Assembly (NCBI GenBank): GCA_963662625.1
Contig: OY759726.1
Span: 1,760,001-1,824,000, forward strand
Direction: 5' to 3'
From: Nitrosopumilus sp.
Lineage (GTDB): Archaea > Thermoproteota > Nitrososphaeria > Nitrososphaerales > Nitrosopumilaceae
DNA length: 64,000 bases
Shown: positions 1 to 64,000 of the stretch, piece by piece
Position numbering within the stretch: position 1 is the first letter of the stretch
Layout: every line of letters starts with the position of its first letter
Made by a program: the position numbers and the translations under genes
The notes under the pieces: generated by a model
What the model was told of the DNA's origin: nothing
Seen by the model: the letters and a program-made list of their open reading frames with translations, nothing else
Database searches by the model: none

Positions 1-968
1 CCCGTGTCGGGCCGTCCCCCGTTCCACCGCAGCTCCGCGCCCCGGAACCTGCCGTTGTACAGGTCCGACAGCGTGCACGCGCTCTCGGAGTTCACCACCG
101 CGATCCTCGGCACCTTCTTGATCCACCCCCACTCGTGCAGCTCCATCAGGGCCTTGCCGCAGCTCGACGTGTTGCCCAGCGCCCCGCCGGGGTACACTAT
201 CCAGTCGGGCGGCTCCCACCTCAGGTGCTCGAGGGCCCTGTACGGGATCGCCTTCTGCCCCTCGATCCTGAACGGGTTCACGGAGTTCACGGTGTAGCCG
301 CCGCCTTCCCCCGCGTCGCCCAGCGACTGCTTCAGCGCGTCGTCGAAGTTGCCGTCCACCTCCACGATCTGCGTGCCGAACTGGTACGCCTGGCTGAGCT
401 TCCCCGGCGCGATCTGCCCGGACGGTATGTAGACGTCGCACTCCATCCCCTCGTTTGCCGCGAACATGCCGGCAGACGCGGACGTGTTCCCGGTCGAGGC
501 GCAGATTATCTTTTTCGCGCCTACCATCTTGGCGTGCGTCACGGCCGTCGCCATCCCGTTGTCCTTGAAGGAGCCGCTCGGGTTGTAGCCCTCGGGCTGC
601 AGCCACAGGTTCGCGTTGGGCATCCCAGCGAACTCGGACACCCGGGTCATGTGGTACGGCTTCGACAGCCGCCCCTCTGCCCCGTCAAGCGACACGAGGA
701 ACCTCGAGCACTGGTCCGCGTCCCCGGTGTCGATCTGGCAGAAGTTCAGGAGCTCCCTGAACCTCCACACCCCGCTCTCGTTGAAGATGCTGCCCTGCGG
801 GTTCCTCCTCCTGTAGAACAGCTCCTTCAGCGACGCGGGGGGCGAGTCCCGGTACCTCACGTCGAGCAGGTGGCCGCGCTCGCAGGCCAGGCGGGTGCTG
901 GCGATCGGGTATTCCATGCCGCACCGCGCGCCGATGCACTTCAGATATGCCCCGTCTTGCAATGGCAT
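1..968 (-). CDS. thrC: Threonine synthase (3' end runs off window)
   Basis: Minus-strand frame from ATG 968 reads MPLQDGAYLKCIG...EGYNPSGSFKDNGM...CASTGNTSASA...VNSVNPFRIEGQK; PLP fold-II lysine motif. Absent from the ORF track because there is no stop in the window. Confidence 0.93.
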   Translation of the reverse strand, partial: MPLQDGAYLKCIGARCGMEYPIASTRLACERGHLLDVRYRDSPPASLKELFYRRRNPQGSIFNESGVWRFRELLNFCQIDTGDADQCSRFLVSLDGAEGRLSKPYHMTRVSEFAGMPNANLWLQPEGYNPSGSFKDNGMATAVTHAKMVGAKKIICASTGNTSASAGMFAANEGMECDVYIPSGQIAPGKLSQAYQFGTQIVEVDGNFDDALKQSLGDAGEGGGYTVNSVNPFRIEGQKAIPYRALEHLRWEPPDWIVYPGGALGNTSSCGKALMELHEWGWIKKVPRIAVVNSESACTLSDLYNGRFRGAELRWNGGRPDT

Positions 969-1043
969 CTGGGGGGGCCCGCGATATTTTAAGCTAAGAG
1001 TCTCCCCCCAAACTTTTAGATTGGCAGCCGCGGCACTGGGATC

Positions 1044-1418
1044 ATGGTGACCTACGACGAGTACCTCAGGGGGATCCTGGAGAGGGTCATGGAGTCCCAC
1101 GGGGCGCTGTCAGGCATGGGCGACAGGCCGGGCGACCTGGAGGCCATGAGGGTGGAGCTGCTGAAGATCAGGGGGTTCTTCCACGTCCTGGCTCACAAGA
1201 TCGACGCCGGGAAGTACCCCTCGATCGACGTGGCGGGGCTCCAGTCGCGGGCAGCGTCGTACCTGGAGTCGTACGACTTTGAGAAGGAGATGGACAGGCT
1301 GTCCCCGCTGTACGCAGACGACCCGAGCAGGCTCAGGAACCTCCGGCTTACGATACTGGACTCCCTCGACGACAGGAGGCTCATGGAATATATCTCCGAG
1401 GTGGCGGAGGGCCTGTAG
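1044..1418 (+). CDS. Hypothetical protein (124 aa, helical)
   Basis: Protein-like composition, GC-ending codons, divergent from thrC across an AT-rich spacer. Confidence 0.8.
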   Translation: MVTYDEYLRGILERVMESHGALSGMGDRPGDLEAMRVELLKIRGFFHVLAHKIDAGKYPSIDVAGLQSRAASYLESYDFEKEMDRLSPLYADDPSRLRNLRLTILDSLDDRRLMEYISEVAEGL

Positions 1419-1535
1419 ATGGGACGGCGCGGGGGATGCGTGCTGTGCGGCTGCCGGGATCACCGCCTGCTGGGCTGCGCAAGGCACGCGGCAAAGAGGT
1501 GCAGCTGCTTTAGGGAGTGAGGCCGGACCGGGCGG

Positions 1536-1652
1536 TCACCTTGACTTTGGGCCCGACCTCACGTGGAAGTTCAGGCAGCACCGGCACTCGTTGGAGATGC
1601 ACTCGGATTCCCGGTGGTGACCGCATATGCCGCACTCGCAACTCCTGGCCAT
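1536..1652 (-). CDS. Small Cys/His-rich protein (38 aa, metallothionein-like)
   Basis: MARSCECGICGHHRESECISNECRCCLNFHVRSGPKSR*; TTATAT box ~25 nt upstream of ATG; below ORF-track cutoff. Confidence 0.65.
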   Translation of the reverse strand: MARSCECGICGHHRESECISNECRCCLNFHVRSGPKSR

Positions 1653-1721
1653 GTGGATGGTTGCAGCCATTACCATATAACTAGTAGCGAAAATTTATCT
1701 GATCTGCATGTCAAATGGGGG

Positions 1722-2039
1722 TTATTTGCCTGACCTGGCCTTCCTTGAGGGCTTTTCGGCCCGCCCGACGAGCTCCCTTTCCACCGCGGCCTTGTCCTCC
1801 ACCACCTTGATTATCTCCTGTATCAGGCCGTCGAGGTCGCCGTCCGACGCCGCCGGCTCCACGGCCGTGGCGATGTCGTTTATGGTGCCGGATATCTCCG
1901 AGCTCACCTCCTCGAAGCTCTCCGGGTCCTCGTACGCTGCGTTGTAGAGCGCCTTGAGGTGGTTCACCTGGATTACCACCTGGTCGGTCAGCGTCAGCCG
2001 GAACTCCGTCCCGTTGACCTCTATGAGTTTCGAGATCAT
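1722..2039 (-). CDS. Hypothetical protein (105 aa)
   Basis: Protein-like composition; TTTTAA box ~25 nt upstream. Confidence 0.8.
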   Translation of the reverse strand: MISKLIEVNGTEFRLTLTDQVVIQVNHLKALYNAAYEDPESFEEVSSEISGTINDIATAVEPAASDGDLDGLIQEIIKVVEDKAAVERELVGRAEKPSRKARSGK

Positions 2040-2146
2040 GTTTGAGATTTCAGGCTATAGCCCTTAAAAGGTTTCTAGCAAACCGGCGCGGCGCCGCCGC
2101 GCGGCGGCCGGTCCCGGCCGGGCGATCCCCCGGCGCTCCGGCCCCG

Positions 2147-2620
2147 CTAGAACACGATGTAGTCCAGCGCGGACGCGTCGCTGATCAGCGACGTGTGCCT
2201 CGAGCCCACGACGTAGCCGTTTTTGATGTCGGTTGCGGGCACCCACCTGTTGGTAGACGTGTAGTGCCTCTTCTCCGCAAGCTCCCGCTCTATGGCCTCT
2301 ATGTCGAACTCGCCCTCCTCCACCTCCTGCGTGGCGAGGTGCTTTATGGTCACCAGTATCTTCGTGACCTTTACGCGGTCGCCGAACTTCCACTTTATGG
2401 GGGGCACCTCGTCGGAGACCTCCAGCACCTTGATCTTCATCTGCTTGTTGCCAAACGCGTCGTGGCTCACCAGCGTGCGCTCGTCCGTGAACTCCTCGAA
2501 GCTTATCCGGGAGCCGGAGCGCGGCTCGGATTCCGAGACGGCCTCCAGGAGGGACTCGCTGCTCGGCTCGTCCTGCGGCAGCTCGGACTCGGCTTGCTCG
2601 GGCGACTTTTCGCTGTCCAC
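2147..2620 (-). CDS. Hypothetical protein (157 aa)
   Basis: Acidic N-terminus, globular C-terminus, codon bias as in neighbours. Confidence 0.8.
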   Translation of the reverse strand: MDSEKSPEQAESELPQDEPSSESLLEAVSESEPRSGSRISFEEFTDERTLVSHDAFGNKQMKIKVLEVSDEVPPIKWKFGDRVKVTKILVTIKHLATQEVEEGEFDIEAIERELAEKRHYTSTNRWVPATDIKNGYVVGSRHTSLISDASALDYIVF

Positions 2621-2649
2621 GGGTACCGTGCGTCGCCATCACTAAAAAA

Positions 2650-3174
2650 TCATTTGCTGCGCCTTGCCGCGGGCCGCCTCGTCTCGAACGGCATCTCCTG
2701 ATCCTCGAGGTCCAGCTCGGTCTTCTCGCCGTCGACCCTCGTGAACACCCTCCCCTCGTACGTGCAGTAACAGTCCGCCGGGGGCCGCCCCCCGTCCCAC
2801 GCCTTGAAGAACTCCCTCAGCTCCCTGCTCTCGTACACGCCGATCCCCAGCCGCTTCTTCGAGAGGAACTTGAACGCGAGGACGACGCGGCGCCTCCTGT
2901 AGAGGCCGAACGTGTCGATCCAGTCCTGGCACCTCCTGATCTGGTCTGCCGGCACCGGGAGGGACGTCGCCGTGCCGGACTTTGCCTCTATGGCGAACAT
3001 GGCCTTCCGGGCCGTGCTCACGGCAAGCACGTCGGGCAGCCCCGTGGTCGGGGATCCCAGCCTGAACGCCCTCCAGTTCCCCGCGGAGTTGAACCGCTTG
3101 ACGATTGCGTCCTCCCACTGGTACCCCCTCTGCCTCCTGGTCCTGGAGGCCTTCCTGTTGTCCTTCTCCGCCAT
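2650..3174 (-). CDS. Hjc-like PD-(D/E)xK nuclease / Holliday junction resolvase family
   Basis: RGYQWE...GLPDVLAV...AIEAKS motifs; start uncertain (3174 or 3207). Confidence 0.8.
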   Translation of the reverse strand: MAEKDNRKASRTRRQRGYQWEDAIVKRFNSAGNWRAFRLGSPTTGLPDVLAVSTARKAMFAIEAKSGTATSLPVPADQIRRCQDWIDTFGLYRRRRVVLAFKFLSKKRLGIGVYESRELREFFKAWDGGRPPADCYCTYEGRVFTRVDGEKTELDLEDQEMPFETRRPAARRSK

Positions 3175-3363
3175 GGCCACCCCGGCCACCGCGATCGCGT
3201 TCCCCATGGTCTGGTGCGCATCCCGCCCGTTTAGTAGGGTTGGTAATTACACTATGACCGGGGCGCCTGCCACCCCGCGGCGCCGCGCCCGCCAGCTAGG
3301 GTTTTATGCGCGCTGCCCGGCGTGTTATGCATGGCCCTGGGAGGTGGCGTCGGCGTCCGCGGG

Positions 3364-4185
3364 ATGGCCGAGAGGCTCGTCTCGCTGAAGCGGGAGTTTG
3401 CCGGCTCCTACTCGGGGGGCAGCCACATACAGGAGATCCTCCCGAAGACCCGGGGCGACTTTCCGATCGACGGCGGGCACCTGGCGTCCCTGCACCGCTT
3501 CGCCGAACGCAACCCCATATACCACGGCTCCTACGAGCAGGAGGTGTCGGGATCCGCGTGCGTCGTGTACGAGGGGGACATCAGCGGGTACTGGCTGGGC
3601 AGCATCAAGCACGGCTCCAGCTGCCAGCCGTTCTACCCGACGTGGATCCTCTCGGCGTACGTCGTGGCGGCGCGCGCGAGCTCCCTCGGCTGCCGCCGGC
3701 TGGTGGACATCGGCTCGGGCGACGGCAGGATCGCGTACTGCGGGGCGCTGCTCGGGCTCGACTCGCACAGCATAGAGATCGACGGCGACCTGGTCGGGCT
3801 GCAGTCGTCCATGGCGGATCCGTCCGGCCCGGCATTCAGGCCCGTCTGCGCCGACGCGACGGCCTTCGACTATTCGGCCATCGGCCCGGGCCCCTCGGCG
3901 TTCGTCATCGGGGGCCTGCCGCAGATGGGCGGGGACATCCTCGCGGACTCCGTCGTGGGAAGCGTCCTCCGGGGGGGCCCGCGCGGGAGGGACGCCACCT
4001 TCGTCCTCGCTGGGTCCCACGCCAGGAGGCCGCTTGCGGGGGGAGGCTGGGACGGCGGGGACGGCGGGTGGGGGCCGCTGATCAGGAAGCGCGGCCTGAG
4101 GGTGTCAGACACCGTCGTCCTCCCCACCGTCTGGACCTTCGACCAGGACTCCGACACCCCGTACATCTTCGCCAGGCCCGCCTAG
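3364..4185 (+). CDS. Class I SAM-dependent methyltransferase-like protein
   Basis: LVDIGSGDGRI motif I, SIEID motif II, CADA. Confidence 0.75.
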   Translation: MAERLVSLKREFAGSYSGGSHIQEILPKTRGDFPIDGGHLASLHRFAERNPIYHGSYEQEVSGSACVVYEGDISGYWLGSIKHGSSCQPFYPTWILSAYVVAARASSLGCRRLVDIGSGDGRIAYCGALLGLDSHSIEIDGDLVGLQSSMADPSGPAFRPVCADATAFDYSAIGPGPSAFVIGGLPQMGGDILADSVVGSVLRGGPRGRDATFVLAGSHARRPLAGGGWDGGDGGWGPLIRKRGLRVSDTVVLPTVWTFDQDSDTPYIFARPA

Positions 4186-4497
4186 CACGCGCACCTCGAA
4201 GAAGCACTTCCCGTCCCTGATCCCGCACCTCTCAAGCTCCACCCTGCTGCCCCTGGCGGGGGTGCCCGACGCCACGCCGCAGAGGATCCGGAACGAGCCG
4301 CCCATGTCGGCGACGCAGAAGTACCGCCCGTCCTGCCTCGAGAACTCCAGGACGGTCCCCTCGCGGGGCGCGTCCTCCCACGCCGCCGGCCGCAGGCACC
4401 TGCCGCAAAAGTCCGACGGCGGCCACGCCACGGCGCCGCACTCGGGGCACCTGGGCACGACGAGCCTCCCCCTCTCCAGCTCGGACTCGAAGGTCAT
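4105..4497 (-). CDS. DUF35/ChsH2-type Zn-ribbon OB-fold protein (thiolase partner)
   Basis: MTFESELERGRLVVPRCPECG..WPP..FCGRC; ATGA overlap with thiolase stop. Confidence 0.85.
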   Translation of the reverse strand: MTFESELERGRLVVPRCPECGAVAWPPSDFCGRCLRPAAWEDAPREGTVLEFSRQDGRYFCVADMGGSFRILCGVASGTPARGSRVELERCGIRDGKCFFEVRVLGGPGEDVRGVGVLVEGPDGGEDDGV

Positions 4498-5603
4498 CGC
4501 TCCAGCACCAGCACCGTCGACGACGTCGCGGCGGCCGCCATGTTGTGCACCAGGCCCACCCGCGGGCCGTCCACCTGGCGCCGTCCGGCCTCCCCCCGCA
4601 GCTGCCGCGCCACCTCCACGGCCTGGGCGATCCCCGTCGCCCCCAGCGGGTGGCCCGAGCCTATCAGCCCGCCCCTCGGGTTGATCCTGCGGTCCCCGGT
4701 CTCGTACAGCTCCCTGGCAAGCGCCGCGCCTCGCCCCTCCCCGGCAAGGCCCATGGACTCCAGCGCCATGGGCTCGCACACGGAGAACGCGTCGTGCACC
4801 TCGGCCACGCCGACGTCCCCCGGGGCGCGGCCCGACATGCGCAGCGCGTCACGCGCCGCGATCCCGGCTGACTCTATCGAGTCGAACGCCGCGCTGCCCG
4901 CGAAGGCGGCGGAGGTAGTCTTCTGCCCGATCCCGGTCACCCACACCGGGACGTCGGTTATCTCCCCAGCCCTCTCCTCTGACGCGAGCAGCACCGACGC
5001 GCCGCCGGTGCACGGCCTGGAGCAGTCGAGCAGCCTGACGTCGTCGGTGAGCCTCCTGGAGCCGAGCACGTCGCCCGCGGTGCACGGCCTCCCCGGCAGC
5101 GCGTGCGGGTTGTCGGCCGCCTGCCGGCGGTTCTTCACCGGCACCATGGCCAGGTCCTCGTCGGTGACCGAGTGCCTCCTCTTGTACGCGCTGGTGAATA
5201 TGGATGCCCAGTACACCGGGTGCCGGAACTCGCCCCGGGAGTCGTCCCAGTCCAGCACCCGGCCCGGGCAGTCGTGCCTGTCGGCGCCCGAGACCAGGGC
5301 CACGTCGGCTAGCCCGGAGGCGACGTGCGAGTACGCCGAGACCAGCGCGCTCGTCCCCGAGCTGCACATGCTCTCCACGGAGTGCGCCATGCGCGGCCGA
5401 ATCCCGAGCTTCTCCGAGAGTATCTGGGAGAGGTACTTTGAGTCGCTGTTGGTCGACACCACCACGGAGTCCACGGCGTCCCTGCCGGCGCCGCCGCACG
5501 ATCCGAGGAGGTCCCTGGCCGACTCTGCCAGGACGGACTCCACCGGCGCGTCGTCCATCGAGAACCCCGCCATGCCGCAGGCGGCGACGGCTACCCTCCT
5601 CAT
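4494..5603 (-). CDS. Thiolase family (SCP2/archaeal type) acetyl-CoA acetyltransferase
   Basis: VESMCSSG, AEVHDAF, INPRGGLIGSGHPLGATG motifs. Confidence 0.92.
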   Translation of the reverse strand: MRRVAVAACGMAGFSMDDAPVESVLAESARDLLGSCGGAGRDAVDSVVVSTNSDSKYLSQILSEKLGIRPRMAHSVESMCSSGTSALVSAYSHVASGLADVALVSGADRHDCPGRVLDWDDSRGEFRHPVYWASIFTSAYKRRHSVTDEDLAMVPVKNRRQAADNPHALPGRPCTAGDVLGSRRLTDDVRLLDCSRPCTGGASVLLASEERAGEITDVPVWVTGIGQKTTSAAFAGSAAFDSIESAGIAARDALRMSGRAPGDVGVAEVHDAFSVCEPMALESMGLAGEGRGAALARELYETGDRRINPRGGLIGSGHPLGATGIAQAVEVARQLRGEAGRRQVDGPRVGLVHNMAAAATSSTVLVLER

Positions 5604-6577
5604 CCCCCCTCCGCAAACGTCCGCACTAGCAGCCCGAACGACTCCCCCACGTCCCCCACAGGGTTGAACTGGATTATCGGCATGTCGACGCCTGCCTCGC
5701 GGAACGCGCCGAGCCTCTCCCTGCACTCGCGCGGGGTGCCGGCTATGGCAAGCGCGTCCACCATCTCGTCGGTGACCATCTCGTGGTTGGAGGCCAGCCC
5801 GGACTCCCTGAACCCCCCGTAGATGGCCCCCGTCTCGGCCGCAAAGCCGTTCCTGGAGAGGAACTCCCTGTAGACCTTCCCCACGGACACGTAGAACGCC
5901 AGCGTCTTCTTCGCCCTGAGCACGGCCGCGTCCCTGTCGCGCGAGACGCACGTGATCAGCTGGCACGCCACGTCGATCCTCCGGCCCCGCTGCATGCGCG
6001 CGACGGTCCTCCTGATCTCGCCTACCGGCCGCAGGTAGAAGATCACGCCGTCCGCGACGTCCCATGCCAGGTCCACCATCCTCCTGTTCACGGCCGCCAG
6101 GTACACCGGGATCTCGCGCCTGTACGGCCTTATCAGCAGCGAGAAGCCCTTCAGCCTGAAGATGTCCCCCGAGTAGTTCGCCTTCCCCGTCGAGAGCACC
6201 GTCCTGACTATCTCGACGTACTCCCTCACCCGCCGCACGGGATCCTCGAACCGGTACCCGTGAAAGTCCTCCACTATGGGCACGCTGCTGGACCCCAGCC
6301 CCAGCACGAGCCGCCCGCGCGACAGCGTGTCCAGCGTGGCGGCCCCCATGGCCACGGCCGCCGGGCTGCGCGAGTACACGTTTACTATGGACGAGCCGAT
6401 CCTGCTGGTCCGGTTGGCCTGCGATATGGCGCCGAGCATGGAGAAGTTCTCCATCCCCCACGTCTCCGGGACCCACACCGTGTCGGCGCCAGCCCCCGAG
6501 AGCGCCCCGGCGCACTCGAGCACCTCGTCCACCGAGAGGAGCGAGCCCAGGCTGTATCCTAGCCGCATGCGTTCCAT
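5600..6577 (-). CDS. LLM-class (luciferase-like, probably F420-dependent) oxidoreductase
   Basis: VWVPE, RSPAAVAMGAATLDTLSRGRLVLGLG, ADGVI motifs; ATGA-coupled to thiolase. Confidence 0.9.
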   Translation of the reverse strand: MERMRLGYSLGSLLSVDEVLECAGALSGAGADTVWVPETWGMENFSMLGAISQANRTSRIGSSIVNVYSRSPAAVAMGAATLDTLSRGRLVLGLGSSSVPIVEDFHGYRFEDPVRRVREYVEIVRTVLSTGKANYSGDIFRLKGFSLLIRPYRREIPVYLAAVNRRMVDLAWDVADGVIFYLRPVGEIRRTVARMQRGRRIDVACQLITCVSRDRDAAVLRAKKTLAFYVSVGKVYREFLSRNGFAAETGAIYGGFRESGLASNHEMVTDEMVDALAIAGTPRECRERLGAFREAGVDMPIIQFNPVGDVGESFGLLVRTFAEGG

Positions 6578-6644
6578 GCCACCGCCGCATATTCTAGTGT
6601 ATCTCTTATTAGCTCCGTGTGAATTATGGTTGAGGCCGGGTGTT

Positions 6645-6818
6645 ATGAGACCCGCCGGCGAGGGAAGGCCGTTGAGCAACCAAGTTTGCGCGGGGACCGC
6701 CGCGGGGAACTGCGAGTTCTGGGGCCGCGCCGCGGCGTACGCGAGGGCGGGCCGGGACGAGCCGTTCGTGAGCGAGCTGGCGTACGTGATGGTCACCCTG
6801 TACAGGTCCAGCGCGTAG
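6645..6818 (+). CDS. Possible small protein (57 aa)
   Basis: C-terminus DEPFVSELAYVMVTLYRSSA has coding-like codon use and fills an intergenic gap; start uncertain. Confidence 0.4.
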   Translation: MRPAGEGRPLSNQVCAGTAAGNCEFWGRAAAYARAGRDEPFVSELAYVMVTLYRSSA

Positions 6819-6829
6819 CCTGCGCGGCG

Positions 6830-7495
6830 CTACGGCTCCCGGCCGGCGAGATCCGCCGAGCACTCCTCGACGTCCTTGAACGAGTCTATAGAGTGCCACA
6901 TGGCGTCGGGGAACTCCACGGCGTTCAGCATCCCGCGCGAGGCATAGTCCGGGAACAGCGTCTTCTCCAGGTCTCCCTTCCTAGGCATGTCGGCCAGCGA
7001 CCCCCTCTCCAGGCAGTACACCCCCGCGTTCATCCACGTGCCGGGGACGCTCCCCTTCTCCCTGAACCCCGCGACCCTGCCGCCGCTCACGTCCATGATC
7101 CCGAACTTCGTGCGGAGCGGTATCGTGGCGACGGAGTTGGGCGCGCGCGCCAGCCGTCCCAGGTCCATGTCGGTCACGACGTCCCCGTTCATCACCAGGA
7201 ACGCCTTCCCCGTGATCATCGGGGCCACCTTCCTGACTGCCCCCCCGGTCCCCAGCGGGGTCCCCTCGCGGGACACCACGACCCCGCGGATCCCCCTCCT
7301 GTCCAGAAAGTCCGATATCATCTCGGACTTGTACCCGGTGCACACTATGATGTCCCGGATGCCGCTGCCGCGCAGGTAGCCTATCTGCCACTCTATGATC
7401 GGCGCGTTGTTTATGGGGACCAGGGGCTTTGGGACGTAGTCGGTGACCGGGCGCAGGCGCTTGCCCCTGCCGCCGGCCAGGATCACTGCCTTCAC
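6830..7495 (-). CDS. Sugar-phosphate nucleotidyltransferase (NTP_transferase)
   Basis: KAVILAGGRGKRLRPVTDYVPKPL, LGTGG, NGD motifs. Confidence 0.93.
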   Translation of the reverse strand: MKAVILAGGRGKRLRPVTDYVPKPLVPINNAPIIEWQIGYLRGSGIRDIIVCTGYKSEMISDFLDRRGIRGVVVSREGTPLGTGGAVRKVAPMITGKAFLVMNGDVVTDMDLGRLARAPNSVATIPLRTKFGIMDVSGGRVAGFREKGSVPGTWMNAGVYCLERGSLADMPRKGDLEKTLFPDYASRGMLNAVEFPDAMWHSIDSFKDVEECSADLAGREP

Positions 7496-7628
7496 GGGTT
7501 CTCCTCGCACCCGTCACAATAAAAATAAACCTACGGGCCCGCGCCACGCCGGCGGGGAGGGGGGACTCCAACCAGCCGTGGCGCGTCGTCCCGCGGAGCG
7601 CCGCGCGCGGCGTCCCGCGGGAGGCCCC

Positions 7629-7763
7629 TCACCGGTCCCCGTCCCCCTCGGTCAGGTAGTAGTGCAGCTCGGTGTAGCATTCCTTGCAGTACCCCTCGTA
7701 GCCGGTGTGGTCGCAGTCGTAGACCCTCTTGGATTCAGAGCCGCACTTGGCGCAGTCGGGCAT
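7629..7763 (-). CDS. Small zinc-finger-like protein (44 aa)
   Basis: MPDCAKCGSESKRVYDCDHTGYEGYCKECYTELHYYLTEGDGDR*; CxxC/CxH/CxxC. Confidence 0.7.
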   Translation of the reverse strand: MPDCAKCGSESKRVYDCDHTGYEGYCKECYTELHYYLTEGDGDR

Positions 7764-7775
7764 GCACTGGCTGGG

Positions 7776-8171
7776 TCACGCCGATTTTTTTAGTTTTATG
7801 GCCCCCAGTCCGACCTGGACCGCCCCGGCTGCCAGCAGCGGGATCGCCTCGGCCACCGCGTCGCGGCCGGACTCGGCGGCCTCGGCCGGGGCGGCGGTGC
7901 CCACCACCGCCGCGCCGCCCGCCATTATCAGTATCCCGGAGGCGACGATCAGCGCCCCGAGCCCCAGCGACGGCTCTTTCCTCGCGATCGCGAACGCTAT
8001 GAACGGCAGCACCAGCGCCGGCATGCCCAGCCCCAGCCCGCGCGCCATGTGGTCGAACGGCAGGAACCCCTGGCCGTCCTCGTTGCCGTACCCGGCGGCC
8101 ACGTCGGCGCCGTAGACGAGCAGCAAGCCCACTGCGATCCCCGCGAGCACCAGGGCCACTGCCAAAGCCAT
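7776..8171 (-). CDS. Membrane protein (about 4 TM)
   Basis: Four hydrophobic segments. Confidence 0.8.
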   Translation of the reverse strand: MALAVALVLAGIAVGLLLVYGADVAAGYGNEDGQGFLPFDHMARGLGLGMPALVLPFIAFAIARKEPSLGLGALIVASGILIMAGGAAVVGTAAPAEAAESGRDAVAEAIPLLAAGAVQVGLGAIKLKKSA

Positions 8172-8354
8172 GGGTTGGGTTTTTCCAAGACAACTAATAA
8201 ACCATTGTGGATCCCTGCGGCACGCCGCCGGATCGGGTCCAGGCAGGCTTGCGCAGGCAGCCCACGGGCCCCGATCGCCGCGCCTTGATCCGGCTGAGGC
8301 CGCGGCCCTGCGCGGGGATCCCCGGCAGGGCGCCCTGGGGGCGGCGCGGCCATG

Positions 8355-9500
8355 CTAGGTCCCGGGCCGCGGCACGGATCTGCCACTGAGCGCGGACGCC
8401 CTCTCAAGCAGTTGGCCGACGGTCTGGCCGTCCCTTCCCACGATGTTGTAGTGGCCGAGCTTCCTAAGGGGCTTTGAGACCCGCTTGCCGTACATCTTCA
8501 GGAACACGCCCGGCTCGTCGAGCACGGGCCCCTCGTACTCCCCCTCGAACCCCTCCGGGCCCAGTATGTTGCACATGACCGTGGGGCGGTTCAGCCGCGT
8601 GCTTCCAAGTTCCATCCCAAGTATCGCCCGGAGGTGCTGCTCGAACTGCGACGTCTCGCTTGACTGCAGCGTGTGGTGCCCGGAGTTGTGGACCCTGGGG
8701 GCGATCTCGTTGATCAGGATCTCGTCGCCGCCCGTCACGAACATCTCTATGCCGAAGACGCCGGCCCCCTTCAGCAGCCCCATGGTGTCCTCAGCTATCC
8801 TCTCCGCCTTTGCCGCGACGGCGCCCGTGACCCTGGCGGGGGCTATCGTCTGGCGGAGTATGTTCTCCTCGTGGACGTTTTCCACCAGCGGGAACGTCCT
8901 GATCTCGCCCCCGGTCCCGCGCGCCGCGATGACGGACACCTCCATCTTGAATGGGACGAGGCGCTCCAGCATGAGGCCCCTTCCCCCGAGCCGGTCGTAC
9001 GCCTCGCCGGCGCCGCCGGGCGAGAGGATCTTGAAGTTCCCCCTCCCGTCATACGCGTCCCGCCTCGCCTTCAGCAGCGACGGGGTGCCGAACCTCCCAA
9101 GGCCGGCCTTCAGTCCGTCCAGGGACTCGATCCTGGCAAACTCCGGCACCGGCAGGCCGTTCTCCGCCAGGAACGACTTTTGCAGGAACTTGTCCTGGAT
9201 TATCCTGAGGGTCCCGGGCGACGGGCTGACCCGGGCCCTGTCCTGGACGGACTCGAGTATCCCGCTGTCTCCGGACTCGATCTCGTACGTGATGATGTCC
9301 GACCTCTCGGCCAGTTCCACGATCGCGTCCTCCTGCCTGAAGCCCGCGACGATCTGCTCCGCGCCCTTCTGGGCGGCGGGGCACCCCTCGGTCGGATCCA
9401 GCACGATGACCTTGGACACCTCCCCCGGCATCCGCATGGCGGCCTCGGTCAGCATCATGCCCAGCTGGCCCCCGCCAATTATGCCCAGCGCCCTTCCCAT
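8355..9500 (-). CDS. purK: N5-carboxyaminoimidazole ribonucleotide synthase
   Basis: GIIGGGQLG, YDGRGN, NEIAPRVHNSGH, RKLGH. Confidence 0.97.
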   Translation of the reverse strand: MGRALGIIGGGQLGMMLTEAAMRMPGEVSKVIVLDPTEGCPAAQKGAEQIVAGFRQEDAIVELAERSDIITYEIESGDSGILESVQDRARVSPSPGTLRIIQDKFLQKSFLAENGLPVPEFARIESLDGLKAGLGRFGTPSLLKARRDAYDGRGNFKILSPGGAGEAYDRLGGRGLMLERLVPFKMEVSVIAARGTGGEIRTFPLVENVHEENILRQTIAPARVTGAVAAKAERIAEDTMGLLKGAGVFGIEMFVTGGDEILINEIAPRVHNSGHHTLQSSETSQFEQHLRAILGMELGSTRLNRPTVMCNILGPEGFEGEYEGPVLDEPGVFLKMYGKRVSKPLRKLGHYNIVGRDGQTVGQLLERASALSGRSVPRPGT

Positions 9501-9602
9501 CGGATACTAGGCGCGGCGTGGATAAAAATACCTACTGCCGCGCGGGGGCGCCAGCGGGGCGGCCCCGGTATAGATAATAACGTGCTGCGTTTTTTCAGTG
9601 TG

Positions 9603-10169
9603 ATGGCCGCGCCGCGAAAGCCCGTGATCGGCATAATCATGGGATCAAGCTCTGACAGCAGGGTGATGAGGGGGGCGGCGGAGGCGCTCGACGGGTTAGG
9701 CATAGCGCACGAGGACAGGATCGTCTCGGCGCACAGGACCCCGTCCATGCTGGCAGAGTACGCCGAGCACGCCGAGAGGTCCGGCTTCAAGGCCATAATA
9801 GCCGGCGCCGGCGGCGCGGCGCACCTGCCCGGGATGATCGCGTCGTTTACCGTGATACCGGTGGTAGGGGTGCCCATCATGGTCTACAACGACAGGCGGC
9901 CGGACGGGACGGGCTTTTCGGCATTCGGGGGCCTCGACTCGCTGCTGTCGATCTCCGAGATGCCGTCAGGATCCCCGGTGGCCACGGTGGGGGTCAACAA
10001 GGCGGCAAACGCCGGGATCTACGCTGCCAGGATCCTCGCCAACGGGTCGGCTCGCCTGAGGGGGCGCCTGAAGCGCATCAAGTCGGACAGGCGCGAGTCG
10101 GTGCTCGCCGAGTCCGCCGAGATGGAGTCGCAGGGGCTGGGCAAGTTCGCCCCCGCGGGTCCGGGCTGA
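9603..10169 (+). CDS. purE: N5-CAIR mutase
   Basis: IIMGSSSD, SAHRTP, AGAGGAAHLPG, GLDSLLSI. Confidence 0.97.
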   Translation: MAAPRKPVIGIIMGSSSDSRVMRGAAEALDGLGIAHEDRIVSAHRTPSMLAEYAEHAERSGFKAIIAGAGGAAHLPGMIASFTVIPVVGVPIMVYNDRRPDGTGFSAFGGLDSLLSISEMPSGSPVATVGVNKAANAGIYAARILANGSARLRGRLKRIKSDRRESVLAESAEMESQGLGKFAPAGPG

Positions 10170-10222
10170 TCACGGGCCGGGCGGGAGGCGGCACGGGCCG
10201 CGGGCGCGCCCCGCCACGCGGG

Positions 10223-11431
10223 TCACGTGAGGAGCTTGAACCGGGTGTCCCTCTTCCGCAGCGCCTCGAGCAGCGCGTCTGCCTGCTCCTTTCCGTGGGT
10301 CTCCAGGCTCAGCGTGACCGACGCCGAGCCCGCCTTTATGTCGGAGCTCAGCCTGTCGTGGATCACCTCCACGATGTTGGCGTTGGCGGCGCTGATCACG
10401 TCCACTATCTCCTTGAATGCCCCCGGCATGTCAGGCAGCAGGATCGAGATCTTGAGCAGCCTGCCCATGGCCGCCAGCCCCTTGTCGACGATCTGCCCCA
10501 GCAGGTACATGTCGATGTTTCCGCCGGCGAGTACCGCCACCACCTTCCTGCCCGGCGAGGGCTTCCGCGAGATCAGGTAGGCCAGCCCCGCCGCGCCGGC
10601 GGGCTCCACCACCACCTTCATCCTCTCCATCAGCAGGAACATCGCCTTTATGATCTCGGAGTCGTCCACCAGCACTATGTCGTCTATCAGGTCCCTGATT
10701 ATGGGAAACGTCACCTTCCCCGGCACCCGGACGGATATGCCGTCGGCGATGGTCCTGTCCCCGCCGGCGCCCCCCGGGGAGCCTGACCGCCACGACTCGT
10801 ACATCGACGGGTGCGACGCCGACTGGACGCCGACGACCCTGACGCCGGGGTGGTTCTCCTTAACTGCCAGCAGCACGCCTGCCGCCAGGCCGCCGCCGCC
10901 TATGGGCAGGTAAATCTCCTCGACGTCGGGGATCTGCTCGAGCACCTCCAGCCCTATGACGCCCTGCCCCGCGATGATCGCCGGGTCGTCAAACGCATGG
11001 ATGAGCGTGGCCCCTGTCTCCCCAGAGATCTCCCGGGCCTTGGCCGCCGCCTCCTCGTAGTTGATCCCCTCCAGGATGACGTTCGCGCCGTACCCCCTCG
11101 TCGCGGCGACCTTGGTCGGGGAGGCGTTCTTCGGCATGACTATGGTGCACGGGATGCCCTCGCGGTCTGCGGCATACGCCACCCCCTGCGCGTGGTTTCC
11201 CGCGGAGGCCGCGATGACGCCCCTGTCCCTCTCCTGCGGGCCCAGCGACACGATCTTGTTGTACGCCCCGCGGATCTTAAACGCGCCTGTCTTCTGCTGG
11301 AACTCGGCCTTCAGGTAGACGTCGGACCCGCTCAGCTCGCTGAACGCGGCGGAGTGCAACAGCGGCGTCTTCCTTACGGCGTCGGTGCGCAGCAGGCTTG
11401 CCTTCACAACGTCGTCGTACGTGGCGGCCAT
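10223..11431 (-). CDS. ilvA: Threonine dehydratase with C-terminal ACT domain
   Basis: GAFKIRGA, SAGNHAQG, PIGGGGL, GGNID. Confidence 0.95.
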   Translation of the reverse strand: MAATYDDVVKASLLRTDAVRKTPLLHSAAFSELSGSDVYLKAEFQQKTGAFKIRGAYNKIVSLGPQERDRGVIAASAGNHAQGVAYAADREGIPCTIVMPKNASPTKVAATRGYGANVILEGINYEEAAAKAREISGETGATLIHAFDDPAIIAGQGVIGLEVLEQIPDVEEIYLPIGGGGLAAGVLLAVKENHPGVRVVGVQSASHPSMYESWRSGSPGGAGGDRTIADGISVRVPGKVTFPIIRDLIDDIVLVDDSEIIKAMFLLMERMKVVVEPAGAAGLAYLISRKPSPGRKVVAVLAGGNIDMYLLGQIVDKGLAAMGRLLKISILLPDMPGAFKEIVDVISAANANIVEVIHDRLSSDIKAGSASVTLSLETHGKEQADALLEALRKRDTRFKLLT

Positions 11432-11501
11432 GGGAACCTTGCTATCCGCGCGGCATATTTGATTCATTCCATTGCGGCAGGCCCGCCCGCCTCCGGCGCC
11501 C

Positions 11502-12344
11502 TCAGCCCGCGTCGAGGGCAGAGAGGATCAGGTCCAGGTCTTCCGCGATTTTCCGCCTTACCCTGTCGGGGATCTTCCGGGAGTCGAATGCGCCCTCCCT
11601 CGACCCGTCCCTTACGAACTCCAGGTCTAGGGCCACCAGGCACCCCTCCTCGCCGGTGACCAGCCTCGCGTCGTCGATGAGCACGGGTTCCATCCGGTAT
11701 GTCTCCAGCAGCAGGGAGTCGAGCTCGTCGAACAGCGCGGCCTTCTTCACGGAGAGCCCCTCTAGGTCCGCGTCTGCGCCCCCCTCGATCTCGCCGTAGA
11801 CCCTTTCCCTCAGCTCGTCGTCCTCGTACAGTATCTCGAACAGCTTCTGGTGGTCAAAGTCCCGGTAGCCCATCTCCCTCAGCTTGGCCAGCACGAACCG
11901 GTCTCCGGCGTCGGCCATCTGCCGCTCCTTGTCCTTCGTCAGGTCTACCAGATCCGACAGCTCCTTCTGGCAGTCGACGACCCTCTGGTCGGGCCGGTAG
12001 TACAGCAGGACGTGGAACTGCACCGACATGTGCCCCGAGAGCAGGTAGTTCCCCTCCATCCTCTCGAACTTGATGAAGATCCTCCTGACGTCCTCGTTGT
12101 TGGAGGTCGACACGTCCTGGACCGCCCAGCCGTCCAGCCTCCCAGCCACCCTCCGGTAAAAGTCGCCTACGCGCGCCGGATCGAACGTCTCCTGCCCGGT
12201 GACCGTAGAGTCCCCCAGCATGACCCTGACGCCGGCGGTGCGGACGAGATCCGCGATCCGCCGGAGGTATGAGCCCTGTATCTCGTCAACCTTCCCGCCA
12301 AGATCCCGCAGGAACCCGTCGGTCGAGCCTGGAACCAGCCGCAC
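11502..12344 (-). CDS. Hypothetical protein (280 aa)
   Basis: Long ORF with genome-typical codon use; TTTAAT box upstream. Confidence 0.8.
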   Translation of the reverse strand: MRLVPGSTDGFLRDLGGKVDEIQGSYLRRIADLVRTAGVRVMLGDSTVTGQETFDPARVGDFYRRVAGRLDGWAVQDVSTSNNEDVRRIFIKFERMEGNYLLSGHMSVQFHVLLYYRPDQRVVDCQKELSDLVDLTKDKERQMADAGDRFVLAKLREMGYRDFDHQKLFEILYEDDELRERVYGEIEGGADADLEGLSVKKAALFDELDSLLLETYRMEPVLIDDARLVTGEEGCLVALDLEFVRDGSREGAFDSRKIPDRVRRKIAEDLDLILSALDAG

Positions 12345-12631
12345 GGCCTTGGTGCGCCGCCGCGGGCATTAAACCTTACAGGTGCCGTCCCGCACTGGTC
12401 CGGGCCCGCGGGCCTGGCGGCGTGCGCGGCCCCGTCCGCCCCGGGGCGGCCGCCCAGTCCGCCGCGGGATCCGGCGGTATAGCCCTTAAATATGCAGATC
12501 CCCCAGAACGTGTATGCGCATGGTTGCGGCTGGACGTGGCGGCCGCGAACTGCGCCGAAACGTATAAGGGAAGCGCGAACGGATGTTCCGGCTGATGGAC
12601 AGAACTTCCACGCGGATCGGCGGTGCCGCGA

Positions 12632-13444
12632 ATGCCTGAGGGATCCGACGACCCCGGCGGCGCCAACCAGGAAGCCCCGGCGCCGTCCTCCAACGTGATA
12701 GACGCCATGTTCGCCAAGAGGGGGACAGAGATCCTCGACTCCGATACCATGATACTGGAGACGCAGAAGAGGGTGTGGGCGGCGCTGAAGAAGGGGTACA
12801 CGTACGCCGGGATCACCGACGACTCGGAGAAGTTCCTCCGGAAGAACGTCTTTGCAAAGCTGGACATGGTGGTCCTGTACGTCGACCTGGTCGGCTCCAC
12901 CACGATGACGCTCGAGCTGCCGGTGGAGAAGCTGGCGAAGATCATCAACTCGTTCTCCCAGGAGATGGCGTCGATGATCCACCAGCACAACGGGTTCGTG
13001 CTCAAGTTCGTCGGCGACGCCGTGATAGGGTACTTTGTGGCAGGCGGGGACAAGCTGCGCGCGGCGCGCGACGGGGTCAGTTGCGCGCGGTCCATGAACA
13101 AGATCATCCAGGAGGCCATAAACCCGGTCCTTAACCAGTACGACTACCCGGACCTGATGGTAAAGATCGGGATGGACTTTGGGCAGAGCATCGTGATCCG
13201 CTACGGGTCAAACCCCTCCGCGTCCCACATAGACCTGATAGGGTCCGTCATGAACATGGCCGCGAAGATCCAGTCCATGGCAAAGCCCAACGAGATACTC
13301 ATCGGCAACGACGTCTACCGGATGCTGCACCCGGAGTACCAGGAGTCGTTCAGGGAGGTCATCATGGACGCGGAAAGGTGGAAGTACCGTTCCAGGAGGA
13401 CGGGCGAGATATACAAAGTCTACGAGCTGGTGCCTAAACGGTGA
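12632..13444 (+). CDS. Class III adenylate/guanylate cyclase domain protein
   Basis: LYVDLVGST, KFVGDAV, KIGMDFG, DLIGSVMNMAAKIQS. Confidence 0.92.
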   Translation: MPEGSDDPGGANQEAPAPSSNVIDAMFAKRGTEILDSDTMILETQKRVWAALKKGYTYAGITDDSEKFLRKNVFAKLDMVVLYVDLVGSTTMTLELPVEKLAKIINSFSQEMASMIHQHNGFVLKFVGDAVIGYFVAGGDKLRAARDGVSCARSMNKIIQEAINPVLNQYDYPDLMVKIGMDFGQSIVIRYGSNPSASHIDLIGSVMNMAAKIQSMAKPNEILIGNDVYRMLHPEYQESFREVIMDAERWKYRSRRTGEIYKVYELVPKR

Positions 13445-13580
13445 ACCTTCCGGGGCACTCTACGTGCTCGTAGTGGTGCTCGGTGAATTTTTCCTGCACG
13501 ACGTAGATCACTATCTTGTGCAGGTCCTCGTAGCTGATGGGCTTTTTGCACTTTGCGCACGTCCTCTTGGTCTGTGGCAT
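13434..13580 (-). CDS. Small zinc-binding protein (48 aa)
   Basis: MPQTKRTCAKCKKPISYEDLHKIVIYVVQEKFTEHHYEHVECPGRFTV*; TTATAA box ~25 nt upstream; convergent overlap with the cyclase. Confidence 0.75.
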   Translation of the reverse strand: MPQTKRTCAKCKKPISYEDLHKIVIYVVQEKFTEHHYEHVECPGRFTV

Positions 13581-13756
13581 TGGAATAGTTGATCCAGCAA
13601 GGAATTATAAGGATCGGCGATCAGCTCAAGTTGAGTAAAAACAACTCCGATTTTACATCCTGATTTATCAAACGCCTGAGCGCCCACGCGTGGCAGGCAC
13701 GCGGCCGCGCGCCGGCGGCCCCCTCCCGGCCCCATGGCAAGGCAAAAATAAGCCCA

Positions 13757-14158
13757 ATGCCAGGCATCAGCATGGACGACCACGTTCTGAACCACCTGAG
13801 GGGCCTCTACGGCGCGGATCCGGACGTGCCGCACGTGGCATTCCAGTTTCCAAGGCTCCCCCCCGGCCCGAGGCGGGAGTTCGACCCGGGAGCGGGCCCC
13901 GCGCTGGAGGGCATGCTGAAGGACGCCGGGGGCATCGGCGGCGGGCTCCAGGGCTTCCAGCACGCGTACCAGATGCGCGCCGCCGGACTCCTCACCGCGG
14001 GCCCCATGGTCGTACCCCCGGGACACCCGCTGTACACCCTGCGGGACTCGGTCTCCTCGCTGAGGGCCGAGAACGACAAACTGCTGAAGGAGAATGCCGA
14101 GCTGCGCAAGAGGCTCGAGGATTCCAGATCCCATTCCACGTCGGCACGCGCGCCATAA
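13757..14158 (+). CDS. Hypothetical protein with C-terminal coiled coil
   Basis: LRDSVSSLRAENDKLLKENAELRKRLE heptads. Confidence 0.65.
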   Translation: MPGISMDDHVLNHLRGLYGADPDVPHVAFQFPRLPPGPRREFDPGAGPALEGMLKDAGGIGGGLQGFQHAYQMRAAGLLTAGPMVVPPGHPLYTLRDSVSSLRAENDKLLKENAELRKRLEDSRSHSTSARAP

Positions 14159-14209
14159 GGCGGGGCAGCCCGCCCGCCCGGGGCATCCCACGCAATAGTC
14201 TGTTGAACA

Positions 14210-14385
14210 CATGATAACCACCCAGGCGTAGTTGCCCCGATGGACCGGCCCCTGGTAGCGCGTGGGCCTGGCGCCCTTTCTGTTGAATGGGGCAATCCGA
14301 GCTGCCGTGTCACTGGGCTTCGCGCCCTGATAGGTGTGTGCAGCTTCCGATCCGTCAGGCATCCGAAAGGAGGTGATAGGAAAGG
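14210..14385 (+). ncRNA. Candidate IS110 non-coding end / bridge-RNA-like region
   Basis: Two stem-internal loop-stem hairpins directly upstream of an IS110 fragment (see findings). Confidence 0.4.
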
Positions 14386-14562
14386 ATGAGAAAGACAAGC
14401 ATGGGGACAGGCATGGGGAAGAGAAAGCGCGGCGCGTGCGTGGTGGACGGGAACGGGAAGGTTCTCGAGAGGGGGCAGTACCCCAACACCCGGGACGGCG
14501 CGGCGAAGTTCGCAGGGGTGATGGCGCGCAACTGCCAGAAATTGCCGGGCCTAAACAGTTGA
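14386..14562 (+). pseudogene. IS110-family recombinase N-terminal fragment
   Basis: MRKTSMGTGMGKRKRGACVVDGNGKVLERGQYPNTRDGAAKF resembles the start of the DEDD RuvC-like domain; AGGAGGTGA SD upstream; truncated at 58 aa. Confidence 0.7.
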
Positions 14563-14646
14563 GCCCCCAGCCCAACCACGCCAAACCGAAAAGGCCTTGG
14601 ATCACGGCCGCGCACCGTCCCCGTTGGCTGCGACCGACAACGAGAA

Positions 14647-15716
14647 ATGCGCCAGGTGCGGGAGGGGCCTGGCGGTGTCGCATGGCCCCGGCTGGGGGGC
14701 GGCCTGGGGGAGGCCAACGCCGGCAAGGAGGGCGCCCCGTTCAGGTACGCCTGGGCGCTGGTCATGGCCGCCGCCGCGGTGAGGACATCGCCCGGGGCCC
14801 GGTACAGGCAGCTGTCCGGGCTCCTCGCTGGGATGCTGGGGGGCATGGCGCGCCGCACAGCCCGGTGCTGGCCAGGAGGATGGCGCGCCCCGGCGGGGGA
14901 GTCGTCCGCGTCTCCGGCGGCGGCCAGCCCATGACCCTGCTGGCCGACGCCACGGGCCTGAAGCAGTGCAACCGGGGCGAGTGGATACGGAAGAAGTGGA
15001 AGGTGAAGCGCGGGTTCGCCAGGCTGCACCTGCTGGCCGACGCCGACACGAAGAAGATGCCCGCGGCGGTGGTGACCGACGACAGGACGGGCGACTCCCC
15101 CATGCTGAAGGAGCTCCTGGGAACCGTGGTGGAGCCGCGTGGCGGGAAGCGGCAAGAGGGGAAGCCGGCGGGGAAGCAGGACAGGCGCATGGCGCTGATC
15201 CGCGGGAAGGCAGCCGCGGCGGGGGATCCCCTGCCGCGCGCGGGCTCGCCCCCGCCCAACCTCCTCGCGAGCGGCGTGGCGCCGCTCGCGCTGCAGTGCG
15301 GCCAGCCGCCCGGCTCCCGCGGGGCGCGCCTGATCGCGGACGGGGCGTGCGCGTCGCGGGACAACATGCGGAGGTGCCGCGACATGGGCGTGGGGCCTAT
15401 CATCCTGGCCAGGGTAGCGCCCGCCGCCGGGGGCAAGGGCGCCGGCGGCGCGTGGGGCGAGGCGGCTCGGGACCGGCCGGGGGGCGGCCCGGAGGCGCGC
15501 GCCGGCAGGATGGGCACGAGGGAGAGGGAGGAGAACGCCCGGTACCGGGAGGCCAGGAAGGGGTACGGCAGGAGGTGGCTGACCGGGATAACCATGTCGG
15601 CGTTCAAGGGGACGTCCGGGGACCACGCGCGCTCGCGCAGGTGGGAGAACATCGTGCAGGAGGCAAGGCCCATGGCGGCCCAGCACGACCGGTGGGCGGG
15701 GGAGGCGGGGGCGTAG
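14647..15716 (+). pseudogene. IS5-family DDE transposase, frameshifted and decayed
   Basis: NAGKEGAPFRY...YRQLSG in one frame; DATGLKQCNRGEWIRKKWKVKRGFARLHL...ADGA...GYGRRW in another. Confidence 0.85.
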
Positions 15717-15821
15717 GGACTCCAAGCGGCACGGCCTGGCCACGGCCCGGGGATCGTGCCGAGTTGTGCAACAGACTACCACGCAAGAATCCTTTATATC
15801 ACGCCGGCATGAATTCGCGGC

Positions 15822-16208
15822 ATGGGGAAGACCCCGTCGGAGAAGTGGAGCCAGATGGTCGTAAAGTACAGGAAGCAGTGCCAGTCGATACTGGCCCTGT
15901 CGAAGAACGTGCGGTACGTGGGGGTGATCAACGCGTACGGGAGGACGCTGGCCGGGATCGTCAACCCTAAGGTAAAGCCGCTGCTGGGCCCGGAGCCCGT
16001 AAAGAACGAGTTCTTCGCGATCCACATGCTGATGAACATGAGGAAGGAGTCGTCCAAGACCCTTGGCAGCCTTGGCCACATGCTGCTGCAACACAGCAAG
16101 GTCTCGATAATCGCCCTGTACAAGGGCAACGTGGTGTACTACGTCTCGGTGGATAAAAAAGAAAAGGATCTGGACCAGATCATCTCAAGCGTCAAGAAGA
16201 CGATCTAG
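15822..16208 (+). CDS. Roadblock/profilin-like small protein
   Basis: NVRYVGVINAYGRTLAG pattern typical of this thaumarchaeal family; TTTATA box upstream. Confidence 0.75.
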   Translation: MGKTPSEKWSQMVVKYRKQCQSILALSKNVRYVGVINAYGRTLAGIVNPKVKPLLGPEPVKNEFFAIHMLMNMRKESSKTLGSLGHMLLQHSKVSIIALYKGNVVYYVSVDKKEKDLDQIISSVKKTI

Positions 16209-16618
16209 GACGGGGTAAACCCGTGGTACCCGCCCGTCTGCTGGTCCTTGTCTTCGAAACTGGGCTCGAACAGCGAAACCAGATAGTCGTCCGGATCCAG
16301 CACTATGGCGTTCTTTCCGGCTTCCCTGTCCACTATGTCGCGGTAGACCTTGATGCCGTGCCCCTTCAGCTCCTCGACGGCCGACTTTACGTCACCCACC
16401 AGGAAGCCGATGGTGATCCCGTTGTCAATGGAACTGCCGATGTGTTCGGCAGTAAGCGACGCCGGATGCAGGCTCAGCAGGGCCCCCGAGGTCCCTAGGT
16501 CGATCCACGACCTGCGCTGGTTTTTTATGGGCAGGCCGATCAGCTCGTGGTAAAAGTGCATGGACCTGTCGAGGTCTTTTACGGCCAGGATCACGTTGCC
16601 GACTTTTTTGATGTTCAC
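16205..16618 (-). CDS. VOC/glyoxalase family protein
   Basis: LAVKDLDRSMHFY, DPDDYLVSL. Confidence 0.9.
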   Translation of the reverse strand: MNIKKVGNVILAVKDLDRSMHFYHELIGLPIKNQRRSWIDLGTSGALLSLHPASLTAEHIGSSIDNGITIGFLVGDVKSAVEELKGHGIKVYRDIVDREAGKNAIVLDPDDYLVSLFEPSFEDKDQQTGGYHGFTPS

Positions 16619-16958
16619 GGTATTTACTCACCCCAAGTCCGTTAAATCCTTTTCTTCCCGGATCAAGTCCCGGAAAAGGCGCCTTCCTGAAACAGGAGCG
16701 CTGGGGCGTGCGGTTCCCTGCGCCCCGGACGCGGATCCGTCCCCGTCCCGGCGGGCAGCGACGCTGGGAGGGGGGCGCCCGGAAGGCCGCGCGCAAGGCG
16801 GCGCCGGATCCCGGGAAATGCTGCCCGACGGCTGCCAGATGGTGCCCAGCCCCCGGGGCACGGGCGCTGCGGGAACGCCGGGCCGCTGCTGAGGTGCTGC
16901 CCGACGTCGCTGCGCGGGTACGTGTCGTCGGCCATGCGCGGTGGGAATGTGAGCCGGC

Positions 16959-17549
16959 ATGGATAGGAAGGAACTCAGCTCCTTCCTTGCCGTGTTCAGG
17001 GACTCCAGGTTCCACACGCCCGTGATCGTGGCGGGGTGTGTCATCATGGGCCTCCACACGTTCCACCCGCCGCTGCTCGGTGTCTCGTCGAGTTTTATAT
17101 TGATGGGGGTGGTAGGTCTAGTGATGAAGTTCACCACGAAGCAGATCACCAAGGACATCAATGATAACTTCGGGAAGGTCATCAGGGGGAACGAGGAGTT
17201 GATGGCGGAAGCCGTGGCGAATACGCGGGCCATCAACGCGCTAGGGGCTTCAATTGAGGAGTCTAATGAGCGCATCGTCAACTCGCTCGAGGCTTCGAGG
17301 AAGGAGACTGCCAGTCTCCTCAACTCGCTCGAGGCTTCGAGGAAGGAGACTGCCAGTCTCCTCAACTCGCTCGAGGCTTCGAGGAAGGAGACTGCCAGTC
17401 TCCTCAACTCGCTCGAGTCCTCCATGCGAAAAAACCACCTGGAACTAATCGAGTTCCTCAGGTCTGGGGAAAGCCCCCCAGGCGTGGCTGCGGGCGGCCC
17501 GCCCACTGGCGGGCCCGCGGCCGGAAGGGGCCAAGGCCCCGAAACGTAG
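16959..17549 (+). CDS. 2-TM membrane protein with repeat-expanded coiled coil
   Basis: Two hydrophobic helices, then NSLEASRKETASLL x3. Confidence 0.7.
   Translation: MDRKELSSFLAVFRDSRFHTPVIVAGCVIMGLHTFHPPLLGVSSSFILMGVVGLVMKFTTKQITKDINDNFGKVIRGNEELMAEAVANTRAINALGASIEESNERIVNSLEASRKETASLLNSLEASRKETASLLNSLEASRKETASLLNSLESSMRKNHLELIEFLRSGESPPGVAAGGPPTGGPAAGRGQGPET
17278..17417 (+). repeat. 42-bp perfect tandem repeat x3.3
   Basis: Unit TCAACTCGCTCGAGGCTTCGAGGAAGGAGACTGCCAGTCTCC. Confidence 0.95.
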
Positions 17550-18020
17550 ATGCGCCGGCCGGCACTTGCCGGGACTGGCCGCCAAGCGCGGCCGGAAGGG
17601 GACGAGACCGGGGGCCGCCCGGCCCCCGCCGCGGAACCGCGGCAGCCACTGCCGTCACGGCAGGACAACGGATCACCGGGGGCGGTTCCTTGGAACAGGT
17701 AGCAAAGCACGGTGGAAGGTTGGAATGTACGAGAGCCCCGTCGGGGGGAGGACGGCGGCGGAGGCATGGAACCTGCTTCCAGCAGGCGTCAATGGCGGCA
17801 GCGCCACCGCGGCGATGCGGGGCACGACGGCAAGCCGTAGCCGTCACGCCGGATGCTGGGGTTTCCGAGGGCGCTGAGATCGCGCGTGGCGGATCCTGCA
17901 ACATGTCGGATCCCTGCGGCGGCCCGGGACGCCCTAGACTGGCGGTTTTTGGCCCATCAGCAATCCCGCCCCTCGGGGTTTCTGCCAAAGCGAATGCGGG
18001 AAAAAGGCGCGGTGCCCTTG

Positions 18021-18239
18021 CTACTGCACTTCGACCATGGTCTCGGTCCGCTCCACGCCGTTGATCCTCTGTATCTGGTTGGTAATATCCTTGATTTTTG
18101 GCAGGTCGTCGACCTCTATGATGGCCACCGCGTCAAACTGGCCGCTTGTGGGAAACGAGTCGTATACCGAGTCGACCTTCCGAAGCCGCGCGGCAATGAG
18201 CTTCTTGGGTGATTTTACCAGGACTATAGCCCTTACCAA
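18021..18239 (-). CDS. Lrp/AsnC ligand-binding (RAM) domain protein
   Basis: SGQFDAVAIIE...IQRINGVERTET. Confidence 0.9.
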   Translation of the reverse strand: MVRAIVLVKSPKKLIAARLRKVDSVYDSFPTSGQFDAVAIIEVDDLPKIKDITNQIQRINGVERTETMVEVQ

Positions 18240-18481
18240 CCCATGTTCACCTCCACTTCCATCAGGGTCTCGGTGGTTACTATGTCCTTGATCCTCTTAA
18301 AGTCTATCACCATGCTGTTTATCTCGTCGATGTTGCCCTGCATTATGACGCTGATGTCGGCCCTCCCCGTGACTACCAGGATGTCCTTGACTACCTTGTG
18401 CTTCTTCCTCAATATGCGGACTACGTTGTCCACCTGGCCCGGCTTGACGCCAATCAGGCATAGCGCTCTCATGATAACCAT
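18233..18481 (-). CDS. Lrp/AsnC ligand-binding (RAM) domain protein
   Basis: VTGRADISV...IKDIVTTETL. Confidence 0.9.
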   Translation of the reverse strand: MVIMRALCLIGVKPGQVDNVVRILRKKHKVVKDILVVTGRADISVIMQGNIDEINSMVIDFKRIKDIVTTETLMEVEVNMGW

Positions 18482-18508
18482 TCGCAGTTGGATCGGATAA
18501 GTATTGCC

Positions 18509-18937
18509 TTAGTCGAAGGCTTCCTGCGAGCGGGCCTCCTCAAGGTACGCCCGCCTTTCCTCGTTCACCTTTTCCATGTCAATCGTGATATCGTCGTCCA
18601 CGATTACGATCCCGACGTCGTCGATCGGCTCTTCTGCAACCTTCTTGGCCTTCGGCTTTGTTTTCGGCCTTGCGTTGGACTTCGGCCTTGCATTGGACTT
18701 CGGCCTTGCATTGGACTTCGGCCTTGCATTGGACTTCGGCCTTGCATTGGACTTCGGCCTTGCATTGGACTTCGGCCTTGCATTGGACTTCGGCCTTGCA
18801 TTGGACTTCGGCCTTGCATTGGACTTCGGCCTTGCATTGGACTTCGGCCTTGCATTGGACTTCGGCTTGGCTGTCTTTTTTGCTGTCTTTGACCCGCTTG
18901 CTTTGGGTTTGCCCGTCTTCTTGGTTGCGTCAACCAT
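18509..18937 (-). CDS. Lys/Arg-rich, histone H1-like protein with acidic C-terminus
   Basis: PKSNAR x11, then EEPIDDVGIVIVDDDITID. Confidence 0.8.
   Translation of the reverse strand: MVDATKKTGKPKASGSKTAKKTAKPKSNARPKSNARPKSNARPKSNARPKSNARPKSNARPKSNARPKSNARPKSNARPKSNARPKSNARPKTKPKAKKVAEEPIDDVGIVIVDDDITIDMEKVNEERRAYLEEARSQEAFD
18663..18866. repeat. 18-bp tandem repeat x11
   Basis: Unit TTCGGCCTTGCATTGGAC; one copy has a single substitution. Confidence 0.97.
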
Positions 18938-19680
18938 GAGTGTCGAATGACAAGAGTTAGCCATATTATTAAATATTTTGCGAATTCTTAGATGCCGTAG
19001 CGTGCGAAAACCAGGCCGCGTTGGTTTAGGGATTCCTGCAAATGACCGCTTTGCAGATCAAGAAGGCGGGCGAAACCCGGGCCGGTGGAAAAGCAGATCA
19101 CGTGCGCCGCCTGCCGGCGGCATGGGGAACCGCCGGCTGCGGGTACTGCGGCGGGTACCGAGGCGGCCGGGGACGCGTCCGTGGATCGCGCTACGGCTTC
19201 GCCGTGGCTGGCGCGCCGGCGGGCGACGTGGAGGGCCGCTGGGATCCGCCGCGCTGGCCGCTGCCGGGGGTGCCCGGAACGCTGCGGCCCCCCGGCGCGG
19301 GAAGCACTTCCCGCACTCGAATTTCCCGCTGGCCGCCAGATGCCCGCGTCGGGTGGCGGTCCCGGCGCGGGAGAAGGCGGGTCCCCTGCCCACCACGCGG
19401 CCCCACGGAAGACGGCCCGGCATGCGCCGCGGAGCAGCAGGCCATGTCCAGGCGGGGTGACGCGGAGGCGGATACCGCGAAATGCGGCGGTTGGGAGACC
19501 CCGCTAGGATCCGGGACGGCCTCCAGATCAAATGCTTATATAGCCACGGGCTATATGATGGGCGACTCGACACAACATGTATGGATTCAAGAGACCCGAC
19601 CGCAAAGGCATGGAGGGTGACGCCATCCTGGCGTGTGCGGGTTTGGGAGGTTAGCTGTTTTGGCAGATGGTGCGCGCGGC

Positions 19681-20655
19681 ATGGTTTGCGGGGAAAAGGC
19701 ACGGCGCCCCGGTTCCCCGAGGTTTCTTGCGCTGTCGCTTGCCGTGGTCTTCCTTGCATCGTCGGCCCCGCTGGCACAGGCGCAGGAGATCTCGGCAGAA
19801 GACATCTACGAGCCCGGACTGGAGGCGCTGAAGGCCTTTGTAACCGAAATCGCCGAGGCCACCCCGAAGATAATGGCCGCGGTCATCCTGCTGATCATCG
19901 GGCTGATAGCAGGGAAGGTGATCGGGAAGGTGGTACAAAAGACCGCCGCCACCATACTGAAGAAGACCAGCCTCAAGTCTGCCGGTGAAGACGTCCTGTC
20001 CCAGGCCACGGATCAGAAGGACTCGTCGAATCTGATATCCGCCACGGTCAGGTGGTTCGTATACCTGTTCTTCATAATAGCCGCGATTAACGCGCTGGAG
20101 TTCGAGCAGCTGTCATCGGCGCTGACGGACCTGTGGCTCTGGGTTCCCAACCTCCTGGCATTCATCCTGATAGTCGTCGTGGGACTGATCGTCGCGAATT
20201 TTGTCGGGAAGTGGCTGGATCAGGAGCTAATCAAGAAGGATCTCGGGGGTTCCAAGTACGTCACGCTGGGCATCAAGGTGATCATCTACGCGATAATCTT
20301 CGCCATCGCCCTGACGCAGCTGGGGATCGGCCAGGAGATCATACCGATCCTGGTTTCCGCGTTTTCGTGGAGCCTCGCCATCGGCGTCGGCGCCGCCGTT
20401 GCCATAGGGCTCGGGTTTGCGCTAAAGGACATATTTCCGGCGGTGATCAGCTCGGCGTCAAAGCAGAGCTCCGTGTTAAAGGTGGGCCAGAGGGTGAGGA
20501 TAGGGGAACGTACCGGGACGATAACTTCCGTGGAGTTGCTGCACGTAGTGCTGGCCAACGAGCAGAACGAGAGCGTGGTCATCCCGACGAAGGTCCTGGC
20601 AAACGACACGATAACCATACTCGGGTCAGAGAGCGGCGAAACTGCCAAGGACTGA
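19681..20655 (+). CDS. MscS-type small mechanosensitive channel / conserved TM-helix repeat protein
   Basis: Repeated P.(I/L).A..L.I.GLI helices; C-terminal LKVGQRVRIGERTGTI...VIPT; start uncertain. Confidence 0.85.
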   Translation: MVCGEKARRPGSPRFLALSLAVVFLASSAPLAQAQEISAEDIYEPGLEALKAFVTEIAEATPKIMAAVILLIIGLIAGKVIGKVVQKTAATILKKTSLKSAGEDVLSQATDQKDSSNLISATVRWFVYLFFIIAAINALEFEQLSSALTDLWLWVPNLLAFILIVVVGLIVANFVGKWLDQELIKKDLGGSKYVTLGIKVIIYAIIFAIALTQLGIGQEIIPILVSAFSWSLAIGVGAAVAIGLGFALKDIFPAVISSASKQSSVLKVGQRVRIGERTGTITSVELLHVVLANEQNESVVIPTKVLANDTITILGSESGETAKD

Positions 20656-21003
20656 CCCGCGCGTTTTGCCTGGCCGTGCCGCCCCCGGCGGAGGCGGGCC
20701 GAAAGGCGGCGGCCACGTGGCAGCCGATCGCTCGATCATCGCTGATCGTGGCATCGCGCCTGTTGTACGCCGGCGTCGCCCCGGCCACCGCGTCGCCCCT
20801 TGCCCCGCCGCGGGGCACCGCAGACGAGGTGCGGGCGCCCCCGGCGGGTGATCCAGCCGCGGAAACGGCCTGCGCCTGCAACCACGACGGCGCGCCGGAC
20901 GCGGCTTGGACGCGCGTGCCCAAACCCCGCGGGCCGGTGTTGGCCGCGGCCGCCGGAAAACCCGTCCCGGGAGAGGCGGCGCGAGGATCCCCCGGCGCCC
21001 ACG

Positions 21004-21444
21004 CTACGCCGCGTCCCGTTCCCCCAGCATCCTGTCCTGGTTCTCGAGCATCCTGTCCTGGTTCTCGAGCATCCTGTCCTGGTTCTCGAGCATCCTGTCC
21101 TGGCTTTTCATTATGCCGTGAAGGTACATGGCACCCGTGGCGTGGCCCTCCACCATCTCCTCAAGAAAGTCCCCCAGGACGATCCTGAACGTCCGGTACT
21201 CGCCGGTGGGCTCGGAATAGTCGGCCCGTATGTCGTCGACCTCGACTGGCCTTTCCGCGTTTCGCACGGCCTCGATGAACATCTCGATGCTGCCATCCTC
21301 CCCCTCGCAGGCGATGCGGACGGACCCGTCCTCCATGTTCACGACCTCGCCATTCAGGCCGTGCTGCCTTGCCATGCTCCTCACGGCGTAGCGGAAGCCG
21401 ACCCCCTGAACCAGCCCGGAGACCGTTATGTTTGCGCGCTTCAT
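21004..21444 (-). CDS. acyP: Acylphosphatase with coiled-coil tail
   Basis: VSGLVQGVGFR, VVNMEDGSV; tail of QDRMLEN repeats. Confidence 0.88.
   Translation of the reverse strand: MKRANITVSGLVQGVGFRYAVRSMARQHGLNGEVVNMEDGSVRIACEGEDGSIEMFIEAVRNAERPVEVDDIRADYSEPTGEYRTFRIVLGDFLEEMVEGHATGAMYLHGIMKSQDRMLENQDRMLENQDRMLENQDRMLGERDAA
21026..21103. repeat. 21-bp perfect tandem repeat x3.7
   Basis: Unit AGCATCCTGTCCTGGTTCTCG. Confidence 0.95.
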
Positions 21445-21533
21445 GCGGCAGTATCGGCGTGCGCGCTATTAGACTGTTGCCGTGGCGCGGGGGAACCCGG
21501 TTCCGGCGGCGCCCATGCGCGTTACTGGGAAGG

Positions 21534-21607
21534 TGCCAGGGGCGGGATTTGAACGCGCGACAGCTCGGTCTTCAGCCGAGTGCTCTCCCGGGCTGAGCTA
21601 CCCTGGC
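21534..21607 (-). tRNA. tRNA-Phe (GAA), intronless
   Basis: GCCAGGG/CCCTGGC acceptor stem, CTCGG-CTGAAGA-CCGAG anticodon arm, TTCAAAT T-loop. Confidence 0.95.
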
Positions 21608-21635
21608 ACACAGGGGTTTTCTTCCGCCTGAGGAA

Positions 21636-22184
21636 TTAAAGTGTGTCTTTTGCCTTCCAGGCGACGTCCCCGCGGCCCCCCCTCCTGTTGGCAATCCGGG
21701 CCAGCACGAAGAGCAGGTCCGACAGCCTGTTCAGGTAGACGGCGCAGAGGGGGTTTGCGTGCTCGCCCTCCCCTAGCAGCACGGCCCGGATCTCCGCCCT
21801 GCGGGCGACAGTCCTGGCGTGGTGGAGGTGGGCCGCCAGCGCGTTCCCCCCCGGCAGCACGAAGTTTTCCAGCCGGGGAAGCTCCCCCTCGAACCCGTCG
21901 ATGCTCGACTCCAGGCCGCGCACCATCTGCTCCGTCACCCGGTTCGAGTCGTCGTCCGGATCCGGGTTCGACATGTCAGCGCCTAGCACGAAGAGGTCGT
22001 TTTGGACGCGGGTCAGGACGTCGGAGACGTCCCCGTCGGGCCCGCACGCGAGGGACACCCCCAGGGCGGCGTTGACCTCGTCGACCGCGCCGTACGCTAC
22101 TATGCGCCGGCTGGTCTTGGGGACGCGCGTCCCGCCGAGCACCCCGGTCGTCCCGTCGTCGCCGGTCCTGGTGTATATCTTCAC
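21636..22184 (-). CDS. pduO: PduO-type ATP:cob(I)alamin adenosyltransferase
   Basis: MKIYTRTGDDGTT, AYGAVDE, RRAE, YLNRLSDLLF. Confidence 0.95.
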   Translation of the reverse strand: MKIYTRTGDDGTTGVLGGTRVPKTSRRIVAYGAVDEVNAALGVSLACGPDGDVSDVLTRVQNDLFVLGADMSNPDPDDDSNRVTEQMVRGLESSIDGFEGELPRLENFVLPGGNALAAHLHHARTVARRAEIRAVLLGEGEHANPLCAVYLNRLSDLLFVLARIANRRGGRGDVAWKAKDTL

Positions 22185-22297
22185 AGCGTACCAGTCCGCG
22201 GGCTGATCTATTATGTCATTCGGATTGTTTAATTATCGATCCGTGGGATCTGACGCATGCCAAGACACGCGCGGCCGCGGCGGGCCGGCCCGGGGCC

Positions 22298-22921
22298 TTG
22301 ATCCTGGACTTCCTGAAGGCGGCAGCCGGCCTGAAGGGCGTCCGCCGGCAGGGGTGGATCGACAGGCTGGGCCACGGGGATCCGGAGACGGTCGCGGAGC
22401 ACTCCTACTCCATGGCGGTGATGGGGATGGTCTTTTCTGACCTGGAAGGCATGGACACCGGGAAGATCCTGAGGATGATCCTCCTGCACGATCTGGCCGA
22501 GTCCGAGGTGGGCGACATAACCCCCGGCGCGATGCCGGGCGGCGAGAAGGCCGGCCTCGAGGACGGCGCGATGGGGAGGATCCTCGCCAGCCTCCCGGGG
22601 AGCCTCTCCGGGCAGTACGCGCTCCTGTGGGACGAGTTCCGGCGCGACTCGTCGCCCGAGGCGAGGCTTGCCCACCAGCTTGACAGGCTGGAGATGGCCC
22701 TCCAGGCGAGCGCCTACCTCCGCGACGGCTTTGCGCCCGGGAAGATCGAGCCGTTCTTCGACTCCGCGAGGGACGGGATATCCGACAAAAACATAAAAGA
22801 AATTTTCACGGAGATACTGGAGGATGGACGGGGACAAGGACGAGCTGATAAGGGCCCAGAACCAGGTCATAGGCATGCTCCTCGAGGCGGTCAAGAGGCT
22901 GATGGCCAACAACGACCTTGA
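22298..22921 (+). CDS. HD-domain hydrolase (YfbR/HDDC2-like 5'-deoxynucleotidase)
   Basis: RQGW, ETVAEHS, LLHDLAE, LDRLE. Confidence 0.9.
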   Translation: MILDFLKAAAGLKGVRRQGWIDRLGHGDPETVAEHSYSMAVMGMVFSDLEGMDTGKILRMILLHDLAESEVGDITPGAMPGGEKAGLEDGAMGRILASLPGSLSGQYALLWDEFRRDSSPEARLAHQLDRLEMALQASAYLRDGFAPGKIEPFFDSARDGISDKNIKEIFTEILEDGRGQGRADKGPEPGHRHAPRGGQEADGQQRP

Positions 22922-23051
22922 CGAGGAGTACCTCCGGATAGTCGCGTCGGGCGGGGCGGGCGTGGACGCCGGGAGGCTAGACAGCATCATCATGGAGAGG
23001 AAGGAGAACGCGAGGGTGGTGGGCAGGCTGCTGGAGCAGCTCCGGGGATAG
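22824..23051 (+). CDS. Hypothetical protein (75 aa)
   Basis: GGAGG SD before ATG, helical composition. Confidence 0.75.
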   Translation: MDGDKDELIRAQNQVIGMLLEAVKRLMANNDLDEEYLRIVASGGAGVDAGRLDSIIMERKENARVVGRLLEQLRG

Positions 23052-23101
23052 CGCCGGGCCAGGAGAGATTGTTTTTATAGCGACCCGCCGTTCTGGTATC
23101 C

Positions 23102-23449
23102 GTGCAGTACTTTAGGGCGCTGAAGCTCGGGCAGAAGAGGGTTGCGGAGGCGAGGGAGTACCTCAACGGGCTCACGGGGGGCAGGGCGATGCCCGCCCTG
23201 GCCCTGGCCGACGGCAGCTCCGGCGCCTGGGAGGCCGTGGGCGAGGAGAACATGTACGCATTCGTGGACGAGTCGTCCGGCTTCGTCCTGACCGACGACA
23301 GCGGGTACATACTGGCACTGGTGGACAAGAGCGGCGCGTCAAAGGCCATAGTCCAGGGGGTGACCGGGGAGCAGAGGGGCGACCTGGAGAAGAGGTTCGG
23401 CGAAGACGGCGTCCCGGAGTTCAAGGGCAAGGTCATACTCCCGGTGTAG
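23102..23449 (+). CDS. Hypothetical protein (115 aa)
   Basis: TTTTATA box ~25 nt before GTG. Confidence 0.8.
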   Translation: MQYFRALKLGQKRVAEAREYLNGLTGGRAMPALALADGSSGAWEAVGEENMYAFVDESSGFVLTDDSGYILALVDKSGASKAIVQGVTGEQRGDLEKRFGEDGVPEFKGKVILPV

Positions 23450-23506
23450 TGCAGGCCCGCGGGGGCGTCCCAAACGTTTTTGAGGGAACGGCGTGGAAGG
23501 TACCCA

Positions 23507-24730
23507 ATGAAGAAAAACTCCCGGGAGGTGGAGGTCAGGGGGCACCTGATCGACTCGATGATCCTCGCCAAGATACTCGACAAGGCCATGAACAGAGGGG
23601 GGGAGTTCGAGATAATGGAGCTCCGGGTCGGGAAGAGGAAGACGGACCACAGCCGCGCGAGGCTGCGCATCTCCGGGAGGAGCCAGGGGCACCTCGAGGA
23701 GATCATAAACGACATACACCGGGACGGGGCCATCCCGGTCAACGAGACCCCGGTGAGGCTCAAGAGGGCGCCCAAGGACATGACGCTGCCGAGGGGGTTT
23801 TACAGCACCACCAACAACAGGACGGCGATATTCCACGGGGGGGAGTGGATCCGGGTGGGCGGCCAGATGATGGACAAGTGCATCGTGGTGGACGACGGCG
23901 GGGCGTCGTGCGTCCCCATACGCGACGTGAAAAGGGGCGACATGGTCGTGGTGGGGGACTCCGGGGTCAGGGTGGAGCCGCCGGAGAGGCCGCGCGACAA
24001 GGCAAACATCTTCGCGTTCATGGGAAGCAGCAGTTCCAGCGAGAGGCCGACGCAGCACATCGCCGGGAAGGTGGCGCAGGACATACTCCGGACCGCCGGG
24101 AACGGGGGCAAGGTAGTGCTGGTCGGGGGGCCCGCCATAGTGCATACCGGGGCCGCGGGCTCCGTGGCAGAGATGATCAGGATGGGCTGCATCCACGGCG
24201 TCCTGGCCGGAAACGCGCTGGCGGTCCACGACATCGAGAACGCCACGCTCGGGACGTCCCTGGGGATGCACGTCCGGGACGCGACGCTGGCAAAGCGCGG
24301 CTACAGGAACCACATGGACACGGTAAACGAGGTATTCAGGGCAGGATCCATCGCCGGCATGGTGGGGGAAGGCAGGCTGAAGAGCGGGATCTTCTACGAG
24401 TGCGTGAAGGGCGGCGTCCCGTTCGTGCTGGCGGGATCCATCCGGGACGACGGGCCGCTGCCCGACGTGGTCACCGACGTGGTGGAGGCGCAGAGGCAGT
24501 ACAAGAGGGTCCTCAGGGACGCCGACATGGTGATAATGATCTCTACCATGCTCCACTCCATCGCCACGGGCAACATGCTGCCGGCTGACGTCCAGGTGAT
24601 AGCTATAGACATCAACCAGCCAACCGTGACCAAGCTGGTGGACAGGGGGACCTGGCAGGCGCTGGGGATAGTCTCGGACGTGGGGGCATTCCTGCCGCTG
24701 GTGGTGCAGCAGATCAAGGAGCTCGGGTGA
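23507..24730 (+). CDS. TIGR00300 family (LOR/SDH-like; ArgZ C-terminal-type ornithine cyclodeaminase)
   Basis: GHLIDS, FYSTTN, FAFMGSSSSSE, LAGSIRDDGPLP, MLHSIATGN. Confidence 0.88.
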   Translation: MKKNSREVEVRGHLIDSMILAKILDKAMNRGGEFEIMELRVGKRKTDHSRARLRISGRSQGHLEEIINDIHRDGAIPVNETPVRLKRAPKDMTLPRGFYSTTNNRTAIFHGGEWIRVGGQMMDKCIVVDDGGASCVPIRDVKRGDMVVVGDSGVRVEPPERPRDKANIFAFMGSSSSSERPTQHIAGKVAQDILRTAGNGGKVVLVGGPAIVHTGAAGSVAEMIRMGCIHGVLAGNALAVHDIENATLGTSLGMHVRDATLAKRGYRNHMDTVNEVFRAGSIAGMVGEGRLKSGIFYECVKGGVPFVLAGSIRDDGPLPDVVTDVVEAQRQYKRVLRDADMVIMISTMLHSIATGNMLPADVQVIAIDINQPTVTKLVDRGTWQALGIVSDVGAFLPLVVQQIKELG

Positions 24731-24750
24731 CGGCGGCCCCCGGCGCAGTG

Positions 24751-26673
24751 TCACGCGGGCCCCGCGAACTCGCCCAGGACGCCGGGGTTCTCCAGCGAGG
24801 AGAGGTCGCCCGGGTCCGAGCCGAGCAGCCTGGACCTCAGCAGCCTCCGCATCACCTTGCCCGTCCGGGTCTTCGGCAGGTCGGACAGCCGGATCACGTG
24901 CCGGGGACGGGCGATCTTGCCGACCCTGGCAGAGACGAGGTCGGGTATCTCCGTTTCCAGCCCTGCCGCCGGCCCGTCCGCGACGAAGAACACCGCGATC
25001 GCCTCCCCCGTCAGCGCGTCGGGGACCGGGACGGCGGCGGCGTCGGACACCCTGCCGTGGGACATTACGGCGTGCTCGATCTCGGCCGTGCCGATCCTGT
25101 GGCCCGCGACGTTCATCACGTCGTCGACGCGGCCGCGCATGTACCACAGGCCGTCGTCGTCCACGCGCACGCGGTCGCCGTGGAACCACACCCCCTCAAA
25201 GCGCGACCAGTACGTCTCCACGAACAGCTCCTCGTTGTTCAGCAGCCCCCGGGTCATGGCGGGCCACGGCGACCTGACTACCAGGTAGCCGTCCCCGTTC
25301 CTTACTGGATTCCCGTCGTCGTCAAGGGCGTCAAGGTCCATCCCGGGCACGGGCATGCCCACGGTCGACGGCCTCAGGCTCATCCCGGGAAGGACGGACA
25401 GCATCGCGCCGCCGGCCTCGGTGCCGCCGGCCAGGTTCACCACTGGGATCCTCCGGGAGCCGACCTCCTCAAACAGCCAGCGCCACGAGTCCTCGTCTAG
25501 CGGCTCCCCCGTGCACGGGATGTTCTTCAGCCTCCCCAGGCCGAACGACTCCGCGGGCCTGGCGCCGGCCCTCCTGAACATCCGCACCGCCGTGGGGGAG
25601 GTCCCGAATATGGTCACGCCGTACCCCGAGAGTATCTTCCACGCGGCGTCCGGGTCCGGGGCGTCCAGCGCGCCGTCGTAGATCACCGCGGAGGATCCCG
25701 CAAGCAGCAGCCCGTAGACGTTCCACACGAGCCCGGTTATCCAGCCCGCGTCGGCCGGCCAGAAGACCACGTCGTCCTTGGTGGTGTCCACCAGGTACGC
25801 CGACTGGTGCCCGGCAAACACCGAGAACCCGCCGTGCACGTGGACGGCGCCCTTGGGCATGCCGGTGGTGCCCGACGTGTACAGCACGAACAGCGGGTCC
25901 TCGGAGTCCATGGCCTCGGTCCCGCACGAGGCGCCCTGGGACGCCGCCAGCTCGTCGTAGCGGACCGCGCGGCCGGACCGCGGGTACGAGTCCACGCCCC
26001 CGTACGGCACGACTATGATCCTCTCGACGCGCGTCCCCCGCACCGCGGACTCCACGGCGCCGCGCTGGGAGACTGGCCTCCCCTTGCGGTAGAACCCGTC
26101 GGAGACGAACAGCACCTTTGCCCCGCAGTCCCGCAGCCTGACGTGCAGCGACTCCGAGCCGTACCCCGAGAATATCACGGTCTGGACGGCCCCGATCTTC
26201 GCGGCCGCCAGCATCGCCAGGAACGCCTCCTCGATCATCGGCATGTAGATCGCGACGACGTCCCCCCTGCCGACCCCGAGGGAGAGCAGCGCGTTTGCGC
26301 ACCTGGACGCCCCGCGGTCCAGCCCGGAGTAGGTGACCCTCGAGCGGGCGCCCCCCTCGGAGGCGAAGTGGTACGCGGTCTTCCCGGGATCGCTGCGCGC
26401 GAACCTCTCCACTGACGAGCTGTAGACGTTGGTCTTGCCGCCAGGAAACCACGCGGCGTGCCGCGGGCCGCCGGAGGGGTCGATCACCTCCCGGTACGGG
26501 GCATGCCACACGATGCCGACGTCCCGCTCGACCGAGCCCCAGAACCACCCGGGGTCGGCCGACGCCCGGCTGCGGAGCTCGTCCAGCGAGCCGACGCCGT
26601 GCTTCCGCATGAACCTGTGGATGTTCGAGTCCCTGCGCTGCCGCGCGGTCGGGACGAACTCATAGCCGGCCAA
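24751..26673 (-). CDS. acs: AMP-forming acetyl/acyl-CoA synthetase
   Basis: YTSGTTGMPKG, GRVDDVMNVAGHR, LPKTRTGK. Confidence 0.9.
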   Translation of the reverse strand: MAGYEFVPTARQRRDSNIHRFMRKHGVGSLDELRSRASADPGWFWGSVERDVGIVWHAPYREVIDPSGGPRHAAWFPGGKTNVYSSSVERFARSDPGKTAYHFASEGGARSRVTYSGLDRGASRCANALLSLGVGRGDVVAIYMPMIEEAFLAMLAAAKIGAVQTVIFSGYGSESLHVRLRDCGAKVLFVSDGFYRKGRPVSQRGAVESAVRGTRVERIIVVPYGGVDSYPRSGRAVRYDELAASQGASCGTEAMDSEDPLFVLYTSGTTGMPKGAVHVHGGFSVFAGHQSAYLVDTTKDDVVFWPADAGWITGLVWNVYGLLLAGSSAVIYDGALDAPDPDAAWKILSGYGVTIFGTSPTAVRMFRRAGARPAESFGLGRLKNIPCTGEPLDEDSWRWLFEEVGSRRIPVVNLAGGTEAGGAMLSVLPGMSLRPSTVGMPVPGMDLDALDDDGNPVRNGDGYLVVRSPWPAMTRGLLNNEELFVETYWSRFEGVWFHGDRVRVDDDGLWYMRGRVDDVMNVAGHRIGTAEIEHAVMSHGRVSDAAAVPVPDALTGEAIAVFFVADGPAAGLETEIPDLVSARVGKIARPRHVIRLSDLPKTRTGKVMRRLLRSRLLGSDPGDLSSLENPGVLGEFAGPA

Positions 26674-26700
26674 GCCCCACCGCCCCGGGGCGTGCGCGCG

Positions 26701-28107
26701 TCACGTCCCGAGCTCCCTTTTGAGCAGCTCCAGCGTGAGCCCCGGGTCTGCCTTCCCGTTGGTCTTCTTCATCACCATCCCCACCAGGAAGTTGATGGCC
26801 TGCGGGTTCGACCTGGCCTGCTCGGCCGCCTGGGCCTCCTCGGCCACCACATGGACCACTATCGCGGAGAGCTCCGACTCGTCGGAGACGCTCCCGAGGT
26901 CCAGCTCGTCCACCACGTCCCGCACCGGCTTGCCCGTCCTGACGACCTCGTGCAGCGCCGCCTTGGCCGAGGCGCGGGACAGCCTCCCGGACAGGACGGC
27001 GCCGGCCAGGTCAGCGAGGTGGGCCGCGGTGATCCTGGCGGCCCCCCTCTTCTCGCGCGTGTCGGCCATCCCCATCAGGTCGGTGGTGATGATGTTCGCG
27101 ACCTCCCTCGCGTTTGATCCGTCGCGCGCCTCCTCGAACAGGTCGGAGTAGAACTTGTCTGACGACAGCACGTCCGCCACCTGGGGCGGGATGCCGTACC
27201 TCGAGGCGTACCTCTCCCTCTTGGATGCGACGCTCTCGGGGACCCTGGACCGCAGCCCGTCGCGCACCTCCTGGCCCATCACCACCCACGGGATGTCGGC
27301 CTCCAGGAAGTACCGGTAGTCCATCGCGTCCTCCTTGGAGCGGGACGGGGCGGTGATCCTCCTCCTGTCGTCCCAGTGCCGCGTCTCCTGCGCCACCGGT
27401 ATGCCGCGGGAGTGCAGGCTCTCCTGGCGGGTCGCCTCGAAGCGGACCGCCTTTTCCAGGTCGTGGAACGAGCCTATGTTCTTGACCTCCACCCTGTTCC
27501 CTCCCCGGACAGACACGTTGGCGTCGGCCCTCATGGCGCCCTCCAGGCCGGGATCTGACACCCCGGCGTTCTCGAGCAGGTCGGACAGCGCGTTGAGGAA
27601 CGCCCGCACCTGCCCCGGGCCCTCAAAGTCCGGCTCGGTGACTATCTCCACCAGCGGGGTGCCCGCGCGGTTGTAGTCCACCAGCGTCACCGTGCTCTGC
27701 GACGACGCCCCCTCGTAGCTCAGGCGCCCCGGATCCTCCTCCAGCTGGATCCTGGCGATGCGGATCCTCTTCCCGCCGGCGTCCACGTAGCCCCCGGTCC
27801 CGATGCTCGTGTCCCCGTAGATGTTCAGCTGCGTTATCTGGAAGTTCTTGGGAAGGTCCGGGTAAAAGTAGTTCTTCCTGAAGAACGCGATCCTGCCGGG
27901 GGTCTCGCAGTGAAGCGCCATCGCCAGCACGGTGGCCGCCTTCACCGCCTCCCGGTTCAGCACCGGCAGGCTCCCGGGGAGCCCCGCGCAGACGGGGCAT
28001 ATGTTCGTGTTGGGCGCGCACGAGCGGTACTCGGCCCTGCACGGGCAGAACAGCTTGCTGTTCAGGCTGGTGAGCTGGCAGTGGATCTCCAGGCCGATCC
28101 TTGTCAT
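26701..28107 (-). CDS. gatB: Asp/Glu-tRNA amidotransferase subunit B
   Basis: IGLEIHCQL, RKNYFYPDLPK, DYNRAGTPLVEIVTEP. Confidence 0.98.
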   Translation of the reverse strand: MTRIGLEIHCQLTSLNSKLFCPCRAEYRSCAPNTNICPVCAGLPGSLPVLNREAVKAATVLAMALHCETPGRIAFFRKNYFYPDLPKNFQITQLNIYGDTSIGTGGYVDAGGKRIRIARIQLEEDPGRLSYEGASSQSTVTLVDYNRAGTPLVEIVTEPDFEGPGQVRAFLNALSDLLENAGVSDPGLEGAMRADANVSVRGGNRVEVKNIGSFHDLEKAVRFEATRQESLHSRGIPVAQETRHWDDRRRITAPSRSKEDAMDYRYFLEADIPWVVMGQEVRDGLRSRVPESVASKRERYASRYGIPPQVADVLSSDKFYSDLFEEARDGSNAREVANIITTDLMGMADTREKRGAARITAAHLADLAGAVLSGRLSRASAKAALHEVVRTGKPVRDVVDELDLGSVSDESELSAIVVHVVAEEAQAAEQARSNPQAINFLVGMVMKKTNGKADPGLTLELLKRELGT

Positions 28108-29552
28108 GGCGGGACCCCCTTGAGGCCGGCCGCCTGCTCCAGCGCGCGGGCCGCCTGCAGCAGCTGCCTGTCGTGCATGGAATCGGCCAGGAGCTGGATC
28201 CCGACCGGCAGGCCGCCCGACATCGCGAACGGGACTGTCACGGCAGGGATGCCGGCGAGGTTCGCCGTGACGGTGTTGATGTCTATCTGGAACAGCGCGA
28301 CTGGATCGTCTATCTTCTCGCCCAGCTTGAAAGGCAGCACTGGGACCGTCGGGGACACCAGGAAGTCGTACTCCCTGAACGCCTCGGCGACCTGCCTGGA
28401 CAGCTTGCTCTTGACCTTCAGCGCCTTTAGGAAGTACCTGCCGGCGTGCCCCGCGGAGGGCACGAACCCGCCCAGTATGATCCTGCGCGTCACCTCGGGG
28501 CCGAACCTCCTCCTGGCCTTCCGTATGTACGAGTTGAACTCAAAGCCGTCCACCGGGAGGTCGTACCCGTACCTCAGGTTGTCGTACCTCGCCAGGTTGC
28601 TGCCGGCCTCGGTGGACGTGATGGTGTAGTAGGCTGCGACGGAGTACCCCACCATGTCAAGCGACACCTCCTCGCACCGGGCCCCCATGCCCTCGAGCTT
28701 GGATACCGCGTCCCTGGTGGCGGACAGCACGGCCGGGTCGGTTCCCTCGGCCAGCATCTCCTTGATCACCCCCACCCTCCTGCCCTCCACGCCGGAGTCG
28801 ATCCCCTCCAGGTAGTCCAGGCCGCCCCGGTCCACCGTGGTGCCGTCGTGCGGGTCCTTCCCGGAGATCACGTTGAGCATGAACGCGGCGTCCTTCACGG
28901 TCCTGGTCAGCGGGCCTATCTGCTCGATGCTGTTGGCGTAGGATATCAGCCCGTACCTGCTCACCAGGCCGTAGGTCGGCTTGAACCCCACGACGGAGCA
29001 GAAGCTCGCCGGGTTCCGCACGGAGCCGCCCGTGTCGGAGCCGAGCGACGCGGCGCACTCGAGCGCGCTGACCGACGCCGCGCTGCCGCCGGAGGACCCG
29101 CCCGGGACGTATTCCGTGTCCCACGGGTTCCTGCTGGGCCCGAACGCGCTGAACTCGGTGGTCAGCCCCATCGCGAACTCGTCCATGTTCGTGTTGCCCA
29201 CGAACACCGCGTCCTGTTCCCCGAGCCTCGAGATCACCGTCGCGTCGTACGGGGCCACAAAGCCCTCGAGCATCCTCGACGCGCAGGTGGTCCTGCGGCC
29301 GCGGACGCAGATGTTGTCCTTGACGGACACGGGCAGGCCGCAGCAGGCGCCGACCCTGCCGCCCGACCTCACCCTCCTGTCCACGTCCCGGGCCCGGTCC
29401 ACGGCCCCCCCGTCGACCGACAGGAACGCGTGCAGCCTCCCGTCCACGCGGGCGATCCGCTCCATGGTCGCGGCCACAAAGTCCTCCGCAGAGAGGTTCC
29501 CGTCGCGCACCTCCCGCGCGAACTCCAGCGCGGAGATGTTGAGGTCGGTCAT
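28104..29552 (-). CDS. gatA: Asp/Glu-tRNA amidotransferase subunit A
   Basis: Amidase signature PGGSSGGS, SDTGGSVR. Confidence 0.98.
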   Translation of the reverse strand: MTDLNISALEFAREVRDGNLSAEDFVAATMERIARVDGRLHAFLSVDGGAVDRARDVDRRVRSGGRVGACCGLPVSVKDNICVRGRRTTCASRMLEGFVAPYDATVISRLGEQDAVFVGNTNMDEFAMGLTTEFSAFGPSRNPWDTEYVPGGSSGGSAASVSALECAASLGSDTGGSVRNPASFCSVVGFKPTYGLVSRYGLISYANSIEQIGPLTRTVKDAAFMLNVISGKDPHDGTTVDRGGLDYLEGIDSGVEGRRVGVIKEMLAEGTDPAVLSATRDAVSKLEGMGARCEEVSLDMVGYSVAAYYTITSTEAGSNLARYDNLRYGYDLPVDGFEFNSYIRKARRRFGPEVTRRIILGGFVPSAGHAGRYFLKALKVKSKLSRQVAEAFREYDFLVSPTVPVLPFKLGEKIDDPVALFQIDINTVTANLAGIPAVTVPFAMSGGLPVGIQLLADSMHDRQLLQAARALEQAAGLKGVPP

Positions 29553-29824
29553 GGCATCTTCGGGGCCCTGACGTAGCCGCCCCTGTACAGCTTGAGCGCG
29601 CCGGCCAGGTCGCCGTCGAACGGGACGTGCTCGTCGTCGCGAAGGCCGGCGACGTCGGTCTCGGGCATCGAGATCTCCTCGGACTCCACGCTGGCAGAGT
29701 CCAGGATCTCAAAGTACTCGATCATGGCGCGGACCTTGTCGGCGTACTCCGAAAAGTCCTCGATCTCGATCCTCATCAGCCCCGAGACGCGCCGGATTTC
29801 CTCCTCCGTGACCATCATCCACAC
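29549..29824 (-). CDS. gatC: Asp/Glu-tRNA amidotransferase subunit C
   Basis: Small ORF between aspS and gatA; LRDD and C-terminal YVRAPK. Confidence 0.9.
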   Translation of the reverse strand: MWMMVTEEEIRRVSGLMRIEIEDFSEYADKVRAMIEYFEILDSASVESEEISMPETDVAGLRDDEHVPFDGDLAGALKLYRGGYVRAPKMP

Positions 29825-31132
29825 CTATGGCGTCAGCCTGTCCACGTCCCTCGGGTAGAACGTCACGTCCCGGATGTTCTCCGTGCCGGTGAGCGCCATC
29901 ATCAGGCGCTCGAGCCCTATCCCGCACCCGGCGTGCGGGTGCACCCCGTAGTCGAACGATCCCAGGTGGTGCCCAAAGGCGTCCGTGTTCATCCCCTTGG
30001 CGCCCATCCGCTCGGCCAGCTCGCCGCGCTTCTCGATCCTCGTGCTGCCCGAGGAGATCTCCAGGTCGCCGAACATCAGGTCGAACGACTCGGAGACGTC
30101 CGGGTTGCCGCGGCTCGCCTTGACGTAGAACGGCTTGGGGCCGAGCGGCCAGTCCTTGACGAAGTAGAACCCCTCGAGGCCGGCCTTCTTGAGGTCTGAC
30201 GGGTACAGGTCGTCGCCCCACTCCGTCTTTGCCCCCGCGTCCCGCATGACCCCCACCAGGTCGGAGTACGAGTGCCGCGGTATGTCCCCGGCGTCCGGGA
30301 CGGCAAACCCCGCGTCCGGGTTGGCCTCGGCGTAGCTGCCCACGGCGGAGGCCGCGGCGCCCACCAGCCGCCCCACCCTGTCCATGACGTCGTTGTAGTC
30401 CACGAAGGCCTCCTCAAAGTCCACGGATATCGCCTCGGCCAGGTGGCGGTTGGTCCTCGACGGCTCGGCGCGGAAGATCGGCGCGATCTCGTACACCTTC
30501 TCGAAGCTCATGGTCAGCTGCTCCTTGTACAGCTGAGGGCTCTGCGCCAGGAACGCCTCCTTGTTGTAGTAGAATATCGGGAACAGCGCGGCCCCGCCCT
30601 CCGTGGCCGTGGCGATCATCTTCGGCGTGCTGACCTCCGTGAAGCCCTCCCCGCCAAGGTAGCCCCGGACGGACTGCAGGACGGCGCTGCGCGCCCTGAA
30701 CACGTGCTGCAGCGCCGCGCGCCTCAGGTCGATCGGGCGGACCTCGAGCCGCGTGTCTATGTTCTTGACGGTCCTCGCGACGGGCTCGAATGGCGGTATC
30801 TTTTCCACCCGCGAGAAGACGCGCAGCTCGCCGGGGATCACCTCGAGGCCGGCCGGCGACTTTTCCGACGCCCTTACCGTGCCGCGTACCGCCACCGAGG
30901 AGTGCGGCTTCAGGGACGATATCCCCTCGCGGACCTCGTCTGGGCACCCGCCCTTCTTGGCCACCACGTGGACGTCACCGTCCCTGTCCCTGACGGTGGC
31001 GAAGGTTATGTTCCCGTGGCCCCGGACCGTCAGGATCCACCCCATGACTGTCACCTGCGCGCCGTCCATGGAGGGGGAGAGCCCGCTGGAGTAGTGGGAT
31101 CTGCGCATGTCGCCCAGTTCGGTCTCGATCAT
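29825..31132 (-). CDS. aspS: Archaeal-type aspartyl-tRNA synthetase (probably non-discriminating)
   Basis: ATEGGA, QSPQLYK, FRAE, GIGLERL; heads the gatCAB operon. Confidence 0.97.
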   Translation of the reverse strand: MIETELGDMRRSHYSSGLSPSMDGAQVTVMGWILTVRGHGNITFATVRDRDGDVHVVAKKGGCPDEVREGISSLKPHSSVAVRGTVRASEKSPAGLEVIPGELRVFSRVEKIPPFEPVARTVKNIDTRLEVRPIDLRRAALQHVFRARSAVLQSVRGYLGGEGFTEVSTPKMIATATEGGAALFPIFYYNKEAFLAQSPQLYKEQLTMSFEKVYEIAPIFRAEPSRTNRHLAEAISVDFEEAFVDYNDVMDRVGRLVGAAASAVGSYAEANPDAGFAVPDAGDIPRHSYSDLVGVMRDAGAKTEWGDDLYPSDLKKAGLEGFYFVKDWPLGPKPFYVKASRGNPDVSESFDLMFGDLEISSGSTRIEKRGELAERMGAKGMNTDAFGHHLGSFDYGVHPHAGCGIGLERLMMALTGTENIRDVTFYPRDVDRLTP

Positions 31133-31241
31133 CGTATGCCTGATCATGCCCCCACGGTGTAATTAATTCTTGCACGGGGGCCCGGGCCGCCCGGGCTGGC
31201 TCCCGTGTTACATTAATTTGCCTCCCCCGCGCAGGCATCCC

Positions 31242-31451
31242 ATGGCCCTGACGCCGAGGGAGAAGGCGGTGGCCGTGATCGCCAACGGCATCGCGGTCTA
31301 CTCGCTGCTGCAGGAGAGGGGCGCCCTCCCGGAGGGCGCGACGATGTACGACTTTATCACGAGGGCGGTCCCGGGGGACGCGAGGGGCGAGCTGACGGCC
31401 GCGCTGGTCGACGAGGTGTTCGAGTGCGTCTCGTCTGCACATAGTTCATAA
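31242..31451 (+). CDS. Hypothetical protein (69 aa)
   Basis: MALTPREKAVAVI...; AT-rich box upstream. Confidence 0.7.
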   Translation: MALTPREKAVAVIANGIAVYSLLQERGALPEGATMYDFITRAVPGDARGELTAALVDEVFECVSSAHSS

Positions 31452-31474
31452 GGTGCCGGGGCCCAGCCGTTGGC

Positions 31475-32500
31475 ATGGCGTCCGTCGCAACCCTCGGGTC
31501 CCACTGCGCGCTGCAGGTGCTAAAGGGGGCAAAGGACGAGGGGCTGGGGACGCTGCTGGTATGCGAGAGGAGGAGGGAGCGGCTCTACCGCAGGTTCCCG
31601 TTCATCGACGAGATGATCCTGGTGGACTCCTTCAAGGAGGTGCTGGATCGGAGGTGCCAGTCCGCCCTGGAGCGGAACGGCGCCGTCCTGGTGCCCCACG
31701 GGACGCTGATCGCCCAGATGTCGCCGGGGGAGATCGAGTCGCTGGGGACGCCGGTCTTCGGGAACAAGTGGATCCTTAGGTGGGAGTCCGACAGGGGGAT
31801 GAAGGAGAGGATGATGCGGGAGGCGGGCCTGCCCGTCCCGGCCCCGGTGCGGGACCCCGCCGAGATCGACGGGCTGGTGATCGTAAAGAGGCAGGGGGCG
31901 GCCGGCGGGAAGGGCTACTTTTTGGCGTCGTCCGAGGAGGAGTACCACGAGAAGAGGTCCCAGCTGGTCGGGGACGGGACCATATCCGAGGACGAGCCGC
32001 TGTACATCCAGGAGTACGCCGCCGGGGTGCTGGCATACCTGCAGTTCTTCTATTCCCCGCTGAGGGGGGAGCTCGAGTTCTTCGGGGCAGACCAGCGGCA
32101 CGAGTCCGACATCGAGGGGCTCGCGAGGATCCCCTCCGCGTCGCAGCTGGAGATGGGCGGGGTGCCGTCGTTCAACGTGATAGGCAACAGCCCGATCGTC
32201 CTGCGCGAGTCGCTCCTCGACCAGGCATACGCGATGGGGGACGGGTTCGTGGAGGCGGCAAGGCGGCTCGCGAGCCCCGGGATGAACGGCCCGTTCTGCA
32301 TAGAGGGCGTGTACGACGAGGACGCCGGGTTCACCTCGTTCGAGTTCTCGGCCAGGATCGTGGCGGGCACCAACATCTACATGGACGGCTCGCCGTACTA
32401 CTCGTTGCTGTTCGGGGAGAAGATGAGCATGGGCAGGAGGATCGCCAGGGAGGTGAAGAACGCCGCCGGCGCGGGCAGGCTGGACGCCGTGACCACCTGA
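31475..32500 (+). CDS. purP: PurP-family ATP-grasp enzyme (FAICAR synthetase)
   Basis: LGSHCALQVLKGAKDEG, GGKGYF, FEFSARIVAGTN, MGRRIA. Confidence 0.93.
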   Translation: MASVATLGSHCALQVLKGAKDEGLGTLLVCERRRERLYRRFPFIDEMILVDSFKEVLDRRCQSALERNGAVLVPHGTLIAQMSPGEIESLGTPVFGNKWILRWESDRGMKERMMREAGLPVPAPVRDPAEIDGLVIVKRQGAAGGKGYFLASSEEEYHEKRSQLVGDGTISEDEPLYIQEYAAGVLAYLQFFYSPLRGELEFFGADQRHESDIEGLARIPSASQLEMGGVPSFNVIGNSPIVLRESLLDQAYAMGDGFVEAARRLASPGMNGPFCIEGVYDEDAGFTSFEFSARIVAGTNIYMDGSPYYSLLFGEKMSMGRRIAREVKNAAGAGRLDAVTT

Positions 32501-32521
32501 ACGGCGCCCCCCCCCCCGTGG

Positions 32522-32869
32522 TCAGCCCCGCCGGCCGTCGGGGGCGTTGCGGTACAGGCTCAGGCGGGGCGTCATGTCGGTAAGCGTGATCTCCACCTTG
32601 CCTATCCTGCTCCGGTACTGCTTCACCTTCTTGCCCTCCGGGGATATGACGAACCTGCTGACCTCGACCAGCGCCAGGTCCTCCAGGTTCGAGAGCGTCT
32701 TGTAGACGGTGGAGAGCGATATCTTCAGCTCCTCTGAGATCTGGGTCGCGTCCTTCGGCCTGTCCTTCACTGAGAACAGGACTGCCCTGGTGCACACGCT
32801 GCTGAGCGACTCGATTATCCTCTGGGTCACGTCGAACTCGCCCAGTTGTATTATGTTAGGCTTTGGCAT
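32522..32869 (-). CDS. Winged-helix (ArsR-like) regulator
   Basis: ISEELKISLSTVYKTLSNL. Confidence 0.88.
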   Translation of the reverse strand: MPKPNIIQLGEFDVTQRIIESLSSVCTRAVLFSVKDRPKDATQISEELKISLSTVYKTLSNLEDLALVEVSRFVISPEGKKVKQYRSRIGKVEITLTDMTPRLSLYRNAPDGRRG

Positions 32870-32877
32870 GCATACCA

Positions 32878-33207
32878 CTAGTTGGGGACCAGGATCAGCA
32901 CCGGATCGGGCTTGCGGATCACGATGTCGGCCTTGCTGATCCGGCTGCGGTATATCTTGAACTTCCTTCCCTTGTCTGATATCATCCAGCGCTCGACCTC
33001 GATGAGCGTGAGCTCCTCCAGGTCGGCCAGCTTCTTGTACACGGAGCTGAGCGGGATCTTGAGCTTCTCGGACAGTTCCGAGGCGGTCTTGCCGCGCCTT
33101 ATGACGGAGAACAGTATCGCGCGCGACTCCGGGTCCGCGAGCGCCTCGATCACCTTCTGGGTGATGTCGTATTTTTTTAGCTGGGGCAGGGTCAGGCGGC
33201 GCGCCAT
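32878..33207 (-). CDS. Winged-helix (ArsR-like) regulator, tandem paralog
   Basis: ALADPESRAIL...LSEKLKIPLSSVYKKL. Confidence 0.9.
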   Translation of the reverse strand: MARRLTLPQLKKYDITQKVIEALADPESRAILFSVIRRGKTASELSEKLKIPLSSVYKKLADLEELTLIEVERWMISDKGRKFKIYRSRISKADIVIRKPDPVLILVPN

Positions 33208-33319
33208 ACGCAATGGAAGGCGCCTGCAAGTTATTTAAACAGAATGGTCTCATTCCAATCCCATGGAACCAGAATGGCCGCGCCCCGGCGCCGGCGCGGC
33301 CCGTGGCCCCCGGGCGCGC

Positions 33320-33604
33320 TCAGCCGCCAGGATCGACCACCGTGGCCCACGCGAGCCCCTCCCCGAACTTTATGGTGGCCGCGTCCCCCGGGGAGAGCGT
33401 GCAGCCGGCGATGGTCTTCGGGATCATGTCGGCGGTCTCGGCGTAGCACACGCCGTTGTCGTTTGACAGGATCACGGCCTCCTCGTACACGTCCTCGCGG
33501 ATGAGGTTCCAGAACGGGAACACGATCATGGACAGGACCACCCCGGCCACCGCGAACGCGCCGCCGAAGGCCAGGGCCGCCTTCCTGCCGGAGGACAGCT
33601 CCAA
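33320..33604 (-). CDS. Small membrane-anchored protein
   Basis: N-terminal TM helix, then a beta-rich domain with two Cys. Confidence 0.75.
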   Translation of the reverse strand: MELSSGRKAALAFGGAFAVAGVVLSMIVFPFWNLIREDVYEEAVILSNDNGVCYAETADMIPKTIAGCTLSPGDAATIKFGEGLAWATVVDPGG

Positions 33605-33605
33605 G

Positions 33606-33767
33606 CTACCAGGTGCCGCCCGCCCCGGCGTTGGGATCGAGTTTCTTTTCGGGCACGTTGCCGTGGGCCTTCTTCACGTGCCTGGCAAGGCGCTCGGGCG
33701 TGGGAAGATCCAGGCCGCACTCCTTGCACTTTGTCTGGCTCTCGCTTTTCTTCTTGAAGAGTCTCAT
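33606..33767 (-). CDS. C2H2 zinc-finger protein (53 aa)
   Basis: CKECG...LARHVKKAH; TTTATAAAA box upstream. Confidence 0.85.
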   Translation of the reverse strand: MRLFKKKSESQTKCKECGLDLPTPERLARHVKKAHGNVPEKKLDPNAGAGGTW

Positions 33768-33789
33768 GGTACAACGGGGAGGGATTATT

Positions 33790-34527
33790 TTATAAATCGT
33801 TTGAAAGGCGCGGCGCCCGCGGCTTTTTTTCACGGCGGGCCTTTGCGCCTTCCGGGGCCGGTTTTGAGATCCTCGGGTGGGCCTCCAGCCCGGGAATCCC
33901 GACGCCGGCCAGGGCCTGGCGCATCCCCAACCCCGCGAGTTCCCTCCCGGACGTGCTCACGCCCATCCCTTGGGCCTCCCTCTCGTTGGCATGGAACCGG
34001 GGGCCGCGGTCGGTCATGACGGCGGCGGGCTTCCCGTGCCTCCCGACGGCCCCCTCCAGCGCCCCGGGGGCGTTCGCGGCGGCGGCCCCGTCGGACATGC
34101 CGTACCCGGTGGCGAACCTGGAGGCGCCGTCCCCGTGGCGCGGGCCGTGCGCGCGCCCGGGCTTCCGGCGCACCGCGTTGCGGAGCTTCCCCGGCGCGGG
34201 CATGCCCATGCGGCCGAGCCTGTCGGCAAGCCTGCCGACGTGGCCGTGCCGAACGCGCGGGTTCCTTCCCCTGCAGGGAGTGTCCCGGGGGCCGCCGGCG
34301 CCTGGCCGTTCCGCCCACAGGCGGACGGTGCGCCGTTCCACGTCCGCAAGGCACGCGGCGCCACTCGCGTGGTATCCGCCGGGCACCCCGCGCACTGCCA
34401 TCATCCTGCCGCGGATCCCGGCGCCCCTCCCTGCGCGCATGGCCTCCGCCAGGCCCCGCGGTTTCCCGTCGGCCCCGCCCGTGGATGGTTCGGCGATCCT
34501 GCGTCCGGCAGGCTTTTCTGGTGCCAC
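33790..34527 (-). pseudogene. Decayed IS481-family (rve integrase core) transposase remnant
   Basis: DGASRFATGYG...ALEGAVGRHGKPAAVMTDRGPRFHANE; ends not identifiable. Confidence 0.7.
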
Positions 34528-34677
34528 CTCCCAGGGGGGAGATCATTTGTGAGCGTCACCCTAGGCACGGATCGGAAAAGTCACGGGATGCGTTGCGGCA
34601 ACTACGCCCGGGCGGTCATCACACGTTCATGCCACGGGCCCACCATACATTATAAGGGACTCCGGCCATAGCACAGC

Positions 34678-35820
34678 ATGGCGATATCGAACGTCACGGT
34701 CCTGGGCTCCGGGGTCATGGGCCACGGGATTGCCCAGGTGTCGGCGGTTGCGGGGTACGACGTCGTCCTGCGCGACATAGAGCGCGGGTTCCTGGACAGG
34801 GCCATGGAAAAGATACGGTGGAGCCTGGACAAGATGGTGGAGAAGCGGAAGGTCTCGCGGGAGGAGGCAGACGCGGCATACTCCAGGATCACGCCGGCAG
34901 TCGACCTCAAGGAAGCCGTGGGGGGGGCGCAGCTGGTGATAGAGGTGGTCCCGGAGATCATGGAGCTGAAGAAAAAGGTCTACGCGGAGCTCGACGAGGC
35001 GGCCGGGGGGGACGTGATATTCGCCTCGAACACCAGCACGCTGCCGATCACCGAGATCGCCGGCGCGACCAGCAGGCCGGACAGGTTCGTCGGGATACAC
35101 TTCTTCAACCCGCCGCAGCTGATGAGGCTGGTGGAAGTTATCCCCGGAGAGAAGACGTCCCGGGACACCGTGGAGGCGACCCTGGACTACGTCGGGTCCG
35201 TGAAGAAGGAGGCGGTGCTGTGCAGGCGCGACGTCCCGGGATTCATAGTCAACAGGCTGTTCATACCGGTTATACACGAGGCGTGCCACGCCAGGGACAG
35301 GACGGGCGCCGCGATCGAGGAGATCGACTCTGCCGTTAAGTTCGGGCTGGGCTTCCCCATGGGGATATTCGAGCTGGCCGACTTTACCGGCATGGACGTC
35401 GTCCACAAGGCGACCGTCGAGATGCACATGCGCGACAAGAAGGTCGTCCGGCCCCACCCCGAGATCGGGAGGATGTTCGAGGAGAAGAGGCTGGGGCAAA
35501 AGTCCGGCGAGGGGTTTTACAGGTATTCGGACGAGAATTACGAGAGGGTCGCGCTGTCGGAGGAGCTCGCGAGGGGGTTCGACCCCGTCCAGCTGCTCGC
35601 AAACATCATGAACAACGCGGCGTGGCTCGTCACGAACGGGGCAAGCGACGTCGAGGAGATCGAGAAGGCCGCCCGGCTCGGGCTTGGGCTGAGAAAACCG
35701 CTCTTCGAGACCGCCGGGGAGGCCGGGATCGGGAAAATCATCGGCGAGCTGAACGGGCTTGCCGCCGAGCACGGGGCGTTCTACGAGCCGGACCCGTTCC
35801 TGGAGTCTATGCGGCGATGA
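34678..35820 (+). CDS. 3-hydroxyacyl-CoA dehydrogenase (candidate 3-hydroxybutyryl-CoA DH of the 3HP/4HB cycle)
   Basis: GSGVMG, SNTSTL, HFFNP, PGFIVNR, LGQKSGEGFY. Confidence 0.93.
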   Translation: MAISNVTVLGSGVMGHGIAQVSAVAGYDVVLRDIERGFLDRAMEKIRWSLDKMVEKRKVSREEADAAYSRITPAVDLKEAVGGAQLVIEVVPEIMELKKKVYAELDEAAGGDVIFASNTSTLPITEIAGATSRPDRFVGIHFFNPPQLMRLVEVIPGEKTSRDTVEATLDYVGSVKKEAVLCRRDVPGFIVNRLFIPVIHEACHARDRTGAAIEEIDSAVKFGLGFPMGIFELADFTGMDVVHKATVEMHMRDKKVVRPHPEIGRMFEEKRLGQKSGEGFYRYSDENYERVALSEELARGFDPVQLLANIMNNAAWLVTNGASDVEEIEKAARLGLGLRKPLFETAGEAGIGKIIGELNGLAAEHGAFYEPDPFLESMRR

Positions 35821-36316
35821 GGCCCAGGATCGCCCCGACCGCGCCCTTGGCCGTGTCGGCGCCCACGATCCTGACGTTCCGCCTGTGGTCCACGTAGCCG
35901 TCGACGAACTGGGCCGTGACTCCTCCCATGTTCCTTACCGCGACCATGGGCTTCCTGTGCATGTAGGCCGCGCATATCTCGGACAGCGTACCAGAGCCCC
36001 CGCCGACGATGACCACCCCGTCGGCAGACAGCGCGTTCAGAAAGTCCCGCGTCAGGCCCATGCCGGTGGGGACGACTATGTCGCAGTACCGGTTCGCGAG
36101 CGACGCGTCGTCCTGCGGGATTATCCCGAGGACCGTCCCGCCCGCCTCGTGCGCGCCCCGGGACGAGGCGCTCATGACCCCTCCCATGCCGCCGGTGACC
36201 AGCACGCTGCCTGACCTTGCGACCTCGGCGCCCACCTCGTAGGCCACCCTCCGGTGCTCCTCGGTGCACCCGTTGTCGTTGTTCCCGATTACGAGGATCT
36301 GCCGCTTCCTTGCCAA
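35807..36316 (-). CDS. TIGR00725 / LOG-family protein
   Basis: TGGMGGVM, GGGSGTLSEI; start uncertain (TTG 36316). Confidence 0.88.
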   Translation of the reverse strand: MARKRQILVIGNNDNGCTEEHRRVAYEVGAEVARSGSVLVTGGMGGVMSASSRGAHEAGGTVLGIIPQDDASLANRYCDIVVPTGMGLTRDFLNALSADGVVIVGGGSGTLSEICAAYMHRKPMVAVRNMGGVTAQFVDGYVDHRRNVRIVGADTAKGAVGAILGLIAA

Positions 36317-36488
36317 CGCCCGATCATGGCCGGCCGCGGTCAAAAATCTTTCGAGTGGCGCCCCCCAGAGGCCCCGCCGCCATCTTCCCGCGGGGGGCGC
36401 GCACGGGCGGCCGGCGGGCCGGCTTTGCACGCGCTGCGAGCGTCTGCCCGAACGCAAGAGATATTAGATAAAGGCGCAAAGCCAGCAC

Positions 36489-36608
36489 ATGGAAAGACGC
36501 ACGGTTCCCGTATGCTTTACGGAAAAACAGTACAAGATGATCGAGGAGTTTGCCAAGAGGAAAGGCATGCTCAACGCGAGCCAGGCCCTTGAGAAGCTGC
36601 TCGGGTAG
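36489..36608 (+). CDS. Ribbon-helix-helix (CopG-like) protein (39 aa)
   Basis: MERRTVPVCFTEKQYKMIEEFAKRKGMLNASQALEKLLG*; AT-rich box upstream. Confidence 0.75.
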   Translation: MERRTVPVCFTEKQYKMIEEFAKRKGMLNASQALEKLLG

Positions 36609-36766
36609 GACGTCCCGCCCCGCGGGATCCAGGCCGCGTCCCCAGGGCCGGCGCGGCACCGCGGGCTTTTCGGCATTCCAGACTCCCCAGGCGTACGCGC
36701 GGCCTGGCATGGAACAGCAGGCCCGCGCCGCCGGCCGGACTCGCGCGGCGGCTGGCCGCCAAGCGC

Positions 36767-36775
36767 AAAAAAAAA
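36767..36775 (-). terminator. Oligo-T terminator candidate
   Basis: T9 on the minus strand, 8 nt after the stop of the PEFG-CTERM gene. Confidence 0.5.
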
Positions 36776-36783
36776 GAACGGGT

Positions 36784-37890
36784 TTACGCCCGGGTGCCCA
36801 GTCTGGATTTTGCAGAGACCGCTATGAGGCTCGTGATCGCGACGGCGAGGACTGTCATCGCTATGGTTCCGAACTCCGGGACTATCGTCGCTATGGTGTC
36901 CATCTTTGCCAGTATCGCGTCGATCTGCGCGTTCACCGCCGAAGGCGCCGCGCCGGACTTGATCATGTTCCGGAGATCCTCCCTCATCATGATCTCGACC
37001 TCGGCCATCAGGTCTTCCTTGCCGAGATCAATCAGCGGTGCCTCGAGGAACTCGTAGTTGTCCAGGTACGCCCTTGTCGCGAGGCTCAGCGCCAGGTCAC
37101 CGTCTCCGTCGCCGTACGCCTGCTTGGCGTCTGCAAGAAGCGTCCTTATGTTTTCGACGTATGCGAGCAGGTCGTCGCCCGTGCCATCGTCTCCGGCGAT
37201 CTGGTCGATCTTGGAAAGGATCCCGCCTACCTGCGCCTCCACGGCGGACGGGTCTGCCAGCGAGCCGTAGGACGCCCATACCTGGTCATAGTATGACGCG
37301 ATCTCAGTGGCGTCCCCCGGGTCAAGGTCGCCGCTTACCGTGTCGAAGATCTGCTGGGATCTCCACACGAACGCGGAACCGTCCTGGAACTCCGCCATCT
37401 CCGTGATCGCGCCGCCGGTCACCGCCTCGCCGTACTCCGCGACCGACGTCTCGAGCAGGCCCCGCATCAGGTTTAGCTTGAATTCGGGGTCGTTGCTCAG
37501 CCGGTCGCCGACTATGGCAGCGCGGGCAGCCTCCACCGCCTGCTTTGCGTCGTCTATGGCCTGCTGCGCCTGCGCCCTCGGCACGTCCGTGGTCGCCTTG
37601 TCCTTCAGCTCCACCAGCGTGGCCTGCACCCGCGCGTCAAGCTCGGGATCGGCGGCCCTTAGCACAGGCCTCATCACGTCGTACAGCTCGGCGACGGGGT
37701 GCGTCGCGTGGGTTAGCGCAAGGGACGCGTTGCCGGCGTCCAGGTTCAGCTCGAGCGCCCTAAAGTGCCCGAGCGTCTCCTCCAGGTTGGCGGCGAGGTC
37801 GGCCTTCTCGTCATAAGATCCTGCAAATGCCAGCTGTGTCGAAGTCGCAGTGAGCATCACGAGCGTTGCCAACGCTATCAGTTTGTTCAT
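36784..37890 (-). CDS. PEFG-CTERM surface protein, helical bundle (putative metal binding)
   Basis: Signal peptide; C-terminal VPEFG + TM + basic tail; AYLDNYEFLE motif. Confidence 0.88.
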   Translation of the reverse strand: MNKLIALATLVMLTATSTQLAFAGSYDEKADLAANLEETLGHFRALELNLDAGNASLALTHATHPVAELYDVMRPVLRAADPELDARVQATLVELKDKATTDVPRAQAQQAIDDAKQAVEAARAAIVGDRLSNDPEFKLNLMRGLLETSVAEYGEAVTGGAITEMAEFQDGSAFVWRSQQIFDTVSGDLDPGDATEIASYYDQVWASYGSLADPSAVEAQVGGILSKIDQIAGDDGTGDDLLAYVENIRTLLADAKQAYGDGDGDLALSLATRAYLDNYEFLEAPLIDLGKEDLMAEVEIMMREDLRNMIKSGAAPSAVNAQIDAILAKMDTIATIVPEFGTIAMTVLAVAITSLIAVSAKSRLGTRA

Positions 37891-37983
37891 TATGGTGACT
37901 GTCCACGCGGTATTCATTTAAAGATAGGGCAGGTTACTTTGCACTGTTACATGGATTTGGAATGACGCGCCGCCGGGATCCCG

Positions 37984-40107
37984 CTAGGCGCTGATCAGTA
38001 TGGCCGCGCGTTCGCTCTCTTCAAGCTCCTGCCTCACGGCATCCAGGATCTGCGGGGCCGACGTGAGGCTGGAATAGTCCACGAGTTTCAGGTCGTTGAT
38101 CAGGTAGATCTGGGGGACGATGTCGTTGTGCCGGGACTCCAGGTAGTCGTCGACCTCCTCGAGGATCGAGATCCTGCCCCCCTGGAATATCTTGCCGTTG
38201 TCCAGGGACTTTCTCATCTTCCCGAACCTGTCCAGTACCAGTACCGGGTGGCGGTTCCTCTTGCTAAGCAGGCGCTTTTCCGTGACGTGCCCGGTAAACA
38301 CCACGTAGTGGTCCGACTCGAAGCTGAGGTCCACCAGGTCGCCCGATATGCGGAGGATCTCGCGGGCCCTCCCCCTCAGATCCTCGAGCGTGAAGACGTT
38401 CCTTGACGTCTCGGCGCTGTCAAGCTCGATGTTTCCGGAGGCCGTCACGCGCAGGATGGACTTTTCCGGGATGTACTGGCTGTCGATCACGATCGACTCC
38501 GGGATCGCGCCCTTGCCGACGAGGATTGCGTGGATCTTCTTGTGTGCCTGGCTGAACTGCTCCGGCGTCGGGTCTGACACGGACTGCTCCATCTCCTCCT
38601 GCAGCATCGAGGACGCCACGCCTATCGACGATATCACCTCCGCGTGCCGTGCCTTGACGTACTTCAGCTGGAGCGCCTTTGCCACGGACGGGGCCAGGAC
38701 GGACGCCCCCCCGCCCCCGCCGATTATCCTGGCGTCCCGGGGATCCAGATCGAACTCCCGGATTATCTTGCTGACCGTGCGCACTATCTCGAAGGAGGCG
38801 GTGTGTATTATGGACTGCGCGACCTCGGCAAAGGACGTCACCCCGGTCTCCCTTGCCAGCAGGTCCATTGCCAGCCTGGCAGACTGACGGTTCGCGAACG
38901 AGTAGTCGCCCTCCTCGACGAGTTCCAGCGCGTTTGCGGCGCACGTGTTGGTGACCGCGTACGTTCCCTTTTCGCACCGTATCGCGACGTACTCGTCGGC
39001 GTCCGCCTCGCGCGGCCTTACCTTGACCACCTTCCCCGTCCTTATGTCGTCCGGGTCCGCAAAGCACGCGTACTGGAGTCCGGCGATGTGCGCGCTCCTC
39101 GGGCCCACCTTCCACACCCTGTCGTCGCGCATCATCACCATGCTTCCCCCCGCCACCCCGAGCACCCTCACGTCCATGGAGCGGACGCACGTGGGGTGAT
39201 CCTTGATGGTGACGTACTTGAACTCGGGCCGGCCGTTTTTTATGATGCAGATGTTGGTGCTGGTGCCGCCCACCTCTACGAATATGCCGTTTGTCACCCT
39301 CAGGTATAGGAGCGCGCCCGCGACGCTTGCCGCGGGCCCCGACAAGATGGTGAGTATGGGCCTTGTCCGGAAGGTGTCCATGCTCGTCACCCCCCCGTCC
39401 CCCTTCATGATCATCAGCGGCGCGCTTATCTGGGAGTCCCGGATCGCGTCCTCCACGAACTTGGCCACCTGGAACGTCTTGGGCAGCACGCTGGCGTTTA
39501 TCGCCGCGGTGATGGTCCTGATCTCCAGGCCGTACGTGCCCGAGATCTCGTGTGACGCCGTGGACAACATGCCCATGTCCGAGGCGTTCTCCATCACGAA
39601 CTCCTCGTTTGACGGGTCGTCCACCCCGAACGACTCGGTCGCCACTATGACCTCCGCCCCCAGGTCCCGCATCTGCCGTATTGCGGCCTTTACCTCCCCC
39701 TCCGAGATGAGGTGGGCCGTGTCCAGGAACACGTGGCACGACCTGATGTCCTGCCCGGAGCCGGTTCCGGTGCCGCTCAGGTTGGTGCGCTTGACGACGT
39801 CTTTCTTCTCCGGGCCCACCCCCATTGCGACTATCCCGACCTTGGCGGTATCCGACTCCAAAAGCGCGTTGATTGCCTGCGTCGTGCTGTGCGATATCAG
39901 CTCGATGTCCCCTGCCGCGAGCCTTGACTCGGCGGTGATGTTGCGCAGTGCCTGGAGTATCCCTTCTGCGACTCCCCTTTCTGCAAAGTGCGTGGTGGGC
40001 ACCGTCGACTTTGAGAGGACGTCCCCGGTCCGCACGTCGATGGCGACTGCCTTGGTGAACGTCCCCCCGACGTCGATACCGATTCGGACCCTGCCCCCGC
40101 TACCCAT
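37984..40107 (-). CDS. Hydantoinase/oxoprolinase A-like (ASKHA ATPase) protein
   Basis: GIDVGGTFTK, SGPAASVAG, VEVGGTST, GPRSA. Confidence 0.88.
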   Translation of the reverse strand: MGSGGRVRIGIDVGGTFTKAVAIDVRTGDVLSKSTVPTTHFAERGVAEGILQALRNITAESRLAAGDIELISHSTTQAINALLESDTAKVGIVAMGVGPEKKDVVKRTNLSGTGTGSGQDIRSCHVFLDTAHLISEGEVKAAIRQMRDLGAEVIVATESFGVDDPSNEEFVMENASDMGMLSTASHEISGTYGLEIRTITAAINASVLPKTFQVAKFVEDAIRDSQISAPLMIMKGDGGVTSMDTFRTRPILTILSGPAASVAGALLYLRVTNGIFVEVGGTSTNICIIKNGRPEFKYVTIKDHPTCVRSMDVRVLGVAGGSMVMMRDDRVWKVGPRSAHIAGLQYACFADPDDIRTGKVVKVRPREADADEYVAIRCEKGTYAVTNTCAANALELVEEGDYSFANRQSARLAMDLLARETGVTSFAEVAQSIIHTASFEIVRTVSKIIREFDLDPRDARIIGGGGGASVLAPSVAKALQLKYVKARHAEVISSIGVASSMLQEEMEQSVSDPTPEQFSQAHKKIHAILVGKGAIPESIVIDSQYIPEKSILRVTASGNIELDSAETSRNVFTLEDLRGRAREILRISGDLVDLSFESDHYVVFTGHVTEKRLLSKRNRHPVLVLDRFGKMRKSLDNGKIFQGGRISILEEVDDYLESRHNDIVPQIYLINDLKLVDYSSLTSAPQILDAVRQELEESERAAILISA

Positions 40108-42313
40108 TCTTCTTCCTCGACTTTCTCATCATGGCAAGCTTCCTCTCTTTCTTCGGCCTGAGAACCAGGACGTACGAGGCCGCCCCCAGGTAGACCCCCA
40201 GCAGGAGCACCTGGGCCACCACCGTCTCCAGGGTGGGGTATATGCCCGTCATCGTCGCGATGTTGATGTCGAGCCTCGGCACGGTCCCCAGCATGCTGGT
40301 GTACGGGAGCAGGTCCAGTATCTGGAGCTCCCTTACGGCGTTTCCCAGGAAGGCTATGGAAAGGTATGCCCCCACGCCCATGGTCAGGCCGAACAGCGCC
40401 CTGAGCGGCAGCCTCCTGCCCAGCCTCCTCATGACGTAGTATACGACGAAGAGGGATCCCATCCCCACCACGAACCCCAGGCCCACGTAGGCCTCCATGT
40501 ATTTCGCAAAGCCCGACATCGCCTGGTAGAAGAGGACCGTCTCGAACCCCTCCCGGTACACGGTGAAGAACGCCAGCATGACGAACACCATCACGCTCCC
40601 GGTGGTGGTCGCCTGCCACACCTTGGCCTTTACGAACTCCATCCACTTCCTGTGCTCGATCTTGTTCAGCACCCAGAAGCTCACGTAGAACAGGACTGCC
40701 GTCGCGGAGAGGGCGGCGACGGCCTCGATGAGCTCGCGGTTGACCCCGGAGATCTCGATTACGTACGACGCGACCACCCACGTCACGGCCGTCGCCGCCA
40801 CGGCGGCGCCCACCCCGTAGAACACGTACTTCTTCAGCCTGTCGTTGCGCGATGCCTCGAGGTAGGTGAGTATGGCCCCGAGGATCAGTACCGACTCGAG
40901 CCCCTCCCGGAAGATTATGGCAAACGACGAGATGAACGCTATGGACGGGGCAAGCGTGCCCGTGCCGCTGACGAGGCGCTCCGACTCGTCCAAGTTCCTG
41001 TTGATGGCGGTGGCGACCTCCCTCACCTTCGCCGGATCGTCCCTCTGGTTGATCAGGTTGCGGAGCTCGGCGAACTGGTACTCCACCTCCAGCGTGAAGT
41101 CCGGGGCTATCTCGCGCAGCGGGATCTCCACGAACTCGTAGCTGTCGAGGTATGCCGACCTGGCAGTCGTGTACGCGGCGTGGTGGTCGCCCGCCTCGTA
41201 AAACGCCACCACGTCTGTCAGGGAGTTCCTGATATAGTCCACCTCGGCCCTCACGCCGGTCTTCTCCTCCTCGGTGGAGTCCCCCATCTGCCTCAGGGCG
41301 TCCGCCGGCGCGGCGTCCGCCGGGTTCGGCAGGCCGGGGTTCGAGGCCAGCGTCGCCGCCGCCAGATCTTCTGCGCGGTCAAGTCCGGGGAGTATCGTCC
41401 CCGTGAGGAACAGCCTTATCTCGTCCGGCGGATCCCCGTCCCGTATCATGCCCCGCAGGTTTTCGCGCATGTCGATCTCCAGCGCGTACAGCAGGTCCTT
41501 GTCCACCTTGTCAATCGCGGGCTCCAGGTACTCGAAGTTGTCCAGGTAGGCCACTATGGCCCTTTCTTCTGCCGCGGCATAGTCCCCCTCGTCCAGCAAC
41601 ACGAGCATCTCGCCGTACAGCTCGCGGATGGTCTGGTAGAGTTCCTGCTGGTCAAACGCGACCGACTCGGTGCCGAGTACGTCTTTCTGTATGGCGGTTA
41701 TGAGCCCGCCCACCTTGGCGAACTCCTCCCTTTCCGCGGTCTGCAGGTCCAGGTCGGCGAAGAACGACTCGATCTCCAGCGTCAGCCTTCCGTCAAAGTC
41801 GGTCTGCGGGAGCAGGGCGTGTGCCCTCTGGATCATGCCCCTGGAAAGGAGGTAGGACGTCTCCTCTCCCTCCAGGAGCCCCTCCTGGTACTGCTCGTCG
41901 GCCACCGCCAGCAGGCCGACGATCGCCATGTCCGGAGGCGCCGACTCGTCGTAGGGGATCTCTCGGAGCAGCTCCAGTACGCCGTCCAGGTCGGATGTCT
42001 CGCCGGAGCCGGAGCCGATCTTCGTGGCGGCGTCGAGCAGCATGACGTGTGCCTCGTCCACGTTCGGGGAGCCGGACGCGGTCCGGAGCGCCTGGACCTG
42101 CTTGCCAAAGTAGCCGGCGGCAAAGCCCGAATAATCCCTTGCGTCCTCCGTGTCGCCCGCGAGCAGGCTGTCCCGCGCCAGTTCCAGCGCCACGGACGTG
42201 ACCTCGACGCCGGTCCTCACCGTGCCGTCGCCGGGATCCCCCAGCGACTCCCCGGCGGCCAGCGTGGACACCGCAAAAATGACCAACATTGCGGGGATCC
42301 TTGCAGATGACAT
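40100..42313 (-). CDS. FTR1-family iron permease with large extracytoplasmic domain
   Basis: REGLE and REGFE (RExxE) motifs in a multi-TM C-terminal domain; signal peptide. Confidence 0.93.
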   Translation of the reverse strand: MSSARIPAMLVIFAVSTLAAGESLGDPGDGTVRTGVEVTSVALELARDSLLAGDTEDARDYSGFAAGYFGKQVQALRTASGSPNVDEAHVMLLDAATKIGSGSGETSDLDGVLELLREIPYDESAPPDMAIVGLLAVADEQYQEGLLEGEETSYLLSRGMIQRAHALLPQTDFDGRLTLEIESFFADLDLQTAEREEFAKVGGLITAIQKDVLGTESVAFDQQELYQTIRELYGEMLVLLDEGDYAAAEERAIVAYLDNFEYLEPAIDKVDKDLLYALEIDMRENLRGMIRDGDPPDEIRLFLTGTILPGLDRAEDLAAATLASNPGLPNPADAAPADALRQMGDSTEEEKTGVRAEVDYIRNSLTDVVAFYEAGDHHAAYTTARSAYLDSYEFVEIPLREIAPDFTLEVEYQFAELRNLINQRDDPAKVREVATAINRNLDESERLVSGTGTLAPSIAFISSFAIIFREGLESVLILGAILTYLEASRNDRLKKYVFYGVGAAVAATAVTWVVASYVIEISGVNRELIEAVAALSATAVLFYVSFWVLNKIEHRKWMEFVKAKVWQATTTGSVMVFVMLAFFTVYREGFETVLFYQAMSGFAKYMEAYVGLGFVVGMGSLFVVYYVMRRLGRRLPLRALFGLTMGVGAYLSIAFLGNAVRELQILDLLPYTSMLGTVPRLDINIATMTGIYPTLETVVAQVLLLGVYLGAASYVLVLRPKKERKLAMMRKSRKKNG

Positions 42314-42438
42314 CGGGGTTTATCATGTAGACCTGAAAATACTATTTAAATCCGAGATTCATTTCAAGCCCGTAGAATGAATTTCGGGGAACGCCGGGCG
42401 CGCCGCGCCGTTCCGGCATTCTCCCGGGCAGGAACGTC

Positions 42439-44193
42439 TCATCCAGCGGCGTTCCGGATCCGCCGTCCGCCTGGCGCCGCGCGGCCCCGAATCCTACCCG
42501 CGGTCCAGCATGCCGCAACGACCGGGGCCGCCACGTAGAGGCCCGCTATCGCCGCCATCGCCAGCGACCCCAGCGCCACCACGGACGCCTCGGATCCCGG
42601 ATCCGCCGCCGACATGATCCCCAGCACGTACAGGGCCGGCGTGACTGCGGTCCTGACCAGCCAGCGGAGTTCGGGGCTCTCCCTCTCGAGGTCGGCTACC
42701 GCCGGGGAGAAGGAATAGTAGAACGCGTTGAACCCCTCCATGAAGTGGGATCCGGCGCCTGTCCGGAGCAGCGTCCCGTCGCGCACCTCGCGCAGGAACT
42801 GGACCTGCGGGGCAAGCTCGCTCCCAAAGGCAGCAGTCGCGATGAGGCAACCGCCTCCGCCAGCCGCGTCGCCTTCCGCGGCATCGGCCGCGTCGCCTTC
42901 CGCGGCATCGGCCGCGTCGCCTTCCGCGGCATCGGCCGCGTCGCCTTCCGCCTTCGCGTTGGCAACGCCCTCCAACCACGATATGCTGTCCGACTCTAGG
43001 CTGTAGGTGCCGGTACGGATCCACTCGTTGCCCTCCAGCTGCCATATCTCGTAGGTGCCGGTCTTCATGTCGCCCGCGTCGTTGAGCACGATCTGGCCGA
43101 AGATCCCGCTGCGCTCCTCGAGTACGCCTGGCAGTGCGGCGGCCACAAGGTCCGGATCCGTGGAACCGGCAGCCTGGACTGACAGGCCCAGCGCCCAGGC
43201 AGCCTCGTACGCGGTAAGGGAGTACACTATCGGCGTCCTGCCGACCGTGTCAAGCATGTATGACACGACCCTGTCCTGCACGGGGTTTTCCGGCGGGGCA
43301 AACAGCGTCACGGTGATCTGGGACTCGAAGAACTCCGAGGATATGCGGTCGCTTCCCGGGCCGCCCACGTTGAGGAGGGTGTCGCTTCCCACCCACTCGA
43401 CGTCTGAGAGGTTTTCGTACTGGTATGCGGCCTGGGCTATGTTGATCCCCTCGGAGAACGTGAGCAGGAATACGGTTATGTTGTCACCGCCGGCTCTGGC
43501 GGCGACCTCGTCCACCTGATCTGAGAGCAGCGCCACCTCGGTCGAGAATTCGATTGCCTCCGGGTTGTACCTGACTCCGTCATGGACGGTTCCGCCCAGC
43601 TCCTCGAAGCGCTCCTTGGTGATCTTGACCAGATCGTCGCCCCAGGCGTCCCCCCTCCAGAAGGGTATCACGTGTGACGTCCCCATCGCCTCGAACAGCC
43701 GCGCATTCACGGGCGCCTGCGTGGTGGCATCCGGTATGAACCGGAATATCTTGTCTCCCGGGACCGCTAGGGACGGGGCGATCGAGCCGTATGATATGAG
43801 CACCATGTTGTTTGACGTCGCGTACCCCATCACGTTGCGCAGTTCGGCGCTGGAGTACGTGCCCACCACCAGGTCTATGCCGCGCGCCTTGAGAGACGTG
43901 AGCTTGTCCAGTGCCACCACCGGGGTTGACGCGCTGTCCTCCATCACTATGTCGAGTTGCCACCCGGCCCCGCTCTCCTGAAGGTACAGGTTTATGTCGG
44001 ATTCCGCAAGATCCAGCGTCGCACGCACGTCCTGGCCGTGGACGGATCCGTCGCCCGTGATTGGCACCAGGGCCCCTATCTGGACGGTCCCGTCAAGCGG
44101 GACGGGGGCCTGGCCGTCGCTCTGCGCCACCGCGGTCGTGCAGGAGAACGCAAGAAGGCATGCCGCTGCTAAGGCGCAGAAACGCGGAACCAT
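42439..44193 (-). CDS. Type I periplasmic-binding (branched-chain amino acid-like) protein with CFI-box-CTERM
   Basis: IGALVPITG, YDA-like YEAAW, GCLIATAAFGSELAPQVQFLRE. Confidence 0.9.
   Translation of the reverse strand: MVPRFCALAAACLLAFSCTTAVAQSDGQAPVPLDGTVQIGALVPITGDGSVHGQDVRATLDLAESDINLYLQESGAGWQLDIVMEDSASTPVVALDKLTSLKARGIDLVVGTYSSAELRNVMGYATSNNMVLISYGSIAPSLAVPGDKIFRFIPDATTQAPVNARLFEAMGTSHVIPFWRGDAWGDDLVKITKERFEELGGTVHDGVRYNPEAIEFSTEVALLSDQVDEVAARAGGDNITVFLLTFSEGINIAQAAYQYENLSDVEWVGSDTLLNVGGPGSDRISSEFFESQITVTLFAPPENPVQDRVVSYMLDTVGRTPIVYSLTAYEAAWALGLSVQAAGSTDPDLVAAALPGVLEERSGIFGQIVLNDAGDMKTGTYEIWQLEGNEWIRTGTYSLESDSISWLEGVANAKAEGDAADAAEGDAADAAEGDAADAAEGDAAGGGGCLIATAAFGSELAPQVQFLREVRDGTLLRTGAGSHFMEGFNAFYYSFSPAVADLERESPELRWLVRTAVTPALYVLGIMSAADPGSEASVVALGSLAMAAIAGLYVAAPVVAACWTAGRIRGRAAPGGRRIRNAAG
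42863..42951. repeat. 24-bp tandem repeat x3.7 (AEGDAADA linker)
   Basis: Unit GCCGCGTCGCCTTCCGCGGCATCG. Confidence 0.93.
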
Positions 44194-44434
44194 GAGTAGA
44201 GTACGGGTACTGCCATATAGGGTTTTTTGGCTGATCCAGCCAAACGAAATGCGGCCCCCACCAGGCGCAATGGCGGGGCGTTTGGGCATGCGAATGGGCG
44301 TTCGTCCCGCCCGTCCGGCACATTTCGCTTGACTGTGATCGGCGCGGGCGCGGGTTCCCCGCGGCAGCGCGGGCGGTCCCCCGCAGCGCGCGCCACGGTG
44401 CGCTGTTTTTATACCGCGCGGTGGCAGGGGAGGC

Positions 44435-44842
44435 GTGGACTGCGTCTTTTGCAGGATCGTGGAGGAGGAGGAGCCCGCAAGGATCCTCTCGGAGACGGGG
44501 CACTCGATGGCCCTGCTGGACGCGTTCCCGCTTGCCAGGGGCCACACGCTGATAATCCCAAAGAGCCACCGCGTAAAGGTGCAGGACATGTCCCCCGAGG
44601 AGTCGGCAGACCTTTTCGCCATGGTGCACCGCCTGGCCCCCCGGGTCGACGGGCTGACCGGCGCGACGCTTATCGCCATCCACGACGGCAAGGAGGCAGG
44701 GCAGGCGATCCCGCACCTCCACGTGCACATGGTCCCACGCTCGACCGGCGACTCGGCGACGGCGATACACGGCATGTTCGGCCCCGCGGTGGAGATGTCC
44801 GACGGCGAACTGGAAGATGTGCGCCGCAGGCTGGGCGACTAA
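44435..44842 (+). CDS. HIT family protein
   Basis: [26 protein letters not shown]. Confidence 0.95.
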
Positions 44843-45519
44843 AAGGGGTACATCCTCTCGCGGGTGTCCTCGTTCTCGACGATGATCGCCTTCGTGGGGC
44901 AGGTCTCCGCGGCATTCATGATCTTGTTCACCCCGGCCCCCCGCGGGTTGATCACGGACGACTTCGGGTTCAGGTTCGTGTTCTTGTCAATCTGGAAGAC
45001 CCGCGGCGCGATGGTCTCGCAGCTGCAGCACCCGATGCACAGGGTCTTGTCCACGCTGACGTTGAGGTGGGGTTGCTCCTTGGGTTCCCTGGCCTTGTCA
45101 TACTCCCCGTTCTTTCCGTCCGGCCTGACGCGGGCGTTGTACTCCTCCCAGAATTTTTTTTCATAGTCCCTCCAAAAGTCAGGATCCCCCTCCTCGAACT
45201 CCTTGGTATACCTGCCCCAGTCCTCCTCGGGAGACCTGCCCCCCGGAGGGGCCCCCCACTGGGGTTTTCTCGCAAAGCCGGATCCCGCGCCGGCCTTCCC
45301 GTCCCCGCGCCGGCTCCCGGCGGCCGGCTTGCCTTCCGGGTGGTTCTTCTTCAGGTGGTTGTACGCCTCCGTGACCCTCTTGAACTGCTCCCCCTCCCTC
45401 TCGTCCGTGTTCTTGTCCGGGTGGAACTCCAGCGCCAGCTTCCTGTACGCGAGCTTGATCTCCTCAAGGGTGGCGCCCGAATTTACGTTCAGGGCCTGCA
45501 GTGCCTGCGAGTTGTCCAC
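44839..45519 (-). CDS. DnaJ domain-ferredoxin fusion
   Basis: J-domain HPDKN; CIGCCSC...CP Fe-S motif. Confidence 0.93.
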
Positions 45520-45702
45520 GGGTTACCATCAACCCCGCACGTTAAAAATGGTTTCATGCGCCCGGCCTGCCGCATGATCGCCCCCGGGACAGGATGCCCG
45601 GCGGGACTCGCGCGCGGGGCCCGGGCGGGCTGCAGGTTGAGCTGGCGTGAAGGGCCCGCGCGCCCTTAAGCTTAAATGCGAACTTTGCGACGGTACGGTG
45701 AA

Positions 45703-45765
45703 ATGCCGTACGAGGAAGTGTACATACAGAGGTCGGAAGACGACGAGGACGGCGAGCGGCGCTAG
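45703..45765 (+). CDS. Possible 20-aa peptide
   Basis: MPYEEVYIQRSEDDEDGERR*; CTTAAAT box ~26 nt upstream. Confidence 0.35.
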   Translation: MPYEEVYIQRSEDDEDGERR

Positions 45766-46100
45766 TCCTTCGAGGCGTCTTTCCCGCCGGCGTCCCCCCC
45801 CGGGCCCACCATGTCCTCCGGCCTTACCTCGCTGTCCCAGCTCCCCCGGGCTCCCTTGACCAGCACGGCCACCCCTGAGGCTATCAGCGCTGCGACCAGC
45901 CCGAAGAAGGCCCACTGCCACGTCGTCTTGGCCTCGCAGTCGGCCCTCACCGGCGCCTCGGACTCGGAATACGCGTAGCAGTCCCCGAACTCCTCCGCCT
46001 CTATTGACGACGCCCGGTGGTCGCCGCCGAGCACGCCTAGCACTATGAACCCCGCGAAGATCAGGGCCACGCCGAGGATGGTGAACCGCGTGTCGCTCAC
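45762..46100 (-). CDS. 2-TM membrane protein
   Basis: Two hydrophobic helices; GTGA-coupled to the upstream gene. Confidence 0.8.
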   Translation of the reverse strand: MSDTRFTILGVALIFAGFIVLGVLGGDHRASSIEAEEFGDCYAYSESEAPVRADCEAKTTWQWAFFGLVAALIASGVAVLVKGARGSWDSEVRPEDMVGPGGDAGGKDASKD

Positions 46101-46597
46101 GCCGCCGTCCCCCCGGCGCCTCGTTTGCGCCTTGATCCCGGGCGCCCCTCCAGCGCCCCCTTGAGGTTTTCCAGCGACTCCCCGTAGAACGAGCCCATCG
46201 ACTCCAGGAACTCCGCGAACCGCCGTGCCGGCATCCTCTCGCTGTTGAGGTACGACTGCCACGTCAGCCTGGCGGATCCCTCGCCCGCGGGCGCCACCGA
46301 GATCGTGGCAACGTACGCCCGCAGCGGCAGCCCCTCGGTCGCGACGTACGTCAGGCTCCTCCCCCGCTCCCAGGCGACGACGTGCTCCTCCACCTCGTTC
46401 CCGTCGTCAAACGTGATCAGCCTGACCGCGCCGACGCCACTCTTCTTCCCGGACAGGAGCGAGGTCTCCCTCACGCCGGCGGCCCATCCCGGGAGGCCCG
46501 CGATGTCGCTCACCTTCCGCCATACCCGGCCCGCCGGAGCGTTGATCGTCACCGTCCTCCTCAGGATCCCGGTGTGGGACGACGCCTTCGGTGCCAT
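46097..46597 (-). CDS. SRPBCC/polyketide cyclase family protein
   Basis: INAPAGRVW...GVGAVR...LENLK. Confidence 0.88.
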   Translation of the reverse strand: MAPKASSHTGILRRTVTINAPAGRVWRKVSDIAGLPGWAAGVRETSLLSGKKSGVGAVRLITFDDGNEVEEHVVAWERGRSLTYVATEGLPLRAYVATISVAPAGEGSARLTWQSYLNSERMPARRFAEFLESMGSFYGESLENLKGALEGRPGSRRKRGAGGTAA

Positions 46598-46672
46598 GAG
46601 TACCACTGGGCGTGCCGGATTTTAAATTTTGGTGATCTAACACATTTAATCCCCATGGGCGTAACGTTACAG

Positions 46673-47953
46673 ATGGTCTTCGGGTGGGGCAGGAAGAAGG
46701 AGGAGGAGCCCGGGCTGCAGGAGATGCCCGCGAGGGAGATCCCCCTGTCAGACGTCCCGCGGGTGGCCTCCGAGCTGCTCGAGCTGCGCAGGTCCCAGGC
46801 CGTCTCCGAGGTCAGGCTGTGCCGGGACCGGGCCGTCCCGCTCCTGAGCGAGGTATCCTACATAGGCAGGGAGCTCGAAAAGGACGACCTCAACGTGGAG
46901 GACATCGACAAGAACATCCGCGTGATAGTCGTCCGCGGGAAGAAGCAGGTGATCGACACCATCAGGAAGGAGATAACGGACCTGCCGGCAATATCCAGCT
47001 ACGACGACGCCGTGGCGCTCAACGGCGCGCTGAACCAGGCGCTGAAGAAGGTGGGGGACGTCCTGGGGAGGCAGACGCGGGTCATACACATCTTCGCGAA
47101 GAAGTACGCCTCGAAGCTCAAGGAGATCCTGGCCGAGGTGGCGTCCATCAACGACGACGTCGGGAAGATCCTGCAGAACTTCGCCCGCTCCGACTCGGAG
47201 AACGCGGCGATCAACGGCCTGATAGGCGAGATTGCCGAGCTGGAGGGCTTTAACGCTGAGTCGAGGCAGAAGGCCTCGTCGCTGGCAGGCAGCCTCGCAG
47301 AGTGCCGGGGGAGGATCGCCGCGTGCAGGGAGTCCATCGCGGGCATAAAGTCATCCCAGGGATACGCCCGCCTGCTGGAGACGAAGGAGGCACTGGAGCG
47401 GCTCCGCGCCCAGAGGGCCAGCATGAGCGGCAGGGTGGCCGACCGGTTCACGAGGGTGTCCAGGCCCCTCGGCAGGTACGAGTACGCCTCGTCGCTCGAC
47501 AAGGAGCAGAAGGCGCTGCTCTCCGGCCTGATCCAGTCGCCCTTCGAGGTCCTCACCCCGGGCAACGAGAGGGCAATCATCGTGATACTGGAGAACGTCA
47601 AGAAGGGCGTCTCTGCGGGCTCCATATCGGTCAAGGACCGCGAGAAGGCCATCCTGCACATCACCGAGCTGGAGGACGCCCTCGGCGGCATCATCTCCGA
47701 GATCGCCGAGAACGCCTCCGGGCAGGAATCGGCCAGGGCGGCCATCGAGGAGCTGACCCCCCCGGAGCTTGCCGTGCTGGAGAAGGATCTCGCAAAGTCC
47801 ACGCTCGACGAGTCTTCCGCGGAGTCCAGGATCAGGTCCCTGGGCGGCGAGGTATCCGCAAACGAGGCCAGGATACCCCGCATCGTGGGCGAGATCGAGT
47901 CGAGGCTACGCCGCTTTACCAGCACCAGGTACTCCATAACCACTGAAGACTAA
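46673..47953 (+). CDS. Long coiled-coil protein
   Basis: Heptad-rich, 426 aa, no ATPase motif seen. Confidence 0.8.
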   Translation: MVFGWGRKKEEEPGLQEMPAREIPLSDVPRVASELLELRRSQAVSEVRLCRDRAVPLLSEVSYIGRELEKDDLNVEDIDKNIRVIVVRGKKQVIDTIRKEITDLPAISSYDDAVALNGALNQALKKVGDVLGRQTRVIHIFAKKYASKLKEILAEVASINDDVGKILQNFARSDSENAAINGLIGEIAELEGFNAESRQKASSLAGSLAECRGRIAACRESIAGIKSSQGYARLLETKEALERLRAQRASMSGRVADRFTRVSRPLGRYEYASSLDKEQKALLSGLIQSPFEVLTPGNERAIIVILENVKKGVSAGSISVKDREKAILHITELEDALGGIISEIAENASGQESARAAIEELTPPELAVLEKDLAKSTLDESSAESRIRSLGGEVSANEARIPRIVGEIESRLRRFTSTRYSITTED

Positions 47954-47981
47954 TTAGGCCATGCGCGTACCAGAACCCAGT

Positions 47982-48377
47982 ATGCTATTCGGGAAGAAGT
48001 TCGAACGGCAGGTCTCCCTGCAGAGGGACGTCCTAGACAGCATACTGTCATACTGCAAGATGAAGCACCCTAACGAGGGGATCCTGATCCTGAAGGGCAA
48101 GTCCAAGAAGGGCGACATCAGGGTGGACGGCCTGGTGATCCCCCCGTTCAACTACACGGGCCCCACGTTTGCCGGCTTCCCGCACTCGTTCCTGCCGTTT
48201 GACATGAGCTACGTCGGCAGCGTCCACTCCCACCCGAGCGGCTCTGCGGACCCCTCGATCACCGACCTGCACAACTTCTTCGGGCTGGTGTCGGTCATAG
48301 TCAAGGCCCCGTACGAGGATGAGGACGTCTTTGCGTGGGACAGCGGGGGCAAGCCCATCAGGATCGACATAGTCTGA
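47982..48377 (+). CDS. JAMM/MPN+ metalloprotease
   Basis: HPNE...VHSHPSGSADPSITD. Confidence 0.92.
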   Translation: MLFGKKFERQVSLQRDVLDSILSYCKMKHPNEGILILKGKSKKGDIRVDGLVIPPFNYTGPTFAGFPHSFLPFDMSYVGSVHSHPSGSADPSITDLHNFFGLVSVIVKAPYEDEDVFAWDSGGKPIRIDIV

Positions 48378-48617
48378 CGGCCCCGTCGTGCGTCCTTGGG
48401 GCGCCAAAGTGGAACAGCGTGGCCGCGACGCGCTGGCGGACGTGCCCTTGGCTGGGTACTCGCACCCCCCGACGGCCGCTCCTACGAAGCGTTCCTCCGG
48501 GCGCTCGTGCTCCAAACCGTGGGCATCGAGTGCTTCCCGCACGTCGTCCGTGGCCACGTCAGGCCATAGTTTCCCAGCAGCTTCCGGGCCGTCCTGGAAG
48601 CGGTCGTCGTTTGCCAT
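48378..48617 (-). pseudogene. Orphan ORF behind hammerhead A, apparently truncated
   Basis: MANDDRFQDGPEAAGKLWPDVATDDVREALDAHGLE...; frame runs antisense into the JAMM gene until 48048. Confidence 0.4.
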
Positions 48618-48665
48618 GCGACGCCGCTCGCGGCGTTTCGGCCACCGGGGCCTCATCAGGCAGGC
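48613..48665 (-). ncRNA. Type I hammerhead ribozyme A
   Basis: GCCUGC CUGAUGA GGCC ccggu GGCC GAAA CGCCG cgag CGGCG UC^ GCAuGGC. Confidence 0.9.
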
Positions 48666-48685
48666 TGTCTGGGCGTCTTTCAAAA

Positions 48686-48693
48686 ATTAAATA
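48686..48693 (-). promoter_or_regulatory. TATA-like box for ribozyme A
   Basis: TATTTAAT 21-28 nt upstream of the ribozyme 5' strand; identical in both copies. Confidence 0.55.
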
Positions 48694-49341
48694 CTCGGGG
48701 GTCCAACATCAGGTGGTGGGGGCTCAGCTGGACTTTAGTCCACCTACTCTTCATCTCCAGATGAAGGGATTAGCAGTGCCAAGTTTTCATCATCGCCCTC
48801 ACCATCCAAGCCAGTCCCATGGGACGGCCATCCCAAATCGAACACTAAAATAACTCCGGGGCCTCCTGAAGGTGGCGAGGGGTCAGATCTGACAGTCATC
48901 ATCACAATGATGATCAGAAGCCGTTCTCATCATCCCCCTCGCCCGGTTCACCCGGCACTTGCCGGGAAATGCCGCCAACCGGCGTGACTGCCGGACCAAT
49001 TCCGGCGTGAAAACGTGAAAGGAGACGTCTTGCGTGAGACAAGACACATGGAAGAAGGCACGTAGGATGTCTCGTGTGGCATAAGACGCGGCGCCATGGT
49101 GACACTTTGGCATGTTAGATGGGGGTTTACTAGGGTCCGATTTTGTGTTTGGTGTTTTGTTCCTGTTTTGGTTGGAACGCCCACCATAACCGCGAAGGAT
49201 ACTAGGGAGTTCGGGTTTTGTCGGAGCCCGCAGACGTCCTCCCCCGCAGGGTATATGGATCGCGCCGTCCCGGGGTTGCCAACGGGGCCACTGGCTGCCG
49301 GCGCGGCCGCGCCCGCGGCGCTCCTTGAACGACATGGACCG

Positions 49342-49968
49342 TCAGTCGAACAGACTGTAGAGCTGGCTGTCTGTAAGACGTGGGGCTTCGCGGGTCTCGG
49401 AGCACATGTTTGACACGTACCTGCCGTGTTCCGGAAGGTAGATGCCCTTCCCCGGAACGTATCTCCCGATGCCCTGCAGTATGCGGGCGACATCCCCTTG
49501 AGAGTGGCTCTCGGCCACTGAAGTTGCCATGGATCCCCTGCCGGGGGTTTCGCCCATCCAGGGCTCCTCAGCATGGCTTCGTTTGGTAAAAAAGGGGGCG
49601 GCTACCGCCTGCCGCCCATGCCGTCCCTGAGCCTTTGCCAGTGGGCCTTTTAGGTCCCACGACCTTTTTGGCGCAGAACTCGAGCCGCCGGAGGACCCCG
49701 CGGGGGAGGCACTCTTCCAGGTCAGACCTGGACTCCCCCGGAGCAGCTGCTCCAGAACCGCCTTGCACTTGGCCGGCCCCATGGCTTGGAATTGCTCCCT
49801 GTACCAATCGGAACCGTGGAAGTCCGGCGGGTTGCAGAACTGGCACTCCTCCCCGTACTCGTCCCCGCGGGGATTGACGTGGTCGTGCGCGTCCGCTTGA
49901 TCCTTTTCGATCAGTTTGGCGGCCAGCAGGTAGTGCTCGACCACCCGAGCCGATGGGAGTTCCCCCAT
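49342..49968 (-). CDS. Orphan ORF, possibly the frameshifted continuation of 49911-50195
   Basis: HDH...CQFC motif; overlaps the upstream ORF at a G5 run. Confidence 0.45.
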   Translation of the reverse strand: MGELPSARVVEHYLLAAKLIEKDQADAHDHVNPRGDEYGEECQFCNPPDFHGSDWYREQFQAMGPAKCKAVLEQLLRGSPGLTWKSASPAGSSGGSSSAPKRSWDLKGPLAKAQGRHGRQAVAAPFFTKRSHAEEPWMGETPGRGSMATSVAESHSQGDVARILQGIGRYVPGKGIYLPEHGRYVSNMCSETREAPRLTDSQLYSLFD

Positions 49969-50195
49969 CCGGTGCCGATTGGATTCCCGGAGCCTACGTC
50001 CGTCAGTACGTCGCCGTCACTTATGGCGACAACATCGTTCTTGCAATAAAATTTGCGGGTTCGGCCCTCTGGGCCGGCTTGGGCGCGTACGGCGTCGTCG
50101 AGGCCTAGCCTCTCCTGTACGTGCTTGCAGACGCTTTTGGTTAAGAACGTCCTACCTCCTATGGAGATTTGCTTCATGACTGTTTGTTCTGCCAT
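49911..50195 (-). CDS. Orphan ORF behind hammerhead B
   Basis: MAEQTVMKQISIGGRTFLTKSVCKHVQERLGL...; AUG lies inside ribozyme stem I. Confidence 0.5.
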   Translation of the reverse strand: MAEQTVMKQISIGGRTFLTKSVCKHVQERLGLDDAVRAQAGPEGRTRKFYCKNDVVAISDGDVLTDVGSGNPIGTGWGNSHRLGWSSTTCWPPN

Positions 50196-50243
50196 GCGAC
50201 GCCGCTCGCGGCGTTTCGACCATTCAGGTCTCATCAGGCAGGC
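50191..50243 (-). ncRNA. Type I hammerhead ribozyme B
   Basis: GCCUGC CUGAUGA GACC ugaau GGUC GAAA CGCCG cgag CGGCG UC^ GCAuGGC. Confidence 0.9.
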
Positions 50244-50263
50244 TGCCTGGCCGTCGTTCAAAA

Positions 50264-50271
50264 ATTAAATA
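50264..50271 (-). promoter_or_regulatory. TATA-like box for ribozyme B
   Basis: TATTTAAT at the same spacing as in copy A. Confidence 0.55.
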
Positions 50272-50493
50272 CTCGGGGATCCAACATCCGGTGGTGGGGG
50301 CTCAGTTGTCACGGCTTGAAGATGTCTCATCATTTGCGCCATGTCAGACTTTCACTGGAGTACAGCGTCGGCACTGGCATCATCATCATCGCCCTCACTG
50401 GCATCATCATCGCCCTCACCATCCAAGCCGGATCAGATGGGAACGGCGCGGTCGACAAAACTTTATAAGGTTTTTGACGGTAGTTGCAGTGGA

Positions 50494-50823
50494 TTGTTCA
50501 GCTACAAGACTTATTTGATCTTCCTTTTCGTGTCACTGGCGGTCAGCATCGGCCTGCAGATGGTCCTGCCGTTCCCGTACGGCCTCGGGGTCGCGCTGGC
50601 GCTGTTCATCGCGTTCCCGCTGCTGCTCAGGAGAAAGTACATGAACCGCATGAGGGGCGGATACGGAGGCTCCGGCTCCGGCTCGTCCGGGGGCGGCGGG
50701 TTCTTCGGGCTCGGCTCGTCCGGCGGCAGCTCGGTCAGGTACGTGTGCCTCGTGTGCAACAACAAGCACAAGGGGGGCGCCTGCCCTCGCTGCGGTTCCA
50801 AGATGCAAAGGGCGGACTTTTAG
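50494..50823 (+). CDS. 2-TM membrane protein with Gly/Ser linker and C-terminal zinc ribbon
   Basis: TTTATAA box ~26 nt before TTG; CLVC...CPRC. Confidence 0.82.
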   Translation: MFSYKTYLIFLFVSLAVSIGLQMVLPFPYGLGVALALFIAFPLLLRRKYMNRMRGGYGGSGSGSSGGGGFFGLGSSGGSSVRYVCLVCNNKHKGGACPRCGSKMQRADF

Positions 50824-50835
50824 GGGGGCGCCTGC

Positions 50836-51147
50836 ATGTCGCTGGACGAGCTGCGCAAGAAGGTGATCTTCCACAACTCGGTCGACGTCTGGATCGCGTC
50901 GTGCGCCGAAAGGGGCGGCGACTGGACGGACACGGACGGCTACAGGGGGTTCATCGCGTTCCTGCTCGAGAACGGCCTGAACATGAAGGCGTTTTCCCTG
51001 TGCGCGCACGAGGCGGGCGACGACGAGGCCGAAAGGACGAGGTTCGCGGAGTCGCTGGCAGGCTCGGGGGACGACCCGAATTCCTCGATCTACACCATCA
51101 AGCTCAGCGACCAGGCGCTGGAGACGATCCGCCGGTTCGGCCGGTGA
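50836..51147 (+). CDS. Hypothetical protein (103 aa)
   Basis: Coding-like composition. Confidence 0.8.
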   Translation: MSLDELRKKVIFHNSVDVWIASCAERGGDWTDTDGYRGFIAFLLENGLNMKAFSLCAHEAGDDEAERTRFAESLAGSGDDPNSSIYTIKLSDQALETIRRFGR

Positions 51148-51149
51148 TC

Positions 51150-52517
51150 TCACCCCCTCAGTTTCGGGTTGACGATCGCGTCGAGCGCGTTCCCGATGAA
51201 GACGAACGCCAGCCCCGTGACGGCAATCATCATCCCGGGGGGCGTGATCCACCACCACAGGCCCCTCGCGGCGGCGCCGTACACGTTTGCGTCGTGCAGG
51301 ATCTGCCCCCACGTGGGGAACGACGGGTCCCCCAGCCCGAGGAAGCTCAGCCCCGCCTCCGTGGTGATCGCGGCCGGGACCGAGATCGCTATGCTTGCAA
51401 ACGCGTACGGGAGCAGCTGCGGCAGTATGTGCTTCACGATTATCCTGGAGTCCCTCTGCCCCATCATGGTTGCGGCCTCCACGTACCCGCGCGTCTTGAT
51501 CTGGAGCGCCATGCTCCTTGACACCTTGGCTATCCCGACCCAGCCGAACATCATCAGGAACCCGATCATCAGGAATATGCTGTTGCTTATGGTGACCGAC
51601 AGTATTATGAGGAACGGCAGCGCGGGGAGCGCGTAGATCACGTCGTTGAAGCGCATCATGGCCTCGTCCGTCTTCCTTCCGCGGTATCCCGCGTATATCC
51701 CGTACAGCAGGCCCATCATCACGGACGCGATCGCGACCGCCAGCCCTATGAACAGGGCAAGCGGCGTCCCCCAGAGCAGCCCCAGGGCCAGGTCCCTCCG
51801 CAGCTCGTCGGTGCCCATCACCCCGAAGGCCTTGCCCCCCACGATGACCCTGGAGTCGGTTATCTCGGCCTCGCCCCCCGCCCCGTACAGGTTCACCAGG
51901 AACACGTACCTGCCCTTCAGGGGCTCGTGGGCGCCCTCCTTGGAGAACACTACGTCCTCTGCCGGCATGCCGCGCGGGTCGAATGCAAACCCGGCGCCCT
52001 GCATGGCGGCGTTCTTCCTGACGGTCTCGTCGGTGGAGAATACCCTCTCGCCGTGGACGGCGGGCGACTCGGAGTACGGCAGCGGCGCCGAGAGCAGCAG
52101 GATCTCCCGGGAGTCGGGCCGCACGACCGACAGCTGCAGCAGCGGCGAGCCCGAGTACCGCGCGGTGATCTCGTAGATGAAGTCGTTTGGAAAGTCGTCG
52201 TAGTCGAAGATGGTCGCGAACTGGTGCGACGACAGCGTGACGCCGCCACGCCGGTCGGACAGGACCTCTGGGGAGTCGAGGATCTTGTGCTCCGGGATCT
52301 TCTCCCCCAGGAACGCGTTCACCCACGCCGGGACCGCGGCCTTGGGGTACCCGAGCCAGCTGCTCGGGTCGTTCCATTCCTTGAGCGTCTCGGCCGGGAT
52401 CACGGCCACCGCGAGGATCGACGTGGCGGCCAGGCCGGCCAGGATCGCCACCCCCGCCATCCCGATCCTGCTCCTCGCGAACTCCGCCCGGATCTCCTGC
52501 GGGGTGGCGCTGCTCAA
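51150..52517 (-). CDS. Peptide/nickel ABC permease (DppC/OppC-like)
   Basis: GTDELRRD, YVEAA, EAGLSFLGLG. Confidence 0.93.
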   Translation of the reverse strand: MSSATPQEIRAEFARSRIGMAGVAILAGLAATSILAVAVIPAETLKEWNDPSSWLGYPKAAVPAWVNAFLGEKIPEHKILDSPEVLSDRRGGVTLSSHQFATIFDYDDFPNDFIYEITARYSGSPLLQLSVVRPDSREILLLSAPLPYSESPAVHGERVFSTDETVRKNAAMQGAGFAFDPRGMPAEDVVFSKEGAHEPLKGRYVFLVNLYGAGGEAEITDSRVIVGGKAFGVMGTDELRRDLALGLLWGTPLALFIGLAVAIASVMMGLLYGIYAGYRGRKTDEAMMRFNDVIYALPALPFLIILSVTISNSIFLMIGFLMMFGWVGIAKVSRSMALQIKTRGYVEAATMMGQRDSRIIVKHILPQLLPYAFASIAISVPAAITTEAGLSFLGLGDPSFPTWGQILHDANVYGAAARGLWWWITPPGMMIAVTGLAFVFIGNALDAIVNPKLRG

Positions 52518-53569
52518 CTCCCGGCCCTCACCCGCGGGTCAAAGTACCCGTAAAGCAGGTCCGCCACGAATATGCTCGCCAGGAAGAACACGGTCAGGAC
52601 GTAGGTCGCGCCGATGATCACCGGCAGGTCCATCACGGTGATCGCCTCGAAGTACAGCCTGCCCATTCCCGGCCAGTCGAACACGGCCTCCGTGATTATG
52701 GCGCCCCCCAGCGAGCCCGACAGGCTCAGCGCGAGGATCGTCACGATGGGCGGCGCGGCGTTCTTCAGCGCGTGCCTGTAGATTATCCTCCTCCGGCCCA
52801 CGCCTATCGCCCTCTTGGCAAATATGAAGTCCTCCTGCATGATGCCCACCATGAAGTTCCTCACCAGGTACGCCCACGCCCCGAACCCGATCAGCACTAT
52901 CGTGATCAGCGGCAGCGCCATGTGGTAGAGCAGCACGACGGCGTACGACGGATCCGACGGCGGGACCGTGGGGGTCGCCCTGGCAGGGAACACCTGGTAG
53001 GCAAACGCGAAGACGAATATCATGATCATGCCGATCCACCACACCGGGAAGCTGGAGCTGATCACCGCGAAGCTCGACGTGATCCTGTCCAGCACGGAAC
53101 CCACCTTGCTGCCCGAAAGCGCGCCCAGGAATATCCCGATCACGGAGATTATGACCGTGGCCGTGGTGAACAGCAGGACCGTCCTCGGGAGTTTTTCCAT
53201 GATTATCTCCCGGATGTCCGACGATCCCAGATCGCTCGTGAGGAACGTGGCGTGGCCAAAGTCCAGCGTCAGGATCTTGAACATTGTCAGCCCCAGCCTC
53301 TGCGGCGAGTGCCACGGCTCGTCCAGCCCCATCACCGCGATCCTGTGCTCGATCTGCTCCCGGACGTACCCCTCGAACTCATCCACCGACGAGAAGCCCT
53401 CGGCGATGGCGGGGTTGTCCGTGATCTCGGCCCTCACCTGGAACGCCACGCCCTGCTTGAGGATCGCGTCCATGTTGGAGCCGACTAGCGATATGGTGAG
53501 CAGCAGCGTGATGATCAAGACGCCGAACATCGTGGCCAGGCGCGTCGCGACGTACCTTCCCAGACCCAT
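52514..53569 (-). CDS. Peptide/nickel ABC permease (DppB/OppB-like)
   Basis: HALKNA, EAVFDWPGMG, DPRV. Confidence 0.93.
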   Translation of the reverse strand: MGLGRYVATRLATMFGVLIITLLLTISLVGSNMDAILKQGVAFQVRAEITDNPAIAEGFSSVDEFEGYVREQIEHRIAVMGLDEPWHSPQRLGLTMFKILTLDFGHATFLTSDLGSSDIREIIMEKLPRTVLLFTTATVIISVIGIFLGALSGSKVGSVLDRITSSFAVISSSFPVWWIGMIMIFVFAFAYQVFPARATPTVPPSDPSYAVVLLYHMALPLITIVLIGFGAWAYLVRNFMVGIMQEDFIFAKRAIGVGRRRIIYRHALKNAAPPIVTILALSLSGSLGGAIITEAVFDWPGMGRLYFEAITVMDLPVIIGATYVLTVFFLASIFVADLLYGYFDPRVRAGS

Positions 53570-53665
53570 CAGGGTTTCTCACGCGCGCCGCGTTATAATA
53601 GGTGCGGCGCGCCCGCGCCAGGCCCGCCGGAAAGTCCTAAATTACGGCTGGCCGCAGGATCCGCG

Positions 53666-53965
53666 TTGCCCCGCAGCACGTTTGATCCGGACCGACTGGA
53701 GCTGACAAAGCCCGAGATCGTCGGGTTTTGCGACAGGGTGCTGGCCAGGTGGGGCAAGGAGCCGGCAAAGAACGCGCACGGCATCATGGCGATGAACGCG
53801 GTCAGGGCCGGGGTCATGTGGACCGACGACGAGTCCCTCAAGGCCATCTGGGGCGAGATAGTCAAGTGGTCCTTTGAGATAATGTACGAAAACGCGCTGG
53901 CGCAGGCGAAGGACGGCGACGTCGACTGGGCGGGCGTCATGAGGGGGCTGAAGAGCAAAAAATGA
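53666..53965 (+). CDS. Hypothetical protein (99 aa)
   Basis: Coding-like composition. Confidence 0.75.
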   Translation: MPRSTFDPDRLELTKPEIVGFCDRVLARWGKEPAKNAHGIMAMNAVRAGVMWTDDESLKAIWGEIVKWSFEIMYENALAQAKDGDVDWAGVMRGLKSKK

Positions 53966-54249
53966 CCCCCGCGCGTGGCGGGCCATGAGCGCGGGCGCGC
54001 TGCGGAAGGCGAGGGGGCACTCAGGGCCGGGCGGCGTGTCTGAGGCCGGCGACGGCCCCTGCCATGCAGGGTCTCCTCCCGATCCCGCCAAGCCGCATTT
54101 CGCGACCCCCGACTCCCGCCGGTGCCCAGGGTTCAGGAACTCCTGGCCCCGCCACGGGAAGGGCGCGGGGGCATGCTGCCCCCGCACGGGGGCGGCTAGG
54201 ATCTTCACGCGGCGGGACGGGTGACGCCCGGGACGCGGGCCCCCCCCCC

Positions 54250-54576
54250 CTACGGGCAGCCCGCGGCGGCCTTGCCGACGCGCACGGAGCCGTTCTCGAC
54301 TACTATCGGCCGCGCGATCAGGCCCGGGTTTCTTGCCATCAGCCTTATGAGCTGGGAGTCCGTGTACTCCCTGTTCCCCATGTCAAGCTCCCTGTACATC
54401 CTGTCGCGCTTGCGCAGCAGCTCCCTGGGCCTCATGCCCGACATGCCGATGATCCTCCCCAGCTCCGCCTCCGAGAGCGGGTCCTTGAAAAGATCCCTCC
54501 CGTTCACGTCGGCCCCGTCCAGCCCAGCCAGCACCCTCTTGCACGTGACGCACGAGCCCTTGTAGTAGACGTCCAC
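54250..54576 (-). CDS. ArsC/Spx-family protein
   Basis: SCVTCK, NPGLIARPIV. Confidence 0.88.
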   Translation of the reverse strand: MDVYYKGSCVTCKRVLAGLDGADVNGRDLFKDPLSEAELGRIIGMSGMRPRELLRKRDRMYRELDMGNREYTDSQLIRLMARNPGLIARPIVVENGSVRVGKAAAGCP

Positions 54577-54754
54577 GGAGGACGGTGGGCCTTGCCGATT
54601 AAAACTGTTTTTGCCCGGGGCAGCTAGCCCATCCCCGCGCCCCGCGGCGTCCCTGCGCGGGAAGCGCGCCCGCCTTCCACGGCCGCCCCGGCAGGCCTGC
54701 GGCTCCCGGGTTTTGCAAAAACTCAAATCCACCCTGCGCGTTGACCATGCTGGT

Positions 54755-54889
54755 ATGATTTGCGCCGCATGCGAGATCCGCAAGCACTACGAGTGCATCG
54801 ACTGCGTAAACAACCACAAGACCCACCTATGCAGCTGCGACTGCCACGACGAGGACACGAAGCCCCACCCGATGGGCAGGCCCCACTAG
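54755..54889 (+). CDS. Small Cys/His-rich protein (44 aa)
   Basis: MICAACEIRKHYECIDCVNNHKTHLCSCDCHDEDTKPHPMGRPH*. Confidence 0.7.
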   Translation: MICAACEIRKHYECIDCVNNHKTHLCSCDCHDEDTKPHPMGRPH

Positions 54890-54906
54890 GGCGGCGGGCG
54901 CCGCGG

Positions 54907-55587
54907 CTAGCCCTCGAAGCTCCGCTCGATCTCCTGGGCCATCGCCTCCAGCCTGTTCGTGCTGCCCATCTTCCTGTAGGTCAGCTTCTCCAGCGTCTTG
55001 ATGATGCTGATGGCCGCCCGGTACTGCGGGACCTCGGGGTCGTTGAGCTCCCCGTACATCCCGATGCCGTAGATGCCGTTCTGCTTGGCAAACCCCAGGA
55101 TCAGGCCGTTGAACCCGGTTATTATCGACCTCTGCGGCGTGGTCTCCACGCCCAGCTCGCGCATCTGCCTCGTCAGCTGCGGCGACGTGGTGGTGACGTA
55201 CGCCTTCGGCATCTTCTGCAGCTCCCTGCTCGTGTGGAATCCCCCCGCCGTGTAGATGAACTTGGCGGAGTGCCTTTTCGCGACCTCGATCACGTCCTGG
55301 CAGACCGTGCCGATGTCCTCGCTTCCCTGGGGCTGCCCGTTGCCGCCCCCGAAGACTATCAGGCCGTCGGCGTACCGGTACTCCCACACCTCGTCGGGCA
55401 CGTCGACGTACCCCCCCTTGTCGATCACGTACGACGGCTGCTCCGCCCTCACGGACCGGAACTTTTTCGTGCGCAGGCTGCTGTTGATGAAGTTTATCAC
55501 GATGCTCCCGACGTTTCCCATGTCCTGCATCGCGGCGATCATGATCGGCTTGCTGATGCTCGGCTCGCCGGCCTGCAGAAACTCCAT
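54907..55587 (-). CDS. PAC2-family proteasome assembly chaperone homolog
   Basis: MGNVGSI, YTAGG, ITGFNGLIL. Confidence 0.88.
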   Translation of the reverse strand: MEFLQAGEPSISKPIMIAAMQDMGNVGSIVINFINSSLRTKKFRSVRAEQPSYVIDKGGYVDVPDEVWEYRYADGLIVFGGGNGQPQGSEDIGTVCQDVIEVAKRHSAKFIYTAGGFHTSRELQKMPKAYVTTTSPQLTRQMRELGVETTPQRSIITGFNGLILGFAKQNGIYGIGMYGELNDPEVPQYRAAISIIKTLEKLTYRKMGSTNRLEAMAQEIERSFEG

Positions 55588-55760
55588 ACTGTTGCTTGTG
55601 GTACCCACTTAAAACATGTAGCCGCGCCGCCTCGATCTGCCCCCGGGCCGCCGGCCCGGGGGCAGCCATATTTTAACCAATGCCGCCCGCCGGCGCCGGC
55701 GTCCTCGATCGGGGAAAACGTGAAGATTCATAAGGCAAAAAAACCCCCTACCGACAATTT

Positions 55761-57485
55761 ATGGCAACCACCGTGGGGAACTTTGGGACTCTCGAGTACG
55801 CCCTGGACAGGTACTCGAAGATCTGGTGCTGGAAGGTGACGGGCTCCCGCGCGGTCAGCATGGTGTCGAGGCTGATCCCCGAGGCGTGGTACGGCGAGGC
55901 GGTCGACGAGGTCATAATCCCCGACAGCCCGGACAACGTGAAGCAGCTGAAGCTCATCATGGACAGGTACCCGCTGGGGATCCTGTCCAAGTCGGCCTGG
56001 CACAGGAAGATCAGCAAGGCGGCCTCCCCAAAGCCGGCCCCGCCCCCCGTCGAGCACAAGCTGAGCCGCGCAAAGCCCGGGCCGCAGTTCCGCGGAAGGC
56101 TGATGAACTTCCAGAAGGAGGGCCTGGACTTCCTGATAAAGTCGTCCGGAAACGCCCTGCTTGCCGACGAGATGGGCCTGGGAAAGACGGTGCAGACCCT
56201 GGCGTACGTGTCCACGGAGAAGCAGGCGTTCCCGGTGCTGGTGGTGGCCCCGCTGGTCACCCTGAGCAACTGGGAGAGGGAGATCGCGAAGTTCGTGAAG
56301 AAAAAGTCCCGCAACGGCAGGATCATAGGGTCCGAGTCCCCCTCCTCGACCGTCATCCGGACGGGGAAGAGGCAGGAGCTGCCCCGCGCCGACTTTTACG
56401 TAATAAACTACGAGCTGCTCCACAAGCGGCTCGGGGACCTGGCAGGGATCGGCTTCAGGACGATGGTCTGCGACGAGGTGCACAACCTACGCTCCAAGAC
56501 GACCCAGAAGTACAGGGCGGTGAAGAGGCTGGCCGCGCTGCCCACCACCTCGTTCCGGATCGGCCTGTCCGGCACCCCGATCTACAACCACGGGTCGGAG
56601 ATCTGGCCCATAGTGGACATACTGAGGCCGGGACTGCTCGGGAGCTTCAAGGAGTTCTGCGAGTACTTTTGCTACATCAACGACAGGGGAAAGGCCATCG
56701 TCCTGAGGAGCAAGCGCGCGTCGCTCCGGAACGAGTTGCAAAAGCACGTGATGCTGCGGAGGAAAAAGTCCGACGTGCTCAAGGAGCTGAAGGACAAGGT
56801 CCGCTACAAGGAGGTGATCGAGTCCGACACCGAGTACTACATCGAGGAGCTGAACAAGATATGGGCCCTCCTGGAGGAGGAGCAGAGGGCCGCCACGTCG
56901 AACGTGGACAAGTTCGCGTCGTACAGGCGCGCCATCAGGAGCGAGAGGCAGGTGGCGGGGGTGGCGAAGCTCCCGCACGTGATAAACTTCGTCAAGAACA
57001 TCATGGAGATAGAGGAGAGCGTCGTGGTGTTCTGCCACCACAAGCTGATCCACAGGCTGCTGCACGAGAGCCTGGCCGAGTTCTCGCCGGCGTCCATAAT
57101 CGGGGGGCAGTCCGACGGCGAGCGCCAGGGGCAGATAGACAGCTTCCAGAGGGGCGAGTCCAGGCTGATGATCGCCGGCATCCGAGCGGGGAACGTGGGG
57201 ATCAACCTCACCCGCGCAAAGTACGTCGTCTTTGCGGAGCTGGACTGGAGCCCGGCCATACACAGGCAGGCCGAGGACCGCCTGCACAGGATCGGGCAGA
57301 AGAGCACGGTGTTCGCGTACTACCTGATCGGGCACGGGACGCTGGACGACCACGTGGCGGGCGTCCTGGTCGACAAGGGCTACGAGATAGACGCCATAAT
57401 GGACGAGTCGGCCGACGCGTACGACAACGCCGGCAAGGCGGAGATGATCCTGGCCCAGATCCACGACAGGATCAGCTCGGGCTAG
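55761..57485 (+). CDS. SNF2-family (SMARCAL1-like) helicase
   Basis: LADEMGLGKT, DEVH, LSGTP, QAEDRLHRIGQ. Confidence 0.95.
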   Translation: MATTVGNFGTLEYALDRYSKIWCWKVTGSRAVSMVSRLIPEAWYGEAVDEVIIPDSPDNVKQLKLIMDRYPLGILSKSAWHRKISKAASPKPAPPPVEHKLSRAKPGPQFRGRLMNFQKEGLDFLIKSSGNALLADEMGLGKTVQTLAYVSTEKQAFPVLVVAPLVTLSNWEREIAKFVKKKSRNGRIIGSESPSSTVIRTGKRQELPRADFYVINYELLHKRLGDLAGIGFRTMVCDEVHNLRSKTTQKYRAVKRLAALPTTSFRIGLSGTPIYNHGSEIWPIVDILRPGLLGSFKEFCEYFCYINDRGKAIVLRSKRASLRNELQKHVMLRRKKSDVLKELKDKVRYKEVIESDTEYYIEELNKIWALLEEEQRAATSNVDKFASYRRAIRSERQVAGVAKLPHVINFVKNIMEIEESVVVFCHHKLIHRLLHESLAEFSPASIIGGQSDGERQGQIDSFQRGESRLMIAGIRAGNVGINLTRAKYVVFAELDWSPAIHRQAEDRLHRIGQKSTVFAYYLIGHGTLDDHVAGVLVDKGYEIDAIMDESADAYDNAGKAEMILAQIHDRISSG

Positions 57486-58084
57486 CCGCCCAGCCTCTCC
57501 CTGAGCAGCCCCAGCTTCCTGAGGGCCAGCCCCGCGTCCGGCTCGCTCCCGCCGAGTTCCGACGCGATCTCGTCGATCAGGTCCAGCGCCTCCCGCCGGC
57601 CCCCGTCCCCGGGATCCGCGCCTGGGGGGCGCCCCTCCAGGATCCTCCCGATCGCCCCGGCGCCCTCCGGGAGGATCTCGTACACCTTGGCCAGCGCCTC
57701 CCCCCGGCGCGCCGGGGACGCCATGACCAGCCGGTCCCGCCTCAGCCGCTCCAGCACCCCGGCGGCGCCCCCGTGCGGCATCCCCAGCGTCCCCGAGGCT
57801 TCCTCGGCCGTGCACGGCCTTATCTCCAGCAGCCGCAGCACCCTGGCCTCCGCCGGCACCGCGTCGTCCCACAGGAGGCGCCTTGCCGCGTCCGTGACGC
57901 GGAACGAGCCGTCCCCGTTGACGCCGATCAGCCCCCTGTCCTTGAGCGACGCCAGCGAGTCCAGCGTCCTGCCGACCCCCAGCCGCTTCAGGCCGGACCC
58001 GGCGATGTCGCGCTCGTCGAACGTCCCGCCGCCCTCGATCCCCAGGCGGAGCATCTCCAGGTCGACCGTCCCGAGGCTTGCCAT
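57482..58084 (-). CDS. Double winged-helix-like protein
   Basis: [10 protein letters not shown] and [10 protein letters not shown] wHTH-like segments. Confidence 0.7.
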
Positions 58085-58197
58085 GGCCCCCCTCCGGCCG
58101 CCGCACTTATCTTCCTTTGCCGCGGCGCGGGTCCCGCCCGGCCACGCCCCCCGGGGCGCCCCCGAGAGATATATTGCCGTCCGGGCACCGTACCGGC

Positions 58198-58820
58198 ATG
58201 GCGCGGTACGAGCTGCCGAGGCTGCCCTACGGCTACGACGAGCTGGAGCCGCACGTCGACGGGCAGACCATGAGGATCCACCACCTGGGGCACCACCGGC
58301 ACTACACGACGGGCTGAACGACGCCCTGGATCGGATCTCGGCGTCCTCTCACCCACGATACATCGCGTCGGTGCTGGCAGACATCGGATCCGTGCCGGCC
58401 GGCGAGAGGGGGCGGGTCGCCTTCTTCGGGGGCGGCTACGAGAACCACAGGGTGTTCTGGGAGTCCATGACCCCCGGGGGCGGCGGCGGCCCGGGGGGCA
58501 GGCTGGCCGACGCGATCGACGTCTACTTTGGCGGCTTCGGGAGGTTCCGGGAGCTGTTTTCGGCGAGGGCCGGGGCCGTCCGCGGCAGCGGCTGGTGCTG
58601 GCTCGTCCTCGACCCGTCGTACGGCAGGATCGAGGTGATGGCCACCGCGGACAACGGCAGCCCGTGGGCCGCGGGAAGGGTCCCGCTGCTGGGGCTGGAC
58701 GTGTGGGAGCACGCGTACTACCTGCGGCACCAGCACAGGAGGCACGACTACGTGGAGTCGTGGTGGAACACGGTCAACTGGGAGGGCGCCGAGGGCCGGT
58801 TCTCCGGGTACGCGGCGTAG
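58198..58820 (+). pseudogene. sod: Fe/Mn superoxide dismutase with a 1-bp frameshift near 58309
   Basis: [15 protein letters not shown]...HHLGHH in one frame; GGYENH, GSGWCWL, DVWEHAYY in another. Confidence 0.88.
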
Positions 58821-58894
58821 GCGGGCGGCCGCGGGCCCTGGCGCGCGCAGGTCCCAAGAACATGTTTAAAAACGCTAAATTGGATCGGAACGTG

Positions 58895-60217
58895 ATGCAG
58901 GAATTCTCGAGCCCGCATGCGCTGATAAACGAGATAAAGGACCAGCTGGCCCAGAGGGGGCTGGGAGGCAGGTGTTTTTTTGAGATGCTCGACTATACCG
59001 TGGAGCTGTTCACGACGCAGGGGCTCGGGGAGGACTATTACGGGTACCACAACATCAACCACGAGCTGGAGGTCACGTACGTCTCGCTGCTGGCCACGAA
59101 CGCCGAGGACGGGTTCACGGAGGAGGACGCCAAGTACATGTACGCCGCGGCGCTGTTCCACGACTTTGATCCCCAGAAGAGCGTCGACAAGCCGCACGAG
59201 GCGGAGGTCGTGAAGTTCATCTCCGGCGACAGGAAGATAAAGGAGGTGCTGGCCGACGCGGGGATCGACCTGGACATCCTCAAGGTGCTGATCCTGAGGA
59301 CGGCATACCCCTGGCGGGGGAAGATAAGGAAGGACATGGGGGCCAAGATCGCCGAGTACCTCGAGGGGTCGGAGCGCGCCAGGGGGGACGCCGCGTTCCG
59401 GGAGCACGTGATGGGCCTCGGGCGGTACCTCTCGGTGATAGACAGGATGGCGGGGTACGTGCTGGGGGACTTTGCGAAGGCCATGGAGATGGCAAAGATG
59501 AACGCCCACTCCCTGGGCTGGAAGCCGGAGTGGATAACCAAGAGGTCCGTGGCGTACTTTGAGGAGCTGTTCAGCGAGGAGGCGGGGGCGGTGAAGAGGA
59601 TCCTGAAGATCCTGCCGCGGCACATGAGGAAGAACTTTTACGACACGATCCTGTCGTTCATGAGGCTCAGGCAGCAGGAGATCACCGTCCAGGCCGGGGT
59701 CGCCTACGAGAACCTGAAGCTGGTGCCCACGATCGAGACGATGGGCACGAGGCGGGGCGAGGGGTTCATCAAGTCGCTCCATTCCATATTCCTGGAGCTG
59801 CCAAAGCCGCTCCAGTTCATGGGATCGGACTTTGGCGACTCGGTGAGGAACCCAGACACCATACTTACCACGCTGCGCCTGAACTCCCGGGACGGCGAGG
59901 TCATCGGGTTTGCCAAGGGCGGGCCGCTGGAGGGGTACCACGTGAGGCCGGAGATCAAGGACGACAACTACGGGCTCGGCAACACCGTGTTCCTGGAGCC
60001 GATCGCGCTGAAGAGGGGGTACTGGGGGTTCAACGGCGGCAGCGAGATACGGCACATGTTCGTCATGCAGGCGCACGCCAAGAAGTTCAAGAACCTGACC
60101 AGCTTTGCCCTGCGCGACGTGATCGAGGCGAGGGCCGGGAGGGAGGACATAGAGTTCGTCGCGAAGTTCGACCCAGAGAAGTGGGACTACTACAGGGTAA
60201 GGCTGGAATCTCCCTGA
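58895..60217 (+). CDS. HD-domain protein with GNAT-like C-terminal domain
   Basis: YHNINH...AALFHD...HE; C-terminal VIGFAKG...FLEPIALKRGYWG. Confidence 0.8.
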   Translation: MQEFSSPHALINEIKDQLAQRGLGGRCFFEMLDYTVELFTTQGLGEDYYGYHNINHELEVTYVSLLATNAEDGFTEEDAKYMYAAALFHDFDPQKSVDKPHEAEVVKFISGDRKIKEVLADAGIDLDILKVLILRTAYPWRGKIRKDMGAKIAEYLEGSERARGDAAFREHVMGLGRYLSVIDRMAGYVLGDFAKAMEMAKMNAHSLGWKPEWITKRSVAYFEELFSEEAGAVKRILKILPRHMRKNFYDTILSFMRLRQQEITVQAGVAYENLKLVPTIETMGTRRGEGFIKSLHSIFLELPKPLQFMGSDFGDSVRNPDTILTTLRLNSRDGEVIGFAKGGPLEGYHVRPEIKDDNYGLGNTVFLEPIALKRGYWGFNGGSEIRHMFVMQAHAKKFKNLTSFALRDVIEARAGREDIEFVAKFDPEKWDYYRVRLESP

Positions 60218-61689
60218 TGAACGCGGCGGAGACGCGGAGGGCCCTGGGGGAGCTGGTATCGGGGGAGGTGCTGTGGGACAGGGACGTCCTGAGGTTTTAC
60301 TCGGTGGACGCAAGCGCGTACCAGGTGGTCCCGGGGGTGGTGGTGGTCCCCAGGGACGCCGCGGACGTGGCCGGCGTGGTGGGGTTCGCGGCGAGGTTCG
60401 GCAAGCCGGTCACGGCGAGGGGGGCCGGGACGGGCCTCGTGGGGAACTCGCTGAACTCAGGCATAATCCTGGACACGAAGAGGCTCGACTCGGTGAGGGT
60501 GGGCAGGGGGTTCGCCGTCGTGGGCCCCGGGGTGAGCAAGGGGAGGCTCGACGAGGAGCTCGGGAGGCACGGGGCGTTCTTCCCGCCGAACCCCTCGATA
60601 GGCAGGTACTGCTCTGTGGGCGGCATGCTCGGCAACAACTCCAGCGGGAGCAGGAGCCTGAAGTACGGGAGCACCGTGGACAACGTCCTTGAGGTCACGT
60701 TCGTGGACGGGATGGGGAGGGTGGTGACGCTGCCCGGGGACAGGCGCGTGGGCGGGAGGATCCTGGAGCTGGCCGGGGGCCTCGACAGGTCCAGGATCCC
60801 CAGCGTCACGAAGAACTCCTCGGGGTACAGGATCGACAGGGTGGGCTCGATCACGGAGACGCACAGGGCGCTGGTGGGCTCGGAGGGCACGCTCGGGGTG
60901 GTGGTGTCGGCGAAGATAAGGACCCTGCCCGTCCCGGAGAGGAGGGCCCTGTACGTGATCGAGTACGGCACGCCGAGGGAGGCGGCGGAGGACTGCCCCG
61001 GCATACTGGGCACCGGGCCCTCGGCGGTGGAGTTTGTCGGCTCGTGGGCCCTGGAGGGCTTCGAGCGGGGCCTCAGCAGGGGGGCCGGGTGCCTGCTGTT
61101 CGTGGAGTACGACTCCGATCTCGCCGGCGCGGGCGCGCGGATCAGGCGCGCCTCCGCGGGGAGCATCAGGGAGACGGCCAGGTCGGGTAGCGCGATCAGG
61201 CGGTGGTGGAGGATCAGGGACATGTCGCTCCACTACAGCCTCAAGTCGCTCAAGCTCGAGGAGAGGGTCCCGCACGTCATCGAGGACGCCGCCGTCCCAG
61301 TCGAGAACCTGGCCGGCCTGTTCGACGCCATCGACGACCTCAACGGGAGGTTCGGCACCGACGCCGTCACCTACGGGCATGCCGGCGACGGGAACATCCA
61401 CGTGAGGCTGCTGGCCGGCAGGCAGGGGCCGGAGGACATCAGGGAGATGGCCAGGTACTACTTTGGGCGCGTCGCGGAGCTGGGCGGCAGCCACTCGGGC
61501 GAGCACGGGGACGGGCTCGCCAGGACGGAGTTCGTCAGGGGCCAGTACGGGCCGGAGAACTACGAGGTCTTCAGGCGGCTCAAGGGCCTGCTGGATCCCC
61601 GCAACATACTGAACCCGGGCAAGATAATATCCCGGGGGAGCACCGTCACCAGGAACCTAGGGTGGCGTGGCCGCGGGGACGCCGCGTAA
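60217..61689 (+). CDS. FAD-linked oxidoreductase (GlcD/D-lactate dehydrogenase family)
   Basis: RGAGTGL, GSEGTLG, GHAGDGNIH, SGEHGDG, LNPGK. Confidence 0.93.
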   Translation: MNAAETRRALGELVSGEVLWDRDVLRFYSVDASAYQVVPGVVVVPRDAADVAGVVGFAARFGKPVTARGAGTGLVGNSLNSGIILDTKRLDSVRVGRGFAVVGPGVSKGRLDEELGRHGAFFPPNPSIGRYCSVGGMLGNNSSGSRSLKYGSTVDNVLEVTFVDGMGRVVTLPGDRRVGGRILELAGGLDRSRIPSVTKNSSGYRIDRVGSITETHRALVGSEGTLGVVVSAKIRTLPVPERRALYVIEYGTPREAAEDCPGILGTGPSAVEFVGSWALEGFERGLSRGAGCLLFVEYDSDLAGAGARIRRASAGSIRETARSGSAIRRWWRIRDMSLHYSLKSLKLEERVPHVIEDAAVPVENLAGLFDAIDDLNGRFGTDAVTYGHAGDGNIHVRLLAGRQGPEDIREMARYYFGRVAELGGSHSGEHGDGLARTEFVRGQYGPENYEVFRRLKGLLDPRNILNPGKIISRGSTVTRNLGWRGRGDAA

Positions 61690-61766
61690 AACCTGATCTG
61701 CCGTTGTCTTCATGGTGAAAAAAGTTTAACAAGTCCTCGCTAATAGGGCTTTGGCCATACCAGGGC

Positions 61767-61910
61767 ATGGCAATAGGATATTGCGTCAAGTGCCGCGACA
61801 AGAGGGACATCAGCGGCGCGAGACCGTACACCATGAAGAACGGCAAGCCGGCAATCAAGGGCACGTGCCCGACATGCAGCACCGCCATCTTCAGGATCGG
61901 CACGGGGTAG
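61767..61910 (+). CDS. DUF5679-like zinc-ribbon protein (47 aa)
   Basis: MAIGYCVKCRDKRDISGARPYTMKNGKPAIKGTCPTCSTAIFRIGTG*. Confidence 0.85.
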   Translation: MAIGYCVKCRDKRDISGARPYTMKNGKPAIKGTCPTCSTAIFRIGTG

Positions 61911-61913
61911 TCG

Positions 61914-62165
61914 CTAGTAGCGCCACTCGTCAGTAAGCCCGTTCCACAGCGCGCGCATAGGGGACGGGTCTTTTTCTATCTCCCCCATGATGCGGTTCCG
62001 CAGCACGAAGAAAAAGTTCTCAAGCGCGTCGACCCCCCCGTCGGCGTACAGCTCCCCGCCTATCTCCGCGATCCGCCGCTCCTTGCCGGCGACCTCCGGC
62101 GATCCCGGGTTCTGGAGGCAGAACGTCATCAGGTCCACCAGCTCCTCTTCCAGCATAAAGTCCAT
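61914..62165 (-). CDS. Hypothetical protein (83 aa)
   Basis: Coding-like composition, TTATT box upstream. Confidence 0.78.
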   Translation of the reverse strand: MDFMLEEELVDLMTFCLQNPGSPEVAGKERRIAEIGGELYADGGVDALENFFFVLRNRIMGEIEKDPSPMRALWNGLTDEWRY

Positions 62166-62536
62166 GGCCTGCGTTGCCCGGCAGCCGAATAACTAGTTTT
62201 CCAAGATCGCCCCGCGCGCGTCCAGGCCCGCCCGGGCCCGGGCAGGTTCGCGCGGTTCATCCAAGGGCCTCGATCGGCGCGCCTTTGATCCTGCCCGCCC
62301 GGGCAACGCGCGCGGGGCCCGGCCCGCAACTTTTACCGGCGGGCCGCCCCGTCCCCTTGCCTACTGGGCGGGCGCCAGGCCGATCACCATGTGGCATGGG
62401 GGACGGCGCGCCGCACTAGGTGCCGTCCGGGGACGGGCCGCCCGGAGCGGACGCCGGCGGCCCCCTCGTCCGCGCCCCCGGCGGCGGCGCGCCCGTTCAG
62501 AAAGGTTCAATAGATTTGGGCGCGCTCCCCCACTTG

Positions 62537-63034
62537 ATGCCGCTTGACGCGGGCCTGCTGGCCCTCCTGGCCGGGCCGGGCGCGGAGGCCGACCTGGAAT
62601 TTACGCTGGTGTGGCGGGGAAGATCGTACCCGCTTGCCGGCGTGTCCGTGGCGCGTTCCCCCACCCCGGTCACGCGTCCCACCACCAGGGGCGGCGCGTA
62701 CTTTTCGGGAAGGCACGCGCACAGGATCACCGGCACGGTCGGCGACCAGGGGATAGTCCCGTCGCTCTCGGGGGCCATGCTCGGGCCCAACGCGGAGTTC
62801 GGCGACATACTCATACGCGCCGCGCCGCCGGCCGGGGGGCGCGGGCCCGCGCTGGACCTGCACGCGAACCTGACCAGCAGCGTGCAGGGCCCCTCGGGGG
62901 TCGAGCTGCGCATGATCCTGGTGGGGATAGAGCAGGCCCGCGGCGGCGCGGCACGCGCCGCCGGGCCCCCGCACGAAGGCGATGCCGGGACGGCGGGCGA
63001 AAGCGGCCCGGGGACGGTCGGGCCGGGAGCCTGA
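62537..63034 (+). CDS. Hypothetical protein
   Basis: Globular core PVTRPTTRGGAYFS...MLGPNAEFGDI; start uncertain. Confidence 0.7.
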   Translation: MPLDAGLLALLAGPGAEADLEFTLVWRGRSYPLAGVSVARSPTPVTRPTTRGGAYFSGRHAHRITGTVGDQGIVPSLSGAMLGPNAEFGDILIRAAPPAGGRGPALDLHANLTSSVQGPSGVELRMILVGIEQARGGAARAAGPPHEGDAGTAGESGPGTVGPGA

Positions 63035-64000
63035 GGGCCGGACGGCCGCGGCGCGCCCCACGCGCGGTCCTTCTGCGCCACACGGCACGGCGTTAAAAGG
63101 CCGCCGGGTCCCTGGGCGCGAGTGGATCCGCGGCGGTTCTCGGGTGGGGGTTGCGCGCGAACCCCGGTTGCCGGGATTCGGCGGGCACGGTGCCGGGACG
63201 GCCGTTTCCCCGGCCACTGCCGCGTCTAGCGCAGGCCCGGGCTCAGCCACGGGGTCGCGAAGTCTGATGGCGCGCATGCGCAACATGGCTGCGCGAAACG
63301 CGCAGTCCTGAAGATCGCGGGGACGGCCCATGGAGCTGGCTTCCGCGACGCCGCCGGGCTGGCCGCGGGGGGTTCTCCGTCAGCCGGACTGCGGGAAACG
63401 CGGGTTGCAGGACGGCGCGCGTGTCGTGCGAGGGGGAAGAGGGCGACATGGAAAAGTTCGCCGCCGCGCTGCGCCACGCGGGGTTCCCGGCTGAGGCGGG
63501 CGGCACGCGTGCAGGGCGCTCCGAGCCCGCCGGCGAGCGCGGGCGCTTTACCATAGTGCCGGGTGGCACGGCGGTGAACGGGGGAAGATGGAGCCGCCGG
63601 GATGTCCAGACCCCGCCGGATGGGCACGAAGCTGTACTCGACGCCCGGGAAGCGGGATGCCGCGTGGGGGGATCCGCCAGATCCCATCGGGCATCCGCGG
63701 CGTGGCGGGCACGCGCCTGCGGATTGCATGGGAAGACGTTGCAAGGGTAAGGGCGAGGCCGTCAGCGTGGCCGCGCTGCCCTCCCGCCACGCGGGCCGAA
63801 TCCCGGCGCGCGCTTGGCAAGAAGGCGTCCCGGCCCTGCCGGGCGTCCCCCGGCGGGGGCGCGGGTGGGGAACCGCCCCGCCGGCACCGCGGCGGGAAGA
63901 CCCGGCATCCCCGCGCGCGGGCCTCCCTCTTCGCGCCCATGCAGCCCGCGCATCCTGGCGGGGGACGCCCGGGCTTACTCGCGGGCGTCGCCCGGGTCCA

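What the first reader, a model, noticed from the sequence alone, without database searches (positions are those of the whole stretch)
48612..50308. Twin hammerhead ribozymes that would cut 2 nt before the start codon of orphan genes
Seen: two 119-bp direct repeats (12 mismatches). On the minus strand each reads TATTTAAT box, ~20 nt, then GCCUGC-CUGAUGA-stem II-GAAA-CGCCG(cgag)CGGCG-UC^GCAUGGC. The catalytic core, stem III and stem I are invariant. All six differences inside the ribozyme fall in stem-loop II: four in the loop and one compensated pair (GGCC/GGCC vs GACC/GGUC). The 3' strand of stem I contains the AUG (48617, 50195), and homology stops just after ATGGCA, where two unrelated ORFs begin. 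Established: CUGAUGA/GAAA/NUH is the hammerhead core; cleavage gives 5'-OH and 2',3'-cyclic phosphate ends; archaea translate leaderless mRNAs. Inference: this is a portable promoter-ribozyme expression cassette in which self-cleavage (after 48620 and 50198) frees a sequestered AUG and yields a 5'-OH, nearly leaderless (GC-AUG) mRNA. I recall hammerhead motifs being reported from Cenarchaeum symbiosum (needs checking), so the novelty is the start-codon-coupled cassette rather than an archaeal hammerhead as such.
Basis: partly seen in the sequence, partly recalled or inferred. Interest (0 to 1): 0.95.

Follow-up and report, generated by a model that had tools for sequence, protein, structure and literature searches.

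The report
Start-codon-coupled hammerhead ribozymes in an archaeon
Small self-cutting RNA motifs (hammerheads) sit directly in front of genes in this ammonia-oxidising-type archaeon and its relatives, placed so that the cut would fall one or two bases before the start codon, which looks like a natural way to make the leaderless messages this organism normally translates.

Summary
The 119-nt repeat pair is real (12 mismatches). A paralogous locus at about 149 kb carries two more.

A pattern that ignores stem I was run over 401 Nitrosopumilaceae genomes. It gave 13 folded HHs in 6 genomes of 3 genera, and all 13 have AUG (12) or GUG (1) 1-2 nt after the cut. Several of these AUGs start a conserved SNase-domain membrane protein. 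Stems covary, but the AUG pairs do not.

Most copies sit 44-58 nt downstream of a C/D box sRNA, or directly after an upstream ORF. The genome itself uses leaderless mRNAs (TATA-like boxes peak at -31/-30 from ATG).

Best reading: self-cleavage frees near-leaderless mRNAs from co-transcribed sRNA-mRNA or polycistronic RNAs.

The "portable promoter" part is unproven. The window copies look partly decayed: ORF1 is frameshifted and ORF-A is doubtful. No cleavage or RNA data exist.

The parts
50293..50420 (-). C/D box sRNA-like gene (sRNA2''), with a palindromic TATA-like box CCTTATAAAG at 50470-50461 upstream
   Evidence: The C, D', C' and D boxes and a 9-bp terminal stem were read. Rfam snoPyro_CD scores only 16.8 bits at 50370-50414. 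The D box and 3' stem lie inside the 119-nt repeat.
50264..50271 (-). AT-rich box TATTTAAT (followed by TTTTT), copy B. It could be a TATA box for the HH transcript, an oligo-T terminator of the sRNA, or both.
50191..50243 (-). Hammerhead HHa_B (type I). Predicted cleavage between 50198 and 50197; AUG at 50195-50193 in stem I.
   Evidence: (RF00163 20 bits). The minimum-free-energy fold equals the HH fold, -21.6 kcal/mol. CM R1 scores 84 bits.
49602..50195 (-). ORF1, window copy. It is disrupted by three 1-nt deletions relative to the intact 198-aa paralog. The first frame ends after 94 aa at 49911.
   Evidence: Orphan status.
49588..49593 (-). T6 tract between the ORF1 stop and HHb, 10 nt before stem I (terminator-like)
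49526..49577 (-). Hammerhead HHb_W (type I, CUGAGGA core). Predicted cleavage between 49532 and 49531; AUG at 49530-49528. It has a C.A mismatch at 15.2-16.2.
   Evidence: 74.8 bits. The canonical paralog HHb_C is at genome 148966-149004.
49342..49530 (-). ORF2, 62 aa, intact in both loci. GC1/2/3 is 0.60/0.47/0.71.
   Evidence: No Pfam family.
49117..49313 (-). Conserved non-coding element of unknown nature, 97% identical to genome 150092-150289
   Evidence: No Rfam match.
48876..48941 (-). C/D box sRNA-like gene (sRNA1)
   Evidence: Rfam snoPyro_CD scores 35.1 bits, E 6.7e-5, below the gathering score of 45.
48715..48803 (-). C/D box sRNA-like gene (sRNA2), with the TATA-like box GTTATTTTAG at 48853-48844
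   Evidence: Boxes and terminal stem were read. There are only weak Rfam C/D hits at 48722-48797.
48686..48693 (-). AT-rich box TATTTAAT (followed by TTTTT), copy A
   Evidence: Its first base is -28 from G48665 (spacing reference).
48613..48665 (-). Hammerhead HHa_A (type I). Predicted cleavage between 48620 and 48619; AUG at 48617-48615 in stem I.
   Evidence: 81.6 bits. The HH fold is -22.4 kcal/mol against a competing minimum-free-energy fold of -25.6.
48048..48617 (-). ORF-A, nominally 189 aa. It is doubtful: from 48377 downward it is antisense to the conserved JAB gene.
   Evidence: No homolog of its first 80 aa.
47961..48377 (+). Conserved Prok-JAB gene. It marks one border of the roughly 2-kb insertion (about 48378 to about 50436) that carries all the parts above.
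   Evidence: Pfam PF14464, 3.4e-11. The order JAB-p160-p103 is adjacent in G003, G029 and G297.

Best explanation
The three motifs are genuine type I hammerhead ribozymes. They belong to a Nitrosopumilaceae-wide arrangement in which the start codon of the downstream gene is built into the 3' strand of stem I.

Proposed mechanism:
- The hammerhead is transcribed as part of a longer RNA. That RNA is either a C/D box sRNA followed by a gene (HHa type) or an upstream ORF followed by a gene (HHb type).
- It folds and cuts itself after the C of the GUC/AUC triplet.
- The short 6-bp stem I then falls apart, releasing a message that begins N-AUG or NN-AUG with a 5'-OH.
- The organism initiates translation mainly on leaderless mRNAs. 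The cut would therefore turn an internal, otherwise unreadable AUG into a 5'-proximal one.
- The 1-2 retained bases could stand in for the missing 5'-triphosphate as the '-1 base'.

What is shown: the motif, its covariation, the conserved position of the AUG, the real genes behind it, the upstream sRNA or ORF context, and the genome's leaderless promoter geometry.

What is inferred: cleavage in vivo, co-transcription, and translation of the 5'-OH product.
For: (1) HH anatomy. The core is CUGANGA...GAAA. The A15.1-U16.1 pair, H17 = C and G10.1-C11.1 are all present in all five copies in this genome.

(2) Covariation.
- On the 5 own copies, 95.3% of cells are paired and 3 pairs carry double changes.
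- On 20 HHs, 93.2% of cells are paired, 11 of 16 pairs have compensatory changes, and 0 of 500 shuffles reach any measure. That alignment was fitted to the model and includes 5 sequences picked by an ATG-containing pattern.

(3) Unbiased test of the start-codon coupling.
- The pattern CTGANGAGN{9,13}CGAAACN{5,30}GTC places no constraint on stem I. It was run over 401 family genomes and gave 15 distinct sites in 8 genomes. The reversed-pattern control gave 11.
- 13 of the 15 sites fold as HH, and 13 of those 13 have AUG (12) or GUG (1) at +1/+2 after the cut.
- The other 2 sites (G020, G149) have no stems.

(4) In stem I, the pairs flanking the AUG covary: pair 10-73 is AU 8, CG 4, GC 4, UA 1. 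The A-U pair of the AUG never varies among paired cells (16 of 16). In HHa the U of the AUG is kept as a bulge.

(5) Real genes follow the AUG.
- SNase-domain proteins of 223-234 aa with an N-terminal hydrophobic segment follow in G297 (2 copies), G345, G376 and G029. Pfam PF00565 scores 23.6 and 31.5 bits in G297 and G029 (cut-off 21) and 20.9 bits, just under it, in G345; the G376 protein was not scanned and is placed by its near-identical N-terminus and ORF length.
- The G382 ortholog has no HH, starts at the same MAKQFIKRTL, and has GGAGG 6 nt upstream instead.

(6) Context.
- A C/D box sRNA ends 44-58 nt upstream of HHa (3 of 3 copies), of 4 of 5 HHs on G002:C31, and of the HHs in G297 (2 copies) and G376.
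- HHb follows the ORF1 stop and a T6 tract, with no room for a promoter.
- In Woesearchaeota-type contigs the HH fills the whole gap between an 82-83-aa ORF (gap 0) and a 211-214-aa ORF.

(7) Leaderless geometry. AT-rich 8-mers upstream of 904 well-placed ATGs peak at -31/-30 (153 and 149 counts, against a background of about 16-50).

(8) Precedents.
- HHphage in HF1/HF2 lies 13 nt before a start codon, with the mapped 5' end within 3 nt of the cut (PMC3088659, passages).
- HH self-cleavage is needed for translation in RNA viruses, with one cut 7 nt before an ORF2 start (PMC13725137, abstract and passages).
- In S. solfataricus the 5'-triphosphate mimics a -1 base (PMC11698992, passages).
Against: - No cleavage assay and no RNA data exist.
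- In S. solfataricus a 5'-OH leaderless mRNA forms weaker initiation complexes.
- Rfam scores the window copies at 20 bits, below the gathering score of 34.
- No loop-loop tertiary contact was identified.
- HHa_A has a competing non-HH fold 3.2 kcal/mol more stable.
- One family HH (G029, GUG) is followed by only an 11-aa frame. Two on G002 are followed by only 26 and 39 aa.
- With an ATG-forcing pattern, 9 of 9 bacterial or viral loci have only 2-36 aa after the ATG. Of 14 well-folded metagenome HHs, 9 have <= 10 aa after it. An AUG in stem I can therefore be incidental.
- Orthologous SNase genes in G382 and G314 do without an HH.
- The window's own copies look decayed: ORF1 has 3 frameshifts, HHb_W has a C.A mismatch, and ORF-A is doubtful.
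- The two ORF1 paralogs differ at codon positions 1/2/3 by 8/10/2, which is not a purifying pattern.
- The family copies are related by descent, so the counts are not independent.
Confidence: 0.55

Rival explanations
1. One reading: an autonomous promoter-ribozyme cassette. The TATTTAAT box drives a transcript that begins at the hammerhead's first base, and self-cleavage trims a roughly 47-nt leader from its own mRNA. The upstream sRNA is a separate unit.
For: - An AT-rich box that is conspicuous in a 63% GC genome is identical in all three HHa copies.
- Its first base lies at -27/-28 from the start of stem I, inside the observed range of -36 to -26.
- The upstream sRNAs have TATA-like boxes of their own about 30 nt before their 5' ends.
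Against: - The modal spacing (-31/-30) puts the start at 48662/3, inside stem I, which would leave a 3-bp stem I.
- The box is followed by T5 and could equally be the sRNA's terminator.
- HHb has no such box.
- In G297 and G376 the nearest AT-rich box ends only 10-14 nt before stem I, too close for a start upstream of the HH (read by eye).
- A gene with its own promoter would not need a ribozyme to become leaderless.
Confidence: 0.2
2. The hammerhead is a brake or insulator rather than an activator. Cleavage yields a 5'-OH RNA that is poorly initiated or differently degraded. Alternatively, its main job is to give the upstream C/D box sRNA precursor a defined 3' end, and the AUG coupling is secondary.
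For: - 5'-OH lowers initiation-complex stability on leaderless mRNA in S. solfataricus.
- The link to an upstream sRNA is conserved.
- One HH in G029 has no ORF behind it.
Against: - The AUG position is invariant while the neighbouring stem I pairs covary. sRNA 3'-end formation alone would not require this.
- HHb and the Woesearchaeota-type copies have no sRNA upstream.
Confidence: 0.12
3. A mobile, retrozyme- or viroid-like unit. The two HHa copies, 1578 nt apart in direct orientation, would excise a unit-length RNA with 5'-OH and 2',3'-cyclic phosphate ends that a ligase could circularise. The insertion and its paralog would reflect spread of that unit.
For: - Tandem HHa copies bound a 1578-nt unit, and homology ends 8 nt past the cut.
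- The whole block is a roughly 2-kb insertion into conserved JAB-p160 synteny.
- A second copy lies at about 149 kb.
Against: - HHb would cut the unit in two.
- In other genomes single HHs precede an ordinary protein gene.
- No tyrosine recombinase (PF00589) is found anywhere in the genome. No reverse transcriptase or Rep gene was seen in the insertion.
- DNA contigs gave no sign of an excised or circular form.
Confidence: 0.06
4. Relics. The window's copies are decaying remnants of a duplicated cassette and no longer do anything, whatever the family does elsewhere.
For: - ORF1 has three frameshifts.
- HHb_W has a C.A mismatch at 15.2-16.2.
- ORF-A overlaps the JAB gene antisense and has no homolog.
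- Substitutions between the paralogs are not of the purifying type.
Against: - The cores and all three stems of HHa_A and HHa_B are intact, with a compensated change in stem II.
- ORF2 is intact in both loci.
Confidence: 0.07

Closest known systems
HHphage hammerhead of haloarchaeal viruses HF1/HF2 (Perreault et al. 2011, PMC3088659; passages read)
   Same: It is a hammerhead just upstream of the first ORF of a transcript in an archaeal system. The mapped 5' end lies within 3 nt of the predicted cut, and a role in gene expression was proposed.
   Different: That cut is 13 nt before the start codon, so it does not give a leaderless product. It has a variant core with insertions, it is viral, and no C/D sRNA is upstream. 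Here the AUG is inside stem I, 1-2 nt from the cut, in cellular chromosomes.
Type I hammerheads in 5'-UTRs and intergenic regions of fungal and plant RNA viruses (Lopez-Galiano et al. 2026, PMC13725137; abstract and passages read)
   Same: They are type I HHs without obvious loop-loop contacts. Self-cleavage was shown to be needed for translation initiation. One intergenic HH cuts 7 nt before the ORF2 start and makes a subgenomic RNA.
   Different: They are eukaryotic RNA viruses using cap-independent translation. The start codon is not part of the ribozyme. That paper does not use the words archaea or leaderless.
Bacterial and phage type I hammerheads (Rfam RF00163 Hammerhead_1)
   Same: Same fold and core. 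One relative on G002:C31 passes Rfam's threshold at 35.4 bits. Many bacterial examples lie near integrases or prophages.
   Different: The Rfam consensus for the stem I 3' strand is cuggAu, which contains no AUG. Where an ATG was forced by the pattern, 9 of 9 bacterial or viral loci had no ORF longer than 36 aa behind it. The window copies score 20 bits.
Laboratory use of hammerheads to make leaderless mRNAs and to insulate 5' ends (method section of PMC11698992; ribozyme insulators are recalled from memory, not from a call)
   Same: The design logic is the same: a ribozyme placed before the AUG removes the upstream RNA and leaves a 5'-OH message.
   Different: Those constructs are man-made. 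In that study the 5'-OH product bound the archaeal 30S subunit less well than the triphosphate form.

Membership tests
Hammerhead ribozyme, type I | Three-way junction with stems II and III closed by loops and stem I open | tested here: met
   Read. The descriptor scan gave stem lengths I/II/III of 3/4/6 for HHa_A and HHa_B, 3/4/7 for HHa_C and 6/4/6 for HHb_C; stem I of HHa is 6 bp once the bulged U is allowed. The MFE of HHa_B equals the HH fold.
Hammerhead ribozyme, type I | Conserved core C3-U4-G5-A6-N7-G8-A9 and G12-A13-A14 | tested here: met
   CUGAUGA / CUGAGGA / CUGACGA and GAAA are invariant in 5 of 5 own copies.
Hammerhead ribozyme, type I | A15.1-U16.1 pair and cleavage triplet NUH with H17 not G | tested here: met
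   The triplet is GUC in HHa (3 copies) and HHb_C, and AUC in HHb_W. Pair 36-70 is A-U in 20 of 20 sequences.
Hammerhead ribozyme, type I | Stems supported by compensatory changes | tested here: met
   11 of 16 pairs have changes on both sides, 93.2% of cells are paired, and 0 of 500 shuffles reach this. Slid controls give 27-39% paired. The alignment was fitted to the model.
Hammerhead ribozyme, type I | Score at or above Rfam RF00163 gathering threshold (34 bits) | tested here: not met
   The window and own-genome copies score 19.9-20 bits. Relatives on G002:C31 score 35.4, 33.8 and 28.2 bits. This is an operational cut-off, not a structural feature.
Hammerhead ribozyme, type I | Loop II-stem I tertiary contacts needed for fast cleavage at cellular Mg | tested here: inconclusive
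   No convincing contact was found by eye. HHa has a bulged U in stem I, and an A-rich 3' flank is conserved. Viral type I HHs without such contacts do cleave in vivo.
Hammerhead ribozyme, type I | Site-specific self-cleavage giving 2',3'-cyclic phosphate and 5'-OH ends | not testable with these tools
   This needs an in vitro transcription and cleavage assay.
Archaeal C/D box sRNA (the upstream partner) | C box RUGAUGA, D box CUGA, internal C'/D' boxes and a terminal stem | tested here: inconclusive
   The boxes and a 9-bp terminal stem were read. Rfam snoPyro_CD scores 35.1 bits at 48880-48937 and 27.9-33.8 bits in G002, all below the gathering score of 45.
Leaderless mRNA | The 5' end of the message lies at, or within a few nt of, the start codon | not testable with these tools
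   The genome-wide promoter geometry fits leaderless starts. The ends of these particular RNAs are unmapped, and no RNA run is listed.
Retrozyme / viroid-like hammerhead element | Non-coding unit bounded by hammerheads and processed to a circular RNA | tested here: not met
   Two HHa copies bound a 1578-nt unit. However, the unit carries ORFs, sRNA genes and a third HH, and relatives have single HHs before a protein gene. Circular RNA could not be tested.
Integron-type gene cassette | Tyrosine recombinase (IntI) next to an array of ORFs with recombination sites | tested here: not met
   PF00589 has no match at E <= 0.001 in the whole 1.86-Mb genome, while the control genomes all ring.

The most novel reading that the evidence does not exclude
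Leaderless-translating archaea (Nitrosopumilaceae, and independently Woesearchaeota-type DPANN) use hammerhead ribozymes as a native answer to the 'internal cistron problem'. The start codon is written into stem I. Self-cleavage then releases a 5'-OH N-AUG message from a precursor that also carries a C/D box sRNA or an upstream gene. The retained -1 base replaces the 5'-triphosphate in the initiation complex. The three-part unit sRNA-ribozyme-gene behaves as a movable cassette that inserts into conserved gene neighbourhoods.
Probability: 0.4. Interest if true: 0.88.

Novelty: new variant of a known kind. Interest (0 to 1): 0.78.

Why it matters
Natural roles of DNA-encoded hammerheads outside rolling-circle replicons are still largely unproven. 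Here the anatomy makes one role directly testable: a ribozyme whose product is a near-leaderless mRNA, in a lineage whose promoters show that leaderless initiation is the norm.

If true, it would show three things:
- how an archaeon without routine Shine-Dalgarno use can express genes that lie behind another RNA on the same transcript;
- a link between small-RNA (C/D box) and mRNA biogenesis in one precursor;
- a natural counterpart to the ribozyme insulators used in synthetic biology.

It also bears on whether archaeal ribosomes accept 5'-OH messages when a -1 base is present.

Ammonia-oxidising archaea are abundant and hard to manipulate. A short, predictable RNA-processing signal in them would therefore also be a practical tool.

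Tried and rejected
- **Rfam.** Gathering thresholds over the whole window gave only a tRNA. The E-value mode found one of the three HHs, at 20 bits.
- **DNA similarity.** Searching the 1.76-kb module against 61 relatives found only the genome's own copies and one weak sRNA match.
- **ORF1.** No Pfam family. The word-based search found only the window's own paralog. Full HMMER over 1.84 billion representatives found its own paralog plus one repeat protein that shares a PPDFRG-DWYR peptide. I treat ORF1 as an orphan.
- **ORF-A.** Its first 80 aa have no homolog.
- **Sequencing runs.** No RNA holder is listed. DNA contigs of 4 runs from 2 studies were laid. They break at the repeats and gave no informative joint at the cassette.
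- **JAB flanks in relatives.** There is no HH and no C/D RNA within 1.5 kb of JAB in 5 relatives. The contigs of the two same-genus genomes end just past JAB, so nothing can be said for them.
- **Integron idea.** No PF00589 match in the genome.
- **Literature.**
  - No paper holds hammerhead with Cenarchaeum or with Nitrosopumilus.
  - Five papers hold hammerhead with Thaumarchaeota, none about ribozymes in that group.
  - The search on leaderless/Nitrosopumilus/transcription start gave nothing usable.
  - A claim of 'not in print' rests on these searches and only.
- **Fold script.** The script stopped with an error at HHb_W. Energies were therefore obtained only for HHa_A and HHa_B.

Full report
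**What is there**

The window is G000:C1:1760001-1824000 of a single-contig genome of 1.86 Mb with 63% GC. The reported 119-nt direct repeat (48612-48730 and 50190-50308) is real: 90% identical, 12 mismatches.

On the minus strand each copy reads as follows:
- TATTTAAT (48693-48686; 50271-50264), then 20 nt;
- stem I 5' strand GCCUGC (48665-48660);
- CUGAUGA;
- a 4-bp stem II with a 5-nt loop;
- GAAA;
- stem III ACGCCG-cgag-CGGCGU;
- C, then GCA(U)GGC.

This is a canonical type I hammerhead. It has the A15.1-U16.1 pair, G10.1-C11.1, H17 = C, and a 6-bp stem I in which the U of the AUG is bulged. Cleavage would fall after C48620 and C50198, and the ATGs are at 48617 and 50195.

A descriptor scan finds 4 sites with stem I of at least 3 bp in the genome. 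It finds none in six simulated genomes with the same dinucleotide content.

Rfam's Hammerhead_1 model reaches only 20 bits against a gathering score of 34, so routine annotation would not report these.

A third hammerhead (HHb_W, 49577-49526) lies between the twins. It has the core CUGAGGA, a perfect 6-bp stem I GCCAUG/CAUGGC, cleavage after C49532 and an ATG at 49530. It carries a C.A mismatch at 15.2-16.2.

A paralogous locus at genome 148770-150289 is 93% identical over 994 nt. It carries a third HHa and a fully canonical HHb.

The five copies give 95.3% paired cells and three pairs with double changes.

**The ORFs**
- **ORF1** follows HHa. It is intact (198 aa) only in the 149-kb locus. 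The window copy has three 1-nt deletions and stops after 94 aa.
- **ORF2** (62 aa) follows HHb and is intact in both loci.
- Both have coding-like GC1/2/3 values (0.65/0.41/0.77 and 0.58/0.44/0.73). However, the paralogs differ at codon positions 1/2/3 by 8/10/2, which is not a purifying pattern.
- ORF1 has no Pfam family and no relatives beyond its own paralog and one repeat peptide.
- **ORF-A**, after HHa_A, has no stop until 48048. From 48377 on it is antisense to a conserved Prok-JAB gene. Its first 80 aa have no homolog. I doubt it is a gene.

**Surroundings**

C/D box sRNA-like genes sit upstream of each HHa:
- sRNA1 at 48876-48941 (snoPyro_CD 35.1 bits, E 6.7e-5, below the gathering score of 45);
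- sRNA2 at about 48715-48803;
- sRNA2'' at about 50293-50420.

The 119-nt repeat starts 3 nt before the D box of the sRNA. The repeated unit is therefore sRNA 3' end - AT-rich spacer - hammerhead - ATGGCA.

In three complete relatives the genes JAB, p160 and p103 are adjacent. The window segment from about 48378 to about 50436 is thus a roughly 2-kb insertion. No hammerhead or C/D RNA lies beside JAB in five relatives.

**Relatives**

A covariance model built from the five copies found hammerheads in two other genomes: a same-genus genome (G002, contig C31, five copies) and a genome of another genus (G029, two copies).

I then ran a test that does not presuppose the AUG. The pattern CTGANGAGN{9,13}CGAAACN{5,30}GTC was searched over 401 genomes of the family. 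Record titles name this family Nitrosopumilaceae.
- It gave 15 distinct sites in 8 genomes, against 11 matches of the reversed control pattern.
- 13 of the 15 sites fold as hammerheads. The other two (G020, G149) have no stems.
- All 13 have AUG (12) or GUG (1) one or two bases after the cut.

The stem I variants are GCCUGC/GCA(U)GGC, GCCAUG/CAUGGC, GCCAUC/GAUGGC, GUCAUU/AAUGAC, GCCAUA/UAUGGC, GCCAUA/UGUGGC and GACAUG/CAUGUC. The model-only copy on G002 has CCAUAA/UUAUGG.

On a 20-sequence alignment, 93.2% of cells pair and 11 of 16 pairs have compensatory changes. No shuffle out of 500 reaches any measure. The pair next to the cut varies freely (AU 8, CG 4, GC 4, UA 1), while the A-U pair of the AUG is constant in all 16 paired cells.

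Two caveats apply. That alignment was fitted to the model, and five of its rows came from ATG-forcing patterns. The family copies also share descent.

**The AUG starts real genes**

In G297 (two loci), G345, G376 and G029 the AUG opens a 223-234-aa protein with an N-terminal hydrophobic segment and a staphylococcal-nuclease domain. Pfam PF00565 scores 23.6, 31.5 and 20.9 bits in G297, G029 and G345 (cut-off 21); the G376 protein was not scanned and is placed by its near-identical N-terminus.

Orthologs show what replaces the hammerhead when it is absent:
- The G382 ortholog lacks the hammerhead, begins with the same MAKQFIKRTL and has GGAGG six bases upstream instead.
- The G314 ortholog has a different conserved leader, motif X.

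So the same start codon is served by three different upstream devices.

On G002:C31, four of five hammerheads directly follow a canonical C/D box sRNA. The same holds in G297 and G376. One G002 copy passes Rfam's own threshold at 35.4 bits.

**Controls that temper the claim**
- With patterns that force ATGG(C) into stem I, 9 of 9 bacterial or viral loci have only 2-36 codons after the ATG. The 4 archaeal loci have 39, 214, 234 and 234.
- Of 14 well-folded metagenomic copies out of 37 loci, 9 have at most 10 codons and 5 have 57 or more. An AUG in stem I can therefore be incidental outside these archaea.
- Woesearchaeota-type contigs form a second, independent case. There the hammerhead exactly fills the gap between a conserved 82-83-aa ORF (0 nt from its stop) and a 211-214-aa ORF.
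- One G029 copy (GUG) has only an 11-codon frame behind it.

**How it probably works**

The genome's own promoters point to leaderless messages. Upstream of 904 well-placed ATGs, AT-rich 8-mers peak at -31/-30, with 153 and 149 counts against a background of about 16-50.

In such an organism, an AUG behind an sRNA or behind another ORF on the same transcript is not at a 5' end. A hammerhead that cuts 1-2 nt before it would put it there.
- HHb cannot have its own promoter: a T6 tract lies 10 nt before stem I, right after the ORF1 stop. It must be reached by read-through.
- For HHa the TATTTAAT box could be a promoter. Its first base is at -28 from stem I, on the shoulder of the distribution, and the modal prediction puts the start inside stem I. 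With its T5 run it could equally be the sRNA's terminator.

The S. solfataricus structures show that the 5'-triphosphate of a leaderless mRNA mimics a -1 base and that 5'-OH weakens the complex (PMC11698992, passages). I infer that the 1-2 retained bases may make up for the missing triphosphate. The same data are also the main argument that cleavage might lower expression rather than raise it.

**Comparison with what is known**

The closest published cases are:
- HHphage of haloviruses HF1/HF2, 13 nt before a start codon (PMC3088659);
- type I hammerheads of RNA viruses whose cleavage enables translation, one of them 7 nt before an ORF2 start (PMC13725137).

Neither has the start codon inside the ribozyme, a leaderless product, a cellular archaeal host or an upstream C/D sRNA. 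No paper in the library links hammerheads with Nitrosopumilus, Cenarchaeum or Thaumarchaeota biology. Supplements that might list these loci were closed.

**Verdict**

This is a new variant of a known kind. The window's own copies may be partly decayed. All functional steps (cleavage, co-transcription, translation of the product) remain inferred.

Noticed in passing
outside the window: G000:C1 about 145020-148735 (-), four copies; also L046 (G029, 6 copies), L045 (G002, 2+), L124/L148 (G314), L122, L123: This is a conserved RNA-like element of about 70 nt that I call 'motif X'. It has a U-tract, then GUGACCUGRCAAUCCUUCCAAACCNG, a variable hairpin, then CUGACAGGCAGNCNGGUGUGGGAAAGG, with covarying helices. 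It recurs in the intergenic spaces of the same gene islands that hold the hammerheads. It replaces the hammerhead in front of the SNase-like gene in G000 and G314. No Rfam match was found. It is not present in the window.
   Followed up: partly
window 49117-49313 (-): A 197-nt non-coding stretch between ORF2 and sRNA1 is 97% identical to genome 150092-150289, making it the best-conserved part of the duplicated module. No Rfam match and no obvious ORF were found.
   Followed up: no
window about 48378-50436: The whole sRNA/hammerhead block is a roughly 2-kb insertion between JAB and p160. These genes are adjacent in three complete relatives. The contigs of the two same-genus genomes end just past JAB.
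   Followed up: partly
L047 3472-3527 (-), L115 6568-6631 (+), L117: In Woesearchaeota-type contigs a type I hammerhead exactly fills the gap between a conserved 82-83-aa ORF and a 211-214-aa ORF. The AUG lies 1 nt after the cut.
   Followed up: partly
L045 (G002:C31) 3232-7999 (+): Next to the array of five sRNA-hammerhead-ORF units lies a 1213-aa ORF with an NPPW methyltransferase-like motif, followed by a helicase-like ORF. By eye this looks like a restriction/defence neighbourhood, but it was not tested with Pfam.
   Followed up: no
L084, L092, L093, L096, L099, L103, L106, L110, L090 (marine metagenome contigs): This is a group of AT-rich type I hammerheads with stem I GCUAUA/UAUGGC and a long stem III. 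Most have only 7-10 codons after the AUG, and two copies lie 10 kb apart on one 97-kb contig.
   Followed up: no
window 49299-49339; genome 205715-205755: A 41-nt stretch just after the ORF2 stop matches a distant genome site at 95% identity on the opposite strand.
   Followed up: no
window 48791-48943; genome 1742855-1742998: The sRNA1/sRNA2 region has a further 76%-identical copy about 17 kb upstream of the window on the opposite strand, so this C/D sRNA family has more members.
   Followed up: no
L064 (G345) upstream of 1501: In G345 the sequence upstream of the hammerhead-SNase gene reads like the C-terminal part of a DDE/rve-type transposase instead of a C/D sRNA. This was read by eye and not tested.
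   Followed up: no
window 21534-21607 (-): A tRNA gene is the only Rfam match at gathering level in the whole window.
   Followed up: no

What the first reader, a model, noticed from the sequence alone, without database searches (positions are those of the whole stretch)
48620..50197. Retrozyme/LTR-like layout: tandem ribozymes could release a 1578-nt circularisable RNA
Seen: both hammerheads are co-oriented within direct repeats, and their cleavage sites are exactly 1578 nt apart. No reverse transcriptase or integrase gene is in the window, and no plus-strand hammerhead core was found in the island. Established: eukaryotic retrozymes are non-autonomous elements whose repeat-borne hammerheads release unit-length RNAs that circularise, and RtcB joins 5'-OH to cyclic phosphate ends. 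Inference: read-through from copy B to copy A would excise a monomer carrying the 50195/49968 ORFs plus the next promoter and ribozyme half, which could be an archaeal circRNA or an RNA-mobilised cargo unit. About 10% divergence between the repeats implies the arrangement is old or was built by separate insertions.
Basis: inference. Interest (0 to 1): 0.75.

Follow-up and report, generated by a model that had tools for sequence, protein, structure and literature searches.

The report
Three archaeal hammerheads, each abutting AUG
A 1.8-kb block in an archaeal chromosome carries three, not two, self-cleaving hammerhead-type RNA motifs, each set to cut one or two bases before a start codon, so it looks like a device that trims messages for translation rather than a retrozyme.

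Summary
The stated observation holds. Two co-oriented minus-strand hammerheads sit in a 119-nt, 90%-identical direct repeat, with predicted cleavage sites 1578 nt apart. No reverse transcriptase or integrase was found in 132 ORFs.

The description is incomplete. A third, diverged hammerhead (HHR-C, 49577..49526, minus strand) lies inside the proposed monomer. A covariance model built from the other two finds it at 35.1 bits, E 7e-7. Six of 16 base pairs show compensatory changes. If HHR-C is active, the 1578-nt unit is cut into 666 and 912 nt.

All three ribozymes would cut 1-2 nt before an AUG-GCA that lies in helix I. One following ORF (62 aa) has a 90%-identical relative elsewhere. Here, 13 of 56 genes carry a TATA-like run 22-25 nt before the start codon, against 0.37 expected, so leaderless mRNAs are common.

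Best reading: a ribozyme array that cuts a longer transcript into leaderless-type mRNAs and small RNAs. Retrozyme hallmarks were absent or untestable. The fragment ends would still suit RtcB, and a 7-bp direct repeat flanks the 1841-bp block, so circles or past mobility are not excluded. There are no expression data and no related loci.

The parts
50191..50243 (-). Hammerhead B, type I topology. C17 = 50198; predicted cut 50198|50197, 2 nt before AUG 50195.
   Evidence: 85.4 bits with its own model. Rfam Hammerhead_1 gives 20.0 bits, below the gathering score of 34.
49526..49577 (-). Core CUGAGGA...GAAA. Helix I has 6 perfect pairs. C17 = 49532; predicted cut 49532|49531, 1 nt before AUG 49530.
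   Evidence: pattern; 35.1 bits, E 7e-7, with a model built only from A and B; the next best hit in the window scores 15.0 bits; one non-standard pair, at 15.2/16.2. RAGATH-1-hammerhead 18.5 bits.
48613..48665 (-). Hammerhead A, type I. C17 = 48620; predicted cut 48620|48619, 2 nt before AUG 48617.
   Evidence: Rfam Hammerhead_1 gives 13.4 bits.
48612..48730 (.). Direct repeat, copy A: box D and stem of a C/D-like RNA, an AT-rich box, hammerhead A and AUGGCA.
   Evidence: family D1; alignment.
50190..50308 (.). Direct repeat, copy B, 90% identical to copy A.
   Evidence: D1. Read by eye from the alignment, about half of the differences fall in helix II and its loop; the helix II stem change is compensatory (column 15-25).
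48720..48798 (-). C/D-box-like RNA A. The terminal stem with box C and box D is conserved with copy B; the interior is unrelated and atypically long.
   Evidence: D3; terminal stem predicted. Rfam gives only weak C/D matches (sR39 19.6 bits).
50298..50415 (-). C/D-box-like RNA B, with an internal 21-24-nt duplication of the box C region.
   Evidence: (D3, D4).
48880..48937 (-). Canonical-looking C/D box sRNA with boxes C, D', C' and D and a 9-bp terminal stem.
   Evidence: snoPyro_CD 35.1 bits (gathering 45); E 5e-5 in the local search and 1.4e-3 over the whole window. Fold z -4.49, 0 of 200 shuffles as stable.
49588..49617 (-). G+C hairpin followed by T6, ending 10 nt 5' of hammerhead C. It is terminator-like and lies inside the long ORF 49968..49342.
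   Evidence: The scan as a whole is not enriched: 2 sites found against 2.7 in shuffles.
48682..48693 (.). AT-rich box with a T5 run on the minus strand, 16 nt 5' of hammerhead A. The same box is at 50260-50271 before hammerhead B. It could be a promoter or a terminator; its orientation is unresolved.
49911..50195 (-). ORF B1, 94 aa, beginning at the AUG in helix I of hammerhead B. No relatives and no family.
   Evidence: An ORF this long is reached in 270 of 5000 shuffles.
49342..49530 (-). ORF C1, 62 aa, beginning at the AUG in helix I of hammerhead C. It is the C-terminal part of the mechanical ORF 49968..49342.
   Evidence: A 62-aa protein P0003 matches residues 147-208 of the long ORF at E 5.9e-27; 56 of 62 residues are identical.
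48378..48617 (-). Open frame after hammerhead A ('A1'). Probably not a gene: it has no stop before it runs 330 nt antisense into the JAMM gene 47961-48377.
   Evidence: no relatives.
48600..48606 (.). Left copy of the 7-bp direct repeat that flanks the block. The right copy is 50448-50454. The block between them is 1841 bp.
   Evidence: Among random pairs of 12-nt windows, 887 of 200000 share a word of 7 or more, and 182 of 200000 do so at equal offsets. Four choices of the 5' boundary were tried.
50461..50468 (.). TATA-like box outside the block, readable in both directions. On the minus strand it would start transcription near 50438, just 5' of C/D-like RNA B. A similar box at 48846-48853 precedes C/D-like RNA A.
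   Evidence: Read from the sequence against the window's own promoter consensus. This is inference.

Best explanation
The 1.84-kb block between the JAMM gene and the gene at 50494 is an RNA-processing array, not a retrozyme.

Proposed mechanism:
1. A minus-strand transcript starts near 50438, upstream of C/D-like RNA B, and possibly again near 48820.
2. It runs through three type I hammerheads.
3. Each ribozyme has the AUG-GCA of the next reading frame inside the 3' strand of its helix I, and would cut 1-2 nt before that AUG.
4. Cleavage detaches the upstream RNA: a C/D-box-like RNA, or the preceding message past its leaky hairpin/T-run.
5. Cleavage also frees a message whose 5' end is virtually at the start codon. 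This is the form this organism's ribosomes normally receive, since leaderless genes are common and Shine-Dalgarno-like motifs are rare.
6. The last hammerhead (A) has no credible gene behind it. It would simply end the RNA before it runs antisense into the JAMM gene.

Shown by calls: the three motifs, their covariation, their positions relative to the AUGs, the leaderless promoter geometry, and the one conserved ORF.
Inferred: self-cleavage, co-transcription, and the effect on translation.
For: - Three full hammerhead cores lie on one strand within 1.7 kb.
- A model built from A and B alone finds C at 35.1 bits, E 7e-7; the next best hit in the window is 15.0 bits.
- 47 of 48 pair cells are standard pairs, and 6 of 16 pairs changed on both sides. 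Only 1 of 500 shuffles reaches this. With partners slid by 1-3 columns, pairing is 29.5-42.6% and there are 0-1 double changes.
- The three share dimensions: helix II of 4 bp with a 5-nt loop, and helix III of 6 bp with a 4-nt loop.
- The cut sites lie 2, 1 and 2 nt before an AUG-GCA.
- The frames behind the AUGs are open for 94, 62 and at least 80 codons. Shuffles reach these lengths in 270, 736 and 500 of 5000.
- C1 has a 62-aa relative that starts at the same Met-Ala; 56 of 62 residues are identical.
- 13 of 56 genes have an A/T run ending 22-25 nt before the start codon, against 0.37 expected.
- Shine-Dalgarno-like words precede 5 of 53 starts.
- Hammerhead C has no TATA-like box that could start a transcript containing its whole helix I. 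The only A/T run nearby ends 10 nt before it. It must therefore be reached from upstream.

Precedents read in passages:
- PMC3088659: tandem hammerheads flank genes in prophages and cut about 2-kb transcripts in vitro. A haloarchaeal virus hammerhead lies 13 nt before a start codon, and the mapped mRNA 5' end is within 3 nt of the cut.
- Preprint 10.1101/2024.05.16.594327 (abstract and Discussion): cleavage by a 5'-UTR hammerhead is needed for translation initiation in a chrysovirus.
Against: - There are no RNA data of any kind and only this one locus. No related locus could be fetched.
- All three motifs score below Rfam gathering thresholds.
- The hammerhead fold is 2.5-4 kcal/mol above the predicted minimum in each case: -22.4 against -26.5, -21.6 against -24.7, and -19.5 against -22.0.
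- Helix I is only 6 bp. No loop-loop tertiary contact could be assessed, so cleavage may be slow in vivo.
- Hammerhead C has a C.A mismatch at 15.2/16.2.
- A and B share their AUG by descent, so the AUG association rests on two independent cases, not three.
- B1 and the frame after A have no relatives.
- In Saccharolobus solfataricus a 5'-OH leaderless mRNA forms weaker initiation complexes than a 5'-triphosphate one (PMC11698992, passages).
- The AT-rich box before A and B fits the window's promoter consensus better on the plus strand.
Confidence: 0.45

Rival explanations
1. Retrozyme-like or circular-replicon reading. The block is a greater-than-unit-length chromosomal copy of a ribozyme-bearing circle. 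Read-through RNA is cut by the repeat-borne hammerheads, joined by RtcB into a circle, and possibly mobilised through RNA.
For: - The terminal direct repeats each hold a hammerhead.
- The block of 1841 bp equals one 1578-nt unit plus 263 nt, and is flanked by a 7-bp direct repeat at equal offsets. Random window pairs match this in 182 of 200000 trials at equal offsets, or 887 of 200000 without the offset condition.
- The frame behind the terminal hammerhead A is not a credible gene. That fits terminal redundancy better than a second expression cassette.
- The 1578-nt RNA folds more stably than shuffles (z -3.35, 23 shuffles). Two coding controls give z 0.04 and 0.28.
- Hammerhead ends suit RtcB (established knowledge).
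Against: - The third hammerhead would cut the unit in two.
- No RT or integrase appears in 132 ORFs.
- There is no match of 8 nt or more to the complement of the window's tRNA 3' end, and no purine run over 6 nt in the 81 nt before repeat A.
- The repeats differ by 10% and their C/D-like middles are unrelated. LTRs of one insertion should start identical.
- The interior holds a conserved ORF.
- A hairpin+T6 and a T5 run lie in the read-through path.
- No LTR or Penelope-type retroelement is known in archaea (recalled, not tested).
- Four boundary choices were tried for the 7-mer, so its chance probability is nearer 0.004-0.02.
- The excess structure sits where the C/D RNAs lie and just upstream of them, around 48700-49140.
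Confidence: 0.07
2. The hammerheads only make 3' ends or insulate units. Each sits just after a stable stem plus T-run and trims read-through RNA. This gives the upstream C/D-like RNA or message a defined 2',3'-cyclic-phosphate end. The AUG in helix I is incidental.
For: - The order stem, then T5-6, then 10-16 nt, then hammerhead recurs three times.
- Hammerhead A has no gene behind it.
- Two of the three follow C/D-like RNAs.
Against: - It does not explain why the cut falls 1-2 nt before an AUG-GCA in both independent lineages of the ribozyme.
- It does not explain why a conserved 62-aa ORF starts exactly there.
Confidence: 0.2
3. The motifs are inactive relics or look-alikes. The repeat is an ordinary duplication of a C/D sRNA gene with its flank, as described for Pyrobaculum sRNA families.
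For: - Rfam scores are sub-threshold.
- The hammerhead fold is not the minimum-energy fold.
- C/D sRNA genes are known to duplicate with their flanks and to swap guides (PMC6009581, passages).
Against: - All invariant core positions are kept in 3 of 3 copies.
- Six pairs carry compensatory changes.
- The changes between A and B in helix II keep the stem.
- The core pattern is about 30-fold above chance.
Confidence: 0.1
4. The conserved repeat serves the plus strand. The AT-rich box is a plus-strand promoter for a leaderless small ORF starting at GTG 48716 / 50294. The minus-strand motifs are bystanders.
For: In plus orientation the box has the A-rich stretch at -34/-33 and its last A at -23 from a GTG in both copies. 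This matches the consensus of 13 leaderless promoters.
Against: - The two plus-strand ORFs (45 and 74 aa) share only their first 5 residues and one 8-residue stretch.
- They have G+C at third positions of 0.41 and 0.39, against about 0.9 in the window's genes.
- They are the antisense of box C repeats.
Confidence: 0.04

Closest known systems
Clustered hammerheads flanking genes in bacterial prophages (Perreault et al. 2011, PMC3088659; passages read)
   Same: Several co-oriented hammerheads bracket single genes or short gene blocks of varying identity. The proposed role is cutting long transcripts into gene-length mRNAs. Circular products were considered there too, and were looked for without success.
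   Different: - This one is in an archaeal, Thaumarchaeota-like chromosome.
- No integrase or phage gene is nearby.
- The cut falls 1-2 nt before an AUG that is part of helix I.
- Two of the ribozymes follow C/D-box-like RNAs.
Hammerhead of haloarchaeal viruses HF1/HF2 upstream of the helicase gene (PMC3088659, Discussion passage)
   Same: An archaeal-host hammerhead sits just before a start codon, and the mRNA 5' end was mapped within 3 nt of the cut.
   Different: It lies 13 nt before the start rather than 1-2. It is a single copy in a virus genome and a core-variant ribozyme.
Plant LTR retrozymes (Cervera et al. 2016, PMC4918200; passages read)
   Same: Hammerheads sit inside terminal direct repeats. 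The RNA between the cuts has ligatable ends. A short flanking direct repeat is present.
   Different: - Those have type III ribozymes, 300-400-bp LTRs and a 300-600-bp non-coding interior.
- They carry 4-bp TSDs, tRNA-Met PBS and PPT boxes, many copies and Ty3-gypsy helpers.
- Here the ribozymes are type I, the repeats are 119 nt plus 26 nt with unrelated middles, and the interior holds ORFs and a third ribozyme.
- Here no PBS or PPT was found and no RT is in view.
Metazoan non-LTR retrozymes (Cervera and de la Pena 2020, PMC7229834; abstract read)
   Same: Type I hammerheads, with circularisation attributed to tRNA ligase.
   Different: Those are short tandem repeats giving 170-400-nt non-coding circles in very high copy number. 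Here the intervals are unequal (666 and 912 nt) and non-repetitive, and the locus is single as far as can be seen.
Ribozyme-dependent translation initiation in RNA viruses (preprint 10.1101/2024.05.16.594327; abstract and Discussion read)
   Same: A type I hammerhead in the 5' region of a message, whose cleavage activity is required for translation of the downstream ORF.
   Different: Those are eukaryotic RNA viruses with cap-independent initiation and the ribozyme 100-300 nt into a UTR. Here the element is DNA-encoded and archaeal, with the cut at the start codon.
Duplicated and mobilised C/D box sRNA genes in Pyrobaculum (Lui et al. 2018, PMC6009581; passages read)
   Same: C/D sRNA gene copies keep their boxes and flanking similarity while their guides diverge. 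Some overlap or abut protein genes.
   Different: No ribozyme is reported with them in the passages read.

Membership tests
Hammerhead ribozyme (type I) | Invariant core: C3 U4 G5 A6 N7 G8 A9, G12 A13 A14, the A15.1-U16.1 pair, and H17 that is not G | tested here: met
   All positions are present in 3 of 3 motifs. N7 is U in A and B and G in C; H17 is C in all three.
Hammerhead ribozyme (type I) | Three helices around the core with standard pairs next to it; helix I open, helices II and III closed by loops | tested here: met
   47 of 48 pair cells are standard. The pairs 1.1-2.1, 10.1-11.1 and 15.1-16.1 are standard in all three. One C.A occurs at 15.2/16.2 of C.
Hammerhead ribozyme (type I) | Covariation supporting the helices | tested here: met
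   6 of 16 pairs changed on both sides; 1 of 500 shuffles reaches this; slid controls give 0-1. Caveat: only three sequences, and the alignment was fitted to the model.
Hammerhead ribozyme (type I) | Score at or above the Rfam gathering threshold | tested here: not met
   Hammerhead_1 gives 13.4 bits (A) and 20.0 bits (B) against 34. RAGATH-1-hammerhead gives 18.5 bits (C) against 56.3.
Hammerhead ribozyme (type I) | Site-specific self-cleavage | not testable with these tools
   Needs in vitro transcription.
LTR retrozyme | Hammerheads embedded in 300-400-bp terminal direct repeats that are near-identical | tested here: inconclusive
   The repeats exist but are 119 nt at 90% identity plus 26 nt, separated by unrelated 56-95-nt middles.
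LTR retrozyme | Non-coding interior of a few hundred bases between the cuts | tested here: not met
   The interior is 1578 nt. It holds ORF C1, which has a conserved relative, a third hammerhead and a C/D sRNA.
LTR retrozyme | 4-bp target-site duplication directly at the LTR ends | tested here: not met
   The adjacent 4-mers are unequal for 4 of 4 boundary choices. A 7-bp repeat lies 5 nt outside each end instead.
LTR retrozyme | Primer binding site complementary to a tRNA 3' end, and a polypurine tract next to the LTRs | tested here: not met
   There is no match of 8 nt or more to the complement of the 3' end of the only tRNA in the window. The longest purine run in the 81 nt before repeat A is 6. 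The other tRNAs of the genome were not available.
LTR retrozyme | Autonomous RT-encoding partner and many dispersed copies or solo LTRs | not testable with these tools
   None in this window. The rest of the genome and its relatives could not be searched.
LTR retrozyme | Unit-length linear and circular RNA in vivo | not testable with these tools
   No transcript data are at hand.
Prophage-type hammerhead gene arrays | Two or more co-oriented hammerheads flanking single genes or short gene blocks | tested here: met
   Three sit on the minus strand, bracketing B1/B2N and then C1 plus small RNAs.
Prophage-type hammerhead gene arrays | Prophage or integrase neighbourhood | tested here: not met
   No integrase or phage family was found. 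PHROGs gave nothing below E 0.1 for 5 ORFs, and no blastn or tblastn match appeared in the phage records.
Archaeal C/D box sRNA (48880-48937) | Boxes C, D', C' and D with a terminal stem and guide spacers of about 12 nt | tested here: inconclusive
   The boxes and a 9-bp stem are present and the D guide is 12 nt, but the D' guide is 9 nt. The score is 35.1 bits against a gathering score of 45. No rRNA was available to test targets.

The most novel reading that the evidence does not exclude
The 1841-bp block is the chromosomal footprint of a ribozyme-bearing circular element of archaea. It would be a 1.17-unit copy, flanked by a 7-bp duplication. Its transcripts are cut by three hammerheads and closed by RtcB into protein-coding RNA circles (666, 912 or 1578 nt), which persist, are translated, or serve as a mobile intermediate. 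That would make it an archaeal counterpart of retrozymes or viroid-like elements that carries genes.
Probability: 0.07. Interest if true: 0.9.

Novelty: new variant of a known kind. Interest (0 to 1): 0.55.

Why it matters
What genome-encoded hammerheads do in prokaryotes is still largely open, and few had been reported from archaea: "at least three" in 2011 (PMC3088659).

Here the geometry points to a concrete job that can be tested. Ribosomes in this organism mostly receive leaderless messages. A ribozyme that cuts right at an internal AUG would let a downstream cistron be translated from a longer transcript.

Three sites, two independent, at one locus give exact coordinates for cleavage assays, 5'-OH and cyclic-phosphate end mapping, and reporter tests.

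The same sites define the junctions to look for if RtcB turns the fragments into circles.

Tried and rejected
Searches for related sequence:
- One scan of genome contigs with a hammerhead-plus-ATG pattern returned a single locus, L001. Its match has no helix II or III and lies in unrelated sequence. I treat it as a chance hit. The window's own genome was not found there.
The 'empty site' comparison (JAMM gene next to the 50494 gene) and a search for related modules therefore stayed undone.
- blastn of the 2.1-kb island against phage and plasmid records found nothing. tblastn of C1 against phages found nothing.

The island's ORFs:
- Word-based protein searches for B1, B2 and the frame after A returned only self-hits or nothing.
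- Pfam, PHROGs, NCBIfam and PADLOC gave no credible family. PDB sequence searches gave none either.
- The AlphaFold model of B1 without an alignment is too poor to use, at pLDDT 46.2. An AbrB-like impression from its N-terminus rests on recall only and is dropped.
The copy number and sources of P0003 are therefore unknown.
- Two further hits of the long ORF (P0004 at E 7e-5, P0005 at E 7.8e-4) are short stretches in proteins of 948-1947 aa. I did not follow them.

Other checks:
- The sigma-70 promoter scan does not apply to archaea and was ignored.
- The terminator scan was not enriched over shuffles.
- MFE folding alone does not recover the hammerhead fold.
- The MAFFT alignment of the three ribozymes was structurally inconsistent. 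It was replaced by the model-based alignment.

Literature:
- Searches for natural hammerheads linked to leaderless mRNAs, or for self-cleaving ribozymes in ammonia-oxidising archaea, gave one unrelated review.
- In one search, none of the 10 papers listed (of 849 holding at least two of the terms) contained the word hammerhead.
Full report
**Observation**

The direct repeat is real: 48612-48730 and 50190-50308, 119 nt, 90% identical, 1578 nt apart. On the minus strand each copy holds a complete hammerhead core. The pattern CTGATGA-N8-30-GAAAC occurs twice in the 64-kb window, both times here, against 0.07 expected; 0 of 100 shuffles reach two matches.

Read from the sequence, helix I is open, helix II is 4 bp with a 5-nt loop, and helix III is 6 bp with a 4-nt loop. 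That is a type I topology. All 16 hand-placed pairs are standard pairs in both copies.

The two copies differ mostly in helix II and its loop, and the stem change is compensatory. Neither copy reaches Rfam's gathering score: Hammerhead_1 gives 13.4 and 20.0 bits against 34. The hammerhead fold lies 3-4 kcal/mol above the predicted minimum.

**A third hammerhead**

A looser core pattern, CTGANGA-N6-30-GAAA, gave four matches in the window. One is an unrelated plus-strand site at 26412. The other three are on the minus strand of the island. The new one, hammerhead C (49577..49526), has these features:
- core CUGAGGA...GAAA
- a perfect 6-bp helix I
- the same helix II and III dimensions as A and B
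- A15.1-U16.1 and C17 = 49532

I built a covariance model from A and B only and ran it over the whole window without filters. It finds C full-length at 35.1 bits, E 7e-7. The next best of 51 listed matches scores 15.0 bits, E 0.16.

On the model-based alignment of the three, 47 of 48 pair cells are standard pairs and 6 of 16 pairs changed on both sides. Only 1 of 500 shuffles reaches this. With partners slid by 1-3 columns, pairing falls to 29.5-42.6% with 0-1 double changes. There are caveats: only three sequences, an alignment fitted to the model, one C.A at 15.2/16.2 of C, and an Rfam score for C of only 18.5 bits for RAGATH-1-hammerhead.

**Position relative to start codons**

In all three, the 3' strand of helix I contains AUG-GCA, and the cut falls 2 nt (A, B) or 1 nt (C) before the AUG. 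The frames behind them are as follows.

| Frame | Coordinates | Length | Shuffles reaching this length | Relatives |
|---|---|---|---|---|
| B1 | 50195..49911 | 94 codons | 270 of 5000 | none |
| C1 | 49530..49342 | 62 codons | 736 of 5000 | P0003, 56 of 62 identical |
| after A | 48617.. | at least 80 codons | 500 of 5000 | none |

- **C1.** It is the C-terminal part of the mechanical ORF 49968..49342. A full HMMER search of that ORF against 1.84 billion representatives found a 62-aa protein, P0003. It matches residues 147-208 at E 5.9e-27 and starts at the same Met-Ala. C1 is therefore the only reading frame in the island with outside support, and it starts exactly at a hammerhead cut.
- **Frame after A.** It has no stop before it runs 330 nt antisense into the JAMM gene. 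I do not regard it as a gene.

No family was found for any island ORF in Pfam, PHROGs, NCBIfam, PADLOC or the PDB.

**Host context**

The window is 65.8% G+C, with third-position G+C near 0.9 in its genes. Its gene content is archaeal and Thaumarchaeota-like: a DnaJ-ferredoxin fusion, PurP-type DUF1246/DUF1297, GatCAB and a JAMM protein. The DnaJ-Fer link to Thaumarchaeota comes from the listing of PMC3564930.

Thirteen of 56 predicted genes have an A/T run of six or more ending 22-25 nt before the start codon, against 0.37 expected from the density of such runs. Their alignment gives a BRE/TATA consensus with the start codon at +1. Shine-Dalgarno-like words precede only 5 of 53 starts. Leaderless messages are therefore common here. 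The island has 55-63% G+C and weaker codon-position bias.

**Other parts of the block (minus strand, 5' to 3')**

1. A TATA-like box at 50468-50461, shared back-to-back with the promoter of the plus-strand gene at 50494. By the window's spacing rule it would start minus-strand transcription near 50438 (inference).
2. A C/D-box-like RNA B (50415..50298).
3. An AT-rich box with a T5 run.
4. Hammerhead B, then B1 and an overlapping open frame.
5. A G+C hairpin with T6 (49617..49588), ending 10 nt before hammerhead C.
6. Hammerhead C, then C1.
7. About 400 nt without a credible ORF but with hairpins.
8. A canonical-looking C/D box sRNA (48937..48880). It scores snoPyro_CD 35.1 bits, E 5e-5 in the local search, with fold z -4.49.
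9. A second TATA-like box (48853-48846).
10. C/D-like RNA A (48798..48720), the AT-rich box with T5, and hammerhead A.

The two C/D-like RNAs share their 5' stem with box C (26 of 26 nt) and their box D with 3' stem. Their interiors are unrelated.

The AT-rich box before A and B is ambiguous. On the minus strand the window's spacing rule would put a start inside helix I or the core. On the plus strand it fits the consensus, with a GTG at +1 in both copies. However, the plus-strand ORFs that would follow have third-position G+C of only 0.39-0.41 and share almost nothing.

Hammerhead C has no box that could start a transcript containing all of it. It must be reached by transcription from upstream, through the hairpin and T6.

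**Test of the retrozyme reading**

I took the defining features from passages of PMC4918200. They are hammerheads in 300-400-bp LTRs, a 300-600-bp non-coding interior, 4-bp TSDs, PBS and PPT boxes, many copies and Ty3-gypsy helpers.

Here:
- The repeats are short, 10% diverged and interrupted by unrelated middles.
- The interior holds a conserved ORF, a third ribozyme and an sRNA.
- The adjacent 4-mers are unequal for 4 of 4 boundary choices.
- Nothing of 8 nt or more matches the complement of the 3' end of the only tRNA in the window.
- The longest purine run in the 81 nt before repeat A is 6 nt.
- No RT or integrase family was found in 61 + 71 ORFs. One DDE transposase ORF lies at 14334-15716.
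- Two T-runs of five or more lie in the path from B to A.

Membership is therefore not supported.

- **Flanking repeat.** A 7-bp direct repeat (50454-50448 and 48606-48600 on the minus strand) lies 5 nt outside each end of the repeat. Those 5 nt are themselves similar between the copies. Among random pairs of 12-nt windows, 887 of 200000 share a word of 7 or more, and 182 of 200000 do so at equal offsets. Four 5' boundaries were tried.
- **Block length.** The delimited block is 1841 bp, one 1578-nt unit plus 263 nt. The terminal hammerhead A has no gene behind it, as expected for terminal redundancy.
- **RNA stability.** The 1578-nt RNA is more stable than its shuffles (z -3.35, 23 shuffles). 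Two coding controls give z 0.04 and 0.28. The excess sits around 48700-49140, where the C/D RNAs lie and just upstream of them.

**Most likely mechanism**

I read the block as a ribozyme array that processes a longer transcript. Each cut separates the upstream RNA from the next message and leaves that message with a 1-2-nt leader. This is effectively the leaderless form this organism uses.

Precedents:
- Tandem hammerheads flank genes in prophages and cut about 2-kb transcripts in vitro (PMC3088659, passages).
- In haloviruses HF1/HF2 a hammerhead lies 13 nt before a start codon, and the mRNA 5' end maps within 3 nt of the cut (PMC3088659, passages).
- Hammerhead cleavage is needed for translation from a chrysovirus 5' UTR (preprint 10.1101/2024.05.16.594327, abstract and Discussion).

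Against it:
- In Saccharolobus solfataricus a 5'-OH leaderless mRNA binds the small subunit less well than a triphosphate one. The authors also say the triphosphate mimics a -1 base, which the 1-2-nt leader here would supply; that last step is my inference (PMC11698992, passages).
- A and B share their AUG by descent, so there are only two independent cases.
- Nothing here shows cleavage, co-transcription or translation.

I put this reading at 0.45. The rivals are:

| Rival | Confidence |
|---|---|
| Pure 3'-end or insulator role | 0.2 |
| Inactive relics within a duplicated C/D sRNA flank (such duplications are described in PMC6009581, passages) | 0.1 |
| Retrozyme-like or circular-element reading | 0.07 |
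| Plus-strand promoter reading | 0.04 |

Circular by-products made by RtcB are compatible with the best reading, and they remain untested. For C/D sRNAs themselves, circularisation in Thermococcus depends on the ATP-dependent ligase Rnl rather than RtcB (PMC9014305, abstract start seen in the listing).

**What stayed unchecked**

- No related locus could be examined.
- The cluster look-up and the Atlas were unavailable.
- The context of P0003, the copy number of the module in this genome and the empty site in relatives are therefore unknown.
- Supplementary files of the papers were not consulted. The hammerhead alignments in the supplements of PMC3088659 might hold related archaeal examples.

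Noticed in passing
48880-48937 (minus): A canonical-looking C/D box sRNA with a 9-bp terminal stem. It scores snoPyro_CD 35.1 bits, below the gathering score of 45, with fold z -4.49. It is the only C/D match in the window at E below 0.01.
   Followed up: partly
48720-48798 and 50298-50415 (minus): Two atypically long C/D-box-like RNAs share identical box C/stem and box D/stem ends but have unrelated interiors. Copy B has an internal duplication of the box C region. Each lies just 5' of a hammerhead.
   Followed up: partly
48600-48606 and 50448-50454: A 7-bp direct repeat flanks the 1841-bp block, 5 nt outside each end of the long repeat. It could be a target-site duplication or an att core. 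The chance estimate is 0.0009-0.0044 before allowing for the four boundaries tried.
   Followed up: partly
whole window, e.g. 2643-2650, 9522-9530, 15793-15799, 23072-23079, 34649-34655, 45542-45549, 53593-53600: 13 of 56 predicted genes have a TATA-like A/T run ending 22-25 nt before the start codon (0.37 expected), with an A-rich stretch at -34/-33. Leaderless mRNAs therefore appear to be the rule in this organism. Shine-Dalgarno-like words are rare, preceding 5 of 53 starts.
   Followed up: yes
48940-49140 (both strands): About 200 nt upstream of the C/D sRNA holds several G+C hairpins, with local fold z down to -2.85 (minus strand) and -3.67 (plus strand). There is no Rfam match and no credible ORF.
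   Followed up: no
14334-15716 (+): An ORF with a DDE_Tnp_1 transposase domain (E 1e-7) lies in a stretch (about 13.5-16 kb) of atypical codon-position composition. It is the only mobile-element gene seen in the window.
   Followed up: no
49911-49968 (minus): ORF B1 and the long ORF 49968..49342 overlap by 58 nt in different frames, around a run of five G. This could be a frameshifted single gene or a homopolymer sequencing error.
   Followed up: no
50455-50480: A back-to-back BRE/TATA arrangement could serve both the plus-strand gene at 50494 and the minus-strand block.
   Followed up: no
16.9-19.6 kb, 33.4-34.7 kb, 62.4-64.0 kb: Further stretches lack the window's usual third-position G+C bias and have no Pfam matches. 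An A/T-rich 17-mer lies at 18963-18979.
   Followed up: no
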